A stretch of 64,000 nt of DNA from Verrucomicrobiota bacterium. GTDB taxonomy: Bacteria; Verrucomicrobiota; Verrucomicrobiia; Limisphaerales; UBA11358. The translations under genes were made by a program, and so were the position numbers. Below, piece after piece: positions 1 through 64,000 of this stretch. The stretch covers positions 18,676-82,675 of the forward strand of contig JBEKBA010000001.1 of NCBI GenBank assembly GCA_050015635.1, given 5' to 3'. Positions within the stretch are counted from its first letter, which is position 1. Every line of letters starts with the position of its first letter. The notes beneath the pieces are model-generated. The model searched no databases. It was not told the origin of the DNA and saw nothing but the letters and a program-made list of their open reading frames with translations.

Positions 1-646
1 GCGTTTCGAGAAACGCCGGCAATTTTTCATAATCGTCAATCAGCCGGCTCGCCGTGATACTCGCCGTGGTTTGGATTCCGACGGAATGGAAAAACTCGTT
101 GGCTTTCTTGATTTTTTTGCAAACGTCGGGCAGGCCGCGGTTTTTTTCGTGCTTGGAAATATCGTGTGCGTCAATGGACATGATGACGCTGCTCAAGCCG
201 TCGCTGGCGAGGCCGCGCAGGTTTTCGTCATTCCACAAACCGCCGTTGGTGCAAATCATCGGATGAATGCCGTGCTCGGCCGCGTAGCGCGTCATCGCGC
301 GCAAATCGCGATGCACCATCGGTTCGCCGCCGACAAACAGCAGATAGCCGATGTTGTTTTTCACTGCGATGTCCACGACGCGTCGGGCTTCGTCCAGTGT
401 CACACTATGCCGGGCTTTGGGATCAAATTTGGAACGTGCAAAGCCGCAGAAACCGCAATCGGCGTTGCAGATGTTTGTGATGGCGAATTGCAGATAACCC
501 GGCCCGCCATGATTCAGGACTTCACCGACAAGTTTTAATAGACCTTTTTTAGGTTTGACGACGGGTTTGGAAAAATCCGGCGCGCCCCTTGCTGGCGAAC
601 CAGTTTCGGTCGTCGCGGAATTGGGTGCGGTCAATACGTTGTTCAT
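1..646 (-). CDS. radical SAM domain protein, 5-prime part only (gene continues past the left window edge)
   Basis: Own minus-strand translation from ATG 646-644: MNNVLTAPNSATTETGSPARGAPDFSKPVVKPKKGLLKLVGEVLNHGGPGYLQFAITNICNADCGFCGFARSKF...LLFVGGEPMVHRDL. It has a CxxxCxxC Fe-S/SAM motif plus GGEP. The frame stays open to base 1, so it is absent from the ORF track. The + strand ORFs 54..266 and 71..538 are antisense shadows. Confidence 0.8.
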   Translation of the reverse strand, partial: MNNVLTAPNSATTETGSPARGAPDFSKPVVKPKKGLLKLVGEVLNHGGPGYLQFAITNICNADCGFCGFARSKFDPKARHSVTLDEARRVVDIAVKNNIGYLLFVGGEPMVHRDLRAMTRYAAEHGIHPMICTNGGLWNDENLRGLASDGLSSVIMSIDAHDISKHEKNRGLPDVCKKIKKANEFFHSVGIQTTASITASRLIDDYEKLPAFLET

Positions 647-718
647 TACAAATCGCCATATTATGTCGGCAAAAGAGGTTACGGGCAAACTTTCTTTCGT
701 TCACAAACCATTTTCGCT

Positions 719-747
719 TTGCGCGGACGGCACGAAAAGTTTAGTGT
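719..747 (+). promoter_or_regulatory. putative sigma70-type promoter of tRNA-Gln
   Basis: TTGCGC (719-724), 17 nt spacer, TAGTGT (742-747), ending 10 nt upstream of the tRNA 5-prime end. Confidence 0.4.
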
Positions 748-757
748 GCTTGCGATT

Positions 758-831
758 TGTCCGATGGTGTAATGGTAACACAGCGCCCTTTGGAGGCGTT
801 ATTCATGGTTCGAATCCATGTCGGACAGCCA
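758..831 (+). tRNA. tRNA-Gln (anticodon UUG)
   Basis: Cloverleaf read by eye. The 7-bp acceptor stem tgtccga/tcggaca is followed by discriminator g and an encoded CCA. The anticodon stem gcgcc/ggcgt carries loop cTTTGGa (anticodon TTG). The T arm is ggttcgaatcc. Confidence 0.9.
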
Positions 832-1150
832 ATTTATCCAATGAAAATGAGGGGGCTACGGCTGTTTGCACAGAATTTGCACAGCAACCGGCACGAACTG
901 CTGACCGTCGCGTGAAATTCCCTGTCACCATCCGCCACCGCCGAACGCATTGTGCGCGAACTGACAAACGGATCACAGGCCGCCGCCCTCAACGCCAGCC
1001 AGTCCCGGCGTGCCCTTGCCGCCTTTGAACGGCTGGATGGCCACTTCAAGTCCAAAGGGAAGCACATCAGCCTTACTGGCGTTAAACATTGCCTCGAATT
1101 GAGGTGACATTTTACCCAAACATTAAGAATGTCTTTTGCCGCGCTTGTTT

Positions 1151-1829
1151 ATGGAATTCATTCGAAACACTCGTGGTAATACAGGGAAATTGGAAACAAT
1201 ACACCGTTCGGTTACAAAATATGCAGAACGTGTTCTGGCTGCCGTTGCATACGTCGCCCAAGAACGCCCGTTTTTGGAGGTATGCTGGGAAGAAAAAAAA
1301 ACCGCTTACCCTTTACGCCAGGCATGACCACACAGGCCCGGTTCACCCTGATATTTTTGATTGGTTTTTTTCAAAATCTAAACAATCAGCGAATTACGAA
1401 ATCCGTCTAATCCGAGGTATTTTTCATCCCAAAATTATTTGGTGGAAAAAAGTCGGTGCATACATTGGTTCTGCAAACCTCACAGATGCAGCTTGGTTCA
1501 GAAATTATGAGGCGGGTATTTTTCTTACTGAAGAGGAAATAATAGAAGCTGGTTTTCATAGCGATCTTGATGATTATTTTGATGAAATTCACCAAGCATC
1601 ACATGTAGTGACAGAGGAGATTGCAAAACAAATCAAAGAAATCGTGTTTAAAGGCTTTGGTCCGGCAGATTACAAATTTGAAAAAGAATTTAATAAATCA
1701 TGTCCCATTCCAGAGTTGCCTTCACTTATTTCGATAACTCGTGTGCCGAGCAGCGAACGAAAGAAGGGAAAATTTTTGAATGAGTGGAGCCAGACACTTC
1801 AATATGACGTAACAATTCACAGCGGATAG
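1151..1829 (+). pseudogene. PLD/HKD-superfamily nuclease-like gene interrupted by a frameshift at an A9 run (1293-1301)
   Basis: Frame 2 from ATG 1151 reads MEFIRNTRGNTGKLETIHRSVTKYAERVLAAVAYVAQERPFLEVCWEEKK. After the A9 run, frame 3 continues PLTLYARHDHTGPVHPDIFDWFF...IRLIRGIFHPKIIWWKKVGAYIGSANLTDAAW, which holds the HxK..GSxN HKD motif. Deleting one A joins the two frames. The stretch is AT-richer than its flanks. Confidence 0.6.
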
Positions 1830-1915
1830 TGCAAACGTCATGCCGGCGGGTTGGTGAAAGATTTGGCCAAAGGCTCGCAGGTTTCTGAAACTTTTGTTCA
1901 CACATTTGTTTCCGG

Positions 1916-1944
1916 TTGAAGCAGGAATTTTCCACCGCTATCGT
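1916..1944 (+). promoter_or_regulatory. putative recG promoter (leaderless geometry)
   Basis: TTGAAG (1916-1921), 17 nt spacer, TATCGT (1939-1944), then 7 nt to ATG 1952. Confidence 0.45.
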
Positions 1945-1951
1945 GCGGCCA

Positions 1952-3961
1952 ATGTCGTCGCCGGAAACAAAAATTTCTCCGCTGAAAAATCCCGCAACTT
2001 CGCTCTGGGGCATTGGCGCGGAACGCGCGGCGCAACTGGCGCGGCTGGGAATTTTCACCGTCGAAGACTTATTGTTGCACCGGCCAAGGCGTTACGAAGA
2101 CCGGCGGCATTTCAAAAAAATTTCCGAACTCACGAAGGATGAACCGTCCACGGCTCGCGGCAGAATTGTCGCGCTCGGCCTGAAACGTTTTCGCGGCGGC
2201 AACAAATCCGTTTTTGAAATCATCCTCGATGACGGCGGCGCGCGATTGCATTGCCGCTGGTGGAATCTGCCGTTCATGGAAAAATATTTTGCGATGGGCG
2301 ATGAAGTTTTCGTTTTTGGAAAATTGACCGAAACGAAACCGCGTGTAATGACTCATCCCGAAACCGAAGTCATCGAAGCCGGCGAGGAAAATTTCACACA
2401 CATCAACCGTATCGCACCGGTGTATCCGCTGACGGATGGTTTGCCGCAACGTTGGCTGCGCGGACTCATCTGGCGCACACTGGAAAAGTTTAAAAGCCAA
2501 ATTGCCGGGCCGTGGCCGAAGCTGCAGTTGAAAAATCTTCCAACACGCGCAAATGCGGTTTGCATGACGCATTTCCCGGAAGAATTGACGGATGTAGAAA
2601 TCGCGCGGCAACGGCTGGCGTTGGATGAATTCATTAAGTTACAGCGGCAAATTCAATCGCGCCGGAATAATTTTAAGACGAATGCGAAGGCGTTGCCGTG
2701 CCACGGCGACAATCGTTTGATGAAATCGTTTCTTGCGCAACTCGGTTTCAAATTGACTGACGCGCAAACGCGCGTGCTGCGCGAAATTCGCGCGGACCTG
2801 GGCGGCGCGCATCCAATGCGGCGTTTGCTGCAAGGTGATGTCGGTTCTGGAAAAACAGTTGTGGCGGCGTGCGCGGCGTTGATGGCGTTGGAAAGCGGCT
2901 TAAACGTCGCGCTGATGGCACCAACGGGGATTCTGTCGGAACAGCACCTTCGGAATTTCCAAATATGGTTCGAACCGCTGGGTGTGAAAGTGGAGTTGCA
3001 AACGGGAAGCCGGAAGATTGCCCAAAGTCAAAAGTCAAAAGTCAAAAGTGCTTCGGGCGAACAACCCTCAACTTTGTTCATCGGCACTCACGCCTTGCTT
3101 ACGGCGGGTTTTGATTTGCCGAAGCTCGGCTTGGTTATCATTGACGAGCAGCACAAGTTCGGTGTGGCACAACGCGAGCAACTGGTGCGGAAAGGAAATT
3201 ATCCACATCTGCTGGTGATGACAGCGACGCCGATTCCGCGCACGCTCGGCTTGACGCTTTATGGCGATCTCGACATTTCCATGATTGACGAATTGCCCGG
3301 CGTGCGCGGCCGGATAAAAACTTTTGTTCGCCCGGCGGATAAGTTGCCGAAAGTCCGGGAATTCATTCGCGGGAAACTTGCCGCCGGACGACAAATTTAC
3401 GTCGTTTATCCGCGCGTGGAAGATTCGGGCGCGAAGGAATTGAAGGCGGTCGCGACTGAATTTGAAAATTTACAGAAGCTGCTCGCACCGTTTCGCGTCG
3501 GGCTTTTGCACGGGCGTTTGAAAAGCGCGGAAAAGGAAAATGTGATGCTGGAATTCCGTGCGAACAAAATTAATGTGCTGCTCGCCACGTCGCTCATCGA
3601 AGTCGGCGTGGACGTGCCGAATGCGACGGTGATGTTGGTTGAAAACGCGGAGCAGTTCGGGCTGGCGCAATTGCATCAGTTGCGCGGGCGCATCGGGCGC
3701 GGCGCGCACGAATCATTTTGTATTTTGATTTCCGATGCGAAAAATGAGGAAGCTCAGTCACGCTTGAAAATTCTGGAAGAGACGACGGACGGTTTTCAAA
3801 TTGCGGAGGCGGATTTGAAATTGCGCGGGCCGGGCGAACTGCTCGGTCGCGAGCAAAGCGGCGCGCCGGAATTTCGCTTCGGCGATTTGGCGGACGATTG
3901 GGATTTGATGCGGCAGGCGCGCGCGTTGGTGGCGAGAGCCGGAGGCATTTCCGAAGCTTGA
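1952..3961 (+). CDS. recG: ATP-dependent DNA helicase RecG
   Basis: ORF 1916..3961. Motifs seen are Walker A GDVGSGKT, DEQHKFG, TATPIPRT and QLHQLRGRIGRG, plus an N-terminal wedge region. The start was moved to ATG 1952 because the TTG at 1916 coincides with the predicted -35 box. Confidence 0.93.
   Translation: MSSPETKISPLKNPATSLWGIGAERAAQLARLGIFTVEDLLLHRPRRYEDRRHFKKISELTKDEPSTARGRIVALGLKRFRGGNKSVFEIILDDGGARLHCRWWNLPFMEKYFAMGDEVFVFGKLTETKPRVMTHPETEVIEAGEENFTHINRIAPVYPLTDGLPQRWLRGLIWRTLEKFKSQIAGPWPKLQLKNLPTRANAVCMTHFPEELTDVEIARQRLALDEFIKLQRQIQSRRNNFKTNAKALPCHGDNRLMKSFLAQLGFKLTDAQTRVLREIRADLGGAHPMRRLLQGDVGSGKTVVAACAALMALESGLNVALMAPTGILSEQHLRNFQIWFEPLGVKVELQTGSRKIAQSQKSKVKSASGEQPSTLFIGTHALLTAGFDLPKLGLVIIDEQHKFGVAQREQLVRKGNYPHLLVMTATPIPRTLGLTLYGDLDISMIDELPGVRGRIKTFVRPADKLPKVREFIRGKLAAGRQIYVVYPRVEDSGAKELKAVATEFENLQKLLAPFRVGLLHGRLKSAEKENVMLEFRANKINVLLATSLIEVGVDVPNATVMLVENAEQFGLAQLHQLRGRIGRGAHESFCILISDAKNEEAQSRLKILEETTDGFQIAEADLKLRGPGELLGREQSGAPEFRFGDLADDWDLMRQARALVARAGGISEA
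3024..3051 (+). repeat. tandem heptanucleotide array (aaagtca x3 + aaagtgc) inside recG
   Basis: Read directly: aaagtca aaagtca aaagtca aaagtgc. It is translated as QSQKSKVKS. Confidence 0.85.
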
Positions 3962-4007
3962 AAATTTTACTTGCCGCAGACGAAGGTTTAACAGAGGCTC
4001 AATGTGT

Positions 4008-4139
4008 ATGAAAAAATTATTCACGTTAGTCGCAGTGTTTAGTCTCGTTTGCGTCGGATTGTTGACCGGTTGCCAGAAGTCGGAAACGCCTTCCAATACC
4101 ACACCGGCGACGCCGTCCACAAACGCGCCGGCGCAATAA
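4008..4139 (+). CDS. small putative lipoprotein (43 aa)
   Basis: Own translation: MKKLFTLVAVFSLVCVGLLTGCQKSETPSNTTPATPSTNAPAQ*. It has a signal peptide and an LLTGC lipobox. It is below the ORF-track size cutoff. An in-frame ATG at 4002 is an alternative start. Confidence 0.5.
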   Translation: MKKLFTLVAVFSLVCVGLLTGCQKSETPSNTTPATPSTNAPAQ

Positions 4140-4223
4140 ATCCCGGCATTTTGCCCGCAGCTGCGCCGGCCTTTCCCCTGAAAGGCCGGTGGTTTTTCTT
4201 TAGGTGGTTAAGACAATTGTTTC

Positions 4224-4251
4224 TTGGATTTTTCACGGCTTGGATTAGATT
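4224..4251 (+). promoter_or_regulatory. putative promoter, leaderless geometry, for the lipoprotein gene at 4258
   Basis: TTGGAT (4224-4229), 16 nt spacer, TAGATT (4246-4251), then 6 nt to ATG 4258. Confidence 0.45.
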
Positions 4252-4257
4252 GCCGTC

Positions 4258-4620
4258 ATGAAAACATCTCTTTTTTTTATGGTCGCGGTCGGGGTGCTTC
4301 TGACCGGTTGTGGTGACAACAATTCCAGCAAGACCGCGCAAGCCACGAACCCGCCCGCAAGATACGACAGTGGCAATCCGCTGACGGTGGTGCCGGATTA
4401 TATTGGCGCGGTCGGTCAGGCGCAGAAATACTCGATCAAGCAAATTGACCTTGCGTATCTCAATCAGGCCATCCAGCAGTTCAACGCTTCGGAGGGACGT
4501 TTTCCCAAAGACCTGAACGAACTCATCCCGAATTACATCGGCAAAATCCCCGATGCGCCCTACGGTTCAAAAATTGTCTATGACCCGAATAGTGGCACGG
4601 TCAAAGTGGTGCCACAGTAA
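4258..4620 (+). CDS. lipoprotein of unknown function (pseudopilin-like C-terminal region)
   Basis: ORF 4258..4620. The signal peptide MKTSLFFMVAVGVLLTGC carries a lipobox. The C-terminus FNASEGRFPKDLNELIPNYIGKIPDAPYG resembles type II secretion/pilin-like folds. Confidence 0.7.
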   Translation: MKTSLFFMVAVGVLLTGCGDNNSSKTAQATNPPARYDSGNPLTVVPDYIGAVGQAQKYSIKQIDLAYLNQAIQQFNASEGRFPKDLNELIPNYIGKIPDAPYGSKIVYDPNSGTVKVVPQ

Positions 4621-4711
4621 ATTTTTTTGATTCTATGGAGATAGGTGCCGCATAATGGATTTCTTTCAAACTTTTCCATCCATCCGATTGCGACAGTATT
4701 GATAGACAAAG

Positions 4712-6280
4712 TTGACCGCGCCCGCCAATCATAAACCGGTGAACGAGCAAATTGTCATCCTTGATTTCGGGTCGCAATACACGCAGGTCATCGCGCGCCG
4801 CGTTCGCGAGTGCAATGTGTATTCGCAAATTCTCCGCTATGATACGCCGGCAAGGGAAGTCTCAAAATTAAAGCCCGGCGGAATTATTTTGTCCGGGGGA
4901 CCTTCGAGTGTTTACGCGAAAAAGGCGCCACTGCCCGACAAAAACATTTTCACGCTGGGTGTGCCCATCCTCGGAATTTGTTACGGCGTGCAATTATTCG
5001 CGCAATTTCTTGGTGGCAGAGTCGAGCAGGGCCAGAAACGCGAATATGGCAAAGGCACGCTCACGGTGAAGGATTCGTCGTGCGCGCTGTTCGCCAATCT
5101 GCCGGAGTCACTGCAAGTCTGGAATTCCCACGGCGACAAACTCACGAAATTACCGCGCGGGTTCAAACCCGTTGCCGTCACGGATAATTCCGAATACGCG
5201 GCGATTGAAAATCGCACGCGGAAATTTTTCGGCCTGCAATTTCATCCCGAGGTCGTCCATACAACGCGCGGCGGGGAAATCATCGCCAATTTCGTCCATG
5301 GCGTTTGCGGCTGTGGAAAAAACTGGACGATGCGGAGTTACATTGACCAGGCCATCAAAGAAATTCGCGCCCAAGTGGGTGGTGAAAAAGTGATTCTCGG
5401 TTTGAGCGGTGGCGTGGATTCGAGCGTCGCTGCGGCGTTATTGCACAAGGCCATTGGAGCTCAACTCACCTGTATTTTCGTCAACAACGGTTTGCTCCGC
5501 GCTCGCGAAGCGGAAGTTGTGCAGGAAGTTTTCGGGCGAAATTTCAAACTCAAACTGCAATATGAGAACGCGGCGGATTTATTTTTGCAGCGGCTCAAAG
5601 GCGTGGTCGAGCCGGAACGCAAACGCAAGATTATCGGCAAGACATTCATCGAAGTTTTTCAAACGGCCACCAGGCGTGTGGGCAAGGTGAAATTTCTCGC
5701 GCAAGGCACGCTGTATCCGGACGTGATCGAGTCCGTGCCGATTGCCGGAAATCCCGCCGCGCTCATCAAAAGCCATCACAACGTTGGCGGACTTCCAAAA
5801 AAAATGAAATTTCAATTGGTCGAACCATTGAAACGTTTGTTCAAGGACGAAGTGCGTTTGCTCGGTTTGGAATTGGGATTGCCCAAGGAAATCGTCTGGC
5901 GCCAGCCATTCCCCGGTCCCGGTCTGGCCGTGCGCGTGCTGGGCGAAGTCACGCCGTCGCGTTGCGAAATCTTGCGGAACGCGGACGCCATCGTCGTCGA
6001 AGAAATGAAAGCGAGCGGGCTATATTACAAAATCTGGCAAAGCTTCGCGGTGTTGTTGCCCGTGCGCAGTGTGGGCGTGATGGGTGACGAGCGGACTTAT
6101 GATTATACGATTGCGATTCGCGCCGTGGAATCGCAAGATGGGATGACAGCGGATTGGGTGAAACTGCCTTACGAACTTCTGGAAAAACTCGCAAGCCGCA
6201 TCATCAACGAAGTAAAGGGCGTGAATCGCTGCGTGTTCGACATCACGAGCAAGCCGCCGGGGACGATTGAGTGGGAATGA
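4712..6280 (+). CDS. guaA: GMP synthase (glutamine-hydrolysing)
   Basis: ORF 4712..6280 with a TTG start. It shows the GATase signature [18 protein letters not shown], the PP-loop [10 protein letters not shown], and the C-terminal KPPGTIEWE. Confidence 0.95.
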
Positions 6281-6356
6281 CTCGGCACGAATTTTTTTCT
6301 GGTCTGCGCCATGCTGCAGGTTTATCCTGAAGGCAACAGTCAAACCATTCCGGCTT

Positions 6357-6860
6357 ATGGACATCATTTTCGATTGCCCGCATTGTGATCAAGAACTGGC
6401 GGTGGATAGCTCCGGCGCGGGCACGGAAATCGAGTGCCCGTCGTGCGGCGAGACCATAATGATTCCCAAGGAATCCACGAAATCAGCTTCCGCGCCGACG
6501 GGAGTGCCTGCGCCGGGTCTGGCTCCCAGCGCCATCGCTTCGTCCGCCGCCGCCAAGGTCACGATGCACCTGAAAGTGCCTGTACATGACAAGCCGGGCG
6601 AAAGTCTCATCAAAAAATCGGCTGTGCCGCTCGAAGCTGTAGCCAAGGGCGCGGACAAAAAAATCCGCGTCCACACCATTCGTCGTGCGAGTTGCGTCGA
6701 AGCCGGCCACGACAAGTTTGATGAAGTCGTCACGCGATTTTTGAACGAAGTGAGCGAGGCGAATATCATCGGCGTTCACACAATTTCCTATACCTACTTC
6801 GACGTTGGCACGCAAAAGATTTTGAACGATTACGGCGTGCTGGTGATTTATCGGGGATAA
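6357..6860 (+). CDS. zinc-ribbon domain protein of unknown function
   Basis: This is the ATG 6357 sub-ORF of 6267..6860. The protein begins MDIIFDCPHCDQELAVDSSGAGTEIECPSCGETIMIP (CxxC...CxxC), followed by an Ala/Pro linker and a C-terminal globular region. Confidence 0.7.
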   Translation: MDIIFDCPHCDQELAVDSSGAGTEIECPSCGETIMIPKESTKSASAPTGVPAPGLAPSAIASSAAAKVTMHLKVPVHDKPGESLIKKSAVPLEAVAKGADKKIRVHTIRRASCVEAGHDKFDEVVTRFLNEVSEANIIGVHTISYTYFDVGTQKILNDYGVLVIYRG

Positions 6861-6878
6861 AATGTGCTTGTGCCCGCC

Positions 6879-6907
6879 TTGACTTGCAAATTTCAGGCCG
6901 TTAATTT
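6879..6907 (+). promoter_or_regulatory. putative promoter, leaderless geometry, for the BamD-like gene
   Basis: TTGACT (6879-6884), 17 nt spacer, TAATTT (6902-6907), then 6 nt to ATG 6914. Confidence 0.5.
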
Positions 6908-6913
6908 CGCCGC

Positions 6914-7921
6914 ATGAATCGTCGGCTTGCCTACATGTTTTTTGCGGCTGCGTGCGTGATTTTGTTTCCATTCCGCTCGCCGGCGCCGTTGATCTATATG
7001 CCGGGTGAAGGCTGGTATTACGAACCTTACGGCGAGAACATTCAATGGAAACGTGACCGCGCCAAAGACCAGTTGGATGTGGCGCAGCAGGCGTTCGACA
7101 AACATGATTACGACACGGCGCTGCACGCGGCGAATCGTATTGTACGCGTGTGGCCGTTGTCAGATTACGCGCCGGATGCGCAATATCTCATCGGTCGCTG
7201 TTTTGAAGCGACGGGCAAGGATGAAGTGGCGTTCAATGCATACCAGACCATCATCGACAAATATCCGCACAGTGAAAAATACGAAGACGTGCTCTGGCGG
7301 CAATACGGCATTGCCACCCGTTTTCTGGCCGGCCAATGGTTTAAATTGTGGAGGTACATTCCGTTTTTCCCCTCGATGGATCGCACGGCGGATATGTTTG
7401 GTAAAATCGTCAAGGAAGGGCCTTACAGCAACGTGGCACCGCACGCGCAGTTGCGCATCGGTGCGGCGCGTGAGAAGCAAAAAAATTATGAGGACGCGGT
7501 GCAAGCCTACGAAACCGCCGCCGACCGGTATCGTAACCAGCCGGTGATTGCGGCTGACGCATTGTTTCGCGAAGGTATTTCCTACGCGAAACAGGCGGCA
7601 ACCGCCGAATACGATCAGGGCACCGCAGCGAAAGCCATCGCGACGTTCACCGATTTTATCACGTTTTATCCTGACGACCGGCGCGTGCCGACGGCACAGC
7701 GGGCGATTGTCGTGCTCAAAGCCGAGCAGGTGCGCGGCAATTTTGAAATCGCGCAATTTTACGAAAAGAGCAAAACGTTGAGCGCGGCGCAGCGGCGCAA
7801 CGGTGCGGTGGTTTACTACAACGAAGTGTTGCAGCTCAACCCCAATTCGCCTTACGCGGCAGCGGCGCGCCAGCGCATCGAGGCGCTCAAACCGCTTGCG
7901 CCAATCGCACCCGCCAGTTGA
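6914..7921 (+). CDS. bamD: outer membrane protein assembly factor BamD-like TPR protein
   Basis: ORF 6914..7921. It has an N-terminal signal sequence and TPR-like repeats (AQQAFDKHDYDTALHAANRIV, AQYLIGRCFEATGKDEVAFNAYQTIIDKYP, AQLRIGAAREKQKNYEDAVQAYE). An LptE-like gene follows directly. Confidence 0.75.
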   Translation: MNRRLAYMFFAAACVILFPFRSPAPLIYMPGEGWYYEPYGENIQWKRDRAKDQLDVAQQAFDKHDYDTALHAANRIVRVWPLSDYAPDAQYLIGRCFEATGKDEVAFNAYQTIIDKYPHSEKYEDVLWRQYGIATRFLAGQWFKLWRYIPFFPSMDRTADMFGKIVKEGPYSNVAPHAQLRIGAAREKQKNYEDAVQAYETAADRYRNQPVIAADALFREGISYAKQAATAEYDQGTAAKAIATFTDFITFYPDDRRVPTAQRAIVVLKAEQVRGNFEIAQFYEKSKTLSAAQRRNGAVVYYNEVLQLNPNSPYAAAARQRIEALKPLAPIAPAS

Positions 7922-7922
7922 A

Positions 7923-8435
7923 ATGCGCCCGCTGAAATTTTTTGCCCTCTGCACACTGGCGGTGTCGCTCGCCGGTTGCGCCGGTTATCGTCTTGGCCCG
8001 GTCAACGGCGAAATCGCCGGTGAAAAATCCATCGAAATCCTGCCGTTCAACAACCAGACGCTTCAGCCACGCCTCGGCGACGCAGTGACGCAGGCGTTGC
8101 GTGAACGATTGCAAACCGATGCCACCTACCACCTCGCCACCCGCGGTGACGGCGACATCGTTGTCACCGGCGTCATCACGAGATACAACCGTCAGGGCTT
8201 GGGGTATCTGAACAACGATGTGACGACGACGGATAATTACCGCGTCAACGTCACCGCGCACGTCGTTGCGCGTGAACACGCGACCGGCAGGGTGTTGCTC
8301 GACAAAAACGTGACCGGCTATACACTCGTACATGTCGGCACGGATTTGGCGGATGCGGAACGACAGGCCGCGCCGTTGCTGGCGGAGGATTTGGCGCAAA
8401 ACATCGCGGAACTGTTGACCGAGGGCGTGTGGTAA
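7923..8435 (+). CDS. lptE: LptE-like LPS-assembly lipoprotein
   Basis: This is the ATG 7923 sub-ORF of 7803..8435. It begins MRPLKFFALCTLAVSLAGCAGYRLGP (lipobox) and has the LptE-like size and pattern (IEILPFNNQT...). It starts 2 nt after the bamD-like stop. Confidence 0.65.
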   Translation: MRPLKFFALCTLAVSLAGCAGYRLGPVNGEIAGEKSIEILPFNNQTLQPRLGDAVTQALRERLQTDATYHLATRGDGDIVVTGVITRYNRQGLGYLNNDVTTTDNYRVNVTAHVVAREHATGRVLLDKNVTGYTLVHVGTDLADAERQAAPLLAEDLAQNIAELLTEGVW

Positions 8436-8673
8436 AAAGAATCGCGTCGGGTGGAGGATTTGTCAGCGTTTTTTGGTTTCAAAAGTAAACACAACCCATC
8501 AACCCTGTGAAAAGACAGGCACTGAAAATCGCGACGTTAAGCTTGTTCGTGGTGGCAATTGTCGTCACGTCCGCGTCGTCGCGCGCGAAAAATGCCAGAT
8601 CCAACGCGCCAGCCGGCAATTAAAAAGCTGAAAATTAATCAGGTCAGAGCGGGCAGCGATGCCGCCTTATTTA

Positions 8674-9669
8674 TTACCGCCGCCACCAACTGCTCAAACT
8701 TTTGGGTTTAAGTGGTGGCGCTTGGGATTGGCGCACGAGCAACTGGCTGCGCGCGTTGGTCAACGCCATCACGAATTCGTCATAGCTCAAAAACCGGCTC
8801 GCTGGATTTTTGGCCATGGCTTTCACCAGCGCGTCGCTCGTCGGCTGTGTGACTTCGGGCAAGACCAGATTCGGCGGCGTCAAGGGCGTTTGCACTTGGG
8901 CGACAACCAGTTCCTCAACTGTCGGCGCGTCGAACGGAACATGTCCGGTCAATGCGTGATACAGCGTCGCGCCCAAACTATACATATCGGACAAAGAAGT
9001 CTCCGGCTCGCGCTTGATTTTTTCCGGCGCGACGTAATAAGGCGTGCCTTCGGTGACGGCAGTGTATTCCTGTTCTGCATCGGCTTTGCGTGCCAGGCCA
9101 AAATCCACCAGCTTCGGTTCGTGATCCTCGTTGAATAAAATGTTGCCCGGTTTGATGTCCCGATGGATCAAATTGTGTTTGAGCGTCAGATCGAGCGCGG
9201 AGGCGATTTTGATGCCGATGTCCAGCACGTCCAATTCGGCGACGCGCTGCATTTTTTCGATGCGCGTGTCAAGGCTGCCATGATCCGCGAGTTCCATCAC
9301 GAGGTAATGCATGCCCTCCCACTCGTCGAACGTGTAGATATGGATGATGTTTGTGTGATTGAGTTGCGCGCACGCCCGCGCTTCGCGATAAAAACTTTCC
9401 CGCGCCTGTGTGTCTTCCAGCAATTCCTTTTTCATCAACTTCACCGCCACCTGCCGCTCCAGCGTCGTATCCCAGCCGCGATACACCGTGCCATTGCCGC
9501 CCGACGCCACAAAACTGCGCAACTCAAACTGCCTCAACCGCATCGGCATCATGATCGGCTGGCCGCATTTCCTGCACGGCACTGTCGCCAGCGGCGCAAG
9601 ATCGCCGGGAATAAATTCCTTCGTCCCGCACCAGTGGCACGTTACCATCCGCAGTGGTTTGTCGCTCAT
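8674..9669 (-). CDS. serine/threonine protein kinase with N-terminal zinc ribbon
   Basis: ORF 8674..9669. The N-terminus has CHWCG...CRKCG. Hanks kinase motifs seen are GGNGTVYRG, VAVKLM, HRDIKPGNILF, DFGLA and APE. Confidence 0.92.
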   Translation of the reverse strand: MSDKPLRMVTCHWCGTKEFIPGDLAPLATVPCRKCGQPIMMPMRLRQFELRSFVASGGNGTVYRGWDTTLERQVAVKLMKKELLEDTQARESFYREARACAQLNHTNIIHIYTFDEWEGMHYLVMELADHGSLDTRIEKMQRVAELDVLDIGIKIASALDLTLKHNLIHRDIKPGNILFNEDHEPKLVDFGLARKADAEQEYTAVTEGTPYYVAPEKIKREPETSLSDMYSLGATLYHALTGHVPFDAPTVEELVVAQVQTPLTPPNLVLPEVTQPTSDALVKAMAKNPASRFLSYDEFVMALTNARSQLLVRQSQAPPLKPKSLSSWWRR

Positions 9670-9678
9670 GCTTAGGAC

Positions 9679-9707
9679 AATTTACATACCGGCCTGGAAA
9701 AAGGCAA
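9679..9707 (-). promoter_or_regulatory. putative kinase promoter
   Basis: Read on the minus strand: TTGCCT (9707-9702), 17 nt spacer, TAAATT (9684-9679), then 9 nt to ATG 9669. Confidence 0.4.
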
Positions 9708-9906
9708 TTTGCACCGCACAAAAACTTTTTGACAAACGTGCTGAAATAGTGTTTCTTTCCACCGGTTACGAAAATGAAAACCACGTTTGCACCAATGCTG
9801 AAGCACGCGCAAGCCAAAGGACAGTTGTCCATTTGGACGCGTGTTGGCTGCCATTTTGGCATCGTGGGAACGAAATTCTGATTTAAGAAACAAAGACTTT
9901 CAAAAG

Positions 9907-9942
9907 CCCGCGATTGCCAGTCAATCGCGGGTTTTCTGTTTT
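9907..9942 (+). terminator. rho-independent terminator with no annotated upstream gene
   Basis: The perfect 10-bp stem cccgcgattg (9907-9916) / caatcgcggg (9922-9931) has loop ccagt and is followed by ttttctgtttt. Confidence 0.7.
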
Positions 9943-9967
9943 CTAGCCCAAACACGAAAGGAAAGAC

Positions 9968-10306
9968 ATGAATAAAAATAAAACACGCGTGCCGACCGAA
10001 TTCGGCCCTGAAACACGGTTCGAGCTGCGGCCAACGCCGCCTGTTCCGTTCCGCGTCACGCAGGAGACTGAATTCGAGCGGCTCAAGAACCAACTGCTTG
10101 CAAGGCAACTGGCCGAAGCGCCAACGCCGGAACTGAACCCGCCGTTGCGGCGCGCGGCCAACGAAGCAGCGGCGCTGGCATGGGCGACCATTTTCCCATT
10201 ACTGGTGTTTCCGGTGTTGTTCGAGGAAAAAATTGAGACTGCGCTGCGCCAGGCTGAACGCCAGGCGCGTATTTACGCCAGCAGCCGCGAACTTATCGCC
10301 GCATGA
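9968..10306 (+). CDS. hypothetical protein (112 aa)
   Basis: ORF 9968..10306. It is preceded by gaaaggaaagac, one of the few SD-like sequences in the window. I recognise no motif; there is one hydrophobic segment (WATIFPLLVFPVLF). Confidence 0.6.
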   Translation: MNKNKTRVPTEFGPETRFELRPTPPVPFRVTQETEFERLKNQLLARQLAEAPTPELNPPLRRAANEAAALAWATIFPLLVFPVLFEEKIETALRQAERQARIYASSRELIAA

Positions 10307-10417
10307 AAACGCATATGCATAAAGCAGGAAACAAGCGCGCGGGAAGCCGTTGGCACGAGCGAAAACATTTTTACGCTTGTGCCAACGGCTTCTCGCTGCG
10401 CTCCCACGAAGCTCAAA

Positions 10418-11680
10418 TCACTTTTCCTCGACGCGCTGAATCCGCGCGCCGAGCTTGCGCAACTTCGTGTCCATGTTTTCGTAACCGCGATCCAGATGAT
10501 AAATGCGATTCACTTGCGTTGTGCCTTTTGCCGCGAGTCCGGCGATGACCAATGCTGCCGACGCGCGCAAATCGCTCGCCATCACCGGCGCGCCGCTCAA
10601 CGGTTTCCCGCCTTTCACAATTGCGCTTGGCCCTTCAATTTCGATTTCCGCGCCGAGTCGCGCCAGTTCGCTCACGTGCATGAAGCGCGACTCAAAAATC
10701 CGCTCCGTGATGATGCTGATGCCCGGTGCGAGCACGAGCAGCGACATCATCTGCGCCTGCACGTCTGTCGGAAAGCCGGAATACGGCAGCGTCGTCACAT
10801 CCGCCGCTTTCAAATTTTTCCCGCGACGGACAATTAAACTTCCACCGAGTTTTTCAACTTTCACGCCAGCTTCATTCAACTTGTCAATCACCGCGCGCAA
10901 ATGATCCGCCCGCGCGCCTTTTAGCGTTATTTCACCGTTGGTCGCGGCGGCGGCAATCATAAATGTCGCCGCTTCAATCCGGTCAGGAATGACTTCATGT
11001 TCCGCGCCGTGCAGCTTTTCAACGCCGGTAATGGTAATTGTCGGGCTGCCCGCGCCGGAAATTTTTGCGCCCATCGCGTTCAGAAAATTCGCCAGGTCCA
11101 CCACTTCCGGCTCGCACGCCGCGCTTTCGATGACCGTCACACCGTCGGCCAGCGCCGCTGCCATCATTATGTTCGCCGTGCCGAGCACCGTCGGGCCGGC
11201 GCGTCCGCCGAGAAATACGGATGAACCAGCCAGTTTTTTTGCCGTTACCGTGACGTAGCCGCCCTCAATTTCAATTTTCGCGCCGAGCGATTCAAAACCT
11301 TTCAAGTGCAGATTGATGGGCCGCGCGCCGATGACGCAGCCGCCGGGCAGCGATACTCGCGCTTTTTTCAACCGACCCAGCAGGGGCCCCATGATGCAGA
11401 CCGAGCCGCGCATTTTGCGAACAAGTTCGTAATCGGCATAGCCCCGGATTTTTTTCACTTGCACAGTTAGCGTGTCGCGCTCGAATTTCACCGCCGCGCC
11501 GAGCGATTCGAGGATCTGCGCCATGAACCGCGTATCGCTCAAGTCCGGAACGCGCCGGATAACGCACGGCTCGCCGGTCAGCAGTGTCGCCGCCATGATC
11601 GGCAGCGCGGCGTTTTTACTGCCGCTGATGGTCACTTCGCCGTGCAATGGCACTCCGCCTTTGATTAAAAAGCTTTCCAT
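10418..11680 (-). CDS. murA: UDP-N-acetylglucosamine 1-carboxyvinyltransferase
   Basis: ORF 10418..11680, typical MurA along its full length (MESFLIKGGVPLHGEVTISGSKNAALPIMAA..., LDRGYENMDTKLRKLGA). Confidence 0.95.
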   Translation of the reverse strand: MESFLIKGGVPLHGEVTISGSKNAALPIMAATLLTGEPCVIRRVPDLSDTRFMAQILESLGAAVKFERDTLTVQVKKIRGYADYELVRKMRGSVCIMGPLLGRLKKARVSLPGGCVIGARPINLHLKGFESLGAKIEIEGGYVTVTAKKLAGSSVFLGGRAGPTVLGTANIMMAAALADGVTVIESAACEPEVVDLANFLNAMGAKISGAGSPTITITGVEKLHGAEHEVIPDRIEAATFMIAAAATNGEITLKGARADHLRAVIDKLNEAGVKVEKLGGSLIVRRGKNLKAADVTTLPYSGFPTDVQAQMMSLLVLAPGISIITERIFESRFMHVSELARLGAEIEIEGPSAIVKGGKPLSGAPVMASDLRASAALVIAGLAAKGTTQVNRIYHLDRGYENMDTKLRKLGARIQRVEEK

Positions 11681-11707
11681 GATTTTTAGCCGCCCAATCG
11701 CGGCGAA

Positions 11708-12559
11708 TTAAATTTTCGCAATCAAAATTCTGGCGCGTTGAGAGTAGTCATCCTTCACCGCTTCGACAATCCACTTTTCATTTTCAAAAATTTTCCGAAT
11801 CGTCCCGGCCTGGCCATCGCCGAATTCCAGCATCATTTTCCCGGCCGGTTTCAAAAGTGATTTTACCTTCGTTGCGAGCAGGCGATAAAAATTCAGGCCA
11901 TCCGCGCCGCCGTCCAATGCGCCGCGCGGATCAAAGTCGCGCACTTCCGGTTGGAGTGTGGTGATTTCGGCGGACGGAATGTAAGGCGGATTGCTGACAA
12001 TGAGATCAAAGCGCGTGTCGGCCGGCAATGCGGCAAAATTGTCGCTTTGCAAAAATTGGATTTTTTCCGTGACATTATTTCGCGCAGCGCTTTGCGCGGC
12101 CAACACGAGCGCGTCTGCCGAAATATCTGTTGCAACAATTTTTGCCGCCGGACATTTTGCCGCGAGTGTGATGGCGATGCAGCCACTGCCGGTGCCGAAG
12201 TCGAGAGCAGTTGAGGGTTGAGCGTTGAGAGTTGTGAGAAATTGCCAGCCGAGTTCGGCGAGGATTTCGGTTTCAGGGCGCGGAATCAGGACGTGACGGT
12301 TAACGGCGATTTCCAATCCGCAAAACGAAGTCGATCCGGTGATGTGTTGGAGCGGTTCGCGCAGGCCGCGGCGTTTGACAAGTTTGCGCAACGCGTCCGT
12401 TTCCACTGGCGTGAGCGTACGCTCGAAATTCAGATACAATTTCATGCGCGGCATTTTCAGCAGATGCGCGAGCAGCAACTCCGTTTGCAGGCGCGGCGAT
12501 TCGACGCCCCTTTGCCCGAGAAAATCCGCGCTCTTCTGAATCGCTTCGAGAACCGTCAC
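11708..12559 (-). CDS. prmC: peptide chain release factor N5-glutamine methyltransferase
   Basis: ORF 11708..12559 with a GTG start. It carries the SAM motif DFGTGSGCIAI and the catalytic NPPY (VSNPPYIPS). Confidence 0.9.
   Translation of the reverse strand: MTVLEAIQKSADFLGQRGVESPRLQTELLLAHLLKMPRMKLYLNFERTLTPVETDALRKLVKRRGLREPLQHITGSTSFCGLEIAVNRHVLIPRPETEILAELGWQFLTTLNAQPSTALDFGTGSGCIAITLAAKCPAAKIVATDISADALVLAAQSAARNNVTEKIQFLQSDNFAALPADTRFDLIVSNPPYIPSAEITTLQPEVRDFDPRGALDGGADGLNFYRLLATKVKSLLKPAGKMMLEFGDGQAGTIRKIFENEKWIVEAVKDDYSQRARILIAKI
12211..12238. repeat. tandem heptanucleotide array (ttgagNg x3 + ttgtgag) inside prmC
   Basis: Read directly: ttgaggg ttgagcg ttgagag ttgtgag. On the coding (minus) strand it encodes TTLNAQPST, just before the SAM-binding motif. 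Confidence 0.8.
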
Positions 12560-12565
12560 GCGGCC

Positions 12566-12595
12566 AGTCTAAACCGGTGGGTTGCGAGTGAACAA
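12566..12595 (-). promoter_or_regulatory. putative prmC-murA promoter (leaderless geometry)
   Basis: Read on the minus strand: TTGTTC (12595-12590), 18 nt spacer, TAGACT (12571-12566), then 6 nt to GTG 12559. Confidence 0.45.
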
Positions 12596-12614
12596 GCAGG
12601 CGCTCGCGCAATGG

Positions 12615-12907
12615 TCACTCAAAATTGTGGATTACAGCCTTCTTGCAAACATGCTTGAACCCCTTTCCACGAACTCGATGTGCCGGGGATAAACCTGATA
12701 ATCGTCCTGTGCCTGTTTGTTTGAAAAACCAGATTGAGCGCGACCTGATAAGTTTGATACACCACTGGGCGACGGCTCGGCACCATTTTACCGACATTGA
12801 AGTGCAGGACGCCGGGCAGCGATTTCAAATATTTATTCACCCCGGTGATCAACTCGTCAGTGGCGTTTGGATTGGCCGGGCCTGAAAACAACGATGTGTG
12901 AAAACAT
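12615..12907 (-). pseudogene. Dabb (stress-responsive alpha/beta barrel) family gene with three frameshifts
   Basis: Own three-frame reading of the minus strand gives four pieces: MFSHIVVF.. (frame of ORF 12857..13234), then ANPNATDELITGVNKYLKSLPGVLHFNVGKMVPSRRPVVYQTYQVALNLVF (ORF 12619..12942), then NKQAQDDYQVYPRHIEFVE (first frame again), then GFKHVCKKAVIHNFE* (ORF 12615..12797). Joined, they read as a full-length Dabb protein. Each switch lies at a short homopolymer. Confidence 0.6.
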
Positions 12908-12994
12908 GACGCAGATGTTTGCCGTGGTTCGTGTCGCGGCAAAGGAAATTTTCGTTTCCGTTCGGGAGAAATTCATGTTTAGTTTTTGCACTCT

Positions 12995-13921
12995 ATGAAC
13001 AAAACCGCATTGCTGTTTGCCGGACAGGGCGCGCAGGCCGTTGGCATGGGCAAAGACCTCGCCGAAAATTTTCCGTCGGCGAAAAATTGGTTCAACCTCG
13101 CCAATGTCGCGCTCGGCTACGACCTCGCTTCGATTTGTTTCAACGGGCCGGAAGCCGAACTGACCAAAACCGAAAATGCGCAGCCGGGAATTTTTCTCGT
13201 GAGCTGGGTCGCGTTTCAATTGCTCAAAGAACAAGCACCAGATTTGAAATTTGCCGCGACTGCCGGTTTGTCGCTCGGCGAGTTCACGGCGCTCACGGCG
13301 GCGGGCGCAATAAGTTTTGAGGACAGTTTACGCGTCGTCCGCCAGCGCGGAAAATTCATGCAGGAAGCGTGCGATGCGACGCATGGTGGCATGGCGGCGA
13401 TTATCGGTCTGGATGAAACGCCGACGCGCGAAGTCTGTGCCGAAGCGGGCGTGGTGTTGGCGAATCTGAATTGCCCCGGCCAACTCGTCATTTCCGGTGA
13501 GGCGGAAAAAATTACCAAGGCCGTCGAACTCGCCAAAGCCAAAGGCGCGAAACGGGCGATTCCGTTGCCGGTTGCCGGCGCATATCACTCGCCGCTCATG
13601 GTAAGTGCGCAGCCGAAGTTACAGGCTGAACTTTGGAAAATAAAAATTTCCGCGCCCAATGTCCCCGTAATTGCGAACGTGACGGCGAAGCCACACGGCG
13701 TCCCGGATAAAATCAGCGCGCGGTTGGTCGAGCAGGTCACATCGCCGGTTTTGTGGGAAAATTCGATGCGGTATTTGTTGGCTCAAGGTTTCACGCGTTT
13801 CATCGAATTGGGGCCGGGCACGGCCTTGAGCGGATTTATGAAGCGCATTGATAAAGTCGCGCAGATGTTAAACGTGGCGGATGTGGCGAGTTTGGAAACG
13901 GTGGTGAAGGCGTTAAGCTAG
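12995..13921 (+). CDS. fabD: malonyl CoA-acyl carrier protein transacylase
   Basis: This is the ATG 12995 sub-ORF of 12986..13921. It begins MNKTALLFAGQGAQ, has the active-site GLSLGEF, and contains VAGAYHSPLM. Confidence 0.93.
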   Translation: MNKTALLFAGQGAQAVGMGKDLAENFPSAKNWFNLANVALGYDLASICFNGPEAELTKTENAQPGIFLVSWVAFQLLKEQAPDLKFAATAGLSLGEFTALTAAGAISFEDSLRVVRQRGKFMQEACDATHGGMAAIIGLDETPTREVCAEAGVVLANLNCPGQLVISGEAEKITKAVELAKAKGAKRAIPLPVAGAYHSPLMVSAQPKLQAELWKIKISAPNVPVIANVTAKPHGVPDKISARLVEQVTSPVLWENSMRYLLAQGFTRFIELGPGTALSGFMKRIDKVAQMLNVADVASLETVVKALS

Positions 13922-13926
13922 ACAGC

Positions 13927-14136
13927 ATGATTCTACCAACAATCAAAGTTCCTGAAAATAGTGTGTATATCATGTCTTCATCAGAAACGGTTGAAATTCT
14001 TAATTGCCTTCAAAAGGCAGAAATTTATGACTGTCTTGAAAAGAAAGGGGCGGTGGCGGAAAATTTGTGGGATTATCCAGGAGATTTAATTCAAAATTTT
14101 CTTGGCACTTTCCGCCAAGCTCGGAAAGACTCTTAA
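13927..14136 (+). CDS. small hypothetical protein (69 aa) filling the fabD-fabG gap
   Basis: ORF 13927..14136 starts 5 nt after the fabD stop and ends 5 nt before the fabG ATG. It is markedly AT-richer than the surrounding fab genes, and I recognise no motif. Confidence 0.4.
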   Translation: MILPTIKVPENSVYIMSSSETVEILNCLQKAEIYDCLEKKGAVAENLWDYPGDLIQNFLGTFRQARKDS

Positions 14137-14141
14137 TCATC

Positions 14142-14885
14142 ATGTCTCAACTCATAGATCAAATTGCCGTTGTCACGGGCGCGGGCCGCGGGATCGGCCG
14201 TGCCATCGCGTTGAAATTTGCCGTTGAAGGCGCGGATGTCGTCTGCGTTTCGCGCACACAGGAAAATTCCGAAAAGGTCGCGGCGGAAATCCGCGCGCTT
14301 GGGCGCAAAGCTTGGGCGTTTGCCGCGGACGTGGTGGATTCCGCCGCTGTCAACGCCGTCGCCGAGAAAATTCTGGCGGATTGTGGCAACGTGGACATTT
14401 TGGTGAATAACGCAGGTGTAACGCGTGACGGTTTGTTGATGCGCATGAGCGATGCGGATTGGGACACGGTGTTGAATACGAATTTGAAGGGCGCGTTTCT
14501 TTTTACAAAAGCATTTTTTCGCGCGTTTGCAAAGCAACGTGCCGGTCGCATCATCAACATTTCATCCGTCATCGGTTTGATCGGCAACGCGGGTCAATGC
14601 AATTACGCGGCGAGCAAGGCGGGCTTGATCGGGTTCACACAATCGGTGGCGCGCGAGCTGGCGGGGCGCGGTGTCACGGTGAATGCGATTGCACCGGGCT
14701 TCATCGAAACTGACATGACGTCGAAATTGAACGGGGAATTGAAGGCGAACATTTTGAAGCAGATTCCATTGGGTAAATTCGGTTCAGCAGACGACGTCGC
14801 TGCTGCCGCATTGTTTCTGGCAAGTTCATCGGCGCGTTACGTTACGGGACAGGTTTTGACGGTGGATGGCGGCATGGTGATGTGA
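14142..14885 (+). CDS. fabG: 3-oxoacyl-ACP reductase
   Basis: This is the ATG 14142 sub-ORF of 14067..14885. It has TGAGRGIGRAIA, NNAG, and the catalytic YAASKAG. Confidence 0.93.
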   Translation: MSQLIDQIAVVTGAGRGIGRAIALKFAVEGADVVCVSRTQENSEKVAAEIRALGRKAWAFAADVVDSAAVNAVAEKILADCGNVDILVNNAGVTRDGLLMRMSDADWDTVLNTNLKGAFLFTKAFFRAFAKQRAGRIINISSVIGLIGNAGQCNYAASKAGLIGFTQSVARELAGRGVTVNAIAPGFIETDMTSKLNGELKANILKQIPLGKFGSADDVAAAALFLASSSARYVTGQVLTVDGGMVM

Positions 14886-14976
14886 ATGTGCCTTGAATGG
14901 CGCGCCACCTTGATTTTGCGTTTCAAAATTGAAACTTGACGATTTTTTAATTCATGGCATAGAAGACGGAACAATT

Positions 14977-15219
14977 ATGGCTGACAAACCTATTGACCAA
15001 CGGGTAAAGGACATCATCGTCGAACAACTGGGCGTGAAACCGGATCAGGTGACGCCGGAGGCGAAGTTCATCGAAGACCTCGGCGCGGATTCGCTCGACA
15101 CGGTCGAGTTGATTATGGCGCTGGAGGAGGAGTTTGGCATCGAAGTGCCGGACGAACAGGCTGAAAAGCTTTTAACCGTCGGCGATGTGGGCAAGTACAT
15201 CGAAGAACATCAAAAATAG
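14977..15219 (+). CDS. acpP: acyl carrier protein
   Basis: This is the ATG 14977 sub-ORF of 14929..15219. It carries the phosphopantetheine site [12 protein letters not shown]. Confidence 0.95.
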
Positions 15220-15280
15220 TTGCGACTTTCCGCGCTTCGGGCAGTTTGGCTGAATCAGCTTAAACTGCCCCTTTTAATTT

Positions 15281-16540
15281 ATGGCCAGTAATTCAACAGA
15301 ACGTCGTGTCGTCATCACCGGTCTTGGTGTGGTGACGCCACTCGGACAGCAATTGGACGTTTTTTGGAACAAATTGATTTCCGGGCAATGCGGCATCGAC
15401 CGGATCAGTTCGTTTGAGCCGTCGGCGTTGGACACGCAAATCGCCGGGGAAGTGAAAAACTTTGATCCGACACCGGCATTTCCTTCGCCCAAAGAAGTCC
15501 GGCGCACGGATCGCTATTCGCAGTGCGGTGTTTACGCCGGATGGCAGGCGCTCAAGGATTCCGGCCTCGACCTGGAAAAGGAAAATTGTGACGAAATCGG
15601 TGTCATCATCGGTTCCGGCATCGGCGGGCTGGAAACGACCGCCGAGCAGCACAAGATTCTGATGGAGCGCGGACCGGGCCGGCTTTCGCCGTTCATGATT
15701 CCGATGCTCATCAGCAACATGGCCTCCGGTCTGTTCTCGATGTTTTACCATCTGCGCGGGCCGAATTTTGCCACCTGCTCTGCGTGCGCGACGGCGAACC
15801 ACGCCATCGGCGAAGCCTGGCGCGCCATCAAAATGGGGGACGCGCCGGTGATGTTCGCTGGCGGCGCGGAAGCGGCCATCACACCCATCGGCATCGGCGG
15901 GTTTTGCGCAATGCGCGCCATGAGCACACGTAATGATGACCCCAAGCACGCTTCCCGTCCGTTCGACAAGGAACGCGATGGCTTTGTCATGGGCGAAGGC
16001 GCGGGCGTCGTTGTGCTGGAGGAATTGGAACACGCCAAAAAGCGCGGCGCAGAAATTTATTGCGAAGTCGTTGGTTACGGCAACACCGCCGACGCTTATC
16101 ATCTCACCACTCCGTCGCCCGACGGCGAAGGCGCGGCGCGCTGCATGAAAATGGCTTTGAAGACCGGTGGACTGAAAATTGAAGACGTGAGTTACATCAA
16201 CGCCCACGGCACTTCCACGCCACAAGGCGATGCCTGTGAAACGCAGGCCATCAAGACCGTTTTCGGTGAACACGCGAAAAAAATCGCCGTCAGTTCCACC
16301 AAAGGCGCGACCGGTCACATGCTCGGCGCGGCGGGCGCGGTCGAGATGAGCGTCTGCGCGCTGGCCATCAAGCACGGCATCGCGCCGCCGACCATCAATT
16401 ATCAAACGCCCGACCCCGAATGCGATTTGGATTACGTGCCCAACACCGCACGCGAAATGAAAGTCAACGCCATCATCAACAACTCCTTCGGTTTTGGGGG
16501 GCATAATGCGAGTATCGCAGCTAAGAAGTTCGTCGGGTAA
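15281..16540 (+). CDS. fabF: 3-oxoacyl-ACP synthase II
   Basis: ORF 15281..16540. It has the active-site Cys context CSACATANHAIG, plus NAHGTSTP, GHMLGAAG and NSFGFGGHN. Confidence 0.95.
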   Translation: MASNSTERRVVITGLGVVTPLGQQLDVFWNKLISGQCGIDRISSFEPSALDTQIAGEVKNFDPTPAFPSPKEVRRTDRYSQCGVYAGWQALKDSGLDLEKENCDEIGVIIGSGIGGLETTAEQHKILMERGPGRLSPFMIPMLISNMASGLFSMFYHLRGPNFATCSACATANHAIGEAWRAIKMGDAPVMFAGGAEAAITPIGIGGFCAMRAMSTRNDDPKHASRPFDKERDGFVMGEGAGVVVLEELEHAKKRGAEIYCEVVGYGNTADAYHLTTPSPDGEGAARCMKMALKTGGLKIEDVSYINAHGTSTPQGDACETQAIKTVFGEHAKKIAVSSTKGATGHMLGAAGAVEMSVCALAIKHGIAPPTINYQTPDPECDLDYVPNTAREMKVNAIINNSFGFGGHNASIAAKKFVG

Positions 16541-16575
16541 TCTCGATATTCAATGGAGTCTGTGTCCATCTGTGG

Positions 16576-17280
<705 letters not shown>

Positions 17281-17287
17281 CGAAATG

Positions 17288-17316
17288 ATTTAAGCCGAAG
17301 CCGCATACCGCGACAA
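17288..17316 (-). promoter_or_regulatory. putative pyrF promoter (leaderless geometry)
   Basis: Read on the minus strand: TTGTCG (17316-17311), 17 nt spacer, TTAAAT (17293-17288), then 7 nt to ATG 17280. Confidence 0.45.
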
Positions 17317-17325
17317 GCCGCCGTT

Positions 17326-17354
17326 TTGACTTTGCTCCACACTTGCCCTAGCCT
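17326..17354 (+). promoter_or_regulatory. putative hisD promoter (leaderless geometry)
   Basis: TTGACT (17326-17331), 17 nt spacer, TAGCCT (17349-17354), then 6 nt to ATG 17361. Confidence 0.5.
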
Positions 17355-17360
17355 GCCGGC

Positions 17361-18650
17361 ATGAAAGTCATCCGTCACAGCGACGCGAATTTTCTCCAAA
17401 AGCTTCGCGAAGTCACTGCATCGTCAAGCTTGTTTGATTCGGAAATCGAACAACGCACGCGCGCCATCCTGCACGAGGTTTATGTGCGTGGCGACGACGC
17501 GCTGGTGGAATTTACGGAACGCTTCGACGGCGCAAAACTTTCCGCCGATCAACTCGCCGTGACGCAAGTGGAACTCATGGCCGCGTCGCTCAAGGCGGAT
17601 GAGTCACTTCGCGCGGCGGTCACTGAAGCGGAAAAGAACGTCGCCATGTTTGCTAAAAAATCGCTGCGCAAAAGCTGGCGGATGAAAAATTCGCACGGCG
17701 CGTCAGTTGGCGAAAAATTTGATCCGTTCCAGCGCGTCGGCGTTTACATTCCCGGTGGCACCGCGCCGCTGGTTTCAACCGCGCTGATGACCCTTACGCT
17801 CGCGCGTGTCGCGGGCTGCAAGGAAATCGTCGTCTGCACGCCGTGCGGCAGGGATGGCGGCATCAATTCCGCGCTCCTGTTTGCCGCGCGGACGGCGGGC
17901 GCGACGGAGATTTACCGCGTCGGCGGCGCGCAGGCGATTGCCGCGCTGGCTTACGGCACGAACACGATCCGCCGCGTGCAAAAAGTTTTCGGACCGGGCA
18001 ACGCCTACGTTGTCACCGCCAAACGATTGCTCGTCGGCCGCGTCGCGATTGATCTGCTGCCCGGCCCCAGCGAAGTGCTGGTGCTCGCGGACGACACGGC
18101 GAATCCGAAATTTGCCGCCGCCGATTTGCTCGCGCAGGCCGAACACGGCTCCGGCTACGAACGCATCTGGCTGGTGACAACCTCGGCGAAAATTTTGAAG
18201 GCGGTCGAAAGCGAAATCGCGAAGCAGTTGCCCAAACTCGCGCGACGCGAATTCATCCGGCGCGCGTTGCAAAACAACGGCTGGCTGATTCAAGTCAAAT
18301 CGCTCGAAGACGCGATTGCGCTGACGAATCAGCTTGCGCCGGAGCATTGCGAAGTGATGACACGCAACCCGCGCAAAGTTTCCGGGGGTATCTTGACGGC
18401 AGGCGCAATTTTTCTCGGCGCGTGGTCGCCGACGGCGCTGGGTGATTACGTGGCCGGACCGAGCCACGTGCTGCCGACCGGCGGCGCGGGCGCGTCATTT
18501 GCCGGATTGACCGTGGATCAATTCCAACGCCGCACGAGCGTGGTGGAATACAATCGCGCCTCGCTCAAGAAAGCGCTGAAGACAGTGAAAAAAATTGCGG
18601 AACTTGAAGGCTTGGGCGCGCATGGGAAAAGCGTGGAGATAAGTAAATAA
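17361..18650 (+). CDS. hisD: histidinol dehydrogenase
   Basis: ORF 17361..18650, with GGAQAIAALAYGT, QAEHGSG, APEHCEV and C-terminal GLGAHGKSVEI. Confidence 0.95.
   Translation: MKVIRHSDANFLQKLREVTASSSLFDSEIEQRTRAILHEVYVRGDDALVEFTERFDGAKLSADQLAVTQVELMAASLKADESLRAAVTEAEKNVAMFAKKSLRKSWRMKNSHGASVGEKFDPFQRVGVYIPGGTAPLVSTALMTLTLARVAGCKEIVVCTPCGRDGGINSALLFAARTAGATEIYRVGGAQAIAALAYGTNTIRRVQKVFGPGNAYVVTAKRLLVGRVAIDLLPGPSEVLVLADDTANPKFAAADLLAQAEHGSGYERIWLVTTSAKILKAVESEIAKQLPKLARREFIRRALQNNGWLIQVKSLEDAIALTNQLAPEHCEVMTRNPRKVSGGILTAGAIFLGAWSPTALGDYVAGPSHVLPTGGAGASFAGLTVDQFQRRTSVVEYNRASLKKALKTVKKIAELEGLGAHGKSVEISK
18600..18631 (+). repeat. direct repeat copy 1 (last codons of hisD)
   Basis: The sequence gaacttgaaggcttgggcgcgcatgggaaaag is identical to 18815-18846. 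Confidence 0.9.
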
Positions 18651-18814
18651 ATTATTAACACGAAATGCAAAGAGTGAAATGAGCCAAACACCTCCAAAAA
18701 AATCAAAAACATGGATTGGCGCATCAACAATCTCACATGGACGACTGCGCCGTTTATTAACCCCGAAACTTCGGCAGTCGTGCCAGCAGGTGCGGCAATT
18801 GCTAAATCAAAGGA

Positions 18815-18846
18815 GAACTTGAAGGCTTGGGCGCGCATGGGAAAAG
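18815..18846 (+). repeat. direct repeat copy 2 (orphan copy of the hisD 3-prime end)
   Basis: A perfect 32/32 match to 18600-18631. It lies 183 bp downstream of copy 1, outside hisD. Confidence 0.9.
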
Positions 18847-18875
18847 TGCGAAAGCAATGATTCAAAAAACAGAAC

Positions 18876-19127
18876 ATGAATTCTCAAATTCGACCAGACC
18901 GTCTTTTCCGCTACTTTCCGCCAGACGCATCGGATTTTTTCTCCGCGAAGAAACTTTGGTTTTCCACGCTCAAAGACTTGAATGACCCTTTCGACGCCCT
19001 TCCTAGGTTTGACGTACTGATAGAAAGCGAAAGGCAGCACTCAATTAAGATGGAGCATGCCTTTCTAAACTTTCTGAAAATTCGGATTGAACGCCTTCAC
19101 GCCTTCACCAGTGTTTTCGCGCAATAG
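18876..19127 (+). pseudogene. N-terminal fragment of a DUF2971-like protein
   Basis: ORF 18876..19127 (83 aa). LFRYFPPDASDFFSAKKLWFSTLKDLNDPFD matches the N-terminal signature remembered for DUF2971 (..Y....l.....lwfs....lNDP.E), whose members are about 250-300 aa. The reading frame decays where it meets the 3-prime end of hicB. Confidence 0.45.
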
Positions 19128-19447
19128 CTGTTAAGGCTTTCTCCGGCGGCAAGGGCTTTGGCCGCCAGCCGCCGATGCAACGCCGGTTCAACGCGCAATA
19201 TAAATTTGCCGCTGAAATCACTCACTTTGCCCAACGGTGCGGGCAGCGGGTGTCCATCCGTTTCCAGAATTTCAATCCATTCCTCCACGATCTGACAAAG
19301 TTCGGCATAAACCTTTGCCTCGTCCTTGCCGTGACAGCATTCGCCAATGAGCGGCGGCGCGCTGCCCACAAAACAGCCGTCTTTGTCGCTCCATTCCACA
19401 ATTTTCGTGTAGTGAGCAGCTTTCGCCTTTATTTCGCTCTTTTTCAT
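19097..19447 (-). CDS. hicB: type II toxin-antitoxin system HicB-family antitoxin
   Basis: ORF 19097..19447. It has the HicB N-terminal fold pattern (YTKIVEWSDKDGCFVGSAPPLIGECCHGKDEAKVYAEL) and a C-terminal RHH-like segment (KFILRVEPALHRRLAAKALAAGESLNSY). It overlaps the hicA stop by 4 nt. Confidence 0.88.
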   Translation of the reverse strand: MKKSEIKAKAAHYTKIVEWSDKDGCFVGSAPPLIGECCHGKDEAKVYAELCQIVEEWIEILETDGHPLPAPLGKVSDFSGKFILRVEPALHRRLAAKALAAGESLNSYCAKTLVKA

Positions 19448-19638
19448 TTCTGCGATTCCTCAATTCTCTGCCGCACTTGCCGTTCCTGATAGGGTTGCGC
19501 GTCGTGACCGGGATTGCCGCTCAACGTGACACGCGCGCCTGTCGGATGAATAAAATTCCGATGACTGCCCTTGCCGCCCCGGTTCACAAACCCCGCCCGC
19601 TCCAACTCGGCAATCAATTGTCGAACCTTGCGCGGCAT
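19444..19638 (-). CDS. hicA: type II toxin-antitoxin system HicA-family mRNA interferase toxin
   Basis: ORF 19444..19638. MPRKVRQLIAELERAGFVNRGGKGSHRNFIHPTG is typical of HicA/YcfA. Confidence 0.88.
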   Translation of the reverse strand: MPRKVRQLIAELERAGFVNRGGKGSHRNFIHPTGARVTLSGNPGHDAQPYQERQVRQRIEESQK

Positions 19639-19640
19639 TT

Positions 19641-19658
19641 CAGTATCGAATCAGTATC
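19641..19658. promoter_or_regulatory. direct repeat cagtatc-N4-cagtatc abutting the hicA start (candidate HicB operator)
   Basis: cagtatc at 19641-19647 recurs at 19652-19658, starting 3 nt upstream of the hicA ATG on the minus strand. Confidence 0.3.
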
Positions 19659-19823
19659 ACCTTCAATACCATAATGCAACGCTGTGAAACGTCAAGAAAC
19701 TGAATTTTCTTCTCAAATTCCACTTGATGCCGCAAACCGCTAATTCTTGGCTTGCCGGATGCTGTTTGTTTCAATCGTGAGCGTCTCAAAAAATGAATGT
19801 AACCCTTGAACTGATTAACTGCC

Positions 19824-21308
19824 ATGAACAACGGACACCCCTTGAACAACGGCGAAAACCGCAACAAGTTTCCGCTGGTGCGAAAGCCGGCCAGTGCGGT
19901 TGAAAAAGCCGCGCCCGGCGCGAAGCGTATTTTGTCCGGCATGGTTGCGGACACTCTCGCGCTGACAAAAAATAAGAAGCGGAAAAAACTGCGAATCGTT
20001 GTTCTGGATGATGAAGAAGGTGCGAGACAAGGATGCGTAGCAATGCTCAAATCCTGCTGGCCAAATGGGGCAGAAATACTGGAATTTGGAGACTCTCTTG
20101 ACGCTTGGCAGGAATTGTCACGCACTGACCCCGATCTTTTCATAACAGATATTCGGCACGCTGGAATTTCATGCACAGAAATGTTGACGCGACTGGCCGC
20201 AAGAAAAATTAAATATCCTATCTTGGTTATATCTGCATCACATATGTTTGATGTTGATACCCTGCGCGGATGGGGATCGGGTCTCAACGTCTCATTTCTG
20301 TCCAAACCTATCACTGTTAAACAGTTCCATGCGGCTATTGAAACAGCTTTGAAAATCAAAATCACGCGCGATGCTGCGATGCGGGATGAAACCATGTCAA
20401 TCGAGTCGCGTTCATTCAAACGGCGCGGCACGCTGCTGGTCGTGGACGACGAGGAAGGCGTCCGCGAGTCCATGCGCGTGATTTTCGAGGACGAATACGA
20501 TTTATTCATGGCCGAGGACGGGGTGACGGCCATCAAGCTCGCGCAGGAAAATGACATTGATGTGGTCGTGACGAATATCCATATGCCCGGAATGTCAGGC
20601 ATCGAGTTGTTGAAGCCGCTCAAATACAGAAGGCCAGACATCGAGGTGATAATGATGACGGGGATGGACACAACCGACACCCGCCGCATGGCCTTGCGGC
20701 TGGGGGCATGTGATTTCATCAACAAGCCATTTGATGCAACGACCATTCGCGCCGCCGTCAGCAAGGCGATGCAGCGTCGCACGCTCGAAAGCGAAATAAC
20801 AGCAGCGCAGAAAAAATCTAGCAGTAACACAGAAAAAATTCCAGACCAACCGCCTCAAACGCACCCGCTCAAAATTATTCCGTTGGATTACGAGAACATA
20901 GTGGGTGAATTCACTGATTTCCTCGCCTCTCACTCGCCTCTAATTGGTGACTGTAGCTTGCTGCCATACCCTAAGAAGACCATTCATTATGCAATTGCCT
21001 CGGTCTTGAATGACTACGAAAGCAAACGGGAGGACACCACGAATCAAGCCCTTTTAGAAAAATACGAAAAGATTATTCCGACCCTCCGGTATGCTCTTAC
21101 GCGACTTGTCAACGACTGGCAGGAGATTGACCCGGAGGATAAGGAGGCAATCGCAAAACTTAGCCGATTCGACACGTTGCCCGACTGGGCACTACCATTA
21201 AAACTGAAATACCTTGATGACGAAAGAGCAAGGAATGAGGCCTGCGAAATGGCAATCCAAGTAATAAAGGACAAAGTTGAACGTGAGAAGAACAGTGCTG
21301 ATTTCTAA
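19824..21308 (+). CDS. two-receiver-domain protein (REC + Asn-substituted pseudo-REC) with an unassigned C-terminal domain of about 170 aa
   Basis: ORF 19824..21308. REC1 reads LRIVVLDDEE...DLFITDIRH...LSKP. REC2 reads LLVVDDEEG...DVVVTNIHMPGMSG...MMTG...NKPF, with Asn at the phospho-acceptor position. I did not recognise the C-terminal region. Confidence 0.8.
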   Translation: MNNGHPLNNGENRNKFPLVRKPASAVEKAAPGAKRILSGMVADTLALTKNKKRKKLRIVVLDDEEGARQGCVAMLKSCWPNGAEILEFGDSLDAWQELSRTDPDLFITDIRHAGISCTEMLTRLAARKIKYPILVISASHMFDVDTLRGWGSGLNVSFLSKPITVKQFHAAIETALKIKITRDAAMRDETMSIESRSFKRRGTLLVVDDEEGVRESMRVIFEDEYDLFMAEDGVTAIKLAQENDIDVVVTNIHMPGMSGIELLKPLKYRRPDIEVIMMTGMDTTDTRRMALRLGACDFINKPFDATTIRAAVSKAMQRRTLESEITAAQKKSSSNTEKIPDQPPQTHPLKIIPLDYENIVGEFTDFLASHSPLIGDCSLLPYPKKTIHYAIASVLNDYESKREDTTNQALLEKYEKIIPTLRYALTRLVNDWQEIDPEDKEAIAKLSRFDTLPDWALPLKLKYLDDERARNEACEMAIQVIKDKVEREKNSADF

Positions 21309-21317
21309 AAATCAATC

Positions 21318-22148
21318 GTGTCAACCAAACCTGTCATCTACACAAACCCAGAGTTGGAGCAATTGCGTCAGCTTGTGGCCGGGGCGCGCTCGCAGTTGGC
21401 GGAATTGGAAGTTGAATACACCAAAGAGAAATCGCGCGTGGACGTGGTGCAGGCGGCGTTGTTCCGGCTTTTGCGCGAACATTATCATAAACGCGATAGG
21501 CTACGTCTCACGGTGGATTACCGGCGAAAGTTTTTGGACGCGCTCATGCGCGGCGACGAAAAGGAAGCAAAACAGGCCGAGAAAAATTTTGAGCAGGCCA
21601 ACACGCAATCGGACAGAGATTACGAAGAATTGTCGGCAGCGGCGGACAAAAAACAGAATTTGACCACCGAGCAGGAAGCCGAGTTGATGCAGCTCTGGAA
21701 AAAGCTGGTGAAACTGTATCATCCCGACCGTTTCGCCAACGAGCCGGACAAACTGGAAACATATAATAAACTGACTGCCGCGATCAATCGGGCAAAAGAC
21801 AGCGGCGACATTGAGACGTTGCGGGAGATTGCAGAAGACCCGCAAGGTTTCATACTGCGTCAAGGCTGGGCGAGTCTTGATTTCGGCGACACGGAAGAAC
21901 TGGCTCAATTGTGCCGGTTGCACGAAACGTTGCAAAAGGAAATTGCCGCCGTCACGGAATCGCTAAAGCAGTTGCGCGAAAGTCCCGATTACGAACTTTG
22001 CCAGTTGGCGGAGCAGAAGCCGGGCATTTTGGACGAACTGGCGACGGAACGGGCGAAGCAGCTTGAAATTGAAAATGCGGAGTTGGAAAATCAGGCTGAA
22101 CGGCTAGCGAAGGAGATTAAGAAATTGTCAGGCAAGTCGGCAGAATGA
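21318..22148 (+). CDS. J-domain (DnaJ-like) protein with flanking coiled-coil regions
   Basis: ORF 21318..22148 with a GTG start 9 nt after the upstream stop. The J-domain core is LMQLWKKLVKLYHPDRFANEPDKLETYNKLTAAINRAK (HPD motif). Both flanks are heptad-like and E/K/Q-rich. Confidence 0.8.
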   Translation: MSTKPVIYTNPELEQLRQLVAGARSQLAELEVEYTKEKSRVDVVQAALFRLLREHYHKRDRLRLTVDYRRKFLDALMRGDEKEAKQAEKNFEQANTQSDRDYEELSAAADKKQNLTTEQEAELMQLWKKLVKLYHPDRFANEPDKLETYNKLTAAINRAKDSGDIETLREIAEDPQGFILRQGWASLDFGDTEELAQLCRLHETLQKEIAAVTESLKQLRESPDYELCQLAEQKPGILDELATERAKQLEIENAELENQAERLAKEIKKLSGKSAE

Positions 22149-22195
22149 ATGATTTAGTTTTTTTTTGCAGTTGAGAATTCACTTTGAAATTTAGA

Positions 22196-23344
22196 ATGAG
22201 CAAAACGAGTTTGAAAAATTTAATCCGTCCGCTTGTGCGCGATTTGCACCCTTACGTCTATGGCGAGCAGCCGAAAATCAAGGGACTGATCAAACTCAAC
22301 ACGAACGAGAATCCGTATCCGCCCTCGCCGAAAGTTCTGGCAGCGGTGAAAAAAGCGACGGATACGCGGCTGCGGCTGTATCCGAGTCCGACGGCGCAGG
22401 CGTTACGCGAAAAACTGGCGAAGTTGCATGGCTGCCACGCAGACAACCTTATCGTCGGCAACGGGTCGGATGAATTGCTGGCGCTGGCCACGCGGGCGTT
22501 TGTGGAGCCGGTATGGACGGCGCGCTGCGGTCCTTGCAGGCTGCCACCAAGGTCATCGCAGCGCGATGGCCCCATCAATATTGTTCAGTATTTCACGCCG
22601 AGCTATTCGCTTTATCCGGTGCTGGCGGACATTCATGGTGCACGAAAAAATCCCGTGCCGCTTAAGCCGGATTTCAGTTTACCGACCGTCGCGGAATTGA
22701 AGCGTGGTAAGGTTTGGGACTTTCGCGCGGCGCTGACTTTTGTCACCACGCCAAACGCGCCGAGCGGACGCGGGTATAAAACATCGGAGTTGGAAAAACT
22801 TTGCCGCGTGCAGAAAAGCGTCGTCGTTCTTGATGAGGCTTATGTGGATTTAGCCAATGAAAACGCGCTGAAACTGGCGCTGAAGTTTTCGCACGTTCTC
22901 GTCGCGCGAACTTTTTCCAAGGCATATTCGCTTTGCTTTCAACGCATCGGATATTTCGTCGGGCATCCCGACCTCATCGCGGCGTTGCACAAAATCCGCG
23001 ACAGTTACAACGTGAACGGCCTCGGTCAGGTTGCAGCCGAAGCAACGTTAAATGATTTAAAATACTACCGTGCAAATTTCAAAAAAATTATTATGACGCG
23101 CGAATGGTTGAGCCGTGAGTTGACGAAAATGGGCTTCCGCGTTTTTCCGAGCCGGACGAATTTCATTCTAGCCATTCCACCGTGTTTTCCAGCGAAGTTA
23201 TGGCTGGAAAAGTTGCGTGAACAAAAAATTCTAGTGCGCTGGTTCAATTTTCCCGAAGTAAAAAAGTATCTGCGCATCACCATTGGCACGCAGGTGGAAG
23301 TGGAGGCGCTGATTGAAGCGGCGCGGAAAATTTTGGCGGGTTAG
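22196..23344 (+). CDS. hisC: histidinol-phosphate aminotransferase
   Basis: This is the ATG 22196 sub-ORF of 22184..23344, with LNTNENPYPPSP, LDEAYVD, the PLP lysine context TFSKAY, and LRITIGT. Confidence 0.9.
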   Translation: MSKTSLKNLIRPLVRDLHPYVYGEQPKIKGLIKLNTNENPYPPSPKVLAAVKKATDTRLRLYPSPTAQALREKLAKLHGCHADNLIVGNGSDELLALATRAFVEPVWTARCGPCRLPPRSSQRDGPINIVQYFTPSYSLYPVLADIHGARKNPVPLKPDFSLPTVAELKRGKVWDFRAALTFVTTPNAPSGRGYKTSELEKLCRVQKSVVVLDEAYVDLANENALKLALKFSHVLVARTFSKAYSLCFQRIGYFVGHPDLIAALHKIRDSYNVNGLGQVAAEATLNDLKYYRANFKKIIMTREWLSRELTKMGFRVFPSRTNFILAIPPCFPAKLWLEKLREQKILVRWFNFPEVKKYLRITIGTQVEVEALIEAARKILAG

Positions 23345-23367
23345 CGCTTTGGCTGGAAAGCTTTTCT

Positions 23368-23396
23368 TTGCCGCGCGCGCGCGTTTTTGCTAAAAG
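23368..23396 (+). promoter_or_regulatory. putative promoter (leaderless geometry) of the ExeA-like ATPase gene
   Basis: TTGCCG (23368-23373), 17 nt spacer containing (CG)6, TAAAAG (23391-23396), then 6 nt to GTG 23403. Confidence 0.35.
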
Positions 23397-23402
23397 CCGC
23401 GT

Positions 23403-24218
23403 GTGTATTTGGAATATTACGGGTTGCAGCGTCCGCCGTTCGACATCACGCCCGATCCGCGCTTTCTGTTTCACAGCGCGAAACATCGCGAGGCGTTGAA
23501 TCATTTGCTTTACGGCATTCGCGAGCGCAAGGGCTTTGTGCAACTCACCGGCGAGATCGGCGCGGGCAAGACGACACTTTGCCGCGCATTGCTCGAACAA
23601 CTTGACCCGCGCTTCTCCACCGCGCTCATCCTCAATCCCGCGCTGAACGCGGATGAATTGATAAAGGCCATTGCGACGGAATTCCGTCTTCCGGTCAACG
23701 GCTTTGACCGCCTGGAAACCATCGCGGTCTTCAACGAATTCTTATTGAGCCAGACTGAACGCGGCCTCGAAACCGTGCTGATCATTGACGAAGCGCAAAA
23801 TCTGACCGAGGAATTGCTCGAACAGGTCCGACTGCTCTCGAACATTGAGACCGACAACCGCAAGTTGTTGCAAATCGTTTTGATGGGGCAGCCGGAATTG
23901 CGCGATCGCCTCAATGGCCCGCGCCTGCGCCAATTGCGCCAGCGCATCACGGTGCGCTACCACCTCGCGTCGCTCACGCGCTTTGAAGTCGGCCAATACA
24001 TCCGGCATCGCCTCGAACTTGCCGGTGCGAACGGCGCGCCGACTTTCACGCGCCCCGCGCTCTGGCGGATTTATTTTTACAGCGGCGGCATCCCGCGCCT
24101 CGTCAATGCCGTCTGCGACAAGGCGTTGCTGGCCGGGTTTGTCGGGAAATCCAAACGCATCACGAGCAAAATGATCGGCCGCGCCACCCGCGAACTGGAG
24201 GGAGACATCCACACGTGA
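23403..24218 (+). CDS. ExeA-like AAA ATPase (PEP-CTERM-locus secretion ATPase type)
   Basis: ORF 23403..24218. It begins MYLEYYGLQRPPF, with Walker A GEIGAGKTTL, Walker B LIIDEAQNL, and the pattern of ExeA/GspA-like ATPases. Confidence 0.85.
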   Translation: MYLEYYGLQRPPFDITPDPRFLFHSAKHREALNHLLYGIRERKGFVQLTGEIGAGKTTLCRALLEQLDPRFSTALILNPALNADELIKAIATEFRLPVNGFDRLETIAVFNEFLLSQTERGLETVLIIDEAQNLTEELLEQVRLLSNIETDNRKLLQIVLMGQPELRDRLNGPRLRQLRQRITVRYHLASLTRFEVGQYIRHRLELAGANGAPTFTRPALWRIYFYSGGIPRLVNAVCDKALLAGFVGKSKRITSKMIGRATRELEGDIHT

Positions 24219-24457
24219 GCCTCATCAACGATGCGCTCAAACGCGCCCAGGCCGCGCAACAAGAAACTTCGCCGCCGGTCGCGCCGCCGCTGCCGCCGGT
24301 TGAAGTCAAACCACGTGGCGGCACGGGTTGGTTTCTGCCGTTGCTCGTGATTTTATTTCTCGCCGCTGCCTGTTTTTTCATCGGAATGGCGTTTGCGAGA
24401 CGCACGCCACCGCCGTTCGCAACTGTCCCGGAAAAAATCCTGAACCCCGGCAAATAA
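24215..24457 (+). CDS. small single-pass membrane protein coupled to the ExeA-like ATPase
   Basis: ORF 24215..24457. Its GTG overlaps the upstream stop (GTGA). The protein has MSLINDALKRAQ, a Pro-rich stretch, and one TM helix (WFLPLLVILFLAAACFFIGMAF). Confidence 0.6.
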   Translation: MSLINDALKRAQAAQQETSPPVAPPLPPVEVKPRGGTGWFLPLLVILFLAAACFFIGMAFARRTPPPFATVPEKILNPGK

Positions 24458-24478
24458 AACTCATCCCGTATTTTTCGC

Positions 24479-25147
24479 GTGCGCCTTTCAGGGAAATATT
24501 TTGCTGCTTCGCCGGTTGTCGCCCGCGTCGCGCCCTTCTTGATTTTTCTCGCGCTCACTGTTTGCCAGGGAAAATTCGGCGCCGCCTCGGCCTACTGGTT
24601 TTATTTCGTAAAAACAATCGTCGCTGTGTGGCTGATTTGGGAAATGCGCCCGTTAGTTGCCGAAATGCGCTGGGCGTTTGGTTGGGAGGCAATTCTCGTT
24701 GGCGTTGCTGTCTTTGCGATTTGGGTCGGACTCGATCCGTTTTACCGGCACCTCGGCAAATTCGGCGCGCCGTGGAATCCGAATGAGCAATTCGGCAACG
24801 GCTCAACGCTCGCGTGGCTGATGATTGTGACGCGAATTCTCGGTTCGACGTTTTTTGTCCCGCCGTTGGAGGAAGTTTTTTACCGTTCGTTTTTATATCG
24901 CTATCTTGCGCGGCAAGATTTTCTATCCGAGCCGCTCAACCGTTTTTTGCCGTGGCCGTTTTTGGCGACGGCAGCCATTTTTGGTTTTTCACACAGCGAA
25001 TGGCTGGCGGGAATTTTATGCGGCATGGCTTATCAATGGTTGGTGTTTCGCAAAAACCGGCTGGGCGATGCGATGACGGCGCACGCGATCACAAATTTTC
25101 TGCTCGGCGTGTGGATTGTCTGGAAACACGCATGGCATTTTTGGTGA
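24479..25147 (+). CDS. CPBP (CAAX-protease-like) family intramembrane glutamic protease
   Basis: ORF 24479..25147. It has the motifs EEVFYRSF, FGFSHSEW and HAITNF in a polytopic membrane protein. Confidence 0.85.
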   Translation: MRLSGKYFAASPVVARVAPFLIFLALTVCQGKFGAASAYWFYFVKTIVAVWLIWEMRPLVAEMRWAFGWEAILVGVAVFAIWVGLDPFYRHLGKFGAPWNPNEQFGNGSTLAWLMIVTRILGSTFFVPPLEEVFYRSFLYRYLARQDFLSEPLNRFLPWPFLATAAIFGFSHSEWLAGILCGMAYQWLVFRKNRLGDAMTAHAITNFLLGVWIVWKHAWHFW

Positions 25148-25151
25148 CGCG

Positions 25152-26645
25152 CTATTTTGCCTCAAGGTTGACGCCGTTGCGTTCGAGCGTGCTGCCTTCC
25201 TGTGCGGCGAGATTGGCCAGATCTTCCTCGTAGTTGGCGAGCGCACGAATTTCCTGGCCGCGCGCGGTGGTCAGGCTGCTTTGATATTGGAGCACTTCAA
25301 AGGTGGTGGCCTTGCCAACGGCGTAGGTCTTCTGTTCCGCGTCGAGCGCGGCCTCGGCATAAATACGCGCCTGCCGCGTCGCATCCACGCTTTGATAATC
25401 GGATTGTGCCTGTTTCACCGCGTTGTCAATCTGCACCATGACGTTTTGTTCAAGCTGTTTTAATTGCAACACGATTTGTTGCAAGGTCGCCTTGGTGGAT
25501 TTGTATTGGTTGCGCGGTCCGATGTTGCTCAACGGAACAGAAAATTGTGCGCCGTAACTGTAAAAAGGTGCATTGCCCTGGTTGATTTGATTGAACGTGC
25601 CGCTATATTCCTGCCCCGCGCCGTTGTAACCGTAAGTGCCAATCAAATCGAGTTCGGGAAAAAGCTGGTTGCGATAAAATTTCAACTGAATGCCCTGCTG
25701 CTCCACATTCAGGCGCGCCTGCAACAGATCGGGCCGCTCGGTCATGCCTTTGTTCCAGCTATCCTGCAAATCGAACAATTGCATCGGCGCGGTGAGGGTT
25801 TCAGAAGGTTGAATATCCGTGTCATGCCATTTTGAATAATCATCGGTGACCAGGTTTTTCAACGTGTTCTGGTCGGTTTCGAGCGTGCTTTGCGCCGCGA
25901 TCAAACTCGCCTTGCTCTGCGCAAGCTGCGATTCGTCCGACTGCACGCTCAATTGCGCCAGCGTGCCGATTTCCACACGCTGTTTGTCCTGATCCAACTG
26001 AGTTTGCGCCAGTTCGAGCGCGTCTTGCTGCACCTTCACATTGTCCTGCGCGTAAATCAGTTCGTAATAAGCGTTCGCCACCGCGGTGACCGAGGTGATG
26101 ATTTGCAGTCGCAAACCTTGCTCGGAATATTGCAAGCGGTTTTTGGCGACGCGGATCGTCAGCCGCGTGGTATCAATCCAGAAATTTTTTAGCAACGGTT
26201 GCGTGAGACTGACACCAATCGAGCCGCTGGATGTTTGTGGAGAATTTGTCAAACTTGGGAACATTGTGTCCGAGACATTGCCGCTAAAATCGTATTGCAA
26301 TCCTTCCGGCAGCGAGCCGCTGATGCCAGAACTGAAAGTATCCGCCTTGGACGTAGTCGCTGGTATGGAAATGTTATCTGAGGTTAACGCTCCGCTGGGC
26401 TGCACATTGAAATCGTGCTGGCCGGAAATGTTTAACGTCGGATCGTAACCGCCGTAGGCCGCACTTAAATTGTAGAGTGAAATCTGCGGGTCGTAGCGCT
26501 CGATCTGAACGTCGAAGTTATGCGCCAGTGCCGCCTGAATACAGTCGGACAATGACATTTCGCGCGTTGCCATGTTTGTGCTGGTTTGCGCGGTGGCGGC
26601 AAAAATCGTCAGAAGAGAAATCAAAACAACGCCAAAACTTTTCAT
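25152..26645 (-). CDS. TolC-family outer membrane efflux protein
   Basis: ORF 25152..26645. It has a signal peptide and two internally repeated coiled/beta segments typical of the OEP family (LSLSDCIQAALAHNFDVQ..., LNVEQQGIQLKFYRNQLFPELDL...). Confidence 0.88.
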   Translation of the reverse strand: MKSFGVVLISLLTIFAATAQTSTNMATREMSLSDCIQAALAHNFDVQIERYDPQISLYNLSAAYGGYDPTLNISGQHDFNVQPSGALTSDNISIPATTSKADTFSSGISGSLPEGLQYDFSGNVSDTMFPSLTNSPQTSSGSIGVSLTQPLLKNFWIDTTRLTIRVAKNRLQYSEQGLRLQIITSVTAVANAYYELIYAQDNVKVQQDALELAQTQLDQDKQRVEIGTLAQLSVQSDESQLAQSKASLIAAQSTLETDQNTLKNLVTDDYSKWHDTDIQPSETLTAPMQLFDLQDSWNKGMTERPDLLQARLNVEQQGIQLKFYRNQLFPELDLIGTYGYNGAGQEYSGTFNQINQGNAPFYSYGAQFSVPLSNIGPRNQYKSTKATLQQIVLQLKQLEQNVMVQIDNAVKQAQSDYQSVDATRQARIYAEAALDAEQKTYAVGKATTFEVLQYQSSLTTARGQEIRALANYEEDLANLAAQEGSTLERNGVNLEAK

Positions 26646-26653
26646 GATGCCCG

Positions 26654-26682
26654 ATGTTGCGGCTTCCGCCGTGATTCGTCAA
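26654..26682 (-). promoter_or_regulatory. putative promoter of the TolC-family gene
   Basis: Read on the minus strand: TTGACG (26682-26677), 17 nt spacer, CAACAT (26659-26654), then 8 nt to ATG 26645. Confidence 0.35.
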
Positions 26683-26775
26683 ATGCAAGCCGCTCCCAAA
26701 CCCGGCAAGGTAACCAATTGGTTAATTAACGCCCACGCCCCGAAACAAACCCCGTATGGCGATAAAAATTGCAAC

Positions 26776-28098
26776 TCAACCCGGCTTCACCGCGGCGGCC
26801 GACACAGTCTCGATTTTTGCGTTGATTTCGAGAAATTCGAGAACTTTTTCATGTGCGATCTGGTCGTAAAGTTCGTTCACGCCGTTGCGTTTCTGCAAAT
26901 CTTTGATGAATTGGTCGGGCGGAATCTGATATGCCGCCGACAGCGACTGCACGCGCCGCAAAACTTCCTCCTGCGAAACTTTTATGCCCTCTTTTTCGGC
27001 GATGCTCTGGACCAGAAATGCCAGCTTCACCCGTTCCTTGGCGTTGCGCGTGGCCGCCGCGTAAATTTCCTCCTTCTGCTTCTCGATCAAGTCGCGTGAC
27101 ACGCCGCGTTTGGAATTTTCCTGCACGATGTTATAGACCACATTACGCGTCTCGTGCGCGACCGCTGATTCCGGCAGATCAAAATTCGCGCCGCCGAGCA
27201 ACGCGTCAATGATTTGCCCTCGAACCACCTTGGCCTGTGAAGATTTCAACTCGTTCTCCAAATCGCGGCGGACGCCTTCACGAAGCTTTGCCAGATTTTC
27301 CGCATCGTATTTTTTGGCCAGTTCATCGTCAACCGGCGGAATGGTTTTTTCCTTCACCTCGACGACTTCAACGTCAAACACGCCCTTTTTGCCCGCGAGT
27401 TCCTTCGTCACGAAATCGGCGGGAAAATCCACGTTGACCGTGCGTTTGTCCCCCGCTTTCGCGCCGGTGAGTTGCTCGGCGAAACCGGCGATGAACGTGT
27501 TCGGCGCGATGTCCACCCAGAACTTTTTCTGCTCGGTCAAACCCTTCGCCGTCGGCGCGGCTTCTGTAATCGGCTTGCCGTCGCAAGTGCCGGTGTAATT
27601 TACGACTGCGACGTCGCCCATTTTCAATTCACGCGCGACGGTTTCAAATTTTATGTGCTGCTGCGCGAGCATTTTCAACGCGCGTTCCACGTCTCCGTCC
27701 GTGACCGATTTGGCTTCGCGTTTGACCGGCAGACCCTTGTATTCGGGTAATTGAAATTCCGGCGCGGTCTCAATTGTCGCCGCGAACTGCAGATTTTGCC
27801 CGCGACCGAATTGAATTTCCTCAATGTCAGGATAGCCAATGACGTTGAGTTTTTTTTCTTCGAGCGCCTTGCGATACGAATCGCCGATGAGCTTGCGTTT
27901 GACCTCATCCTTGATGTCCGCCTCGAATTTTTTGAGTACGAGGTCGCGTGGCGCCTTGCCGGGGCGAAAGCCGGGCAGCGCGGCCTGCTTTTGATAATTT
28001 TTCGTCATGGTGTCGAAGGCGTCGTCCACGGCCTTCCCGTCCAATTCCACACGCAGCAATTTTTTGCACGGCGCCAGATTTTCAACGGTGATATTCAC
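26776..28098 (-). CDS. tig: trigger factor
   Basis: ORF 26776..28098 with a GTG start. It has the N-terminal ribosome-binding region (MNITVENLAPCKKLLRVEL...GFRPGKAP), an FKBP-like middle domain and a C-terminal arm. Confidence 0.93.
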   Translation of the reverse strand: MNITVENLAPCKKLLRVELDGKAVDDAFDTMTKNYQKQAALPGFRPGKAPRDLVLKKFEADIKDEVKRKLIGDSYRKALEEKKLNVIGYPDIEEIQFGRGQNLQFAATIETAPEFQLPEYKGLPVKREAKSVTDGDVERALKMLAQQHIKFETVARELKMGDVAVVNYTGTCDGKPITEAAPTAKGLTEQKKFWVDIAPNTFIAGFAEQLTGAKAGDKRTVNVDFPADFVTKELAGKKGVFDVEVVEVKEKTIPPVDDELAKKYDAENLAKLREGVRRDLENELKSSQAKVVRGQIIDALLGGANFDLPESAVAHETRNVVYNIVQENSKRGVSRDLIEKQKEEIYAAATRNAKERVKLAFLVQSIAEKEGIKVSQEEVLRRVQSLSAAYQIPPDQFIKDLQKRNGVNELYDQIAHEKVLEFLEINAKIETVSAAAVKPG

Positions 28099-28201
28099 AA
28101 TAAAATTTCAGTTAAACGAGCCGCGCAGAATAAGTGAACCGCGTCAATTCCGTCAACGGTTTTGATGGCTTGCAAAAGAAGTTTCCGCTTTGATGTCGTG
28201 A

Positions 28202-28876
28202 ATGAAGCGAGTGACGTTCTTTATCACCGGCACGGACACCGGCGTCGGCAAAACGGTTTTGACCGCGCTGCTGACGCAATTTCTGTGTGAATGCGGCGTC
28301 AACGTGGCGGCGCTCAAACCCATTTGCTCTGGCAGTCGCGGCGACGCTCGCGCGCTTCATGCCGCCATGAGCGGCACGCTCACGTTCGACGAAATCAATT
28401 CATGGTATTTTCGCGCGCCGGTTGCGCCGTTGCTCGCCGCGCGCCGGGAAAATGAACGCGTGAAACTTTCGCAAGTTCTCGCGCATGTCCGCGCGATGCA
28501 AAAACGCTTTGACACCTTGCTGATTGAAGGCGCGGGCGGCTTGTTGAGTCCGCTTGGCGAGAATTTTAATTCACGCAATTTGATCACCGCCTTGCGCGCG
28601 ACACCGGTTGTCGTTTGTCCGAACCGTCTCGGCGCGGTGAATCAGGTTTTGCTCACGCTCGAAGCGTTGCCGAAAAATTTACGGGCGAGAACACGGGTTG
28701 TTTTGGTGTCACTGCCAAAATCCCATCTTTCGACAAAAATCAACTCGAAGCTGCTCGCGGAATTTTCAAACGCAAAAATCTTTTCGCTGCCGTGGCTCGG
28801 CAAAGATTTTGAGGCGATTCACGTCCTGAAAAATTTCCGCGTGCGGCAAACGCTTCGCGCGCTGGCGCAAACTTGA
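28202..28876 (+). CDS. bioD: dethiobiotin synthase
   Basis: ORF 28202..28876, with the P-loop FITGTDTGVGKT and LIEGAGGLLSP. Confidence 0.88.
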   Translation: MKRVTFFITGTDTGVGKTVLTALLTQFLCECGVNVAALKPICSGSRGDARALHAAMSGTLTFDEINSWYFRAPVAPLLAARRENERVKLSQVLAHVRAMQKRFDTLLIEGAGGLLSPLGENFNSRNLITALRATPVVVCPNRLGAVNQVLLTLEALPKNLRARTRVVLVSLPKSHLSTKINSKLLAEFSNAKIFSLPWLGKDFEAIHVLKNFRVRQTLRALAQT

Positions 28877-28877
28877 T

Positions 28878-30917
28878 TCAATTATTCGGAAGAACCTCCG
28901 GCAGCGCGTTGGTGGCCAAAAACGATTCACGCCACGGCCGGTGATTTTTGTAAAGCTCAAGCCGTTGTTGCAGAGGTTCGAGCTTTTTCATTTGCGCGGC
29001 AGTTGCCAGTTCAATCGCCCTTTGCATCACTTCGGTTGCGTTGGTGAAATCGCCGACCTCGGCATAGGCCATGCCGAGCGCGTCGAGTACCTGGGGTTGC
29101 GTGCCGCCGGTGAGGGCGTTGGCCTTGGCGGCAAGGACGAGTGCGGTTTTTCCGTCGCGGATTTCAGAGTTTTCATCGGCGGCCAGAACGTGGGCGGTGT
29201 AGGCGAGGATTTGAAAATTATCGAGATCGCAGCGCAGCGCGTCGTGGAACTGGATAATCGCCTCGGTGTCGCGGCCTTGCTTGAGCAGCGCCTTGGCCAT
29301 TTCAAAATGCGGCCACGGGGAGGCCGGATCAAGTTGCGCGGCATTGGAGAATTCAGCCATGGCCTCGTTGAAGCGTCCCAATTCGATGAGCACGACGCCG
29401 AGGCTGTCGTGGAGAACCGGCACCCTGGGATTCAGCCGGATGGCGGTGCGATATTCGGCCAACGCGGCGTCCGGCTGGCCGAGGTTGTCGAGCAGATTGC
29501 CGAGGTTGTTGTGAATTTGATAACGCCCCGGCGTGAGCTTTGCGGCGGCACGATATTCGACCAGTGCATCATTCAATTTCCCCTGTTGTTCAAGCGCGAC
29601 GCCGAGATCCACAAGCGCGATGTCATTGTCCTTTGTCACCGCAATCGCGTGGCGGAAAAGCGACTCGCTGTCTTGCCAGTAACCCAATTGTTTTTCCGTC
29701 AAAAACAGGCACATGCTGAGAATCAAAACGGATGCCGCAGAGAAAATGCCTTTGGGAAATTGAAAACGATTCAGCAGATCACACGCACAGAAAGTGATGG
29801 CCAGGAAAATTCCGATGGCCGGAAAATAATTATATCGGTCGGCCAGTGCCGCCCCGCCGACCTGCACGAGGCCGATGACCGGCACGAGCGTGCCCAGAAA
29901 CCATAGCCAGCCGACAAACAGATGTGGGCTGCGTTTGCGCGCGAGCCAGGCGGCGGCTGAAATGAAAATCAAAACAAGAACGGAAACAACGATCGCGAGC
30001 GGCGGAATTCTGTCAGGCATCGGATAAATGACTGCGAGATCCGTCGGCCAGATCATTTTCAGCAGGTAGCGCGCGACCGCGAGCGGCGCATTTTCCAGGC
30101 GATAGTGCAGCGAAACATTTTTGAGCGACGCGACCGCGCCGCCGCCGCGTTGCGCCAGAAAAGTCACGACGCACGAAATGGCCGTGAGCAGGAAGAACGG
30201 CCATTTTTCCAGCGTCAAGCGCGTGACTGTCACCATTTGAAATTTGAAATTTGAAAATCTTTGCAGCGGCCAAAAATCCAGGAGCACCATTACAAATGGC
30301 AGCGTGACGAACATCGGTTTGGACATGAGGCCGAGCGCGAAGAAAATTAGCGCCAGAAAATAGTCGAAGGTCGAGCCTCTAAGGTTGAGAGCTGGAGTTG
30401 CCATTTCTGCCCGCAACGCTTGACCCTCGACTTTCGATTGCTTCTGCGCGTAACGCGTGTAACTTAAAAGCGCCAGCAGCGCGAAGAACGTGCTCAAAAC
30501 GTCCTTGCGTTCCGAGATCCACGCGACGGATTCGACGTGCAGCGGATGCCATGCGAACAGCGCGGCGATGAAGGCGCACGGCCAAAGCAAGTTCGTCAAC
30601 CGCAGCAGCAGTGCGAAAAGCAAAACGGCGTTCGCGGCGTGGAACAGCACGTTAACAAAGTGGTGTGCCCCGGCGTTGAGGCCGAACAACTGGCAGTCAG
30701 CCATGTGCGAGAGCCAGGTGAACGGATGCCAGTTGCTCGCGTAAAAGGTGGTGAATGCCCATTTGATGTCCGGCCACGTCAGGCCGTTTTTGACGAAGCT
30801 GTTTTCGGTGACGTAAACGGTGTCGTCGTAATTCAAGAAGCCGTGAGTTCCCACCGGCAGATAAACCACCAGCGTGACGAGCGCGAGCAGCAGAGCCACT
30901 AAACGCGGACGGGACAT
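28878..30917 (-). CDS. TMTC-like protein O-mannosyltransferase family protein (N-terminal polytopic GT-C domain + C-terminal TPR repeats)
   Basis: This is the ATG 30917 sub-ORF of 28878..31031. It begins MSRPRLVALLLALVTLVVYLPVGTHGFLNYDDTVYVTEN...WHPFTWLSHM, which is DUF1736/TMTC-like. Multiple TM helices are followed by at least 6 TPR units (YRAAAKLTPGRYQIHNNLG...). Confidence 0.8.
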   Translation of the reverse strand: MSRPRLVALLLALVTLVVYLPVGTHGFLNYDDTVYVTENSFVKNGLTWPDIKWAFTTFYASNWHPFTWLSHMADCQLFGLNAGAHHFVNVLFHAANAVLLFALLLRLTNLLWPCAFIAALFAWHPLHVESVAWISERKDVLSTFFALLALLSYTRYAQKQSKVEGQALRAEMATPALNLRGSTFDYFLALIFFALGLMSKPMFVTLPFVMVLLDFWPLQRFSNFKFQMVTVTRLTLEKWPFFLLTAISCVVTFLAQRGGGAVASLKNVSLHYRLENAPLAVARYLLKMIWPTDLAVIYPMPDRIPPLAIVVSVLVLIFISAAAWLARKRSPHLFVGWLWFLGTLVPVIGLVQVGGAALADRYNYFPAIGIFLAITFCACDLLNRFQFPKGIFSAASVLILSMCLFLTEKQLGYWQDSESLFRHAIAVTKDNDIALVDLGVALEQQGKLNDALVEYRAAAKLTPGRYQIHNNLGNLLDNLGQPDAALAEYRTAIRLNPRVPVLHDSLGVVLIELGRFNEAMAEFSNAAQLDPASPWPHFEMAKALLKQGRDTEAIIQFHDALRCDLDNFQILAYTAHVLAADENSEIRDGKTALVLAAKANALTGGTQPQVLDALGMAYAEVGDFTNATEVMQRAIELATAAQMKKLEPLQQRLELYKNHRPWRESFLATNALPEVLPNN
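30235..30262. repeat. tandem heptanucleotide array (atttgaa x3 + degenerate unit) inside the TMTC-like gene
   Basis: Read directly: atttgaa atttgaa atttgaa aatcttt. On the minus strand it encodes QRFSNFKFQM. Confidence 0.75.
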
Positions 30918-31084
30918 CGCGTTACTCTGTAGCAATTTTTCCGGCGCGGACAAAGTTTGTTTTTCGCGTAAAAAGGCTTGGCATTTTTTGCGCGGCGAAT
31001 AATAATTTGTGCGGCAGGAAATTGTTCGCACCGCCTGCCGCCTGGCCGCCTCGGTTCCTCACGGCCAAGTCACCGTCGTAATTT

Positions 31085-31813
31085 ATGGATGGACTCTGTC
31101 TATTTGCCGCTGTGGGAACCGCTTCTAATCAGGCGGAACTCATCTATGTTTGGACACAGGCGACGCCGGAAGCCAAGGCGATCATCGCCTGTCTCATCGT
31201 TTTTTCCATTCTCGCGTGGTCAGTCATGGTTTCGAAAGTGATTCAAATGCGGCGGGCGCGCCGGTTGAATCATTATTTCAACGAGGAATTCCGCGCGCAA
31301 AAAAAAGTGCTCGATATTTTCGACCGCAAGTTACAGGTCGAAGGCTGCCCGCTTTACGCGGTTTATCAAACCGGCTGCGGGCAGCTCGACGCGCGGTTGC
31401 GCGGGCCGGGTGGCGAACGGCGCAGACAAAGTATTTCGCTCAAAAACATTGAGCACGTCAAACGCGCCATTGAAAATGTCGTTGCACAGGAATCGTTGAA
31501 ATTGGAGTCAGGTTTGATTTTGCTGGCCATCGCGGTGAGCGGTGCGCCATTCATCGGATTGCTTGGTACGGTTTGGGGGGTGATGAGTACGTTCGCCGGT
31601 GTGGCGCAACAAGGCAGCGCGACGATGGCGGCGATGGCGCCGGGCGTCGCGGCGGCGCTCATCACGACGGTAGGTGGACTGCTGGTGGCGATTCCCTCGA
31701 TGTTCGGCTACAATTGGCTGGTACACAACTTGCGCGTGTTCACGGTTGGACTCGACAATTTCGCGCAGGAACTCGTTTCCAAAATGGAGGCGGAATTTCT
31801 GGCGGACGATTAA
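31085..31813 (+). CDS. tolQ: MotA/TolQ/ExbB proton-channel protein (TolQ by context)
   Basis: ORF 31085..31813. It has three TM segments and the conserved GLLGTVWGVMSTF. It is the first gene of a tolQ-tolR-tolA-tolB-pal-like run. Confidence 0.85.
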   Translation: MDGLCLFAAVGTASNQAELIYVWTQATPEAKAIIACLIVFSILAWSVMVSKVIQMRRARRLNHYFNEEFRAQKKVLDIFDRKLQVEGCPLYAVYQTGCGQLDARLRGPGGERRRQSISLKNIEHVKRAIENVVAQESLKLESGLILLAIAVSGAPFIGLLGTVWGVMSTFAGVAQQGSATMAAMAPGVAAALITTVGGLLVAIPSMFGYNWLVHNLRVFTVGLDNFAQELVSKMEAEFLADD

Positions 31814-31819
31814 ATTGTT

Positions 31820-32239
31820 TTGAACATGAGACGATTTTCCCAACGCAGTTATCTCGTGACATTGAGCGAAATCAACATCACGCCGCTGCTCGACCTCGCG
31901 TTCGTGCTGCTCATCATTTTCGTCATCACAACGCCGTTGCTGGAGCAAAGCATCAATCTCAAACTTCCGCGCGGCGGCCAGCCGGATAAATTCGTGAACA
32001 AACGCGACATTCGCACCGTCGAAGTGAGCAACACGGGTGTTTATGCACTCGATAGACAACGGATGTCCTTCAACCAATTGCTCGCGCAACTGGCGCAGGA
32101 TTTTCGGGCAAATCCCGATTTGATCGTTTATATTCGCGCGGATCAGGACGGTCCTTACAAAAACGTTGCCGCCGTGATTGACGGCTGCCAGCGCAGCGGC
32201 ATCACGCGCTATTCGCTGCGAACCGAACCGACAAAATGA
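31820..32239 (+). CDS. tolR: ExbD/TolR-family biopolymer transport protein
   Basis: ORF 31820..32239, with INITPLLDLAFVLLIIFV and an ExbD-like periplasmic domain. Confidence 0.85.
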   Translation: MNMRRFSQRSYLVTLSEINITPLLDLAFVLLIIFVITTPLLEQSINLKLPRGGQPDKFVNKRDIRTVEVSNTGVYALDRQRMSFNQLLAQLAQDFRANPDLIVYIRADQDGPYKNVAAVIDGCQRSGITRYSLRTEPTK

Positions 32240-33012
32240 ACCGGCTGCAAAAAAAATGCTTCATGGTGACGGCGGGAATTCACCTGCTACTGCTCGTCAT
32301 TTTATTTGTCGGCCCGGCTTTTTTCTCGGCCCAGCAAAAACCGGACGATTTGCTGGTGCTCGATGTGATTCCGGCCAATTTAATTGACGCGCCGTTTAAC
32401 AGTGGTGTCAAAAACGCGCAACCGCCTCCGCCAGTTGTTCAACCCGCGCCGCAGCCGCCCGTACCAATATCGGTGGTGACGCCGCCCACGCTCGTGCAGA
32501 GGTTGGAGAAAATATTTACACCTGAACCGGTTAAACCGATGCAGAATGCGACCGAAAGCGAGCCACACAAAATTCAAGTCAACACGCAATTGACGACGCG
32601 CACCGCACAGGAAAAGTCCATGGCTGATTCGCAGCGCGCACGGGCAATCAAGAGCGCGCTCCAGAGATTGAAGAATAATTTGTCTTCAGTCACGGAAGTA
32701 AACCTGTCTGGCAACAGCAGCGCGGCTTATGCGAATTACGGCGACGTTGTTCTCAATGTTTATCACAATGCCTGGATGCCACCGGACGGTATGGCCAGTG
32801 ACAACGTGACGGTCCAATTCAAGGTTACCATTGCCAGAGACGGCACAGTTATTTCGGCGCGTATCGTCACACCGTCAGGTGATGCAAACATAGACGCCGC
32901 TGTGCAACGTATGTTGGATCGCGTCACGTTTATTGCGCCGTTTCCCGAAAGCACGACGGAAACGGAACGGCCTTACCTCATCAAATTCAAAGCCACCCGA
33001 ACGAACGAATGA
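32236..33012 (+). CDS. TonB/TolA-like energy transducer (TM anchor, Pro-rich spacer, TonB_C-like domain)
   Basis: ORF 32236..33012 overlaps the tolR stop. It has an N-terminal TM helix, the PPPPVVQPAPQPPVP spacer, and a C-terminal segment VQFKVTIARDGTVISARIVTPSGDANIDAAV. Confidence 0.75.
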   Translation: MNRLQKKCFMVTAGIHLLLLVILFVGPAFFSAQQKPDDLLVLDVIPANLIDAPFNSGVKNAQPPPPVVQPAPQPPVPISVVTPPTLVQRLEKIFTPEPVKPMQNATESEPHKIQVNTQLTTRTAQEKSMADSQRARAIKSALQRLKNNLSSVTEVNLSGNSSAAYANYGDVVLNVYHNAWMPPDGMASDNVTVQFKVTIARDGTVISARIVTPSGDANIDAAVQRMLDRVTFIAPFPESTTETERPYLIKFKATRTNE

Positions 33013-34205
33013 AAAAAGTTATTTTGAACCTCATTAAAATTTGCCTGCCGATTTTGATTTGTGCGGCGGCGATAAACATTGCGCGCAGCCAAGACCAGAA
33101 CACGCTTAATATGAGCGTAACGGTTCCGGTGCTCGGCGAAACCAAACCCATTCCTGTCTCGCTTGATGGTTTTACCGGCGAAGTCGCGAACGTTTTGAAA
33201 TTCGATCTTTACGTTCAAGGCTTCACGTTCGTCGCGCCGGACGCGGCGCAATATCAAATCAGCGGCAGCAACGCGGGCAATGTCGTTGGCCGGGTTGTGG
33301 ATCCTTTTGCAAAAAGCACAATTCTTTCGCGCAGCTATACTGGCGCGAGTTTGCGACGACAGACCCACGCATTCTCCGATGACATTGTTTTTGCAATTAC
33401 TGGCAAAAAGGGAATCGCACAGACAAAAATCACGTTCAAAGTTGAAACGGCCGGCGGCAACGGAGAAATTTACGTTTCCGATTTCGACGGCCATAACGCG
33501 CTGACCGTCACGCACGACAACACGATTGTCGCCGCCCCGGCGTGGGTGCCCGGCAAACTCGCGGTTTATTACACTTCCTACAAGGTCGGCAATCCGGATA
33601 TTTTTTTTCACAACTTGAGCACCGGCAAGCGACGCGTCATTGCGGGTTACTCCGGTTTAAATACGAGCGCGGCGGTGTCGCCGGACGGCACGAAAGTTGC
33701 CATGATTTTGAGCAAGAGCGGTAGCCCGGATGTGTGGGTTTGCGACGCGGACGGCTCAAATTTGGAACAATTGACCGCGACGCCGGAGGATGAATCGTCG
33801 CCATGCTGGTCGCCAGACGGACAGTGGATTTGTTTCGCGACGAAAATCGCCGAGCGGCGTATGCTCGCCAAAATTCCGGCGGGCGGCGGAGCGATTCAAC
33901 GGATTCCGACGCCCGATGCGCCGAACCCGACCGAGCCGGACTGGTCGCCAGACGGCAAATGGATTGCGTTCACCCGTCAGGCGGGGGAGTTCGATATTTG
34001 CGTCATGCCGGCGGACGGCAGTCTGCCGCCGACGGTGCTGGTGGCGGGACAGCACCCATCATGGTCGCCAAATTCGCGCACACTGGTTTTCAACCGCGCG
34101 GTCGGCTACCGGCAGGTGTTGTCTTTGCTTGACGTGTTCACGAAACAGGTCAAGGATATTGCGCGCGTTTCAGGAAATGATTCTGAACCCGCTTGGGCGA
34201 AATAA
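33009..34205 (+). CDS. tolB: Tol-Pal system beta-propeller protein TolB
   Basis: ORF 33009..34205. It has a signal peptide and repeated WD-like SPDG blades (VSPDGTKVAM, WSPDGQWICF, WSPDGKWIAF, WSPNSRTLVF). Confidence 0.9.
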   Translation: MKKVILNLIKICLPILICAAAINIARSQDQNTLNMSVTVPVLGETKPIPVSLDGFTGEVANVLKFDLYVQGFTFVAPDAAQYQISGSNAGNVVGRVVDPFAKSTILSRSYTGASLRRQTHAFSDDIVFAITGKKGIAQTKITFKVETAGGNGEIYVSDFDGHNALTVTHDNTIVAAPAWVPGKLAVYYTSYKVGNPDIFFHNLSTGKRRVIAGYSGLNTSAAVSPDGTKVAMILSKSGSPDVWVCDADGSNLEQLTATPEDESSPCWSPDGQWICFATKIAERRMLAKIPAGGGAIQRIPTPDAPNPTEPDWSPDGKWIAFTRQAGEFDICVMPADGSLPPTVLVAGQHPSWSPNSRTLVFNRAVGYRQVLSLLDVFTKQVKDIARVSGNDSEPAWAK

Positions 34206-34242
34206 TTTTGATTTTAATTTTTAACCAAGCAAATTAAAACCA

Positions 34243-34845
34243 ATGGAAGGAAAAATGAAAACGATGAAACTGATTTACCCGCTGGCGTTCGCGCTGGCCG
34301 TCATGTTCGCCGCCACCGGCTGCCATAACCACCAACCCGTGAGCATCACGCCGCTGCCCGGATCGCCGGGCGCCACGCCGAATGATTTGAACGGCGGAGG
34401 CACATTGCCGCCAAATGGAGGCGTTCAAAATCAAGCCGGCGGAGGGCCGACGGCAAACTTGGAAGAATTTGAGAACATGGTGATGGATCGCACCGCGCTG
34501 GCCGCCTACACGGTGCATTTCGCTTACGACAGCGCCGCCGTGCGCAAAAGTGAGTATTCAAATCTTGAAGCCGTTGCCTCTGCATTAAGCGCGGATGCGA
34601 GTGCGAAACTGCTCATCGAAGGTCATTGCGACGAACGCGGCACGGAGGAATACAATCGCTCGCTCGGCGAACGGCGCGCGCTGGCGTTGCGTGAGTCGCT
34701 GGCGAAGATGGGCGTTGACCCGTCGCGTGTCCGCACCATCAGCTATGGCAAGGACCGTCCGGTTGACCCCGGCCATGACGAAGCAGCGTGGGCGCAAAAC
34801 CGCCGCGGCGAATTCGTCCTGCTGCATCCGAAGGCGTCGTCGTAA
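34243..34845 (+). CDS. pal: peptidoglycan-associated lipoprotein (OmpA-family C-terminal domain)
   Basis: ORF 34243..34845; the true start may be ATG 34255 or 34264. It has the lipobox FAATGC and the OmpA-like core VHFAYDSAAV...IEGHCDERGTEEYNRSLGERRA. Confidence 0.9.
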   Translation: MEGKMKTMKLIYPLAFALAVMFAATGCHNHQPVSITPLPGSPGATPNDLNGGGTLPPNGGVQNQAGGGPTANLEEFENMVMDRTALAAYTVHFAYDSAAVRKSEYSNLEAVASALSADASAKLLIEGHCDERGTEEYNRSLGERRALALRESLAKMGVDPSRVRTISYGKDRPVDPGHDEAAWAQNRRGEFVLLHPKASS

Positions 34846-34870
34846 TCGACAGAGAAAGTTTGAAATTGTT

Positions 34871-34903
34871 CAAGGGTTGCGCGTTTCACAGCCCTTGCTT
34901 TTT
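34871..34903 (+). terminator. rho-independent terminator after pal
   Basis: The stem caagggttg (34871-34879) / cagcccttg (34889-34897) contains one G-U pair and is followed by cttttt. Confidence 0.65.
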
Positions 34904-34958
34904 GGCACTTTACTATTTAACAAAGCGGGCGTAGCTTTCCCAAGGCTCGAAAAAATTT

Positions 34959-35240
34959 ATGAATGTCATATTTGCATGGGCGATAGGTGCCACGGAAATC
35001 ATTTTGGTTCTCGCTGTTGTTTTGATTTTGTTTGGGGCCAAGAAGATTCCTGAATTGGCCAAAGGTCTGGGCACGGGTATCAAGGAATTCAAGAAGGCGA
35101 CAAAGGAAGTGACGGACGAAGTTCAAAAAGCGGCGGACGAACCGCCGGCGCAACAGAACAAGTTGCCTGATGTTGGCCAATCACCGACTGCGCCGCCCGC
35201 GTCAACTGTTTCCCAAATTTCCAATCCGCCCAAAGTCTGA
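34959..35240 (+). CDS. tatA: twin-arginine translocase subunit TatA/E
   Basis: ORF 34959..35240, with [34 protein letters not shown]. Confidence 0.9.
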
Positions 35241-35259
35241 CGGCGGGAACCTTTCTCGC

Positions 35260-36258
35260 ATGGTCGGCGGCTACGAAACGGAACATCCCGACGAGACCGA
35301 AGGCGGTCCGGTCAAATCGTTTCTCGAACATCTCGAAGACTTCCGCTGGGTGCTCATCAAGAGCTTGGTCGCGCTCGCGGTCGCGATGCTGCTCTGCCTC
35401 ATCGCCGGAAATTACGTCGTGCAAGTCATCAAGTGGCCGCTAACGCGCGCCAAAATTCATTATCCCGGCACGAATCAAATCGCCATTGTCAGTTTCGGAA
35501 CGAATCACCTCGGCAATTTTCAACTCACGACGAAACAGCAAAAATCCCTGAATCTCGGCACGAATCGTTTTGTGTCCGTTCAAATCGAACCACTCGCGCT
35601 TGGCACCAATCAAGTGTTCGGCTGGCGGGTTGATGCGGATGAAAGCGCGATTGCCGATGCGCAACGGCTGCATATTGATCTGATCAACTTGAGTCCAACG
35701 GGTGGATTTTTCGTCGCGTTTCAAGTCGCACTTTATGGCGGCGCAGTGCTGGCGTCGCCGTTCATTTTTTATTTTGTCGTGGCGTTTATCTTTCCGGCAT
35801 TGAAAATGCGGGAGCAAAAATATGTTTATCGCGGGTTGTTTTTTGGCGCCGGGCTGTTTCTGCTCGGCATTTCGTTTTGCTATTTCATTTTGATGCCGGT
35901 CGCGCTCGCGGCGTCGCAGATGTATTCGCAATGGCTCGGTTTCGGTGCGCTGCAATGGCGCGCGGAGGATTACATCAGCTTCGTCTGTCGCTTCATGCTT
36001 GGCATGGGTTTGGGATTTGAACTGCCGGTGGTGATTTTGACACTCGTAAAAATTGGCGTGTTGAGTTATTCCACGCTTCGGGGAATGTGGCGTTACATGG
36101 TTGTCATTAATTTGATTCTGGGAGCCGTGCTGACGACGCCGGAAGTGGTCACACAAATTTTAATGGCGGTTCCGCTTTATCTACTTTATGAAATCACCGT
36201 CTGGATTGCGTGGTATTGGGATCGGCAGGAACGAAAACGCGTCGAGCGCGAATCGTAA
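35260..36258 (+). CDS. tatC: twin-arginine translocase subunit TatC
   Basis: This is the ATG 35260 sub-ORF of 35170..36258. It has SFLEHLEDFRWVLIKS and 6 TM segments, with an unusually long periplasmic insert between TM1 and TM2. Confidence 0.88.
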   Translation: MVGGYETEHPDETEGGPVKSFLEHLEDFRWVLIKSLVALAVAMLLCLIAGNYVVQVIKWPLTRAKIHYPGTNQIAIVSFGTNHLGNFQLTTKQQKSLNLGTNRFVSVQIEPLALGTNQVFGWRVDADESAIADAQRLHIDLINLSPTGGFFVAFQVALYGGAVLASPFIFYFVVAFIFPALKMREQKYVYRGLFFGAGLFLLGISFCYFILMPVALAASQMYSQWLGFGALQWRAEDYISFVCRFMLGMGLGFELPVVILTLVKIGVLSYSTLRGMWRYMVVINLILGAVLTTPEVVTQILMAVPLYLLYEITVWIAWYWDRQERKRVERES

Positions 36259-36314
36259 AACACACTTTACAAACGGCGATTTTGGCGTAGGCTCGATCCA
36301 ACAACTTAAAACGT

Positions 36315-36755
36315 ATGCGAAACACAATGCCTTTTCTAGCTGTGGCTGCACTTGCCGCTTGGTTCACGTCTGGTTGCGCCGGGCCGGAGCAAAAATTAGG
36401 TCGTGGCATGAGTAATTTTTACGAAGGTGTTCGCTTGGGGGAAATGCGCCGTTCCGTCGAACAGACCGCTGTGTTTGATTCGGATGACACAGCTTTCACC
36501 ACTGGATTTGTGCATGGCTTCGACCGTTCGATGGCGCGCACGGGCATCGGCTTTTACGAAGTCCTCACTTTCCCAATTCCGCCGTATCATCCCATTGCCA
36601 CAAAATACCTCTCGCCCGAACCAGCATATCCCGACAGCTACAAACCGGGATTGCCCGACGACCCTTTGTTTAACACGGATACCTACGTCGGCTTCAGTGG
36701 CGGAGATGTCGCGCCGTTCATCCCCGGCAGCCGGTTCAATGTCTTTGACAATTAG
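36315..36755 (+). CDS. exosortase-system-associated lipoprotein (TIGR04073-like)
   Basis: ORF 36315..36755. The lipobox FTSGC is followed by KLGRGMSNFYEGVRLGEM and TGIGFYEVLTFPIP, which I recall as the TIGR04073 signature. Confidence 0.6.
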   Translation: MRNTMPFLAVAALAAWFTSGCAGPEQKLGRGMSNFYEGVRLGEMRRSVEQTAVFDSDDTAFTTGFVHGFDRSMARTGIGFYEVLTFPIPPYHPIATKYLSPEPAYPDSYKPGLPDDPLFNTDTYVGFSGGDVAPFIPGSRFNVFDN

Positions 36756-36781
36756 CCGTGGCCGAATCAAATTTCCGCAAC

Positions 36782-36810
36782 GCGCCAGCGATTTTCCGTT
36801 GGCGCGTTTT
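36782..36810 (+). terminator. rho-independent terminator after the TIGR04073-like gene
   Basis: The stem gcgccagcg (36782-36790) / cgttggcgc (36797-36805) has loop attttc and is followed by gtttt. Confidence 0.6.
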
Positions 36811-36829
36811 GCTTTCGTGAAAGCCATTC

Positions 36830-37702
36830 ATGCCGCTCCAAAAAAAGTCTTTCTGCAAAGTCAACCTGCTGCTGAATATCCTTGGCCGGCGCGCCGATGG
36901 TTTTCATGAACTCGAAACCGTCATGCAGCCGATTAACGTCTGCGACCAATTGACTTTCGAGCGCACTACACGCGGGATTGTACTCTCGTGTAACCATGCC
37001 AACCTGCCCGCCGATTCGCGCAATTTAATTCACCGCGCGGCGACGGCATTTCTGCAAGCTGCGAAGATCAACGATGGCATAAAAATTCATTTGAAAAAAA
37101 AAATTCCGCTGGCTGCCGGACTCGGCGGCGGCAGCGGCAACGCGGCAACGACCCTGCTCGCGCTTAACGAACTTTTCGGGCAGCCGCTCGTGTCGGCGAA
37201 GCTTTGTGAAATCGCGGCGACGCTAGGTTCGGATATTCCATTTTTTCTGCAAAACAAACCCGCGCTTGCCATCGGTCGTGGTGAAAAAATCCAGCCGCTC
37301 GAAAATTTCCCCGCACTCACCGGCAAGGTGTTTTTGCTGGTTCATCCCGGCTTTGGCATTTCAACGCCGTGGGCTTACCAGAATCTCTCGCGTTTTCCCA
37401 CCGCCCTGAACGGACAAAACGACCGCGCTCGAAAATTGATTTCAGAACTTCAGTCCGGTGATTTGAGCGCCGCCAGCGGCGAATTTTACAATTCGCTCGA
37501 AGTTCCCGCGCTGGAAAAATTTCCCGTGCTCGTGCTGTTTCAGGAATTTCTCCGTGCGAATGGCGCGCTGACCGCGCTCATGTCCGGCAGCGGTTCGACG
37601 ACGTTTGGCATCGTCGAAAGTATTCCTTCAGCCGAGTCACTTGCAGAAAAATTTAAATCGAAATTCGGGCAGAATTGCTGGATTGCCGTTGTGCCGGTTT
37701 AA
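36830..37702 (+). CDS. ispE: 4-diphosphocytidyl-2-C-methyl-D-erythritol kinase
   Basis: ORF 36830..37702, with KVNLLLNILGRRADGFHEL and the GHMP motif PLAAGLGGGSGNAA. Confidence 0.92.
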   Translation: MPLQKKSFCKVNLLLNILGRRADGFHELETVMQPINVCDQLTFERTTRGIVLSCNHANLPADSRNLIHRAATAFLQAAKINDGIKIHLKKKIPLAAGLGGGSGNAATTLLALNELFGQPLVSAKLCEIAATLGSDIPFFLQNKPALAIGRGEKIQPLENFPALTGKVFLLVHPGFGISTPWAYQNLSRFPTALNGQNDRARKLISELQSGDLSAASGEFYNSLEVPALEKFPVLVLFQEFLRANGALTALMSGSGSTTFGIVESIPSAESLAEKFKSKFGQNCWIAVVPV

Positions 37703-39258
37703 GCGCTGGGTGATTTGTGGAATTTTTGCAATGCCAGGTCCGTGATTTCCTTTGCCGCCGGAATTTTTAGTGCAAGCGTGACAAGCCAGTAAATTAGACC
37801 GGCAATTCCCGCCGGTACAAACACTTCGCCGATTTTTAGCGCAAGCGTTTCGTGGCCGAGCGATTTTTCCCAAAATCGCCAACCCAACCACGCGATAAGA
37901 CCGGCGACCAGGCCGGCAATGGCCAGCGGCAAAAACGTTACGCGCAGCGATTCCATTTCCAGTTTTCCAAGCTTTTTTCGCAGTGCAAGAAGCAGCAGGC
38001 TGGCATTGCAAATGGAAGTTGCCGTGTTAGCGAGGCCGATGCCGCCTTGTTTCAGCGGTACGACGAGCATCGCCGCCAACATTAAATTCAACACGAGGCA
38101 TGCGATGCTGATTTTCATCGGTGTTTGCGTGTCGCCGAGCGCGTAAAAGGCGCGCGCCAGAATGTTGACCGTTGAGAATGCGATCAATCCCGGCGCGAGG
38201 CACATGAGCGCGAACGTGGCGCGATCGGTTGAAGCGGGGGTGAATTGTCCACGTTCGAAGAGCAGCCGTACGATTGGTTCGGCCAGCACGACGAGCAGCA
38301 TGGCGGCGATCAGATTTACGAAGAGCAAGGTGCCGAGTCCGTGGCGCAGCGTCGCGCGGAATTCGGAATAATTTTTTTCCGCGGCGAGGGCCGCCAGCGC
38401 CGGCAGCAGAAATGTCGCCAGCGAAATGCCGAACATTCCCTGTGGCAGTTCCATCAGCCGCACGGCGTAGTTGAACGACGCGACGATGTGTGGGCTGACC
38501 CAGAACGCGATGGTCTGCGTGAGCAGTACGTTAATCTGGAACGCGGCAAGGCCGATGGTGCCCGGAACCATCCGCCGTACGACCACGCGCACCGTTTCAT
38601 TTTGCCACGGCGAAACCCAGCGGTAGCGAAAGCCGTCGCGCCAGAGCGTCGGCAATTGAAACGCTGCTTGCGCCATGCCCGCCGCAAGCACGCCAATGGC
38701 CAGCGCGAAAATTTGTTCTGACAATTCCGTGCCCATGCGCGGCGCGAGAAATAAAACGGACACGATCATCACGACGTTGAGCATTGTCGCGCCCATCGCA
38801 GGAATGAAAAAATGGCCACGCGCATTGAGCATACCCATGAACGCCGCCGCGATGCACACCAGCAGCATGTAAGGGAACATCAGGCGCAGCAGTTGCAGCA
38901 TGAGTTCCGTCTTGGCTTCAAATTGATGCGCGGCGAGCACGAGCGAAAGGCAAAGCATCACGATGGCGATTATGATTGCCGCCGTGACGATGAGGCCGGA
39001 AAGCATGGCGTTGGCCACGCGCCACATTTCGATCTCGCCGTGCGTTTTTTCCTTTTCCTTGAAAATGGGAATGAACGCCGCTGTCAGCGCGCCTTCGCCG
39101 AGCAGACGGCGAAAAAGATTCGGAACGGTGAACGCAAAAGCGAACGCGCTCGCGACCCAGCCATCACCCATGAAATTGGCATAAACCATTTCGCGCACCA
39201 TGCCGAGCACGCGGCTGACGAGTGTGGCGGCGGCCATCGCGCCGGAGGCTTTCAACAT
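37699..39258 (-). CDS. murJ: lipid II flippase MurJ
   Basis: This is the ATG 39258 sub-ORF of 37699..39336. It begins MLKASGAMAAATLVSRVLGMVREMVYANFMG and reads as a polytopic MOP-family protein with about 14 TM segments. The upstream 26 codons of the track ORF are translated heptamer repeats and were rejected. Confidence 0.9.
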   Translation of the reverse strand: MLKASGAMAAATLVSRVLGMVREMVYANFMGDGWVASAFAFAFTVPNLFRRLLGEGALTAAFIPIFKEKEKTHGEIEMWRVANAMLSGLIVTAAIIIAIVMLCLSLVLAAHQFEAKTELMLQLLRLMFPYMLLVCIAAAFMGMLNARGHFFIPAMGATMLNVVMIVSVLFLAPRMGTELSEQIFALAIGVLAAGMAQAAFQLPTLWRDGFRYRWVSPWQNETVRVVVRRMVPGTIGLAAFQINVLLTQTIAFWVSPHIVASFNYAVRLMELPQGMFGISLATFLLPALAALAAEKNYSEFRATLRHGLGTLLFVNLIAAMLLVVLAEPIVRLLFERGQFTPASTDRATFALMCLAPGLIAFSTVNILARAFYALGDTQTPMKISIACLVLNLMLAAMLVVPLKQGGIGLANTATSICNASLLLLALRKKLGKLEMESLRVTFLPLAIAGLVAGLIAWLGWRFWEKSLGHETLALKIGEVFVPAGIAGLIYWLVTLALKIPAAKEITDLALQKFHKSPSA

Positions 39259-39274
39259 TTTTGACACCGCGCGA

Positions 39275-39302
39275 AGATTAAAGTCCAAAGCCCGAAGTCC
39301 AA
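39275..39302 (-). promoter_or_regulatory. putative murJ promoter whose -35 lies inside the heptamer array
   Basis: Read on the minus strand: TTGGAC (39302-39297), 16 nt spacer, TAATCT (39280-39275), then 16 nt to ATG 39258. Confidence 0.35.
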
Positions 39303-39340
39303 AGTCCAAAGTTCGACGGCAATTGGAAATTGGCAACTGG
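39281..39340. repeat. two adjacent tandem heptanucleotide arrays in the murJ/tyrS divergent intergenic region
   Basis: The first array is aagtcca aagcccg aagtcca aagtcca aagttcg (39281-39315). The second is caattgg aaattgg caactgg (39320-39340). Confidence 0.85.
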
Positions 39341-39358
39341 CGGTCGTGGGATTACCCT
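39330..39358 (+). promoter_or_regulatory. putative tyrS promoter (leaderless geometry)
   Basis: TTGGCA (39330-39335), 17 nt spacer, TACCCT (39353-39358), then 6 nt to GTG 39365. Confidence 0.45.
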
Positions 39359-39364
39359 TGCCGC

Positions 39365-40645
39365 GTGAACATTGTTGATGAACTGAAGTGGCGCGGCCTC
39401 GTCGCCGACTGCACCGATGCGCCAGAATTGGAAAAGAAAATTTCCTCACCCATCACGCTTTACTGCGGCTTTGACCCGACCGCCGATAGTTTACATGTCG
39501 GTAATCTTGTGCCGTTGATTGCGCTGCGGCGGTTTCAATTACTCGGCCATCATCCGATTGCCGTTGCCGGCGGCGCGACCGGTTCAATCGGCGATCCGAG
39601 TGGAAAAACTCAAGAACGACAACTGCTCACAAAAGAAATTTTGGAGCACAACATCGCCAGCGTGGAAGTTCAACTGGCAAAGCTGCTCGATTTTGAAACG
39701 AAGCAAAATCCCGCGCGGCTCGTGGACAACGCTTCGTGGACGCAAAACATTTCCTATCTCGATTTTCTGCGCGACATTGGAAAACATTTTTCCGTCAACC
39801 AGATGGTCGCCAAGGAAAGTGTCCGCGCGCGCATGGAAGACCGCGAGACCGGCATCAGCTACACCGAGTTCAGTTACATGCTTCTACAGGCGTTTGATTT
39901 CATGGTTTTAGCGCGTGACCAAAATTGTGAACTGCAAATCGGCGGCAGCGACCAGTGGGGCAACATCACCGCCGGAATTGATTTATGCCGGAAAAAATTA
40001 GGCAAAACCGTTTTCGGCCTCACGCTTCCGCTCATCACGAACGCCGACGGAACAAAATTTGGAAAATCCGAGGTGGGCGCAATCTGGCTCGATCCAAAAC
40101 GCACAAGCGTTTATCGCTTTTACCAATTTTGGATTAACACCGATGATCGCGACGTGATCCGCTACTTGAAATTCTTCACGTTCTTGTCGCGCGAAGAAAT
40201 TGAAGCGCTTGAAAAGCAGCACGCGGAAAATCCCGGTGCGCGCGAAGCGCACAAGGCTTTGGCGAAGGCGGTGACGGATTTGATTCACGGCGAACAGGCT
40301 ACGGCGGAAACAATTCGTGTGAGCGGAAGATTGTTCAGTGGTGACGTTTATGGTGCTTCTGAAGACGAATTTAACGAAATTGTTAACGAATTACTGACAA
40401 AAGAAATTGATAAATCAAAATTTGAGGGTGCAGGTTATCCACTTATTGACCTTTTGGTCTATATCGGATTGTCCTCATCCAAAGGTCAGGCGCGAAAAGA
40501 CATCGAAGGTGGTGGTATCAGCGTAAACGATATGCCAGCAACAGATGTGAATCGAAGAGTGATGTCTCAAGATTTTCATTTCCACGACAAATACATCTTG
40601 TTGCGCAAAGGCAAAAAGAATTATGCCGCCGTGACGGTGAAGTAA
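39365..40645 (+). CDS. tyrS: tyrosine--tRNA ligase
   Basis: This is the GTG 39365 sub-ORF of 39200..40645. It begins (V)NIVDELKWRGL, with a HIGH-type motif (DSLHVGNL), a KMSKS-type motif (KFGKS) and a C-terminal S4 domain. Confidence 0.93.
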   Translation: MNIVDELKWRGLVADCTDAPELEKKISSPITLYCGFDPTADSLHVGNLVPLIALRRFQLLGHHPIAVAGGATGSIGDPSGKTQERQLLTKEILEHNIASVEVQLAKLLDFETKQNPARLVDNASWTQNISYLDFLRDIGKHFSVNQMVAKESVRARMEDRETGISYTEFSYMLLQAFDFMVLARDQNCELQIGGSDQWGNITAGIDLCRKKLGKTVFGLTLPLITNADGTKFGKSEVGAIWLDPKRTSVYRFYQFWINTDDRDVIRYLKFFTFLSREEIEALEKQHAENPGAREAHKALAKAVTDLIHGEQATAETIRVSGRLFSGDVYGASEDEFNEIVNELLTKEIDKSKFEGAGYPLIDLLVYIGLSSSKGQARKDIEGGGISVNDMPATDVNRRVMSQDFHFHDKYILLRKGKKNYAAVTVK

Positions 40646-40654
40646 ATATCCACG

Positions 40655-41401
40655 TTAAAACTTCGCGAAAATCTTGTTCGCTTCTTCCAAAGTCTCCTTC
40701 GAGCCGATGTCGAACCACAGGCCGGGCACACGCCAGGTGAAGACCGCCGTGCGCGGATAAAGCCATTGCACGAGGCGTCCAGGCTGGTCGGGATTGTTGC
40801 CATCGGCGATATATTGCTTGATGAGCGGAATCGTCGCCTTCGGATAAAAATAAAGCGCGATGCCGGTGAGCGTGCTGGTCGGATTTTTTGGTTTCTCTTC
40901 AAAAAATGTGATTCGTCCGTTCGCGTCGGTGGAAATGGAATTGTATTTTTTGATTTCTTCGAGATTACCCACGTCATAAACGGCGAGCACGGGCGCATTT
41001 TTTTCATGAATGAATTTACCGAATTCCGTCAGTTTCTCGCTGAACAGATTGTCACCGGCGACGACAATCAAATCATCGTCCACATTTTGCGTTTTGAGCA
41101 CATAATGGATGTCACCAATCGCGCCGAGCTTGTTGGTGTCATCGGTCGAGCCGTCGTTGACGACGGTGAATTCAAACTTGGATTTCGTGGCGTGATAATG
41201 TTCCGACCATTTCTGGAAATGTCCGGCGAATTTTGCATTGGTAACGACGTAAACGCGGTCAATGTCACTGATGGGCGCGAGGTTGTCGAGGACGTGCTCG
41301 ACCATCGGTTTGCCTGCGACGGACAGGAGCGGCTTGGGTTGCGTGAGGGTGAGTGGATAGAGGCGCGTGGCATATCCGGCGGCGAGAATAATGACTTTCA
41401 T
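40655..41401 (-). CDS. sugar-phosphate nucleotidyltransferase family protein
   Basis: ORF 40655..41401, beginning MKVIILAAGYATRLYPLTLTQPKPLL (the NTP_transferase G-rich loop). Confidence 0.85.
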   Translation of the reverse strand: MKVIILAAGYATRLYPLTLTQPKPLLSVAGKPMVEHVLDNLAPISDIDRVYVVTNAKFAGHFQKWSEHYHATKSKFEFTVVNDGSTDDTNKLGAIGDIHYVLKTQNVDDDLIVVAGDNLFSEKLTEFGKFIHEKNAPVLAVYDVGNLEEIKKYNSISTDANGRITFFEEKPKNPTSTLTGIALYFYPKATIPLIKQYIADGNNPDQPGRLVQWLYPRTAVFTWRVPGLWFDIGSKETLEEANKIFAKF

Positions 41402-41404
41402 ACG

Positions 41405-43174
41405 TTATTTTTCAAAAAGGCTCGGCGCGGTCTGGCGGGCCAATGTCTGACAACGTGCATAAATTTCCGATGGCGATTCGCATTGTAGCGCGAATTCGGC
41501 GAGTACTTGCGCTTCGCTCAACTTGAGCCGCCGGACAATATATTTTATTTGTGGCACAATCGGCGGGGCGGCGCTCAATTCATCCACTCCGAGGCCGATC
41601 AACAGCGGTGTGAGCACAGGGTCCCCCGCAATCTCCCCGCACACGCCCGCCCAAACGCCGTGTTTGTGCGCGGCATCCACGGTCATCTTGATGAGCCGCA
41701 CAATGGCCGGATGCGTCGGTTCGTAAAGGTGCGAAACTTTTTCATTCGTGCGGTCAGCGGCAAGCGTGTATTGGATCAAATCGTTGCTGCCGATGCTGAA
41801 AAATTTTACGCGTTGCGCGAGTGTATCGGCGATGAGCGCAGCGGATGGAATTTCAATCATCGCGCCGATGTCCATTTTTTCGTCGAACGGGATTTTTTCC
41901 ACGCGCAGTTCCGCTTTACATTTTTCAACGAGCACGGTGGCTTGGGTCAATTCGTCGAGGCCCGAAATCATGGGATACATCATTTTGACGTTGCCCTCGG
42001 CGCTGGCGCGGAGAATGGCGCGAAGTTGGGCGCGGAAAAGTTCCGGCTGCGCAAGGCAAAAACGGATCGCACGCCAACCGAGGAACGGATTCATTTCCTG
42101 CGCGAGTTGCAAGTGCGAGACAAATTTGTCGCCGCCCAAATCGAGTGTGCGGATGATGACTGGCTGCGGTTTCAGCGCGGAGGCGACCTGGCGATAAACC
42201 TGGTATTGGTCTTCCTCGCTCGGCGAACTTTCGCGGTTGATGAACAAAAATTCCGTACGAAACAATCCAACGCCTTCCGCGCCGTATTTAATGACGGCTT
42301 CGATGTCGTTCTGGTCTTCGATGTTTGCAGAAAGATGAATGGATTTTCCGTCAAGCGTCACCGCCGGCTGGCGTTGAATTTCACCAAGTTTTTCCTCAAG
42401 CGACGCTTTAATTTTGACGAGCTGGCCATATTCAAACAGCGTCTGGTCGGTCGGGTTGACGATGATGGTGCCATTGTAACCGTCGAGCAGCGCGTAATCG
42501 CCCGTGTCGAATTCCTCGCTGGCGGTTTTCAATCCGACAACTGCGGGAATGCCCAGTGACCGCGCCATGATGGCCGTGTGCGAAGTTTTGCCGCCGATGT
42601 CGGTCGCGAGTCCGAGGACAAATTTTTTGTCCAATTGCGCCGTCGTGGACGGACTCAAATCGTGGCTGACCAAAATACATGGCTCGGCGATGTGGCGGAG
42701 ATCAAACTCATCCTGCACTTCGAGTAGATTGTCGAGTACGCGCGAAGTCAGATCACGCATATCATCGGCACGCTCGCGGAGATACTCGTCATTCACGCCA
42801 GCGAGCGCGGCGGCGTAACGCTCGGCGACCGCGTGAAAGGCATGTTCGGCATTGATTTTTTGTTCGCGGATTAAGCGGATGACTTCGTCCACGAGCATCC
42901 GGTCTTCAAGCATAAGCAAGTGCGCTTCAAAAATGTCGCCTTCCTTTGCACCCATGTTTTCGACGACCTTGCGCTGCACTTCCGAAATTTGCTGGCGGGT
43001 CTGGACGAGCGATTTTTCAAACCGGCTGACTTCCGCCGTGATTTCCAAGTCTGGTAATTCGCGCTTGGCGATAATGTGACGGGCGCGGTGCAGGACAAGA
43101 ATTTTTCCACGGCAAATGCCGGCGGAAACGGCGATGCCGCGAAAAACTTTTTCTCCCTTTGTTTGTGCTGACAT
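41405..43174 (-). CDS. ptsI: phosphoenolpyruvate-protein phosphotransferase (PTS enzyme I)
   Basis: ORF 41405..43174. It has the phospho-His region GGKTSHTAIMARSLGIPAV, plus LRTEFLF and IGSNDLIQY. Confidence 0.93.
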   Translation of the reverse strand: MSAQTKGEKVFRGIAVSAGICRGKILVLHRARHIIAKRELPDLEITAEVSRFEKSLVQTRQQISEVQRKVVENMGAKEGDIFEAHLLMLEDRMLVDEVIRLIREQKINAEHAFHAVAERYAAALAGVNDEYLRERADDMRDLTSRVLDNLLEVQDEFDLRHIAEPCILVSHDLSPSTTAQLDKKFVLGLATDIGGKTSHTAIMARSLGIPAVVGLKTASEEFDTGDYALLDGYNGTIIVNPTDQTLFEYGQLVKIKASLEEKLGEIQRQPAVTLDGKSIHLSANIEDQNDIEAVIKYGAEGVGLFRTEFLFINRESSPSEEDQYQVYRQVASALKPQPVIIRTLDLGGDKFVSHLQLAQEMNPFLGWRAIRFCLAQPELFRAQLRAILRASAEGNVKMMYPMISGLDELTQATVLVEKCKAELRVEKIPFDEKMDIGAMIEIPSAALIADTLAQRVKFFSIGSNDLIQYTLAADRTNEKVSHLYEPTHPAIVRLIKMTVDAAHKHGVWAGVCGEIAGDPVLTPLLIGLGVDELSAAPPIVPQIKYIVRRLKLSEAQVLAEFALQCESPSEIYARCQTLARQTAPSLFEK

Positions 43175-43281
43175 ACGAGTCGCGGGAAGAAATAGCCGAA
43201 TGCTTTTACGTTGAAAAGTAATTCCATCGTAAAAATGAAAAAAGGCCGCCGAATCAACGGGCTTTGAAAGTTTTGACCTGA

Positions 43282-43839
43282 TTACGCCCGTTCCATGTAT
43301 TTGCCCGTCCGCGTGTCAACTTTGATCTTTTCGCCGGTTTTAATGAACAACGGTGCCTGCACCGTGATGCCGGTTTCGAGCGTGACGGCCTTTTGCACGT
43401 TGTTCGCAGAATCACCGCGAACACCTTCGGGCGCGTCCGCCACGGTCAGCACAACGTTGGACGGCAATTCGATTGAAACCGCCTTGTCATCAACGAACGT
43501 CACCGTCACCGTCGCATTTTCCACGAGAAAATTTTTTGTGTCGCCGACCAGTTCCGCCGCGAGCGTGACCGTTTCGTAATTTTCCGGGTCGGTGAAAACG
43601 TAGTCCGCGCCGTCCTTGTAACTGAACTCCATTTTCTTGGTGATCATTGGTACCGGCTCGATTTTTTCAGTCGAGCTGAAACGCACGTCGGAGGATTTGC
43701 CGGTGCGGATGCTGCGGAGCGTTGCCTGGACAAACGCGCGCAAATTGCCCGGCGTGCGATGCTGCATATCGAGCACCACGGAGATGTCGCCGTTGTAATT
43801 GATCGCCATGCCGCGGCGGAGGTCGTTTGCTGTCGCCAT
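43282..43839 (-). CDS. efp: elongation factor P
   Basis: This is the ATG 43839 sub-ORF of 43282..43902. It begins MATANDLRRGMAINYNGDISVVLDMQHRTPGNLRAFVQ and has three OB-like domains (185 aa). Confidence 0.92.
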   Translation of the reverse strand: MATANDLRRGMAINYNGDISVVLDMQHRTPGNLRAFVQATLRSIRTGKSSDVRFSSTEKIEPVPMITKKMEFSYKDGADYVFTDPENYETVTLAAELVGDTKNFLVENATVTVTFVDDKAVSIELPSNVVLTVADAPEGVRGDSANNVQKAVTLETGITVQAPLFIKTGEKIKVDTRTGKYMERA

Positions 43840-44022
43840 TAAATTAAAAATGCTTAACGCGCCGGATTTTTTACGAAACGCGAGCCGCAAAAAATACTTC
43901 AAATTTACGCAAAAGCAAGCCCGCTTTTCCGTAAAGGGGGATTATTAAAACATGTTCATCGGAGGTCCTTCGGTGAATAACCGCTCCTTGACACCACAAA
44001 ATTCAGTATGTTACAAACGTGT

Positions 44023-44042
44023 AACCACAATTAGATGTGGTT
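44023..44042. promoter_or_regulatory. 20-bp palindrome (NrdR-box-like) abutting the nrdR start codon
   Basis: aaccacaattagatgtggtt has 7-bp perfect arms, aaccaca / tgtggtt. It ends 2 nt before ATG 44045. A consensus TTGACA lies at 43988-43993. Confidence 0.4.
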
Positions 44043-44044
44043 TT

Positions 44045-44500
44045 ATGCGTTGCCCCAAGTGCGGCTGTCAGGAAGACAAAGTCATTGATTCGCGCGCCTC
44101 GCGTGAGGGAGCGACGATTCGCCGACGTCGTGAATGTGCCGGTTGCGGCCATCGTTTCACGACTTACGAGGAACTCGAGCACGAAGGTTTGATGGTGCTC
44201 AAACGCGACGGACGGCATGAGGAATTTTCCCGCGAAAAACTTTTGTCCGGCCTCAAGAAAGCTTGCCAGAAACGTCCCGTCACGCCGCAAGCCATGGAAA
44301 GCTTGGCCGACCACATCGTCGCTGCCGTGACCGCTAGGTTCGAGTCCGAAGTTCCCACCGATTTCATTGGCAAAATGATCATGGACGGCCTGCGCGAAAT
44401 TGACGAAGTTGCCTACGTCCGTTTTGCCAGCGTCTATCGTCGCTTTCAGGAAGCCACTGACTTCGTGCAGGAGGTCAAAAAATTGGAGGCTGCCAAATGA
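44045..44500 (+). CDS. nrdR: transcriptional repressor NrdR
   Basis: This is the ATG 44045 sub-ORF of 43952..44500. It has the zinc ribbon MRCPKCGCQEDKVIDSR...CAGCGHRFTTYE followed by an ATP-cone. Confidence 0.93.
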   Translation: MRCPKCGCQEDKVIDSRASREGATIRRRRECAGCGHRFTTYEELEHEGLMVLKRDGRHEEFSREKLLSGLKKACQKRPVTPQAMESLADHIVAAVTARFESEVPTDFIGKMIMDGLREIDEVAYVRFASVYRRFQEATDFVQEVKKLEAAK

Positions 44501-45054
44501 TCGCGCTGCAATCCAATTGTCTCTTCTTTCAGCTCGCCAGCGGCGAAAGCGTGCCATGCTCCGCGGAAATGATTTCCATTGAACTCGTTGGCGACGCCAA
44601 TGGTTTTCTCGATCCCGAGATTTTGCGCCACGCCGCCGCATCCGTCTTTTACTATTTCAAAAACGAACTTGAACGCCAGACCGTTACCATTGGGGAATTC
44701 TCCCTCGCGCTGGAAAAGGCCCTGCGCAACCTCGGTCTGACCATCCGTGCGGGTGAATTCGGATCACGCTCGCAGGAAATCATCGAAACCGACCTCGGTC
44801 TGTTCACGTGCCAGTCCGACGGGAGCCTCGAACTTTTTTTCTTCCCGCGCCTGCGCGACGAACTCCGGGCCCAACTCCGCCAGTCGCCGCGTATGGTGCG
44901 CTTTCGCGGTTTGCGCGCCTGCGTCAAGGAACTTGCCGGCGCGCAACGCTGGAGCGCCCGTTGCGAAAAAATGCGGGATCAAATCGTCGGCTACCTCCGC
45001 GAATGTCTGACCGCCGAACTGGAACAAACCGATTGCGCGCTCGTTGTGGAATAA
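44497..45054 (+). CDS. hypothetical protein translationally coupled to nrdR
   Basis: ORF 44497..45054. Its ATG overlaps the nrdR stop (ATGA). I recognise no motif. Confidence 0.6.
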   Translation: MIALQSNCLFFQLASGESVPCSAEMISIELVGDANGFLDPEILRHAAASVFYYFKNELERQTVTIGEFSLALEKALRNLGLTIRAGEFGSRSQEIIETDLGLFTCQSDGSLELFFFPRLRDELRAQLRQSPRMVRFRGLRACVKELAGAQRWSARCEKMRDQIVGYLRECLTAELEQTDCALVVE

Positions 45055-45067
45055 GGAACGTTCGCGT

Positions 45068-45409
45068 ATGAGCAAAACCCTTTTTGAAAAAATTATCGCG
45101 CGCGAAATTCCGGCGGCAGTTGTCTATGAGGACGATTTGGTACTTGCCATCCACGACATAAATCCGCAAGCGCCCACACACGTTTTGATTTTTCCAAAAA
45201 AAGCAATTCCTCGAATTTCCGAAGCAAAAATTGAAGATGAAAAATTGTTGAGCCATTTGCTACTCAAAGCCGCCGAAGTCGCGAAGAAGCTGGACTTGAA
45301 AAACGGCTACCGGCTCGTTATCAACAGCGGCGCGTATGGCGGCGAAACCGTGCCGCACCTGCACGTCCACATTCTCGGCGGACGCCACATGGCCTGGCCG
45401 CCGGGCTGA
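45068..45409 (+). CDS. HIT-family (HinT-like) nucleotide hydrolase
   Basis: This is the ATG 45068 sub-ORF of 45044..45409. It has LFEKIIAREIPAAVVYEDD and the histidine triad HLHVHILGG. Confidence 0.9.
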   Translation: MSKTLFEKIIAREIPAAVVYEDDLVLAIHDINPQAPTHVLIFPKKAIPRISEAKIEDEKLLSHLLLKAAEVAKKLDLKNGYRLVINSGAYGGETVPHLHVHILGGRHMAWPPG

Positions 45410-45509
45410 ATCAACCAATTGAACTTATGGACAAACTTGAAATTCCTGAAATGGACAGTCTGGGTTTTGGATTCGGGTGTATTCAGCAACCGAATAACAT
45501 TTCATAACT

Positions 45510-46778
45510 TTATCTGACGAATTTTCGCAGCACCGCGCCGAGCCGCGCAATTCCTTTGCGGATATTTTCCTCGTTCGCGCTGCCGAAGCTGATGCGCATT
45601 TCGTTGTCCGGTTTTGCGCGCGATGGATCGTCAGCGTAGCAAAGTTCGCCGGGAACATAGAGCACATCGTTTTTAAATGCGGTCTGGAACACGTTTGATT
45701 TTACGCCGGTGGAAATTTTTTCCGGTAATCGCGCCCAGAAATAAAGTCCGCCGCCGGATTCCCAGATTTCCACATTCGACGGAAAATTTTCCGCGAGCGA
45801 CAGCTTCATCACGCGCGCCTTGTGCGCGTATCGCTTTTGCAATCGCGCGACGTGTTGATCGTAAATTCCCGTCGCCAGCGCGCGGGACACGAGTTGCTGC
45901 AACAGATTTGACGTGCCGAAATCGTGATTACCCTTGATTCGCTTGACCGCCGTGAACAGCGGTTCAGGCAGAATGCCAAAGCCCACGCGCGCGCCGGTCG
46001 CGAACGGTTTGGTGTAAGTGCCGGTGTAAATCACGCGTTCCACCGCGCCGCCGGTCGCGAGTGCGGAAGGAATATCCTTTCCAGTGAAACGCAGTTCGCG
46101 ATAGGCCGCGTCTTCAAGCAGATAAATCGGGTGTCCGGCGGCGCGCTCGAATTTTTTCAGTAGTTTTAACGCGGCTTGCTTTTTCTTGAAGCTGGTCGTG
46201 ACGCCGGTCGGATTTTGAAAATAGCTGACGAGGTAAAGCGATTTGACGCGGCGGAGTTGGCCGGATTTTTTCAGCCGTTCCAAAACGGATTCGAGATGCG
46301 CGAGATCAAGACCATCGCGTTCAAGCTTCACGCCGCGCGCGTGTAAACCATGACTTTGGAGAATGCTCAAGAAAACGAAATAGGTCGGGTCTTCCACGAG
46401 GATGATATCACCAGTGTCGCACAACGCTTCGAGGGTCATGTAAAGCAGTTGCTGCGAACCGCCGGTGATGAATGTGCGTCCGGTCGCGTAATTTTTCCCG
46501 CGTTTGCCGTCAAGTTTTTGCAGGTGTTGCGTGGTGAGCTGGCGCAAGGTTACGTCACCGGCGGTTGAGCCGTATTGCAACGCGGGCTGGCCGGTTTTAT
46601 TTGAATGCAGAATTGAATCCAGCAACGCACGCGTTTCGGCGACGGGCAACGAAGCGTTATCGGTGAATCCAGCGGCGAGCGAAATCAATTTGGGGCGCGA
46701 GAACGCAGCGGTCATCAGCCACGAAATTGGCGGTTCGACGATGCGCCGGCCCATTTTAGACAAAACCTGCAATTTCAT
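45510..46778 (-). CDS. PLP-dependent aminotransferase (class I/II fold)
   Basis: This is the ATG 46778 sub-ORF of 45510..46817. It has LISLAAGFTDNASLP, YLVSYFQNPTG and the Lys context YTGTYTKPFATGARVG. Substrate specificity cannot be called from the sequence. Confidence 0.8.
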   Translation of the reverse strand: MKLQVLSKMGRRIVEPPISWLMTAAFSRPKLISLAAGFTDNASLPVAETRALLDSILHSNKTGQPALQYGSTAGDVTLRQLTTQHLQKLDGKRGKNYATGRTFITGGSQQLLYMTLEALCDTGDIILVEDPTYFVFLSILQSHGLHARGVKLERDGLDLAHLESVLERLKKSGQLRRVKSLYLVSYFQNPTGVTTSFKKKQAALKLLKKFERAAGHPIYLLEDAAYRELRFTGKDIPSALATGGAVERVIYTGTYTKPFATGARVGFGILPEPLFTAVKRIKGNHDFGTSNLLQQLVSRALATGIYDQHVARLQKRYAHKARVMKLSLAENFPSNVEIWESGGGLYFWARLPEKISTGVKSNVFQTAFKNDVLYVPGELCYADDPSRAKPDNEMRISFGSANEENIRKGIARLGAVLRKFVR

Positions 46779-46843
46779 GTGAAAAGGACGACGATGATAA
46801 CCAAGGCGGAGCGACAATCAAGTTGCGTTTCGGCAATATCGGA

Positions 46844-47548
46844 TCAATGTCGCGCGTCGAAGACGCCATCGAGGATGGTTTCCTTGGTTTTCCAAATCAG
46901 CGCCATCGTCATGGCCAGGGGCAGTAGCGCGAGAAATGTCAGGCCCCAAAAGCTGAAGTGGTCGAGCCAGAGAAAAAGCGCGCCGATCCGGGCAGGCAGG
47001 CGCGAGTCATGGAGCAAAGCCACGTACACGCTGCCAAAAAATAAAAGCGCAACGACCAGCCAGCGGTTGAGCGCGGTGAATTGCCGGGTTTCGTGGCGCA
47101 GGGTTTCGTCGGGCAGCATCACGCCGAGTTGTTTTATCACGACGTTCAAGTTGAATAAAAACAGCAGCGCTGACAAAACGAGCACAAAAACCATCGCGTT
47201 GAAAAAAGCCTGTTCCGGCATTTTATTTTGCCAGTAGAGAAATGGGCAGAGGCCGAAATTAACGAGGCCGAGAAGTTTTGCACGGTCAAGCGCATTGCGC
47301 CAGGGGCGTTCCTGTTTTTGGAAATAGCTCATTTGCCGGAGTCCGAAAAGCAGCAAACCCGTCACGACGAGTGCGGGAATGATGCCGAGCGGTGAGAGCC
47401 AGTCGGCTTTTGTGGTTTCGGCACAAACGATGAGCGCGCCGGGCAATCCCCAGAAAAGCGCGGACAAACCGCGCGCAAGTTTGCCGAGCGAGCGGAGCAA
47501 TTCGGCTTCGCCCTGATTCCCGGCTTCCTGATTTTGCGTTTCGCTCAA
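46844..47548 (-). CDS. hypothetical polytopic membrane protein coupled to speA
   Basis: ORF 46844..47548. Its TTG start overlaps the speA stop (TTGA). It has about 6 hydrophobic segments and no motif I recognise. Confidence 0.6.
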   Translation of the reverse strand: MSETQNQEAGNQGEAELLRSLGKLARGLSALFWGLPGALIVCAETTKADWLSPLGIIPALVVTGLLLFGLRQMSYFQKQERPWRNALDRAKLLGLVNFGLCPFLYWQNKMPEQAFFNAMVFVLVLSALLFLFNLNVVIKQLGVMLPDETLRHETRQFTALNRWLVVALLFFGSVYVALLHDSRLPARIGALFLWLDHFSFWGLTFLALLPLAMTMALIWKTKETILDGVFDARH

Positions 47549-49491
47549 AACGAAAGATAGGTATAAGCCTTCAAGCCGCGCTCGTAATCGTCGAGCAGAC
47601 GCATGGCTTCGGACGGTTTCATGCGATCGGACTTGATGGCTTCGTCCATCTGCGCCTTCATCTGCCGCTTCAATTCATTTTCGTCGTATTGCACCGCTGC
47701 GAGCGATTGAATGATTGTGTTGCCCTCGATGATTTCCTCGATGTAATAGCCTGTTGGCTCGTCCGGTTCGAGAAAAACGTGAACTTCGTTGACGCGCCCG
47801 AATAAATTGTGCAGGTCACCCATGATATCCTGATACGCGCCCATCAGAAAAAATCCGATGAAATATGGTTCGTGTTTGCCATTGCCATTTCCGTTGCTGA
47901 GAAGTTGATGCAGCGGCAATGTGTCGCGCACGTCGCGCAAATCAATGAACTTGTTAACCTGTCCGTCGGAATCGCAAGTGATGTCCACGAGCGTAGCTTC
48001 ACGCGTGGGGCGTTCCGTCAAGCGGCTCACGGGCATGATGGGAAACAACTGGCCGAGCGCCCAGTGGTCGAGCAGCGATTGGAACACGGAAAAATTACAG
48101 AGATACTGATCGCTGAGACTATCTTCGAGTTTGCGAATTTCTTCGGGCACATAAGCCTGGCCGCGAAAACTTTGCACGACTTCCCGGCTGATTTCCCAAT
48201 AAAGATTTTCGATCTTCGCCTTGTCCGGCAAATCCAGAAGGCCCAACGCGAACATTTGTTGGGCGTCTTCCTTGCGTTCCTGCGCGTCGTGAAACGCTTC
48301 GAGCTTATTCGACTTGGTAAGATTTTTTTTGATGTCGAGCAATTCGCGGACGAGCGCGTGTTCGTTGTCGTCATATTCAAACGCAACCCCCGCCCGGATT
48401 TTTTCAATCGTGCCGAACACTTCGACAATTAATACACTGTGGTGCGCGACGATGGCGCGACCGCTTTCACTGATGATGTTCGGGTGCGGAACTTTCTCGG
48501 CGTTGCAAACGTCGGCGATGTAATACACCACGTCGTTCGTGTATTCCTGTAGCGTGTAATTCGTTGAGCTGTCGAAATTCGAGCGGCTGCCGTCGTAATC
48601 CACACCCAATCCGCCGCCCACGTCAACATGTTCAATCGAAAAGCCCATTTTATTCAGTTTTGCGTAAAAACGCGCGGCTTCCTGCACGGCTTTTTTCACT
48701 GTCAAAATATCCGGTACCTGTGAGCCGATGTGAAAATGCACCAGCTTCAAACAATGACCGAGATTTTCCGCCTTAAGCAATTCCGTCGCCGAGAGTAGTT
48801 CTACCGTGCTCAACCCGAACTTTGCATTTTCTCCGCCGCTCTCCGCCCATTTGCCAGCGCCTTTGCTCAACAATCGCGCACGAATGCCGATGAGTGGCTC
48901 GACCCCGAGTTGTCTTGAAACTGAAATGATGTGGCGTAGTTCCTCCAGTTTCTCGACGACCATGATGACTTTTTTGCCGAGCTTGATGCCGAGCAACGCC
49001 ATCTTGATGAACTCCGCGTCCTTGTAACCGTTGCAAATAATAAGACTGCCCATCTGATTTTGTAGCGCAAGGCCGGCAAATAATTCCGGCTTGCTGCCAA
49101 CTTCAAGTCCGAAATCGTAAGCCTTGCCTGCGTCGAGAATTTCCTCCACAACTTCGCGCAATTGGTTCACCTTGATCGGAAACACGCCGCGATATTTCCC
49201 CTGATAATTAAACTCCGTGATGGAATGGCGGAACGCCTGGTTGATCGCCTCGACGCGGTGTCGCAAAATATCCTGAAACCGGATCAGCAACGGAAATTTC
49301 AGTCCGCGCACCCTTGCTTCCTCGATGACATCCGTGATGTCCACCGTCGCGCCTGCGTCCTGCAACGGTTTGGCGACAACGTGCCCGGCCTCGTTGATGT
49401 CGAAATACTTCGCACCCCAGCACTGGATATTGTAAAGCGCGCGCGCCGCTTCGATGTCCCACGGTCGCGCCGCGTCATGTGAATTGCTCAT
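47545..49491 (-). CDS. speA: biosynthetic arginine decarboxylase
   Basis: This is the ATG 49491 sub-ORF of 47545..49818. It begins MSNSHDAARPWDIEAARALYNIQCWGAKYFDIN, has the PLP-Lys context GVFPIKVNQ, and contains HVDVGGGLGVDYDGS. The 109 upstream codons of the track ORF run antisense over the Nif3 gene and were rejected. Confidence 0.92.
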   Translation of the reverse strand: MSNSHDAARPWDIEAARALYNIQCWGAKYFDINEAGHVVAKPLQDAGATVDITDVIEEARVRGLKFPLLIRFQDILRHRVEAINQAFRHSITEFNYQGKYRGVFPIKVNQLREVVEEILDAGKAYDFGLEVGSKPELFAGLALQNQMGSLIICNGYKDAEFIKMALLGIKLGKKVIMVVEKLEELRHIISVSRQLGVEPLIGIRARLLSKGAGKWAESGGENAKFGLSTVELLSATELLKAENLGHCLKLVHFHIGSQVPDILTVKKAVQEAARFYAKLNKMGFSIEHVDVGGGLGVDYDGSRSNFDSSTNYTLQEYTNDVVYYIADVCNAEKVPHPNIISESGRAIVAHHSVLIVEVFGTIEKIRAGVAFEYDDNEHALVRELLDIKKNLTKSNKLEAFHDAQERKEDAQQMFALGLLDLPDKAKIENLYWEISREVVQSFRGQAYVPEEIRKLEDSLSDQYLCNFSVFQSLLDHWALGQLFPIMPVSRLTERPTREATLVDITCDSDGQVNKFIDLRDVRDTLPLHQLLSNGNGNGKHEPYFIGFFLMGAYQDIMGDLHNLFGRVNEVHVFLEPDEPTGYYIEEIIEGNTIIQSLAAVQYDENELKRQMKAQMDEAIKSDRMKPSEAMRLLDDYERGLKAYTYLSF

Positions 49492-49611
49492 CTCGGTGAA
49501 TTCAAACGAGCGAACTATAAAAGCCTGCGCGCAGAAATCAACAAACGGAATGAAAAATTTTCGAGACGCTTCGGACTTTGCAGTTGGGGCGAAATTTGTT
49601 TTCATCACGCC

Positions 49612-50373
49612 ATGCCGAAAGTTTCGCTCGCTGTCATCGTCAAATATTGCGACCAACTGCTTCGCACGAAGGCAATCGACGATTACGATGGTGCGGTCAA
49701 TGGTTTGCAGGCGGAAAATCGGGGAATGGTCGGCCGCATCGCCGCCACAGTGGACGCGAGCCTCGCCACCGTAAAACTCGCCGTCGCCGCCAAAGTGGAT
49801 TTGATGATTGTGCATCACGGATTATTTTGGAGTGTGCGCCAGCCGTGGACGGGAAAAAATCACGAACTGTTGCGGTTGCTGATTGAAAACAACATCGCCA
49901 TTTACAGTTCGCACCTGCCGCTCGACCTACATCCGAAACTTGGCAACAATGCACAACTTTGTTCCGCGCTTGGTTTGAAAAATCTGCGATCGTTCTTTAC
50001 CACCCACGGTCAGCCGATTGGCTTTCAAACCCGCGCCAAAATTTCCCGTGCTGAACTTGCCGCCAGACTCACGCGCGTGACCGGCGCGAAACCGCGCCTT
50101 ATTCCCGGGGGCAGGGAAATTTGCGAGCGCATCGGTGTTGTGACTGGCGGCGCGGGCGGCGAATTAAAACAGGCGGTTGCCGAAGGTGTCGATACCTTCA
50201 TCACCGGCGAAGGTTCGCATTGGACTTATGGACTGGCGGAGGAACTTGGCCTGAATGTTTTTTATGGAGGCCATTACGCGACGGAAACCTTCGGCGTGAA
50301 AGCGCTGGCGGCGCATCTTTCCCAAAAATTCAAAGTGCCATGGACGTTCATTGATCATCCCACCGGCTTGTGA
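49612..50373 (+). CDS. Nif3-like dinuclear metal centre protein (GTP cyclohydrolase 1 type 2 homologue)
   Basis: ORF 49612..50373, with DLMIVHHGLFW, AIYSSHLPLD, FITGEGSHW and GHYATE. Confidence 0.85.
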   Translation: MPKVSLAVIVKYCDQLLRTKAIDDYDGAVNGLQAENRGMVGRIAATVDASLATVKLAVAAKVDLMIVHHGLFWSVRQPWTGKNHELLRLLIENNIAIYSSHLPLDLHPKLGNNAQLCSALGLKNLRSFFTTHGQPIGFQTRAKISRAELAARLTRVTGAKPRLIPGGREICERIGVVTGGAGGELKQAVAEGVDTFITGEGSHWTYGLAEELGLNVFYGGHYATETFGVKALAAHLSQKFKVPWTFIDHPTGL

Positions 50374-50375
50374 AT

Positions 50376-53075
50376 TCATCGTGTCCGCCGCTTTAAAAAA
50401 ACCAGCAAGCCGCATCCTGTGGCCCAGGCCGCGTAGGTGACGTAGAGCGAGACGCTCGGAAGTTCGAATTCAAATTCCACGGTGTGCGCGCCGGATGTGA
50501 GATAAACACCGCGCATGATAAAGTTGCAGCGCAGAAGTTCCGCCGGTTTGCCGTCCACGGTCACCCGCCAGTTTGGGTCGAATTTGTCGTTAAGCAGGAG
50601 CACCGATGGCGCGTCGTCCTTGGTGTCGAACACAATGTCTTTCGGCGCATAGCTTTTGAATTCAACCGTGCCGGAATTTTCATTGGTCGTGTTGACCGGC
50701 GGCGGCAGATTCGTGGAGACCAAAACGATTTTTGCCGGATCAAAAGTTGTGGTGGCCAGCGTTTTAAGTGTGACGTCGTCGTTGGTGCTGACTTCCCAAT
50801 CGGAATATAATCCTGCCCGCGGCAGCGCCCCGGTGAATTCAAAGAGCGCGTAGTTGCCGTTGTCGCTTGGAACGGTGGTCAATTCTTCAAGTTTCGTCGG
50901 CTGTCCGATTCCCGGTTTAGGCGCGACATCGAATCGTTGAACGATGCGGAAACGATGTTGCGCCGGGTCAAGTTGTTCGTTCAACGTGTCAAGAAAACCG
51001 GCGGGGCCGAGCAGGTAACGCGTGTTGGTCAATTGCCATTTGCGCGCAATGAGGTAAAGTGTTTCAGGTGTGTTCCGAAAAGCGAGCGCAGTTTCGTAAG
51101 CTTCCAAATCCACGGGCATCCGCGACATCTGGATGATGTCGAGCGACTGGATGTTGTAATACGGAAAATGATGCTGCGCCCATTCAATCCTGTAGAGATT
51201 TTCAAACAACGCAAATTGCTGCGGAAAATTAAATGGTAATATGGCGACACGATGTTCGTAGGGTTCGTCGCGCAGAAAGTTAATGATCGGGTTGGTTGAA
51301 TTGGCCCGATCAGCCGGATCAATATCATATTTTTGTATGTAATTCCAGTGAACAATCCACGGCAGATCCGCGCGGCCCAAATCCAGAATGAGCAGCGCAC
51401 CGAGAAAAATTCCACCCCATTTGGCGCGGCGTCCTGAAAAAACACCCGCGAGAACAAGCGTCAAAAGTCCTCCAGCCAGCGTGAAAAACAAAATAAACCA
51501 TCCAACTTGGCCGATGCTGAACGCGGCGATTTGTTTCGCCAGGGTTTCATCGAACCCGACGGTTTGCAGGTAGTCGGTGAGCGCCGGCTTTTGCGACCCG
51601 TAAATCAGCCAGACGAGCAAGCTACCGAAGAAAATTAAGACGCAGCCGGAAATCCAGTTGCGGTCGAAGCCGCGAACTTTAGCCCACCAGTTTTTGAGTT
51701 GTGCCGCCAGTGAAGTTGGGTTGCCCGCGGCGACTTCGAAATAACGCCGGCTCAAACCATGAATGCCATAGGCAAAAATAATGACGAGCGCCCAGGTAAA
51801 AATGAAAAGAAATTTGTTCGGATCCCGGATTGAGGAAAAATAAGGCAGTTTGTAAATAAGCGCGTAGAAAGGCGCATACCGGCCAAACCCCAGCAACAAG
51901 CAAACGACGAGCACGGCTGTCCAAAACCAGATGAAACGCCGGTGCGTTTCGGAAAAGACTGAAGCTTGGCGGCGCAGCGATTGGGCAATTGACCAAAGAG
52001 CAATCAAAATAACCAGAGTGCCGGCGTAATAGCCATCACCGGAAAATCGCATGGTTCCAAGTGGCGGTGAGCCTTGTTTTCCGCCCGCGAAGAAGCGATC
52101 CCAAGCCGGATCACGGCCGATGGCACCCCAATAAACGCCGCCCTTGTAAAAATTTTGCAAATAATCGGGTATATTGTTTGGGGTATCCATCCGATAACCA
52201 ACCAATCCCGGCACGAGGATTCCAAGCGTTTCAATTTTTGGAAAACTCCATTGCGTGGCAAAGTCCCAATGCTCCGCTTTGGTCGTTGCATCCTGCTGGG
52301 TGCCAGCGATGCCTTGGATGTTGGTGCTTACCAAAGTCAAGACGGTTTGTAGGGCGATGAATCCCGCAAACACGGCAACTATTGCGACCCGCGCGATGCC
52401 GCGGCTGATTTTTTTTAGAACCGAAACGTTTTCTTCCGTCAGCGCCTTGTAAAAAACAAAGGCGGCGACGAACAGACTGGAGATCGCGCCAACGTCAGCG
52501 GCTTCCATCACATTGATGCCGACGGCGAGCCCGGCCAGCGCCAGCCGTGTCCAACGAATGAGCGTAGGAATTTCCGGCGAGTTGGAGACTATCAGGCCCA
52601 ATGCAAAAAAATCCATGCCGAAGGCGATTTGACGCGAAGCAAAACCCCAACAGGCGTCCGAGAGGAATAAGGAATTCAGCGCGGCAGCCAATCCCCCCAA
52701 CACCGTCGCCAGAGGTGATAATTTTAGTTGTCTTAAAAAAAAACAGGTGCCGAGTCCCAAAATGAACAACGCGATGGGTGCAAAAAACTTCGCTCTACCA
52801 AGCGGCCCTAAAGCCCACCCGATGAACAAGCTCAAATCCACTGAGGCTGCGCCCGCCTTGGAACCGATGCTGTTGAGATCGGCCCAGGCTCCGGTCAAGT
52901 TTTTGTGTGCCTGAGCCCATGCGGCGTTTTGCTGTCCGAGCGGGCCATCGTTGGAGAAGAGAACGAAATCATGAAGAAAACTTTTGCAGAAGAATCCAGA
53001 TAAAATCACGGCCAGCAGCACGGCAAAGAAAATCCGGTTGGATGAAATGGCGGTGGTTGGTTTTGCGGCTTTCAT
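50376..53075 (-). CDS. YfhO-family polytopic membrane protein (putative GT-C glycosyltransferase)
   Basis: ORF 50376..53075 (899 aa). Many TM helices precede a C-terminal soluble region ending DPNWRVTVDGKPAELLRCNFIMRGVYLTSGAHTVEFEF plus a final TM, a pattern I associate with YfhO. Confidence 0.65.
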   Translation of the reverse strand: MKAAKPTTAISSNRIFFAVLLAVILSGFFCKSFLHDFVLFSNDGPLGQQNAAWAQAHKNLTGAWADLNSIGSKAGAASVDLSLFIGWALGPLGRAKFFAPIALFILGLGTCFFLRQLKLSPLATVLGGLAAALNSLFLSDACWGFASRQIAFGMDFFALGLIVSNSPEIPTLIRWTRLALAGLAVGINVMEAADVGAISSLFVAAFVFYKALTEENVSVLKKISRGIARVAIVAVFAGFIALQTVLTLVSTNIQGIAGTQQDATTKAEHWDFATQWSFPKIETLGILVPGLVGYRMDTPNNIPDYLQNFYKGGVYWGAIGRDPAWDRFFAGGKQGSPPLGTMRFSGDGYYAGTLVILIALWSIAQSLRRQASVFSETHRRFIWFWTAVLVVCLLLGFGRYAPFYALIYKLPYFSSIRDPNKFLFIFTWALVIIFAYGIHGLSRRYFEVAAGNPTSLAAQLKNWWAKVRGFDRNWISGCVLIFFGSLLVWLIYGSQKPALTDYLQTVGFDETLAKQIAAFSIGQVGWFILFFTLAGGLLTLVLAGVFSGRRAKWGGIFLGALLILDLGRADLPWIVHWNYIQKYDIDPADRANSTNPIINFLRDEPYEHRVAILPFNFPQQFALFENLYRIEWAQHHFPYYNIQSLDIIQMSRMPVDLEAYETALAFRNTPETLYLIARKWQLTNTRYLLGPAGFLDTLNEQLDPAQHRFRIVQRFDVAPKPGIGQPTKLEELTTVPSDNGNYALFEFTGALPRAGLYSDWEVSTNDDVTLKTLATTTFDPAKIVLVSTNLPPPVNTTNENSGTVEFKSYAPKDIVFDTKDDAPSVLLLNDKFDPNWRVTVDGKPAELLRCNFIMRGVYLTSGAHTVEFEFELPSVSLYVTYAAWATGCGLLVFLKRRTR

Positions 53076-53482
53076 AAAAAATGGCGGACGGTTTAAAAGG
53101 CAAATTTCAAACTGTTAATTGCACGACCAATGAATGTCAAGATTGGCCCGGCTTATTGCTTGGTATCGGTATGAGTGCAGCGTCTTTCAAGTTTGAAAGG
53201 CGGTTGAATAAGTTGCGTGTAGGAATGCAGTCTTTTGTTTATTTGCTCATTCCGTTTGTTGGGCTTTTGGCTGCCCATCTTGCACCGGTTTTGTTGGCGT
53301 TGATTATTTTTGGATGCAAATGATTTGCCCAACACCATGCCGGACTCAAAATAATTTCTAACTGAGCCACTACCAGTTAAATTTCAAGATGGTGTCGTGG
53401 TTTGAACCGGCGGCCATCAAAACTGCATGATTGTTGTCAGAAAAATCTCGCCGCGCAATAACTCAATCATTAAGCTTTCCGC

Positions 53483-54490
53483 ATGAATTCACAAGTTTTG
53501 GTGACCGGGGCAGCGGGCTTTATCGGTTCTCATGTCAGTGCGCATTTGATTAAATCCGGTCACACAGTGATTGGACTTGACGATTTAAGCGGCGGCTTCC
53601 GCGACCATGTGCCGGCGGGTGTGAAATTTGTCGAAGGATCAATCACTGATATTGCGCTTGTACAAAATCTTTTCGCCGATTGCCATTTTGAATATGTTTT
53701 CCATCTTGCCGCTTATGCTGCCGAAGGCTTGAGCCATTTCATCAAGCATTTCAATTACACGAATAATCTGCTCGGCAGCGTCAACCTCATCAACGCCGCG
53801 GTGAACCATGATGTGAAGTGCTTCGTGTTCACTTCTTCCATCGCGGTTTATGGGAAAAATCAATTGCCGATGATCGAGGACGCCGTGCCACAACCGGAAG
53901 ACCCTTACGGCATCGCCAAATACGCAGTCGAACTGGATTTGAAGGAAGCGCACGAAATGTTCGGACTGAACCACGTCATTTTCCGTCCGCACAACGTTTA
54001 TGGTGAGAACCAGAATCTCGGCGACCGTTATCGAAACGTCATCGGCATTTTCATGAACCAAATCATGCAAGGCCAGCCGATGACGATTTTTGGTGACGGC
54101 AAACAGACGCGCGCGTTCAGTTACATTGACGACGTTGCGCCGGTGATTGCCGCCAGTATTGCGCGCCCGAAAAGTTATAATCAAATTTTTAACGTCGGCG
54201 CGGACAAACCTTATTCCGTCAACGAACTTGCAACCGTCGTTGCAAAAGCAATGGGCGCTAAGCCGGACCTTAAGTTCCTCGATGCACGTAACGAGGTCGT
54301 CCACGCTTATTCCGCGCATGAGAAAGTGCAAAAATATTTCGGCGATTTGATAAAAAATGTTTCGCTCGAAGAAGGCGTGGCCAAAATGGCTGTGTGGGCG
54401 AAAAAAACCGGTGCGCGACAAGGCAAACCGTTTGAGGGAATCGAAGTCCGCAAAAATCTCCCGGCATCCTGGACGGCGCTGATAGGTTAA
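53483..54490 (+). CDS. NAD-dependent epimerase/dehydratase (UDP-sugar 4-epimerase-like)
   Basis: ORF 53483..54490, with the Rossmann motif VLVTGAAGFIGSH and the catalytic YGIAKYA (YxxxK). Confidence 0.88.
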   Translation: MNSQVLVTGAAGFIGSHVSAHLIKSGHTVIGLDDLSGGFRDHVPAGVKFVEGSITDIALVQNLFADCHFEYVFHLAAYAAEGLSHFIKHFNYTNNLLGSVNLINAAVNHDVKCFVFTSSIAVYGKNQLPMIEDAVPQPEDPYGIAKYAVELDLKEAHEMFGLNHVIFRPHNVYGENQNLGDRYRNVIGIFMNQIMQGQPMTIFGDGKQTRAFSYIDDVAPVIAASIARPKSYNQIFNVGADKPYSVNELATVVAKAMGAKPDLKFLDARNEVVHAYSAHEKVQKYFGDLIKNVSLEEGVAKMAVWAKKTGARQGKPFEGIEVRKNLPASWTALIG

Positions 54491-54579
54491 TCTGGATTGA
54501 AAGTCGCGCATTGCCTCCTCACAGTCCGTGTCAATAATAGGACAAACCGGTCTTGTTTCCACCGGGTCGAGCGGTTTAA

Positions 54580-55323
54580 TCAAACAAATAATACACCGAT
54601 GCCCGCCCAACCCTGGTCCGGGTTTTGAATGAATTCCTGATGGCGATATTTTCCCCGCACTTCCGTCCAAAAAACATCTACCTGGCAATCCTTTACAGAA
54701 GCGTGTTTGCAGATATCATGAAACACCACCAAGCCGCCTTTGGCGACGAAGGGTAGATAATTTTCAAAGTCCGTCTTGACGCCTTTGTAGGTGTGATCTC
54801 CGTCAATAAAAAGACAGTCAATTTTCCCGCCCGCCAGGATGTCTTTCAGTTGTTGAATCGTCTTTGGATCAATGGAACTGGCGCGAATCAGGTCGAGTTT
54901 CTGAGACCCGCTGACAAAACGGCGATAAAGCAATGTCTTCCAGGGCGGATAACCCCCGCCATGAATCCCGCGTGGCAAATCAATACTGATAATCGTTCCT
55001 TTCGGGTCGGTTACCCGGCACATCATGAAGAGTGTTCCGCCGTTGGCCGTGCCGATTTCCACCACCGTCCGGGGCTTTTGTTTCCGCAGCAGTTTCAAAA
55101 CATTTGCAATTTCACCACGAATTTGACTCGGCCCAAGAAGGTCGTGGTTTTTGACGAAGCAAAAATCAAGGAGCTCTTCCAACGACGCGCCTGCCGGTTT
55201 GCGTCGGCACAGAAAAACCATTCCCCAAAACCAATCCCGGAAGTAAACCCGCAACTTGTGAATCAGCGGGCCAATCCCCTCGCGCCGGAGTGTTTTGGCG
55301 GCGGTGGCAATTTCATAAATCAT
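54580..55323 (-). CDS. class I SAM-dependent methyltransferase (CmcI/Methyltransf_24-like)
   Basis: ORF 54580..55323, with VVEIGTANGGTLFMM and LFIDGDHTYKGVKTDFENYLPFVAKGGLVVFHDI. Confidence 0.8.
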   Translation of the reverse strand: MIYEIATAAKTLRREGIGPLIHKLRVYFRDWFWGMVFLCRRKPAGASLEELLDFCFVKNHDLLGPSQIRGEIANVLKLLRKQKPRTVVEIGTANGGTLFMMCRVTDPKGTIISIDLPRGIHGGGYPPWKTLLYRRFVSGSQKLDLIRASSIDPKTIQQLKDILAGGKIDCLFIDGDHTYKGVKTDFENYLPFVAKGGLVVFHDICKHASVKDCQVDVFWTEVRGKYRHQEFIQNPDQGWAGIGVLFV

Positions 55324-55473
55324 ACAATAAAATATCCCCGGACGCTTGCGAACCGTCGATATCTCGCACCAGCATTTTCATGTACTGCCGGGTTAAAGGG
55401 TTCAAGCTATTTTGTGTTTTGAATGATTGCCAGCGTAAAAGGATTTCGTCTTAAAAAGGTGGCTCAAAACCGG

Positions 55474-57084
55474 CTATCGATCGGCTGGTTGTTTCCAATG
55501 CAGTTCGACAATTACCGGCGCCCAGGAAACGCGTTGCAACATTTTTAGCAGCAGCGGGGAGCTTTCGGTCACCGGCCAATGCGCATGATTGATGACCTCA
55601 AGCCCTGCAAGTTCAGGTTTCATTTTCAATTCGGCCAGCACCGGCCCGGAAATGTTATAATCATACTGGGTCAGGATCAGTTTGGCCGGTTTCAAGGCAA
55701 TCAATGTGTCTGACGAGGATCCCCCCTTTCCACTCTCTTGTTTCATTAACCAATCCCTATGGAAAATTTCAATATCCCGATGCTGCGCCGCTTCATAAAG
55801 AAATTCCCCGGACACGACCAGTTTGGCGGCGGGCGGGGTTTTGTCCAGTTCCGAACGAACAACTTGAATTGCTTGAAAATAATTCATGTCCGTGAGGGAA
55901 TGCGCCACCCCAAAAGTGGTGATGCCAACGGCACGAATTGAGATCACGCCGACCATGGCCAGCAGCAGCCACCGCATCATGTGAGGGTTTGCAGAAAAAT
56001 GACGCCTGAAAGATGTGATAGCGCATGCCACAATCAAAGGCTGAACATAAACCGCGATTGTCAAGGCAAGGTAGGCCGACAAGACCACGAGTGCTGCACC
56101 GAGCACGGCCAGCATGGATAATAATCCACCAGCCAGGATTATCTCATCCAGCTTGCAATCAAAAACAGGACGTTTAAATTTCACCACGAAGATAGCAGTC
56201 GCAAATGTCACCCAAATTGCCGGTGTGGCTGTAAAAACAATCAACAATTCATTCCATTTGGGAATGCGTAAGCCGGTCAATGCCGGGGTTCCAGCCACAT
56301 GTTCAGTAAAACCGGCCCACAGGGGCGGAAACCCGTATTTTACCAGAGCAACGAGCGTGAACGGAGCGAGCGACATAGCCATCAATGGGCCAATCGGGAA
56401 TTTTCCGCGCCAGGCCAGCCACGACCCGATGGTCGCCAGCCACAACCATCCAAAATAAGCGCCTCCGATTTGCAAGCTCGTGCACATGGTCAGAACCACG
56501 AGCAATGCCATCAGCCAGAGCCACGCACTACCGGTGAATTTTGAAATTTTTCCTTTTTCGCAAACATAGGCGCGCACGCAGCAATATACCGCCAGCATTC
56601 CTAGGACATGGGCAAGACTGTCGGGTCGGTCGGTGTAAGAACTGATGGCCAGAAGAAATAATCCCGCCAGATTTATGGAGCAGGCGGGAATTTGGAGCAA
56701 TTTTAAAACCCGCCAGAGAGCCAGTTCATAACAGCCAAACAAAACCAGATGCAATGTCATCGCCGACAGCGCACTCGTGCCAAAGCAACTCATCCATACC
56801 AGTAGCGGTATCTGATACAGAGGTGGATAGGCGCAAAAGACTTTCGTTCCGGAAATCGGCAGGAACAAGGCTATCGAAGGATTAAAATATCCTCCATAAA
56901 GAAGATGATGAACTATTGCGCCGTCAAAAAAAAAGGAATCGCCCGTTGGCATCGGTTGCTGGGCGAAAAGCAGTAAGCCCAGCCGCCACAAAAAAACCAT
57001 CACGAAAGTGGAGCCGGAAAAGCAGAACCATTTTTGAAAACAGCCTGCTGCCGAAATGTTACCGGTGGAATTCGCGACGATCAT
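55474..57084 (-). CDS. polytopic membrane protein, possible GT-C-type glycosyltransferase or polymerase
   Basis: This is the ATG 57084 sub-ORF of 55474..57282. The ATG overlaps the upstream GT2 stop (ATGA). It has at least 12 hydrophobic segments and a C-terminal soluble tail. Function is inferred from context only. Confidence 0.55.
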   Translation of the reverse strand: MIVANSTGNISAAGCFQKWFCFSGSTFVMVFLWRLGLLLFAQQPMPTGDSFFFDGAIVHHLLYGGYFNPSIALFLPISGTKVFCAYPPLYQIPLLVWMSCFGTSALSAMTLHLVLFGCYELALWRVLKLLQIPACSINLAGLFLLAISSYTDRPDSLAHVLGMLAVYCCVRAYVCEKGKISKFTGSAWLWLMALLVVLTMCTSLQIGGAYFGWLWLATIGSWLAWRGKFPIGPLMAMSLAPFTLVALVKYGFPPLWAGFTEHVAGTPALTGLRIPKWNELLIVFTATPAIWVTFATAIFVVKFKRPVFDCKLDEIILAGGLLSMLAVLGAALVVLSAYLALTIAVYVQPLIVACAITSFRRHFSANPHMMRWLLLAMVGVISIRAVGITTFGVAHSLTDMNYFQAIQVVRSELDKTPPAAKLVVSGEFLYEAAQHRDIEIFHRDWLMKQESGKGGSSSDTLIALKPAKLILTQYDYNISGPVLAELKMKPELAGLEVINHAHWPVTESSPLLLKMLQRVSWAPVIVELHWKQPADR

Positions 57085-57905
57085 TCGGTCGATTTGCCGG
57101 GTAGCTGGACGGAAGCTCGAAACTGTTTCCCATGTTTGTTTTTTTGATAATCGCCGCGGCTGAAATATTTTTCCAGCCAGACATAGAGGCAGATAAAAAG
57201 ATACCGGCTTCCCATTTCCTTGATTTTGAGCTTGGGTATGCCGGTGCGGCGATTGCGCCAAGTGATGGGCATCGTTGTCCACGAAAATCCGCGCACGATG
57301 GCCTTGAGCGGCAATTCCACCGTGAGATTGAAATGCGGCGAAATCAAAGGCTGGCAGCCGTCAATCGTCTCGCGCCGGTAAGCCTTGAACGCATTTGTGG
57401 TGTCGTTGAGCTTGATCCCGAACAGGAGCCGGATGAACAAATTGGCCAGCCGGTTCAGCATTAACTTGAAGCGCGGATAATCAATCACCCCGCCACCGGA
57501 AATGAACCGGCTGCCGAACACGCAATCGTAACCTTCGCCCAACAGCTTCCAATATCTGACGACATCGCGCGCATCATCCGATTCGTCCGCCATCATGATG
57601 ACCACCGCGTCTCCGCTGGAATGATTCAGGCCGCAGACCACTGCCCGGCCAAAACCGTGGGGCGGCGGATTCCGGCATGGATTCGAAGCGGGGATCGTCT
57701 CTTTCAACCGCGTCAAAATGTTCCAGGTTGCATCCGTGCTGCCGTCGTCCACCACCACGATTTCATGCGGCACATTTTGCAAGCGCAACTCAAGGTGCAG
57801 GTGTTCGACCGTCGAAGCGATACAGCCTTCTTCATCGCGCGCGGGAATCACTACCGAAAGAAGTTTCAAAGGCCGGCTCTGTGGATTTGGAGGTGAGCTT
57901 TCCAT
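57081..57905 (-). CDS. glycosyltransferase family 2 (dolichyl/polyprenyl-phosphate sugar synthase-like)
   Basis: ORF 57081..57905, with LSVVIPARDEEGCI, VVVDDGSTD, the DxD-like MADESDD, and a C-terminal TM helix. Confidence 0.88.
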   Translation of the reverse strand: MESSPPNPQSRPLKLLSVVIPARDEEGCIASTVEHLHLELRLQNVPHEIVVVDDGSTDATWNILTRLKETIPASNPCRNPPPHGFGRAVVCGLNHSSGDAVVIMMADESDDARDVVRYWKLLGEGYDCVFGSRFISGGGVIDYPRFKLMLNRLANLFIRLLFGIKLNDTTNAFKAYRRETIDGCQPLISPHFNLTVELPLKAIVRGFSWTTMPITWRNRRTGIPKLKIKEMGSRYLFICLYVWLEKYFSRGDYQKNKHGKQFRASVQLPGKSTE

Positions 57906-58357
57906 TCAATATTAACCCGTAATTTTGGCTATCCTAATGGTCACGCCTCCAATTGGCAATCTTCGCAGCGCACATTTAAGCGCGACCAAAGCGGCTTACC
58001 CGTTCTCCGAGCCGCCGGTGGCTAATTCTCCGACCGACAACCCCGCTTCCGTCACGAGGTGCTGGCGCATGAGGATAACTTATCCCAGACGGAATGGGTG
58101 GTGGCGTGACATTTCAAACAATCAGATGGCCGGCCATCAAAAGTTGCTGACCTTGGGGGGAAGCTCAAACTCCATCTCAAGGCGGGCTGACATGATGGCT
58201 GGCAAAATTTTTCTTCCATGCCGCGCCTGAAGCCGGACCGTCGATAGTTTCAATGGTCACTTTGTTTCGATTTGAAAATCCAGTTAATGCCGGCGAGAAA
58301 TTTGGTATTGTTTTAATATTTCGGCAATTTGCGACGTTGCCCTTTGGAGACAAGCGC

Positions 58358-59221
58358 TCAATTCGCAAATTTACCGGCTTTCAAAGCTTCCGCCCGCGCG
58401 CCAAATATTTGCTGCCACTCCACGCCCGGTGCAAGGCCGCCGCTTTCCATGTGCGTGATGAGCGCGGGGGTCGGAGACCAAAGCGTCCGTCGCTTCCCAA
58501 AAAGGATTTGCCGCCATGCATAGCGCCACGCCAGCGCGTGCGACGCGGAAAAATATAATCCATCGCCGAGACTTCTGATCCACGACCACGGATTGCAAAC
58601 GCGGCTTTTTGTCAGTGCCATCCAAATCGCGAGGTCTGAATTCTTATTGTAGGTTTTGAAAACCGCCACTGATTCCGCCAGCGCTTCGCGTTGCGCCATG
58701 AAAGTGAGGCAAGTGGACGCGACAGTTCGCCAACGGCAATTGTCTTCAAGTATTTCTGCGCCGCGAAATTGGTGGATAAATTTAAAATGAAAATCCGCGT
58801 GATCGTAAGGCGTTGCAAAATCGGCTTCAGGATGGCGGCGCATAAAATTCACCGTGCGTTCGAGTGAGCGTGGCAGATACAAATAATCGTCTTCGGCGAA
58901 GCAAACCAGATCGGCATCGGTCTGCGCGCTCAAAATATCCACTTGCCGGATAAATGTCGGTCCGTTGCCTTCGCCGCCGAGCGGAATTAATTCCATCAGC
59001 GTTTCAGGGAAAATTGTCCTGAGCAATTGCGTATAGGCCGGCGGACAATTATCCAGCAAAACCCACATTTTGATTTTCAAACCGCCAAGCGATTCTTTGA
59101 ATGTTTCCAGATTCAATCGCGTAAGTGCCAGCTTGTCTTTAAAACCAAAAATCGGGTCGCGTGACACGCCTGGATAAATCCGGTAGCAAACGGCCAAATC
59201 AAATTTGTTTGAATTTATCAT
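58358..59221 (-). CDS. hypothetical protein, possible GT-A-fold glycosyltransferase
   Basis: This is the ATG 59221 sub-ORF of 58358..59497. It begins 8 nt after the upstream stop and has the DxD-like FAEDDYLY. The assignment is tentative. Confidence 0.5.
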   Translation of the reverse strand: MINSNKFDLAVCYRIYPGVSRDPIFGFKDKLALTRLNLETFKESLGGLKIKMWVLLDNCPPAYTQLLRTIFPETLMELIPLGGEGNGPTFIRQVDILSAQTDADLVCFAEDDYLYLPRSLERTVNFMRRHPEADFATPYDHADFHFKFIHQFRGAEILEDNCRWRTVASTCLTFMAQREALAESVAVFKTYNKNSDLAIWMALTKSRVCNPWSWIRSLGDGLYFSASHALAWRYAWRQILFGKRRTLWSPTPALITHMESGGLAPGVEWQQIFGARAEALKAGKFAN

Positions 59222-59228
59222 GGTCAAC

Positions 59229-60305
59229 TTATTTCGCATCAACGCGCGGCAAACCGAATTTAAGCGCGCGTTTGATTTCATCCCAGCGGTTGAATCGCAG
59301 TTTGAAAAAGCGCAGCATCCACAAGTCGGAATGTTTGCGGAACGAAGCAACTTTTTTTCGCTGCCGCGAAACGTGTTCGTGCAATCGCCAGCAGTCGCGC
59401 AGCACACCCCAAAAACTTGCGCGCGCAAACGACCAGCGCCGCAACAGCAAAGCGCCGACAATTGATTCCACGAACAACAGCGCGATGAGTGGAACAATCG
59501 GCAGCAGCAAAATGTGCTGGCCGTTTTTCAGCAAAGTCAAAATGCAATTCCGGTTCGTCAAAAATCGTTTCCGGTCGTTCGTCCGAAATTCAACTGTTGT
59601 GACTCCGCCGGATGGATTCACGCCCGCCGCGCCGCGATGGTGAAGTTTCGCTTCAAAAATTCCAGCGACTTTGTAGCCGGCGAGCCAAACGTGCCACGAC
59701 AAATCGGCGTCGTCGGAGTAAATGAAATATTCCGCGTCGAACATGCCGAGTTGGTTGAAAACGTCGGTGCGAATCAAATAAGAGCAGCCGCCGGCGATAA
59801 AGATTTCGCGTGTTTCAGTCGCAATTGCCGACGGACTCGGCAAACCAAAAAAATCAAAGCCGTAAAATCCAAAATCCTGATATGAATTGTCCGGGTAATT
59901 CAAAACGAGCGGCGTGGACGCGGCTGCGCCAAGTTTTTCTGTCCCGGCAATCAATTTTTCCATGCAATCTTTTTCGAGCCAGGTGTCATTGTTCAGAAAA
60001 AAAAGCCAGCAGCCTTTGGCGACTCGCGCGCCGGAATTATTGCCTTCACAGAAGCCAAGATTCTCGGAATTTTTCACAATTAAAGCCGACGGAAAATCGG
60101 CCAGCAATTTTTGCGCGACAGCAACCGAATCGTCCGTGGAATTATTGTCCACCACGATCGTTTCGATTTGGTTGAAAATCGTTTGCGCTTTGATTGACTC
60201 GAAGCATTTCGGCAGCCAGTTCGCGCCGTTGCAATTCAGCACGACGATGCTGACGAGCGGCTGGCCACCAACGTTTCCGAATCGTTCGACTTGTGCATCC
60301 TTCAT
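59229..60305 (-). CDS. glycosyltransferase family 2
   Basis: This is the ATG 60305 sub-ORF of 59229..60410, with an ATGA overlap to the upstream stop. It has VSIVVLNCNGANWL, IVVDNNSTDDS and YSDDADL. Confidence 0.88.
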   Translation of the reverse strand: MKDAQVERFGNVGGQPLVSIVVLNCNGANWLPKCFESIKAQTIFNQIETIVVDNNSTDDSVAVAQKLLADFPSALIVKNSENLGFCEGNNSGARVAKGCWLFFLNNDTWLEKDCMEKLIAGTEKLGAAASTPLVLNYPDNSYQDFGFYGFDFFGLPSPSAIATETREIFIAGGCSYLIRTDVFNQLGMFDAEYFIYSDDADLSWHVWLAGYKVAGIFEAKLHHRGAAGVNPSGGVTTVEFRTNDRKRFLTNRNCILTLLKNGQHILLLPIVPLIALLFVESIVGALLLRRWSFARASFWGVLRDCWRLHEHVSRQRKKVASFRKHSDLWMLRFFKLRFNRWDEIKRALKFGLPRVDAK

Positions 60306-61312
60306 TTCAAGGTCTGTTTCGGTTTCAAATTCGACACGAGCTTTTTGTCGTGCCGCCGCATTTTGTAAGTCCAAACGCCCCAGGTGTTGCCGAAAACGCT
60401 GCCGAGGCACGCCGGCAAATGCCAGAGCCAGAGCGCGTCACCATCGCGAAAAATTCCGCGCAACGTGTGAAAAATCGGACCGACGAAAGTGACGCAATAA
60501 ACCACCGCCAGCCGGAGCGGCACGGGCGGTTTTTCCTTCATCCAATTCGATTTTGCTTCTTCTTGCACGCGCAGAAAATGGACTGTGGCACGGCGGCGCT
60601 TTTGGACGAAACCCCAAAGCGTCTGGACGTAATAATGATGCACGCCACGCCCGTAAATCCGCAGCCATTCACGCTTTCCATTTTTCATCAAAAACAAGGC
60701 GACGTGCGTGTCTTGAAAATTTTGGTTGGCTTGAACCGATTCCAAATCGGTGCGGCGAAAAACAAATCCGTTCGCTCCGAGTGGATACGAAAGTGAATTT
60801 TGCGGAAGCGTCCAACGTTCAATTTCGCCATCGCGCGCGACAAGTCTTGGATTTGTACTCATCAGCCAGCAAACCGGGTCGCTGATATGCAGCCGATGCG
60901 TGAGATAGGCGCAGAATGAACTCATTTTTGGCGACGGCGGATAATAACTCTCCACGCCGAGCCCCTGCGGATTTGCGGCGAGCGCTTTGACGGCCAACTC
61001 GATGTAATCGGCGTGAGTGAATTCATTGTCCGCATCCACGAAGACGATGAATTCACCGGTCGCGTGCCGGAGTGCGAGGCGTTTGCCTTCCTCCATGTTT
61101 TTGCCGTCATCGTCGAGGACAATCGCGCCAAATTTATTTGCGATTTCGCGTGTGCGGTCGGTGGAGTGCGCGTCGGCAAGGATGATTTCATAACGGTTGC
61201 GCGGATAAGTTTGCCGCGCGATGGACGCGAGGCAATTTTCCAAAATGGCTTCGGTGTTGAGCGTCGGCATGATGAAGCTGACGCGCGGCAGATTTTCAGG
61301 ACTAGACGGCAC
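60302..61312 (-). CDS. glycosyltransferase family 2
   Basis: ORF 60302..61312, with VSFIMPTLNTEAIL, ILADAHSTDRT, VFVDADNE and C-terminal TM helices. Confidence 0.88.
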   Translation of the reverse strand: MPSSPENLPRVSFIMPTLNTEAILENCLASIARQTYPRNRYEIILADAHSTDRTREIANKFGAIVLDDDGKNMEEGKRLALRHATGEFIVFVDADNEFTHADYIELAVKALAANPQGLGVESYYPPSPKMSSFCAYLTHRLHISDPVCWLMSTNPRLVARDGEIERWTLPQNSLSYPLGANGFVFRRTDLESVQANQNFQDTHVALFLMKNGKREWLRIYGRGVHHYYVQTLWGFVQKRRRATVHFLRVQEEAKSNWMKEKPPVPLRLAVVYCVTFVGPIFHTLRGIFRDGDALWLWHLPACLGSVFGNTWGVWTYKMRRHDKKLVSNLKPKQTLK

Positions 61313-61348
61313 GGCACGATTGTAGCTGACGGCGGAGATAAATTCAAA

Positions 61349-62608
61349 TCAGCTTTGCGTGGCCGGTTTGTGCAGGCGCAACGCGATGAGCCAGATGAAA
61401 AATAAAACTGCAAACGCGATTCCGGAGGTAATGGGCATGGTTTGCAGCAGCGCGGCGGGAGTTTTTCCGACCGCAAGCAATATGAGCCAGTAGCCGAGTC
61501 CAAGCACGCCGTAAAACAGCGAGATTTTCGGCCAGCGGCTGGCGAGCGACCAGGTTCCGAGTGCCTGAAGCAAGCCGACGAAGATCATCGTCACGGCCAG
61601 TTGTCCGATCATCGCGGCGGCTTCCGGCGTGTCTCTGCCGATGAGTTTCAGGCAGAATGTCCGCAGCACGAACAGTCCCGTTGCACCGCAGACCAAGCCT
61701 GCAGCGTAAAGACCAAGCAATTTCAACTGTGCCTGCAACGCATTGCCGTGGTGATGATGACGGCTGGAGCGGTGCGTGAACAAAACGATCAGCAATGGAC
61801 TGACTGTTATCGGTAGTGCCACCGCGAGCCGTTCGGCGGCGGCATAAGCGTCGCCATCACCGCCGGAGAAATAACGTTGCATGACCAGTAAATCGCCTTG
61901 CAAAAAACAATAATTGCCGATGACGCACGCCGTGCTGACGATCAAATAAAAAACAAATTCTCGGTTCCAGGGCGAGACGGCTTCGCCGCGCAGGAATAAA
62001 TCTTTTTTCCAAAACAGGAGGATGAGATTTGCCAGCAACGCAACGGTCGAGGCCAGCACGGCTGTTTCGGGCGACGGCCATTTCAGCGTGACGAGCCAGC
62101 CGAATGAAACGCGCAGCAGCATCGCCAGAAATCCGATGAGCGCGAGCCGCTTGAACCACGAAAGTCCCTGGCACAACGCCGTGGCCAGCGCAGCCCACAG
62201 CCCAAGCAGGGTGCAGGTGAGCGTGACCAGCATCAGGCTTTCGTTGTAATTAAAAAAATGGCTTAACGGTTTGACGGCGATTATTGCCAGCGCCGAGCCG
62301 AGGATGGTAAGATGAAATAAAAATTTGCGGCAGCCTACCAGCAACCCCTGCAATCGCGCACTGTCGCCGATGGCGTTGAAATGGGCGATGTAGTGCGTGA
62401 CCGCGAACGTGGCGACCGCCGGCGGCAGGCCGAGCAGTGGCATAAAACCGTTCAACGCGCTGTTGGCGCTGCCGTATTGCCCCTGCCCTTTCAGATGATG
62501 ACCCAAGACGCTTTGAAAAGCCAGATTGCCCAGTCCCGTGAAAAAACTGACCGCTGAAAAAATCACGCCGCTTTGCAGAAGCCCGTCGGCGCGTGAATTT
62601 TTTTTCAT
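61349..62608 (-). CDS. polysaccharide flippase (Wzx/MOP-superfamily-like membrane protein)
   Basis: This is the ATG 62608 sub-ORF of 61349..62647, with an ATGA overlap to the upstream stop. It has about 12 TM segments and sits in the glycan operon. Confidence 0.65.
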   Translation of the reverse strand: MKKNSRADGLLQSGVIFSAVSFFTGLGNLAFQSVLGHHLKGQGQYGSANSALNGFMPLLGLPPAVATFAVTHYIAHFNAIGDSARLQGLLVGCRKFLFHLTILGSALAIIAVKPLSHFFNYNESLMLVTLTCTLLGLWAALATALCQGLSWFKRLALIGFLAMLLRVSFGWLVTLKWPSPETAVLASTVALLANLILLFWKKDLFLRGEAVSPWNREFVFYLIVSTACVIGNYCFLQGDLLVMQRYFSGGDGDAYAAAERLAVALPITVSPLLIVLFTHRSSRHHHHGNALQAQLKLLGLYAAGLVCGATGLFVLRTFCLKLIGRDTPEAAAMIGQLAVTMIFVGLLQALGTWSLASRWPKISLFYGVLGLGYWLILLAVGKTPAALLQTMPITSGIAFAVLFFIWLIALRLHKPATQS

Positions 62609-63669
62609 ACGATTGATCTCAATTCCTTTTCGTGGGCGCAAACCCATTCAAAAACATCGGCCACGATTTTTTCAACCCCGCATTTCGGCCGCCAGTTTGT
62701 CTTCGAAGACAGTCTGGAACAGTCGGCGATAAAAATCCGCAAATCCGCCTGGCGATTTTCCGGTTCTGGGACAATCGGGATCTCGTGCCCTGTTATTTTT
62801 TTGCAATGCGCGGTGAGTTCTAAAAGCGAAGAGGAAATTTCAAATCCGCCGCCGACGTTGCCGAGCCAGCCTTCCCAATTTTCAAAATGGGAAATCTGTT
62901 CCGCAATCAAATCGCAAAGGTCGACGACGTGCAGCATGTCGCGGACTTGTTTGCCCGTGCCGCCGTAGCCGATGTATTTGAGCGGCTTGCCGAAATAATG
63001 CCGGAAAACCCACAGCGCGACGATGCCTTGATCCACCTTGCCCATCTGCCACGGGCCGGCGATGACGCTGCAACGGTTCGTCACGGCGCGCAGGCCGAAA
63101 CCGCTGCGATATTCCTCGATCAAACTTTCACTTGCGAATTTTGTCCAGCCATAGAGCGAACGCGCGACGTTCATCGGACAATTTTCGCTGACGCCGCGCG
63201 AGGAAATCGCCGCGCCGGGAACGTCGTTCCACGCGAAGCGTGTCGGCTGTTCCGTCCACGGATGTTTTTCCAAAATGGAAATCGGATAAACGCGGCTGGT
63301 GGAAAGAAAAATGGTTTTGCTTTTCCACAAGCGCGCCTGTTCGAGGCAGCGATAGGTGCCCATCAGATTCGTTTCCATCAAATAATCCGGCGATTCGCCG
63401 TAACCGGCCAGCACGGACGGTTCGGCGGAACATTCGATGATGAATTCAAACGGGCCGGCGGGAAATTCGTTCGCGCGGCGGATGTCGCCTTTGACAAATT
63501 CAATTCCTGCTGCTTGCAATCGCGGTAAATTCAGTTCCGAGCCGCGTCGATATAAGTTATCCATGCACACGACGCGCGTGTGCGGAATACTTTTTTTTAG
63601 GTGAAACGCGAGGCTGCTGCCGACGAAGCCTGCGCCGCCGGTGATCAAAATGCTTTCGGGTGAATTCAT
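62605..63669 (-). CDS. NAD-dependent epimerase/dehydratase (CDP-paratose 2-epimerase-like)
   Basis: ORF 62605..63669, with ILITGGAGFVGSSLA and YGWTKFA (YxxxK). Confidence 0.85.
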   Translation of the reverse strand: MNSPESILITGGAGFVGSSLAFHLKKSIPHTRVVCMDNLYRRGSELNLPRLQAAGIEFVKGDIRRANEFPAGPFEFIIECSAEPSVLAGYGESPDYLMETNLMGTYRCLEQARLWKSKTIFLSTSRVYPISILEKHPWTEQPTRFAWNDVPGAAISSRGVSENCPMNVARSLYGWTKFASESLIEEYRSGFGLRAVTNRCSVIAGPWQMGKVDQGIVALWVFRHYFGKPLKYIGYGGTGKQVRDMLHVVDLCDLIAEQISHFENWEGWLGNVGGGFEISSSLLELTAHCKKITGHEIPIVPEPENRQADLRIFIADCSRLSSKTNWRPKCGVEKIVADVFEWVCAHEKELRSIV

Positions 63670-63670
63670 A

Positions 63671-64000
63671 TCAGGCGATGCAGGTGGCGTGGATTTCGGT
63701 GAGAATTTCCTTCAGGCCGTAGCGGAATTTCCAGTTGGGATAATGAGCCTGGAATTTTTGCACGTCACTGACCCACCAGATGTGGTCGCCGATGCGGTTG
63801 TCTTCGACGTAAGTCCATTTCAGTTTTTTGCCGCTGATGCGTTCACACTCGTCAATCGCCTCGAGCATGGAGCAATTCGAGTGGCGGCTGCCGCCGATGT
63901 TATAGACTTCGCCGGAGCGCGGCTTCTGGAAAAACTGCCAGAACGCCTCGACCAAATCGTGGCTGTGGATGTTGTCGCGGACTTGTTTACCTTTGTAGCC
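63671..64000 (-). CDS. NAD-dependent epimerase/dehydratase, 3-prime part only (gene continues past the right window edge)
   Basis: ORF 63671..63955 is the tail (..[30 protein letters not shown]...). The frame stays open up to base 64000. It resembles the C-terminal part of the adjacent epimerase family. Confidence 0.75.

Follow-up and report, generated by a model that had tools for sequence, protein, structure and literature searches.

In a 64-kb stretch of Verrucomicrobiota DNA (64,000 nucleotides, referred to here as the window), the genes hisD and hisC are separated by 3.5 kb, and a 32-nt segment of the hisD 3' end recurs perfectly near the start of the intervening DNA. The question is how this DNA came to lie between the two genes and whether the repeat marks its arrival, as proposed in the initial annotation, which read the two copies as the attL/attR scar of a site-specific integration. 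The window was compared with 201 related Limisphaerales loci (soil Verrucomicrobia), taken with 10 kb flanks; L numbers denote related loci.

Layout of the hisD–hisC islet

The AT-richer islet that splits hisD from hisC was confirmed in its coordinates (Table 1) and by windowed GC and tetranucleotide analysis. Its GC content is 0.496, compared with 0.533 for the window, 0.598 for hisD and 0.525 for hisC. This value lies at the 1.5th percentile among windows of the same size, and the tetranucleotide distance lies at the 96th percentile. The hisC head is of the 'MxK.SLKNLIRP' type, which, on comparison of head types, is typical of islet-bearing genomes. The window arrangement is identical in nine independently assembled contigs from different samples, and the insert arrangement is fixed in the window's species.

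Table 1 Features of the hisD–hisC locus in window coordinates.
Feature	Position	Strand	Description
hisD (histidinol dehydrogenase)	17361–18650	+	intact; PF00815, E 4e-148
Repeat copy 1	18600–18631	+	in frame, last hisD codons ELEGLGAHGK; starts 50 nt and ends 19 nt upstream of the stop-codon end
Gene-less spacer	18651–18814	+	164 nt, GC 0.44
Pseudo-tail (former hisD 3' end)	18814–18854	+	41 nt; contains repeat copy 2 (18815–18846)
DUF2971-like/PDC-S31-like N-terminal fragment	18876–19127	+	83-aa ORF, ~57 homologous residues
HicB	19097–19447	-	PF05534, E 2.5e-11, 43.8 bits (cut-off 21)
HicA	19444–19638	-	PF07927, E 1.2e-10, 41.8 bits (cut-off 27)
Protein with two receiver (REC) domains	19824–21308	+	PF00072, E 6e-40, two stretches
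J-domain-like coiled-coil protein	21318–22148	+	276 aa; PF00226, E 7.5e-4, 20.0 bits (cut-off 27.8)
hisC (histidinol-phosphate aminotransferase)	22196–23344	+	PF00155, E 2e-44

Among the accessory genes assigned to the islet in the initial annotation, hicAB and the REC-REC gene were upheld by Pfam, the J-domain assignment is sub-threshold and the 83-aa ORF has no Pfam match. The latter aligns with the PADLOC candidate PDC-S31 (E 1.4e-5, profile positions 2–57 of 259) and shares 46% identity over 39 aa with its counterpart in L028; on this similarity the label 'DUF2971-like fragment' is plausible. Full-length DUF2971-like genes encoding 286–321 aa occupy the same position in L117 and L204, and the fragment is the remnant of a gene that once lay directly behind hisD. 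The hicBA type II toxin–antitoxin (TA) module (19097–19638, minus strand) consists of adjacent genes that overlap by 4 nt, both scoring above the gathering threshold. At the hisD–hisC position it was seen in the window's species only, its sole nucleotide relative (70%) being located elsewhere in L185, and it is shown to have been added separately from the resident islet genes.

The REC-REC protein has a conserved N-terminal 'leader' of ~35 aa (DNA 19862–19970) that is common to diverse proteins and is always located upstream of a J-domain gene (L003, L009, L028 (twice), L069, L117, L131 (twice), L160, L182, L184, L186 and L204). The J-domain-like protein contains the HPD motif LYHPDRF, and four orthologues give the same weak, sub-threshold PF00226 match. 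Its gene, which shares 74–83% nucleotide identity with those of L003/L106, L028, L069, L204, L131, L111, L142 and L159, is a long-term neighbour of hisC in several genera. The DUF2971-like, REC and J genes keep this order in other genera (L028, L003, L117, L204 and L131), and on sequence comparison all three predate the insertion that created the repeat.

The displaced hisD 3' end and its spacer

The 32-mer GAACTTGAAGGCTTGGGCGCGCATGGGAAAAG occurs in exactly two copies on the plus strand of the window (Table 1) and constitutes its sole substantial direct repeat. No additional copies with up to three mismatches were found in the window, and none in 100 shuffles. Copy 1 belongs to the block in which the hisD 3' ends of 200 loci are most conserved at the nucleotide level, the probable crossover region. 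The perfect recurrence was thus correctly observed in the initial annotation, except that the homology of copy 2 extends over 41 nt rather than 32. These 41 nt correspond to positions -54 to -14 of an L034/L036-type hisD tail ('...GKSAEV..'), of which the final ~14 nt and the stop codon are missing. The segment is 97.6% identical over 41 nt to the L034 tail and 97% identical to that of L036, and it is matched by the nhmmer profile at positions 97–135 (E 3.5e-5). Copy 2 tracks the native L034/L036 tail past the 32-mer whereas copy 1 runs on into a different ending, that of the functional '...GKSVEISK*' tail type, and the DNA upstream of the pseudo-tail is non-hisD. The downstream 32-mer is thereby shown to belong to a pseudo-tail that was the previous 3' end of hisD, displaced by an insertion that regenerated the gene. 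The final ~20 nt of hisD and its stop codon came from this latest insertion.

The two copies lie 215 nt apart and bracket only the spacer, leaving 3.3 kb of the islet outside the pair. The spacer and the new tail end are the only DNA brought by the repeat-creating event. The spacer contains no Rfam family, terminator or convincing promoter, and its ORFs of 47–49 aa match no family and include no credible gene. It is probably what remains of a decayed cassette, a former status that cannot be demonstrated since the spacer has no nucleotide match in 200 related loci. All nine same-species contigs carry the insert, so that no empty site is available for the window's own event, and neither a donor nor a circular form was found for it.

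Gene-end duplications in related loci

The adjacency of hisD and hisC, assumed to be normal in the initial annotation, is the ancestral state in the clade, as indicated by their overlap at ATGA in 36 of the 201 loci (20 species genomes and 16 metagenome contigs). The genes are split by 94–8806 nt in 52 of the 201. Some 26 hisD pseudo-tails were identified in 24 loci, with three-tail arrays in L124 and L131, and this recurrence shows that insertions have used the junction repeatedly. There are also about 13 hisC pseudo-heads as well as aroA pseudo-tails, and two orphan pseudo-tails (L156, L202) are located among ordinary genes. The direct repeats range from 43 to 150 nt or more; only a single hisD tail is present in the 36 adjacent-type loci and in L034/L036. 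Clean one-step cases are provided by L024, L052 and L203, in which the insert brings a replacement hisD tail and the downstream copy is still joined to hisC by the native ATGA overlap. L028 and L003 carry a pseudo-tail at the place equivalent to that in the window, ahead of the same DUF2971-like fragment. Three gene ends are shown to undergo this insertion process in the relatives, namely the 3' ends of hisD and aroA and the 5' end of hisC.

The small mobile inserts of the relatives are mostly type II TA cassettes of 0.6–1 kb that contain TA genes only. Complete pairs comprise TIGR02683 with TIGR02684 and VapB with TIGR00028 VapC. Family A (660 nt) encodes a RelE/HI1419-like toxin with an HI1420-like antidote. 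Its junction is always at about hisD -93, with unrelated DNA downstream in all 21 pairs, and the cassette is 81–93% identical between genomes whose hisD bodies are 73–81% identical. Family E (VapBC), located at about hisC +80, is 88–89% identical where the hisC bodies are 76–79% identical. The excess of cassette identity over that of the gene bodies in both families points to horizontal spread of the cassettes. Each family has its own fixed junction, at -93, about -98, -43, or -150 or beyond in hisD and at +76 to +85 in hisC, and at least eight different positions are used in hisD. The second tail target, aroA, has duplications of 79–95 nt around TA cassettes in L001 and L002. In L046, three copies of an ~80-nt GC-rich repeat are spaced about 750 nt apart.

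The inserts are stacked. A ParE-type module lies right behind hisD in L019, L057 and L061, and 1.1 kb downstream in L028, after another module. Newcomers are thus shown to sit beside the housekeeping gene and to displace older inserts inward. The islet of the window likely consists of layers of this kind, left by repeated small insertions at a once-overlapping hisD/hisC junction.

Mechanism of insertion and comparison with known systems

A classical site-specific integration would have used the hisD 3' end as attB, either for an island or satellite with its own integrase or for a small element on which a tyrosine recombinase encoded elsewhere acted in trans; with later loss of the integrase part, attL and attR would now be separated by 215 nt. 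A target regenerated by an element-borne tail, family-fixed junctions and stacking are indeed hallmarks of integrase-mediated islands such as tycheposons. However, a recombinase survey covering the loci with their 10 kb flanks argues against it. By Pfam, no tyrosine or serine recombinase is present in the window islet, in agreement with the initial annotation, or in the 52 bounded islets. No integrase, transposase or resolvase was found among 59 ORFs from the 23 bounded genome islets, 12 large ones from metagenome islets and 10 next to an orphan pseudo-tail; in the unbounded loci there is at most one integrase among 131 ORFs downstream of hisD. The hisD tail pattern has no match among 2.9 million viral contigs, and the inserts are 0.6–1 kb TA pairs. 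Three unrelated targets and at least eight hisD junctions would demand many different recombinases, and gene 5' ends are atypical integrase targets. An att model also predicts the displaced tail at the hisC side of the element, whereas the observed pair ends 3.3 kb short of it. With a repeat that brackets 164 nt, no integrase and a target that is not hisD-specific, the attL/attR reading is unlikely. The accompanying description of the locus as a 'decayed or repeatedly used integration hotspot' survives as regards repeated insertion and is not supported as regards site-specific integration of the islet.

A purely local origin without horizontal insertion, by tandem duplication of 215 bp or by slippage during replication at the end of hisD and subsequent divergence, would account for two copies so close together and identical over 32 nt, and for a spacer without a homologue. 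It is improbable in view of the unrelated sequences after the two copies (an L034-type tail and another type), the non-hisD DNA before copy 2, the equivalent pseudo-tails of L028 and L003 and the ~24 loci that show the pattern with real cassettes. An integron-like array without integrase (CALIN), in which the hisD end serves as an attI-like site and the cassettes have attC-like borders, recalls the small, often promoter-bearing, TA-rich cassettes with the newest nearest the entry site, and the three repeats of L046. Yet the cassettes are bordered by copies of the neighbouring housekeeping gene rather than by a shared structured repeat, inspection of the right-hand ends (families A, B, C and D and the window insert) reveals no common motif, no IntI-type recombinase was found in any locus and growth occurs from both ends, which renders such an array very improbable. 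An assembly artefact or chance repeat, conceivable for a metagenomic source in which mis-assembly can create short repeats, is effectively refuted by the shuffles and the nine independent contigs.

Insertion with long target duplication, known for restriction-modification (R-M) gene units, is probably the best fit, and the spread is probably via host homologous recombination. That hisC (5' end) and aroA (3' end) receive similar insertions points to a homology-based process rather than to a hisD-specific att site. Sequence comparison shows that incoming DNA recombined within the conserved part of the hisD tail (ELEGLGAHG), supplying a new tail end with its stop codon and 164 nt and moving the old tail 215 nt downstream. 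The cassette would afterwards hold two homology arms matching the same conserved block, and no dedicated recombinase would be needed: once taken up as DNA, for instance, it could enter any related genome by homologous recombination of the host. These repeats would also permit its precise loss; in the window, the cassette would have decayed into the 164-nt stump. This mechanism is reconstructed from sequences rather than observed. Family-fixed junctions would equally be expected from a site-specific enzyme acting in trans, and arms of 40–95 nt at 75–90% identity are poor RecA substrates. In L149 and L112, tail and pseudo-tail of the same genome are more alike than expected, which requires gene conversion as an additional assumption.

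A broader proposal, which we advance tentatively, is that the type II TA cassettes of Limisphaerales are recombinase-free 'homing' cassettes. Each would carry a substitute housekeeping-gene end (hisD tail, hisC head or aroA tail), with the displaced pseudo-end as second arm, and be inserted additively and reversibly by host homologous recombination alone. If true, this would be a general, undescribed route for the movement of TA modules without mobility genes, and the pseudo-copies of gene ends would form a datable record of insertion history.

Several known systems share features with this locus. Core-gene-flanked hotspots and flexible genomic islets likewise have hypervariable, compositionally deviant, TA/defence-rich genes between housekeeping genes. 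Their turnover occurs by replacement via both flanks whereas hisD–hisC shows partial flank duplication, indicative of an additive process with datable scars. In integrase-mediated 3'-end islands an element-borne replacement end also keeps the target intact, as is found here, and a direct repeat results; here, an integrase is lacking, only 164 nt and no island lie between the repeats, and 5' ends are targeted too. The tycheposons of Prochlorococcus employ tyrosine recombinases and tRNA gene targets (Hackl et al., bioRxiv 10.1101/2020.12.28.424599). They share repeated single-site integration, inward displacement of older elements and scattered partial target copies; the present inserts are not tycheposons, as they have no recombinase, target protein-gene ends (hisD, hisC, aroA) and are <1 kb. 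Homology-facilitated illegitimate recombination, or insertion-duplication in natural transformation (e.g. PMC3240628), shares the sufficiency of one homologous anchor and may account for the founder event behind the first pseudo-end. It is known from the laboratory and usually yields deletions or unique junctions, not cassette families with conserved junctions.

The closest parallel is offered by R-M gene units inserted with long target duplication (Nobusato et al. 2000, Gene 259:99; Furuta et al. 2010, NAR, PMC2853133). These units lack mobility genes and are bordered by direct repeats of at least 30 bp, which in many cases overlap the 3' end of a gene and of which a genome with an empty site has one copy. 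The hosts are mostly naturally competent species, and the mechanism is unexplained (PMC2853133). Shared with the relatives' loci are a small 'selfish' post-segregational-killing unit, a repeat at a gene 3' end and the lack of a mobility gene. Measured against Furuta et al. 2010, the window repeat (32 nt exact, 41 nt of homology) exceeds 30 bp, the 164-nt insert is below 20 kb and has no mobile-element genes, and the repeat is single-copy at the empty site in the relatives' loci, although no genome represents the exact empty site of the event in the window. There is no complete selfish unit (R plus M), the window insert being gene-less and the relatives carrying complete TA pairs; with TA rather than R-M cargo, the hisD–hisC case is an analogue and not a strict member of the R-M class. 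It differs further in its Verrucomicrobiota host, in type II TA pairs as cargo and in the decay of that cargo to 164 nt in the window. Here, an essential biosynthetic gene has one repeat copy as its regenerated end, the same cassette occupies the same junction in many diverged genomes, and stacking proceeds from both sides.

The hisD end and the islet of the window

The window carries intact hisD and hisC genes, with pyrF on the minus strand upstream of hisD and an AAA_22 ATPase gene downstream of hisC. The Pfam match of HisC falls into two parts, separated by a hypervariable loop of ~25 residues. The loop was rejected as an insertion in this genome, as it occurs with varying sequence in all aligned relatives, and it is a feature of the lineage. 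The ~3.5-kb islet between the two genes contains five ORFs: an 83-aa ORF without a Pfam family that resembles the PADLOC candidate PDC-S31 over profile positions 1–57 of 259, hicB and hicA (both above the gathering score), a 494-aa protein with two receiver (REC) domains, and a 276-aa protein with a sub-threshold DnaJ match and an HPD motif (J protein). PADLOC models matched the REC and J proteins only insignificantly. The initial annotation had described AT-richer DNA and a 32-bp duplication of the hisD end, and both are borne out. The GC content of the islet (0.496, compared with 0.533 for the window and 0.598 for hisD) lies at the 1.5th percentile among same-size windows, and its tetranucleotide distance at the 96th. 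The 32-mer, GAACTTGAAGGCTTGGGCGCGCATGGGAAAAG, encodes ELEGLGAHGK in hisD and occurs exactly twice, as the sole substantial direct repeat of the window. Allowing up to three mismatches yielded no further copies across the 64 kb and none in 100 shuffles, and no other tail-type repeats were found within the window.

Copy 2 was compared with 80 species-level relatives (Verrucomicrobiota subdivision 3/Limisphaerales, HisD 76–89% identical). Its homology to hisD spans 41 nt, and it is 97.6% and 97% identical to the native hisD tails of two relatives, L034 and L036 (L handles denote hisD loci of related genomes or metagenome contigs). This match includes bases past the 32-mer, AGTGCGGAAG; copy 1 ends otherwise, AGCGTGGAGATAAGTAAATAA, coding KSVEISK*, and the DNA 5' of copy 2 is not hisD. 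Copy 2 is accordingly a pseudo-tail, that is, a displaced earlier hisD 3' end comprising positions -54 to -14 (counted from the hisD end) that has lost its stop codon. The repeat-forming event brought just the new tail end and a 164-nt spacer, in which no gene, Rfam family, terminator or convincing promoter was found, and which has no homologue among 200 related loci. A 49-aa ORF that crosses the spacer and pseudo-tail in another frame is annotated as a gene in the public same-species contigs L081–L086; it belongs to no family and is most likely spurious. The repeat arrangement is identical in nine contigs with identical HisD from several samples, which makes it both genuine and fixed in the species. 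All nine carry the same islet, so that no strain-level empty site was found. The junction (-54/-50) and the spacer are private to this species, and what remains in the window is an old scar, now fixed, that surrounds a 164-nt stump; alone it is of modest interest.

Coordinates of features in the window and in related hisD loci
Feature	Position	Strand	Remarks
hisD	window 17361-18650	+	
hisC	window 22196-23344	+	
HisC loop	window 22511-22585		residues ~106-130
32-mer copies 1, 2	window 18600-18631, 18815-18846		copy 1 in frame in hisD
Copy 2 homology to hisD	window 18814-18854		
Spacer	window 18651-18814		
49-aa ORF	window 18711-18860		
fabF-pyrF junction	window 16540-16576		
Stretches compared upstream of pyrF	L081 1-9216; L082 7921-9216		
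Three-part module	window 19824-22148; L028 14296-19322; L131 2338-4707; L204 2796-5201; L117 670-1646		
Family A	hisD -93		RelE/HI1419-like toxin (TIGR02683), HI1420 antidote (TIGR02684); ~660 nt, own promoter-operator; at least 8 contigs
Family B	hisD about -98		antitoxin, MazF-like toxin; L113, L179, L182
Family C1	hisD -150 or beyond		no recognised TA pair; 148-aa unannotated ORF in L114; L114, L124
Family C2	hisD -150 or beyond		no recognised TA pair; 112-aa unannotated ORF in L203; L171, L203
Family D	hisD -43		Phd-like antitoxin, neighbouring PIN-like ORF (both by eye); L003, L028, L202, L154, L124
(CGCRAAGG)n	L117 245-275		
Orphan pseudo-tail	L156 166-245	-	
55-nt direct repeats	L028 12087-12141, 16992-17046		
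Further coordinate pair	L028 16427-16519, 18484-18576		
Run of N	L070 7753-8046		
Inverted tail copies	L161 550-679; 5232-5374	-; +	two contig ends
hisC pseudo-heads	L205 2757-2837; L014 11912-11986; L125 1654-1719; L180 3226-3297; L114 1749-1817		
aroA 3' end copies	L001 12275-12353, 13016-13094		741 nt apart; VapBC cassette between
aroA 3' end copies	L002 6909-7003, 7511-7605		602 nt apart; RelE-like cassette between
~80-nt repeats	L046 2366-2448, 3107-3182, 3871-3947		
69-nt repeat pair	L046 3199-3267, 4061-4129		

Pseudo-tails and cassettes at the hisD-hisC junction of relatives

Among the 80 genomes and the window, hisD and hisC overlap or abut (ATGA) in 20 and are split by 94–8806 nt in 27, and 34 have no hisC in the available downstream DNA. 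The corresponding numbers for 120 metagenome contigs, found by a degenerate hisD tail pattern, are 16, 25 and 71, with no usable hisD end in the remaining 8. Many of the genome loci without hisC are synteny breaks full of housekeeping genes (such as EPSP synthase, BacA and ALAD) and were rejected as islands. Two loci were left out of the counts as probable assembly artefacts: L070, with a run of N (masked or scaffold gap) within hisD and a tail profile matching both sides, and L161, with inverted tail copies. The gene content of the islet varies in almost every species, and the junction is a hotspot.

Searching with a profile built on the final 150 nt of hisD identified ~26 pseudo-tails in 24 of 201 loci. 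In L024, L052 and L203 the pseudo-tail is still fused to hisC via the native ATGA overlap, and the inserts (0.65–0.86 kb) each carry a replacement tail. These clean single events show the polarity of the process: the insert brings a new tail and the old one is displaced downstream. L124 and L131 hold three hisD tails apiece. Modules also stack at the junction: a ParE-type module lies directly 3' of hisD in three loci (L019, L057, L061) and behind another module in L028. Orphan pseudo-tails with no hisD body nearby occur in L156 and L202, which shows that pseudo-tails outlast rearrangements; the one in L156 adjoins ordinary genes, one with a TfoX_N domain (competence-regulator family).

The mobile units are mostly toxin–antitoxin (TA) cassettes, and the pseudo-tail junctions group by cassette family. 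Family A cassettes are 81–93% identical whereas the hisD bodies of the same contigs are just 73–81% identical, and the 400 nt past the pseudo-tail are unrelated in 21 of 21 pairs; one and the same cassette has therefore come into many backgrounds at a single position. The family A tail polymorphisms are uninformative for crossover points; tail and pseudo-tail resemble one another within a genome, possibly through gene conversion. A tandem motif, (CGCRAAGG)n, with two to three repeats as in TTCAACGCAAAGGCGCGAAGGCGCAAAG, follows 9 of ~220 tails (L117, L160, L123, L124, L142, L119, L090, L040 and L058), which account for 9 of its 29 occurrences in 2 Mb, and often runs into a small ORF starting MKLPN. 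Being present after so few tails and absent from the window, it was rejected as a common recombination site and probably marks one cassette lineage.

The pseudo-tail with junction -43 lies 5.7 kb downstream of hisD in L028 and 0.8 kb in L003. In L028, as in the window, the pseudo-tail precedes a homologous DUF2971-like fragment (~82 aa), then a REC protein and a J gene, and full-length DUF2971-like genes (286–321 aa) occupy the equivalent place in L117 and L204. The order hisD tail, DUF2971-like gene, leader protein(s), J protein, hisC is hence an older resident arrangement, struck independently by different inserts in different lineages. L028 also contains a 4.85-kb insert between 55-nt direct repeats (85% identical, not hisD), indicating insertion with long duplication inside the islet as well; the REC-J module is present there a second time, in truncated form.

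A three-part module recurs in five loci: a DUF2971-like gene, one or more leader-sharing proteins, and a coiled-coil protein that is J-domain-like and has an HPD motif. The middle proteins share an N-terminal leader of ~35 aa (..FALVRKPSSAVEKAAPGAKRILSGMV..) and differ in their C-terminal domains (REC, Sel1/TPR, unknown). The J protein has no significant model in PADLOC or NCBIfam, and the module may represent a signalling or defence system not yet described. The L046 islet contains three ~80-nt GC-rich repeats with the near-palindrome GGAGCGGCTCCGG, whose ~740–765-nt spacing is a cassette-array-like periodicity, and a 69-nt repeat pair; such repeats also occur in L042.

Events at hisC, aroA and the fabF-pyrF junction

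Five loci carry displaced hisC 5' ends (pseudo-heads, comprising the first ~80 nt) upstream of the genuine gene, and these were also found in eight open-ended contigs (L179, L031, L127, L150, L183, L111, L153 and L192). Their right boundary recurs at +76 to +85 from the hisC start, and attached to most of them is a VapB/VapC(PIN) cassette (family E) beginning TTGACTTTGATGCGGTGATGCAATAGCATCAGATGCATGAGAAC, which is 88–89% identical where the hisC bodies are 76–79% identical. The pseudo-heads mirror the hisD pseudo-tails, and the islet is therefore also extended from its hisC end. In the two closest genomes, L001 and L002, aroA (EPSP synthase, minus strand, '...GYEKMDAKLRKLGARIQRVEEK*') is convergent after hisD and its last 79–95 nt are duplicated around TA cassettes. 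The boundary of the aroA pseudo-tail is the same in both genomes and the cassettes differ; the duplication phenomenon is therefore not specific to hisD.

One gene away from hisD, strains with identical HisD differ upstream of pyrF. In L082, L084 and the window fabF abuts pyrF, and L081, L083, L085 and L086 carry extra genes. Their content was read in L081 alone, which is long enough upstream: an N6/N4 methyltransferase, an AAA ATPase, an HTH protein, an RHS/YD-repeat protein and small ORFs. The fabF-pyrF junction is a second, currently polymorphic hotspot.

Mechanism and relation to known systems

Pfam searches for integrase, transposase and resolvase detected none in 59 ORFs of 23 bounded genome islets, 12 larger ORFs of bounded metagenome islets, 10 ORFs beside the L156 orphan pseudo-tail, or the window's own ORFs. 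In unbounded loci, none of the families represented in the 131 ORFs 3' of hisD numbers more than two members, and an integrase can therefore occur there no more than once. Neither the exact 32-mer nor the degenerate tail pattern matched any of the 2.9 million viral contigs of IMG/VR. The loci show recombination inside a gene-end block, with incoming DNA regenerating the gene, displacement of the old end and stacking; they also show TA cassettes spreading horizontally, each family with its own junctions, and no cis-encoded recombinases. Of the integration scar proposed in the initial annotation, the reused hotspot and the regenerated gene end stand; classical site-specific integration and the repeat as border of the 3.5-kb islet do not.

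Two steps may account for these events. A rare founder event, illegitimate or anchored by one-sided homology, would place a cassette between a functional gene end and a pseudo-end. Both arms of the cassette would then be homologous to the nucleotide block that is best conserved close to the end of the gene (VKKFAELEGLGAHG in hisD, IRPLVRELHPYV in hisC), and through these arms host homologous recombination could insert it into diverged genomes; recombination between its repeats could also excise it. The strongest alternative, a recombinase that acts in trans as in tycheposons, would likewise yield fixed junctions; however, many enzymes would be needed to serve three targets and eight or more junction positions. 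As sources of these structures, local tandem duplication, an assembly artefact and an integron-like array are all unlikely.

How TA modules and small accessory genes spread without transposases or integrases is poorly understood, and this locus family bears on the question as a natural series of clean, layered events in which displaced gene ends are kept as scars. The same 660-nt cassette is found at the same nucleotide position of an essential gene whose sequence differs by more than 20% between the genomes concerned, and the process acts at both gene ends and on several genes. If the process is driven by host recombination via conserved codon blocks near gene termini, this would explain why certain core-gene junctions become hotspots.

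The process probably corresponds to the 'insertion with long target duplication' known from restriction-modification units, in which repeats of at least 30 bp often overlap gene 3' ends and mobility genes are absent (PMC2853133). Those insertions occur mostly in naturally competent species and their mechanism is unknown (PMC2853133). If host recombination via the conserved codon blocks is indeed the driver, such insertion would be extended from restriction-modification to TA systems and to a new phylum. The family-wide pattern, in which TA cassettes spread between genomes without recombinase genes and insert with long target duplication on either side of the hisD/hisC junction as well as at aroA, belongs to a known but little-studied kind, of which the variant with TA cargo is new.
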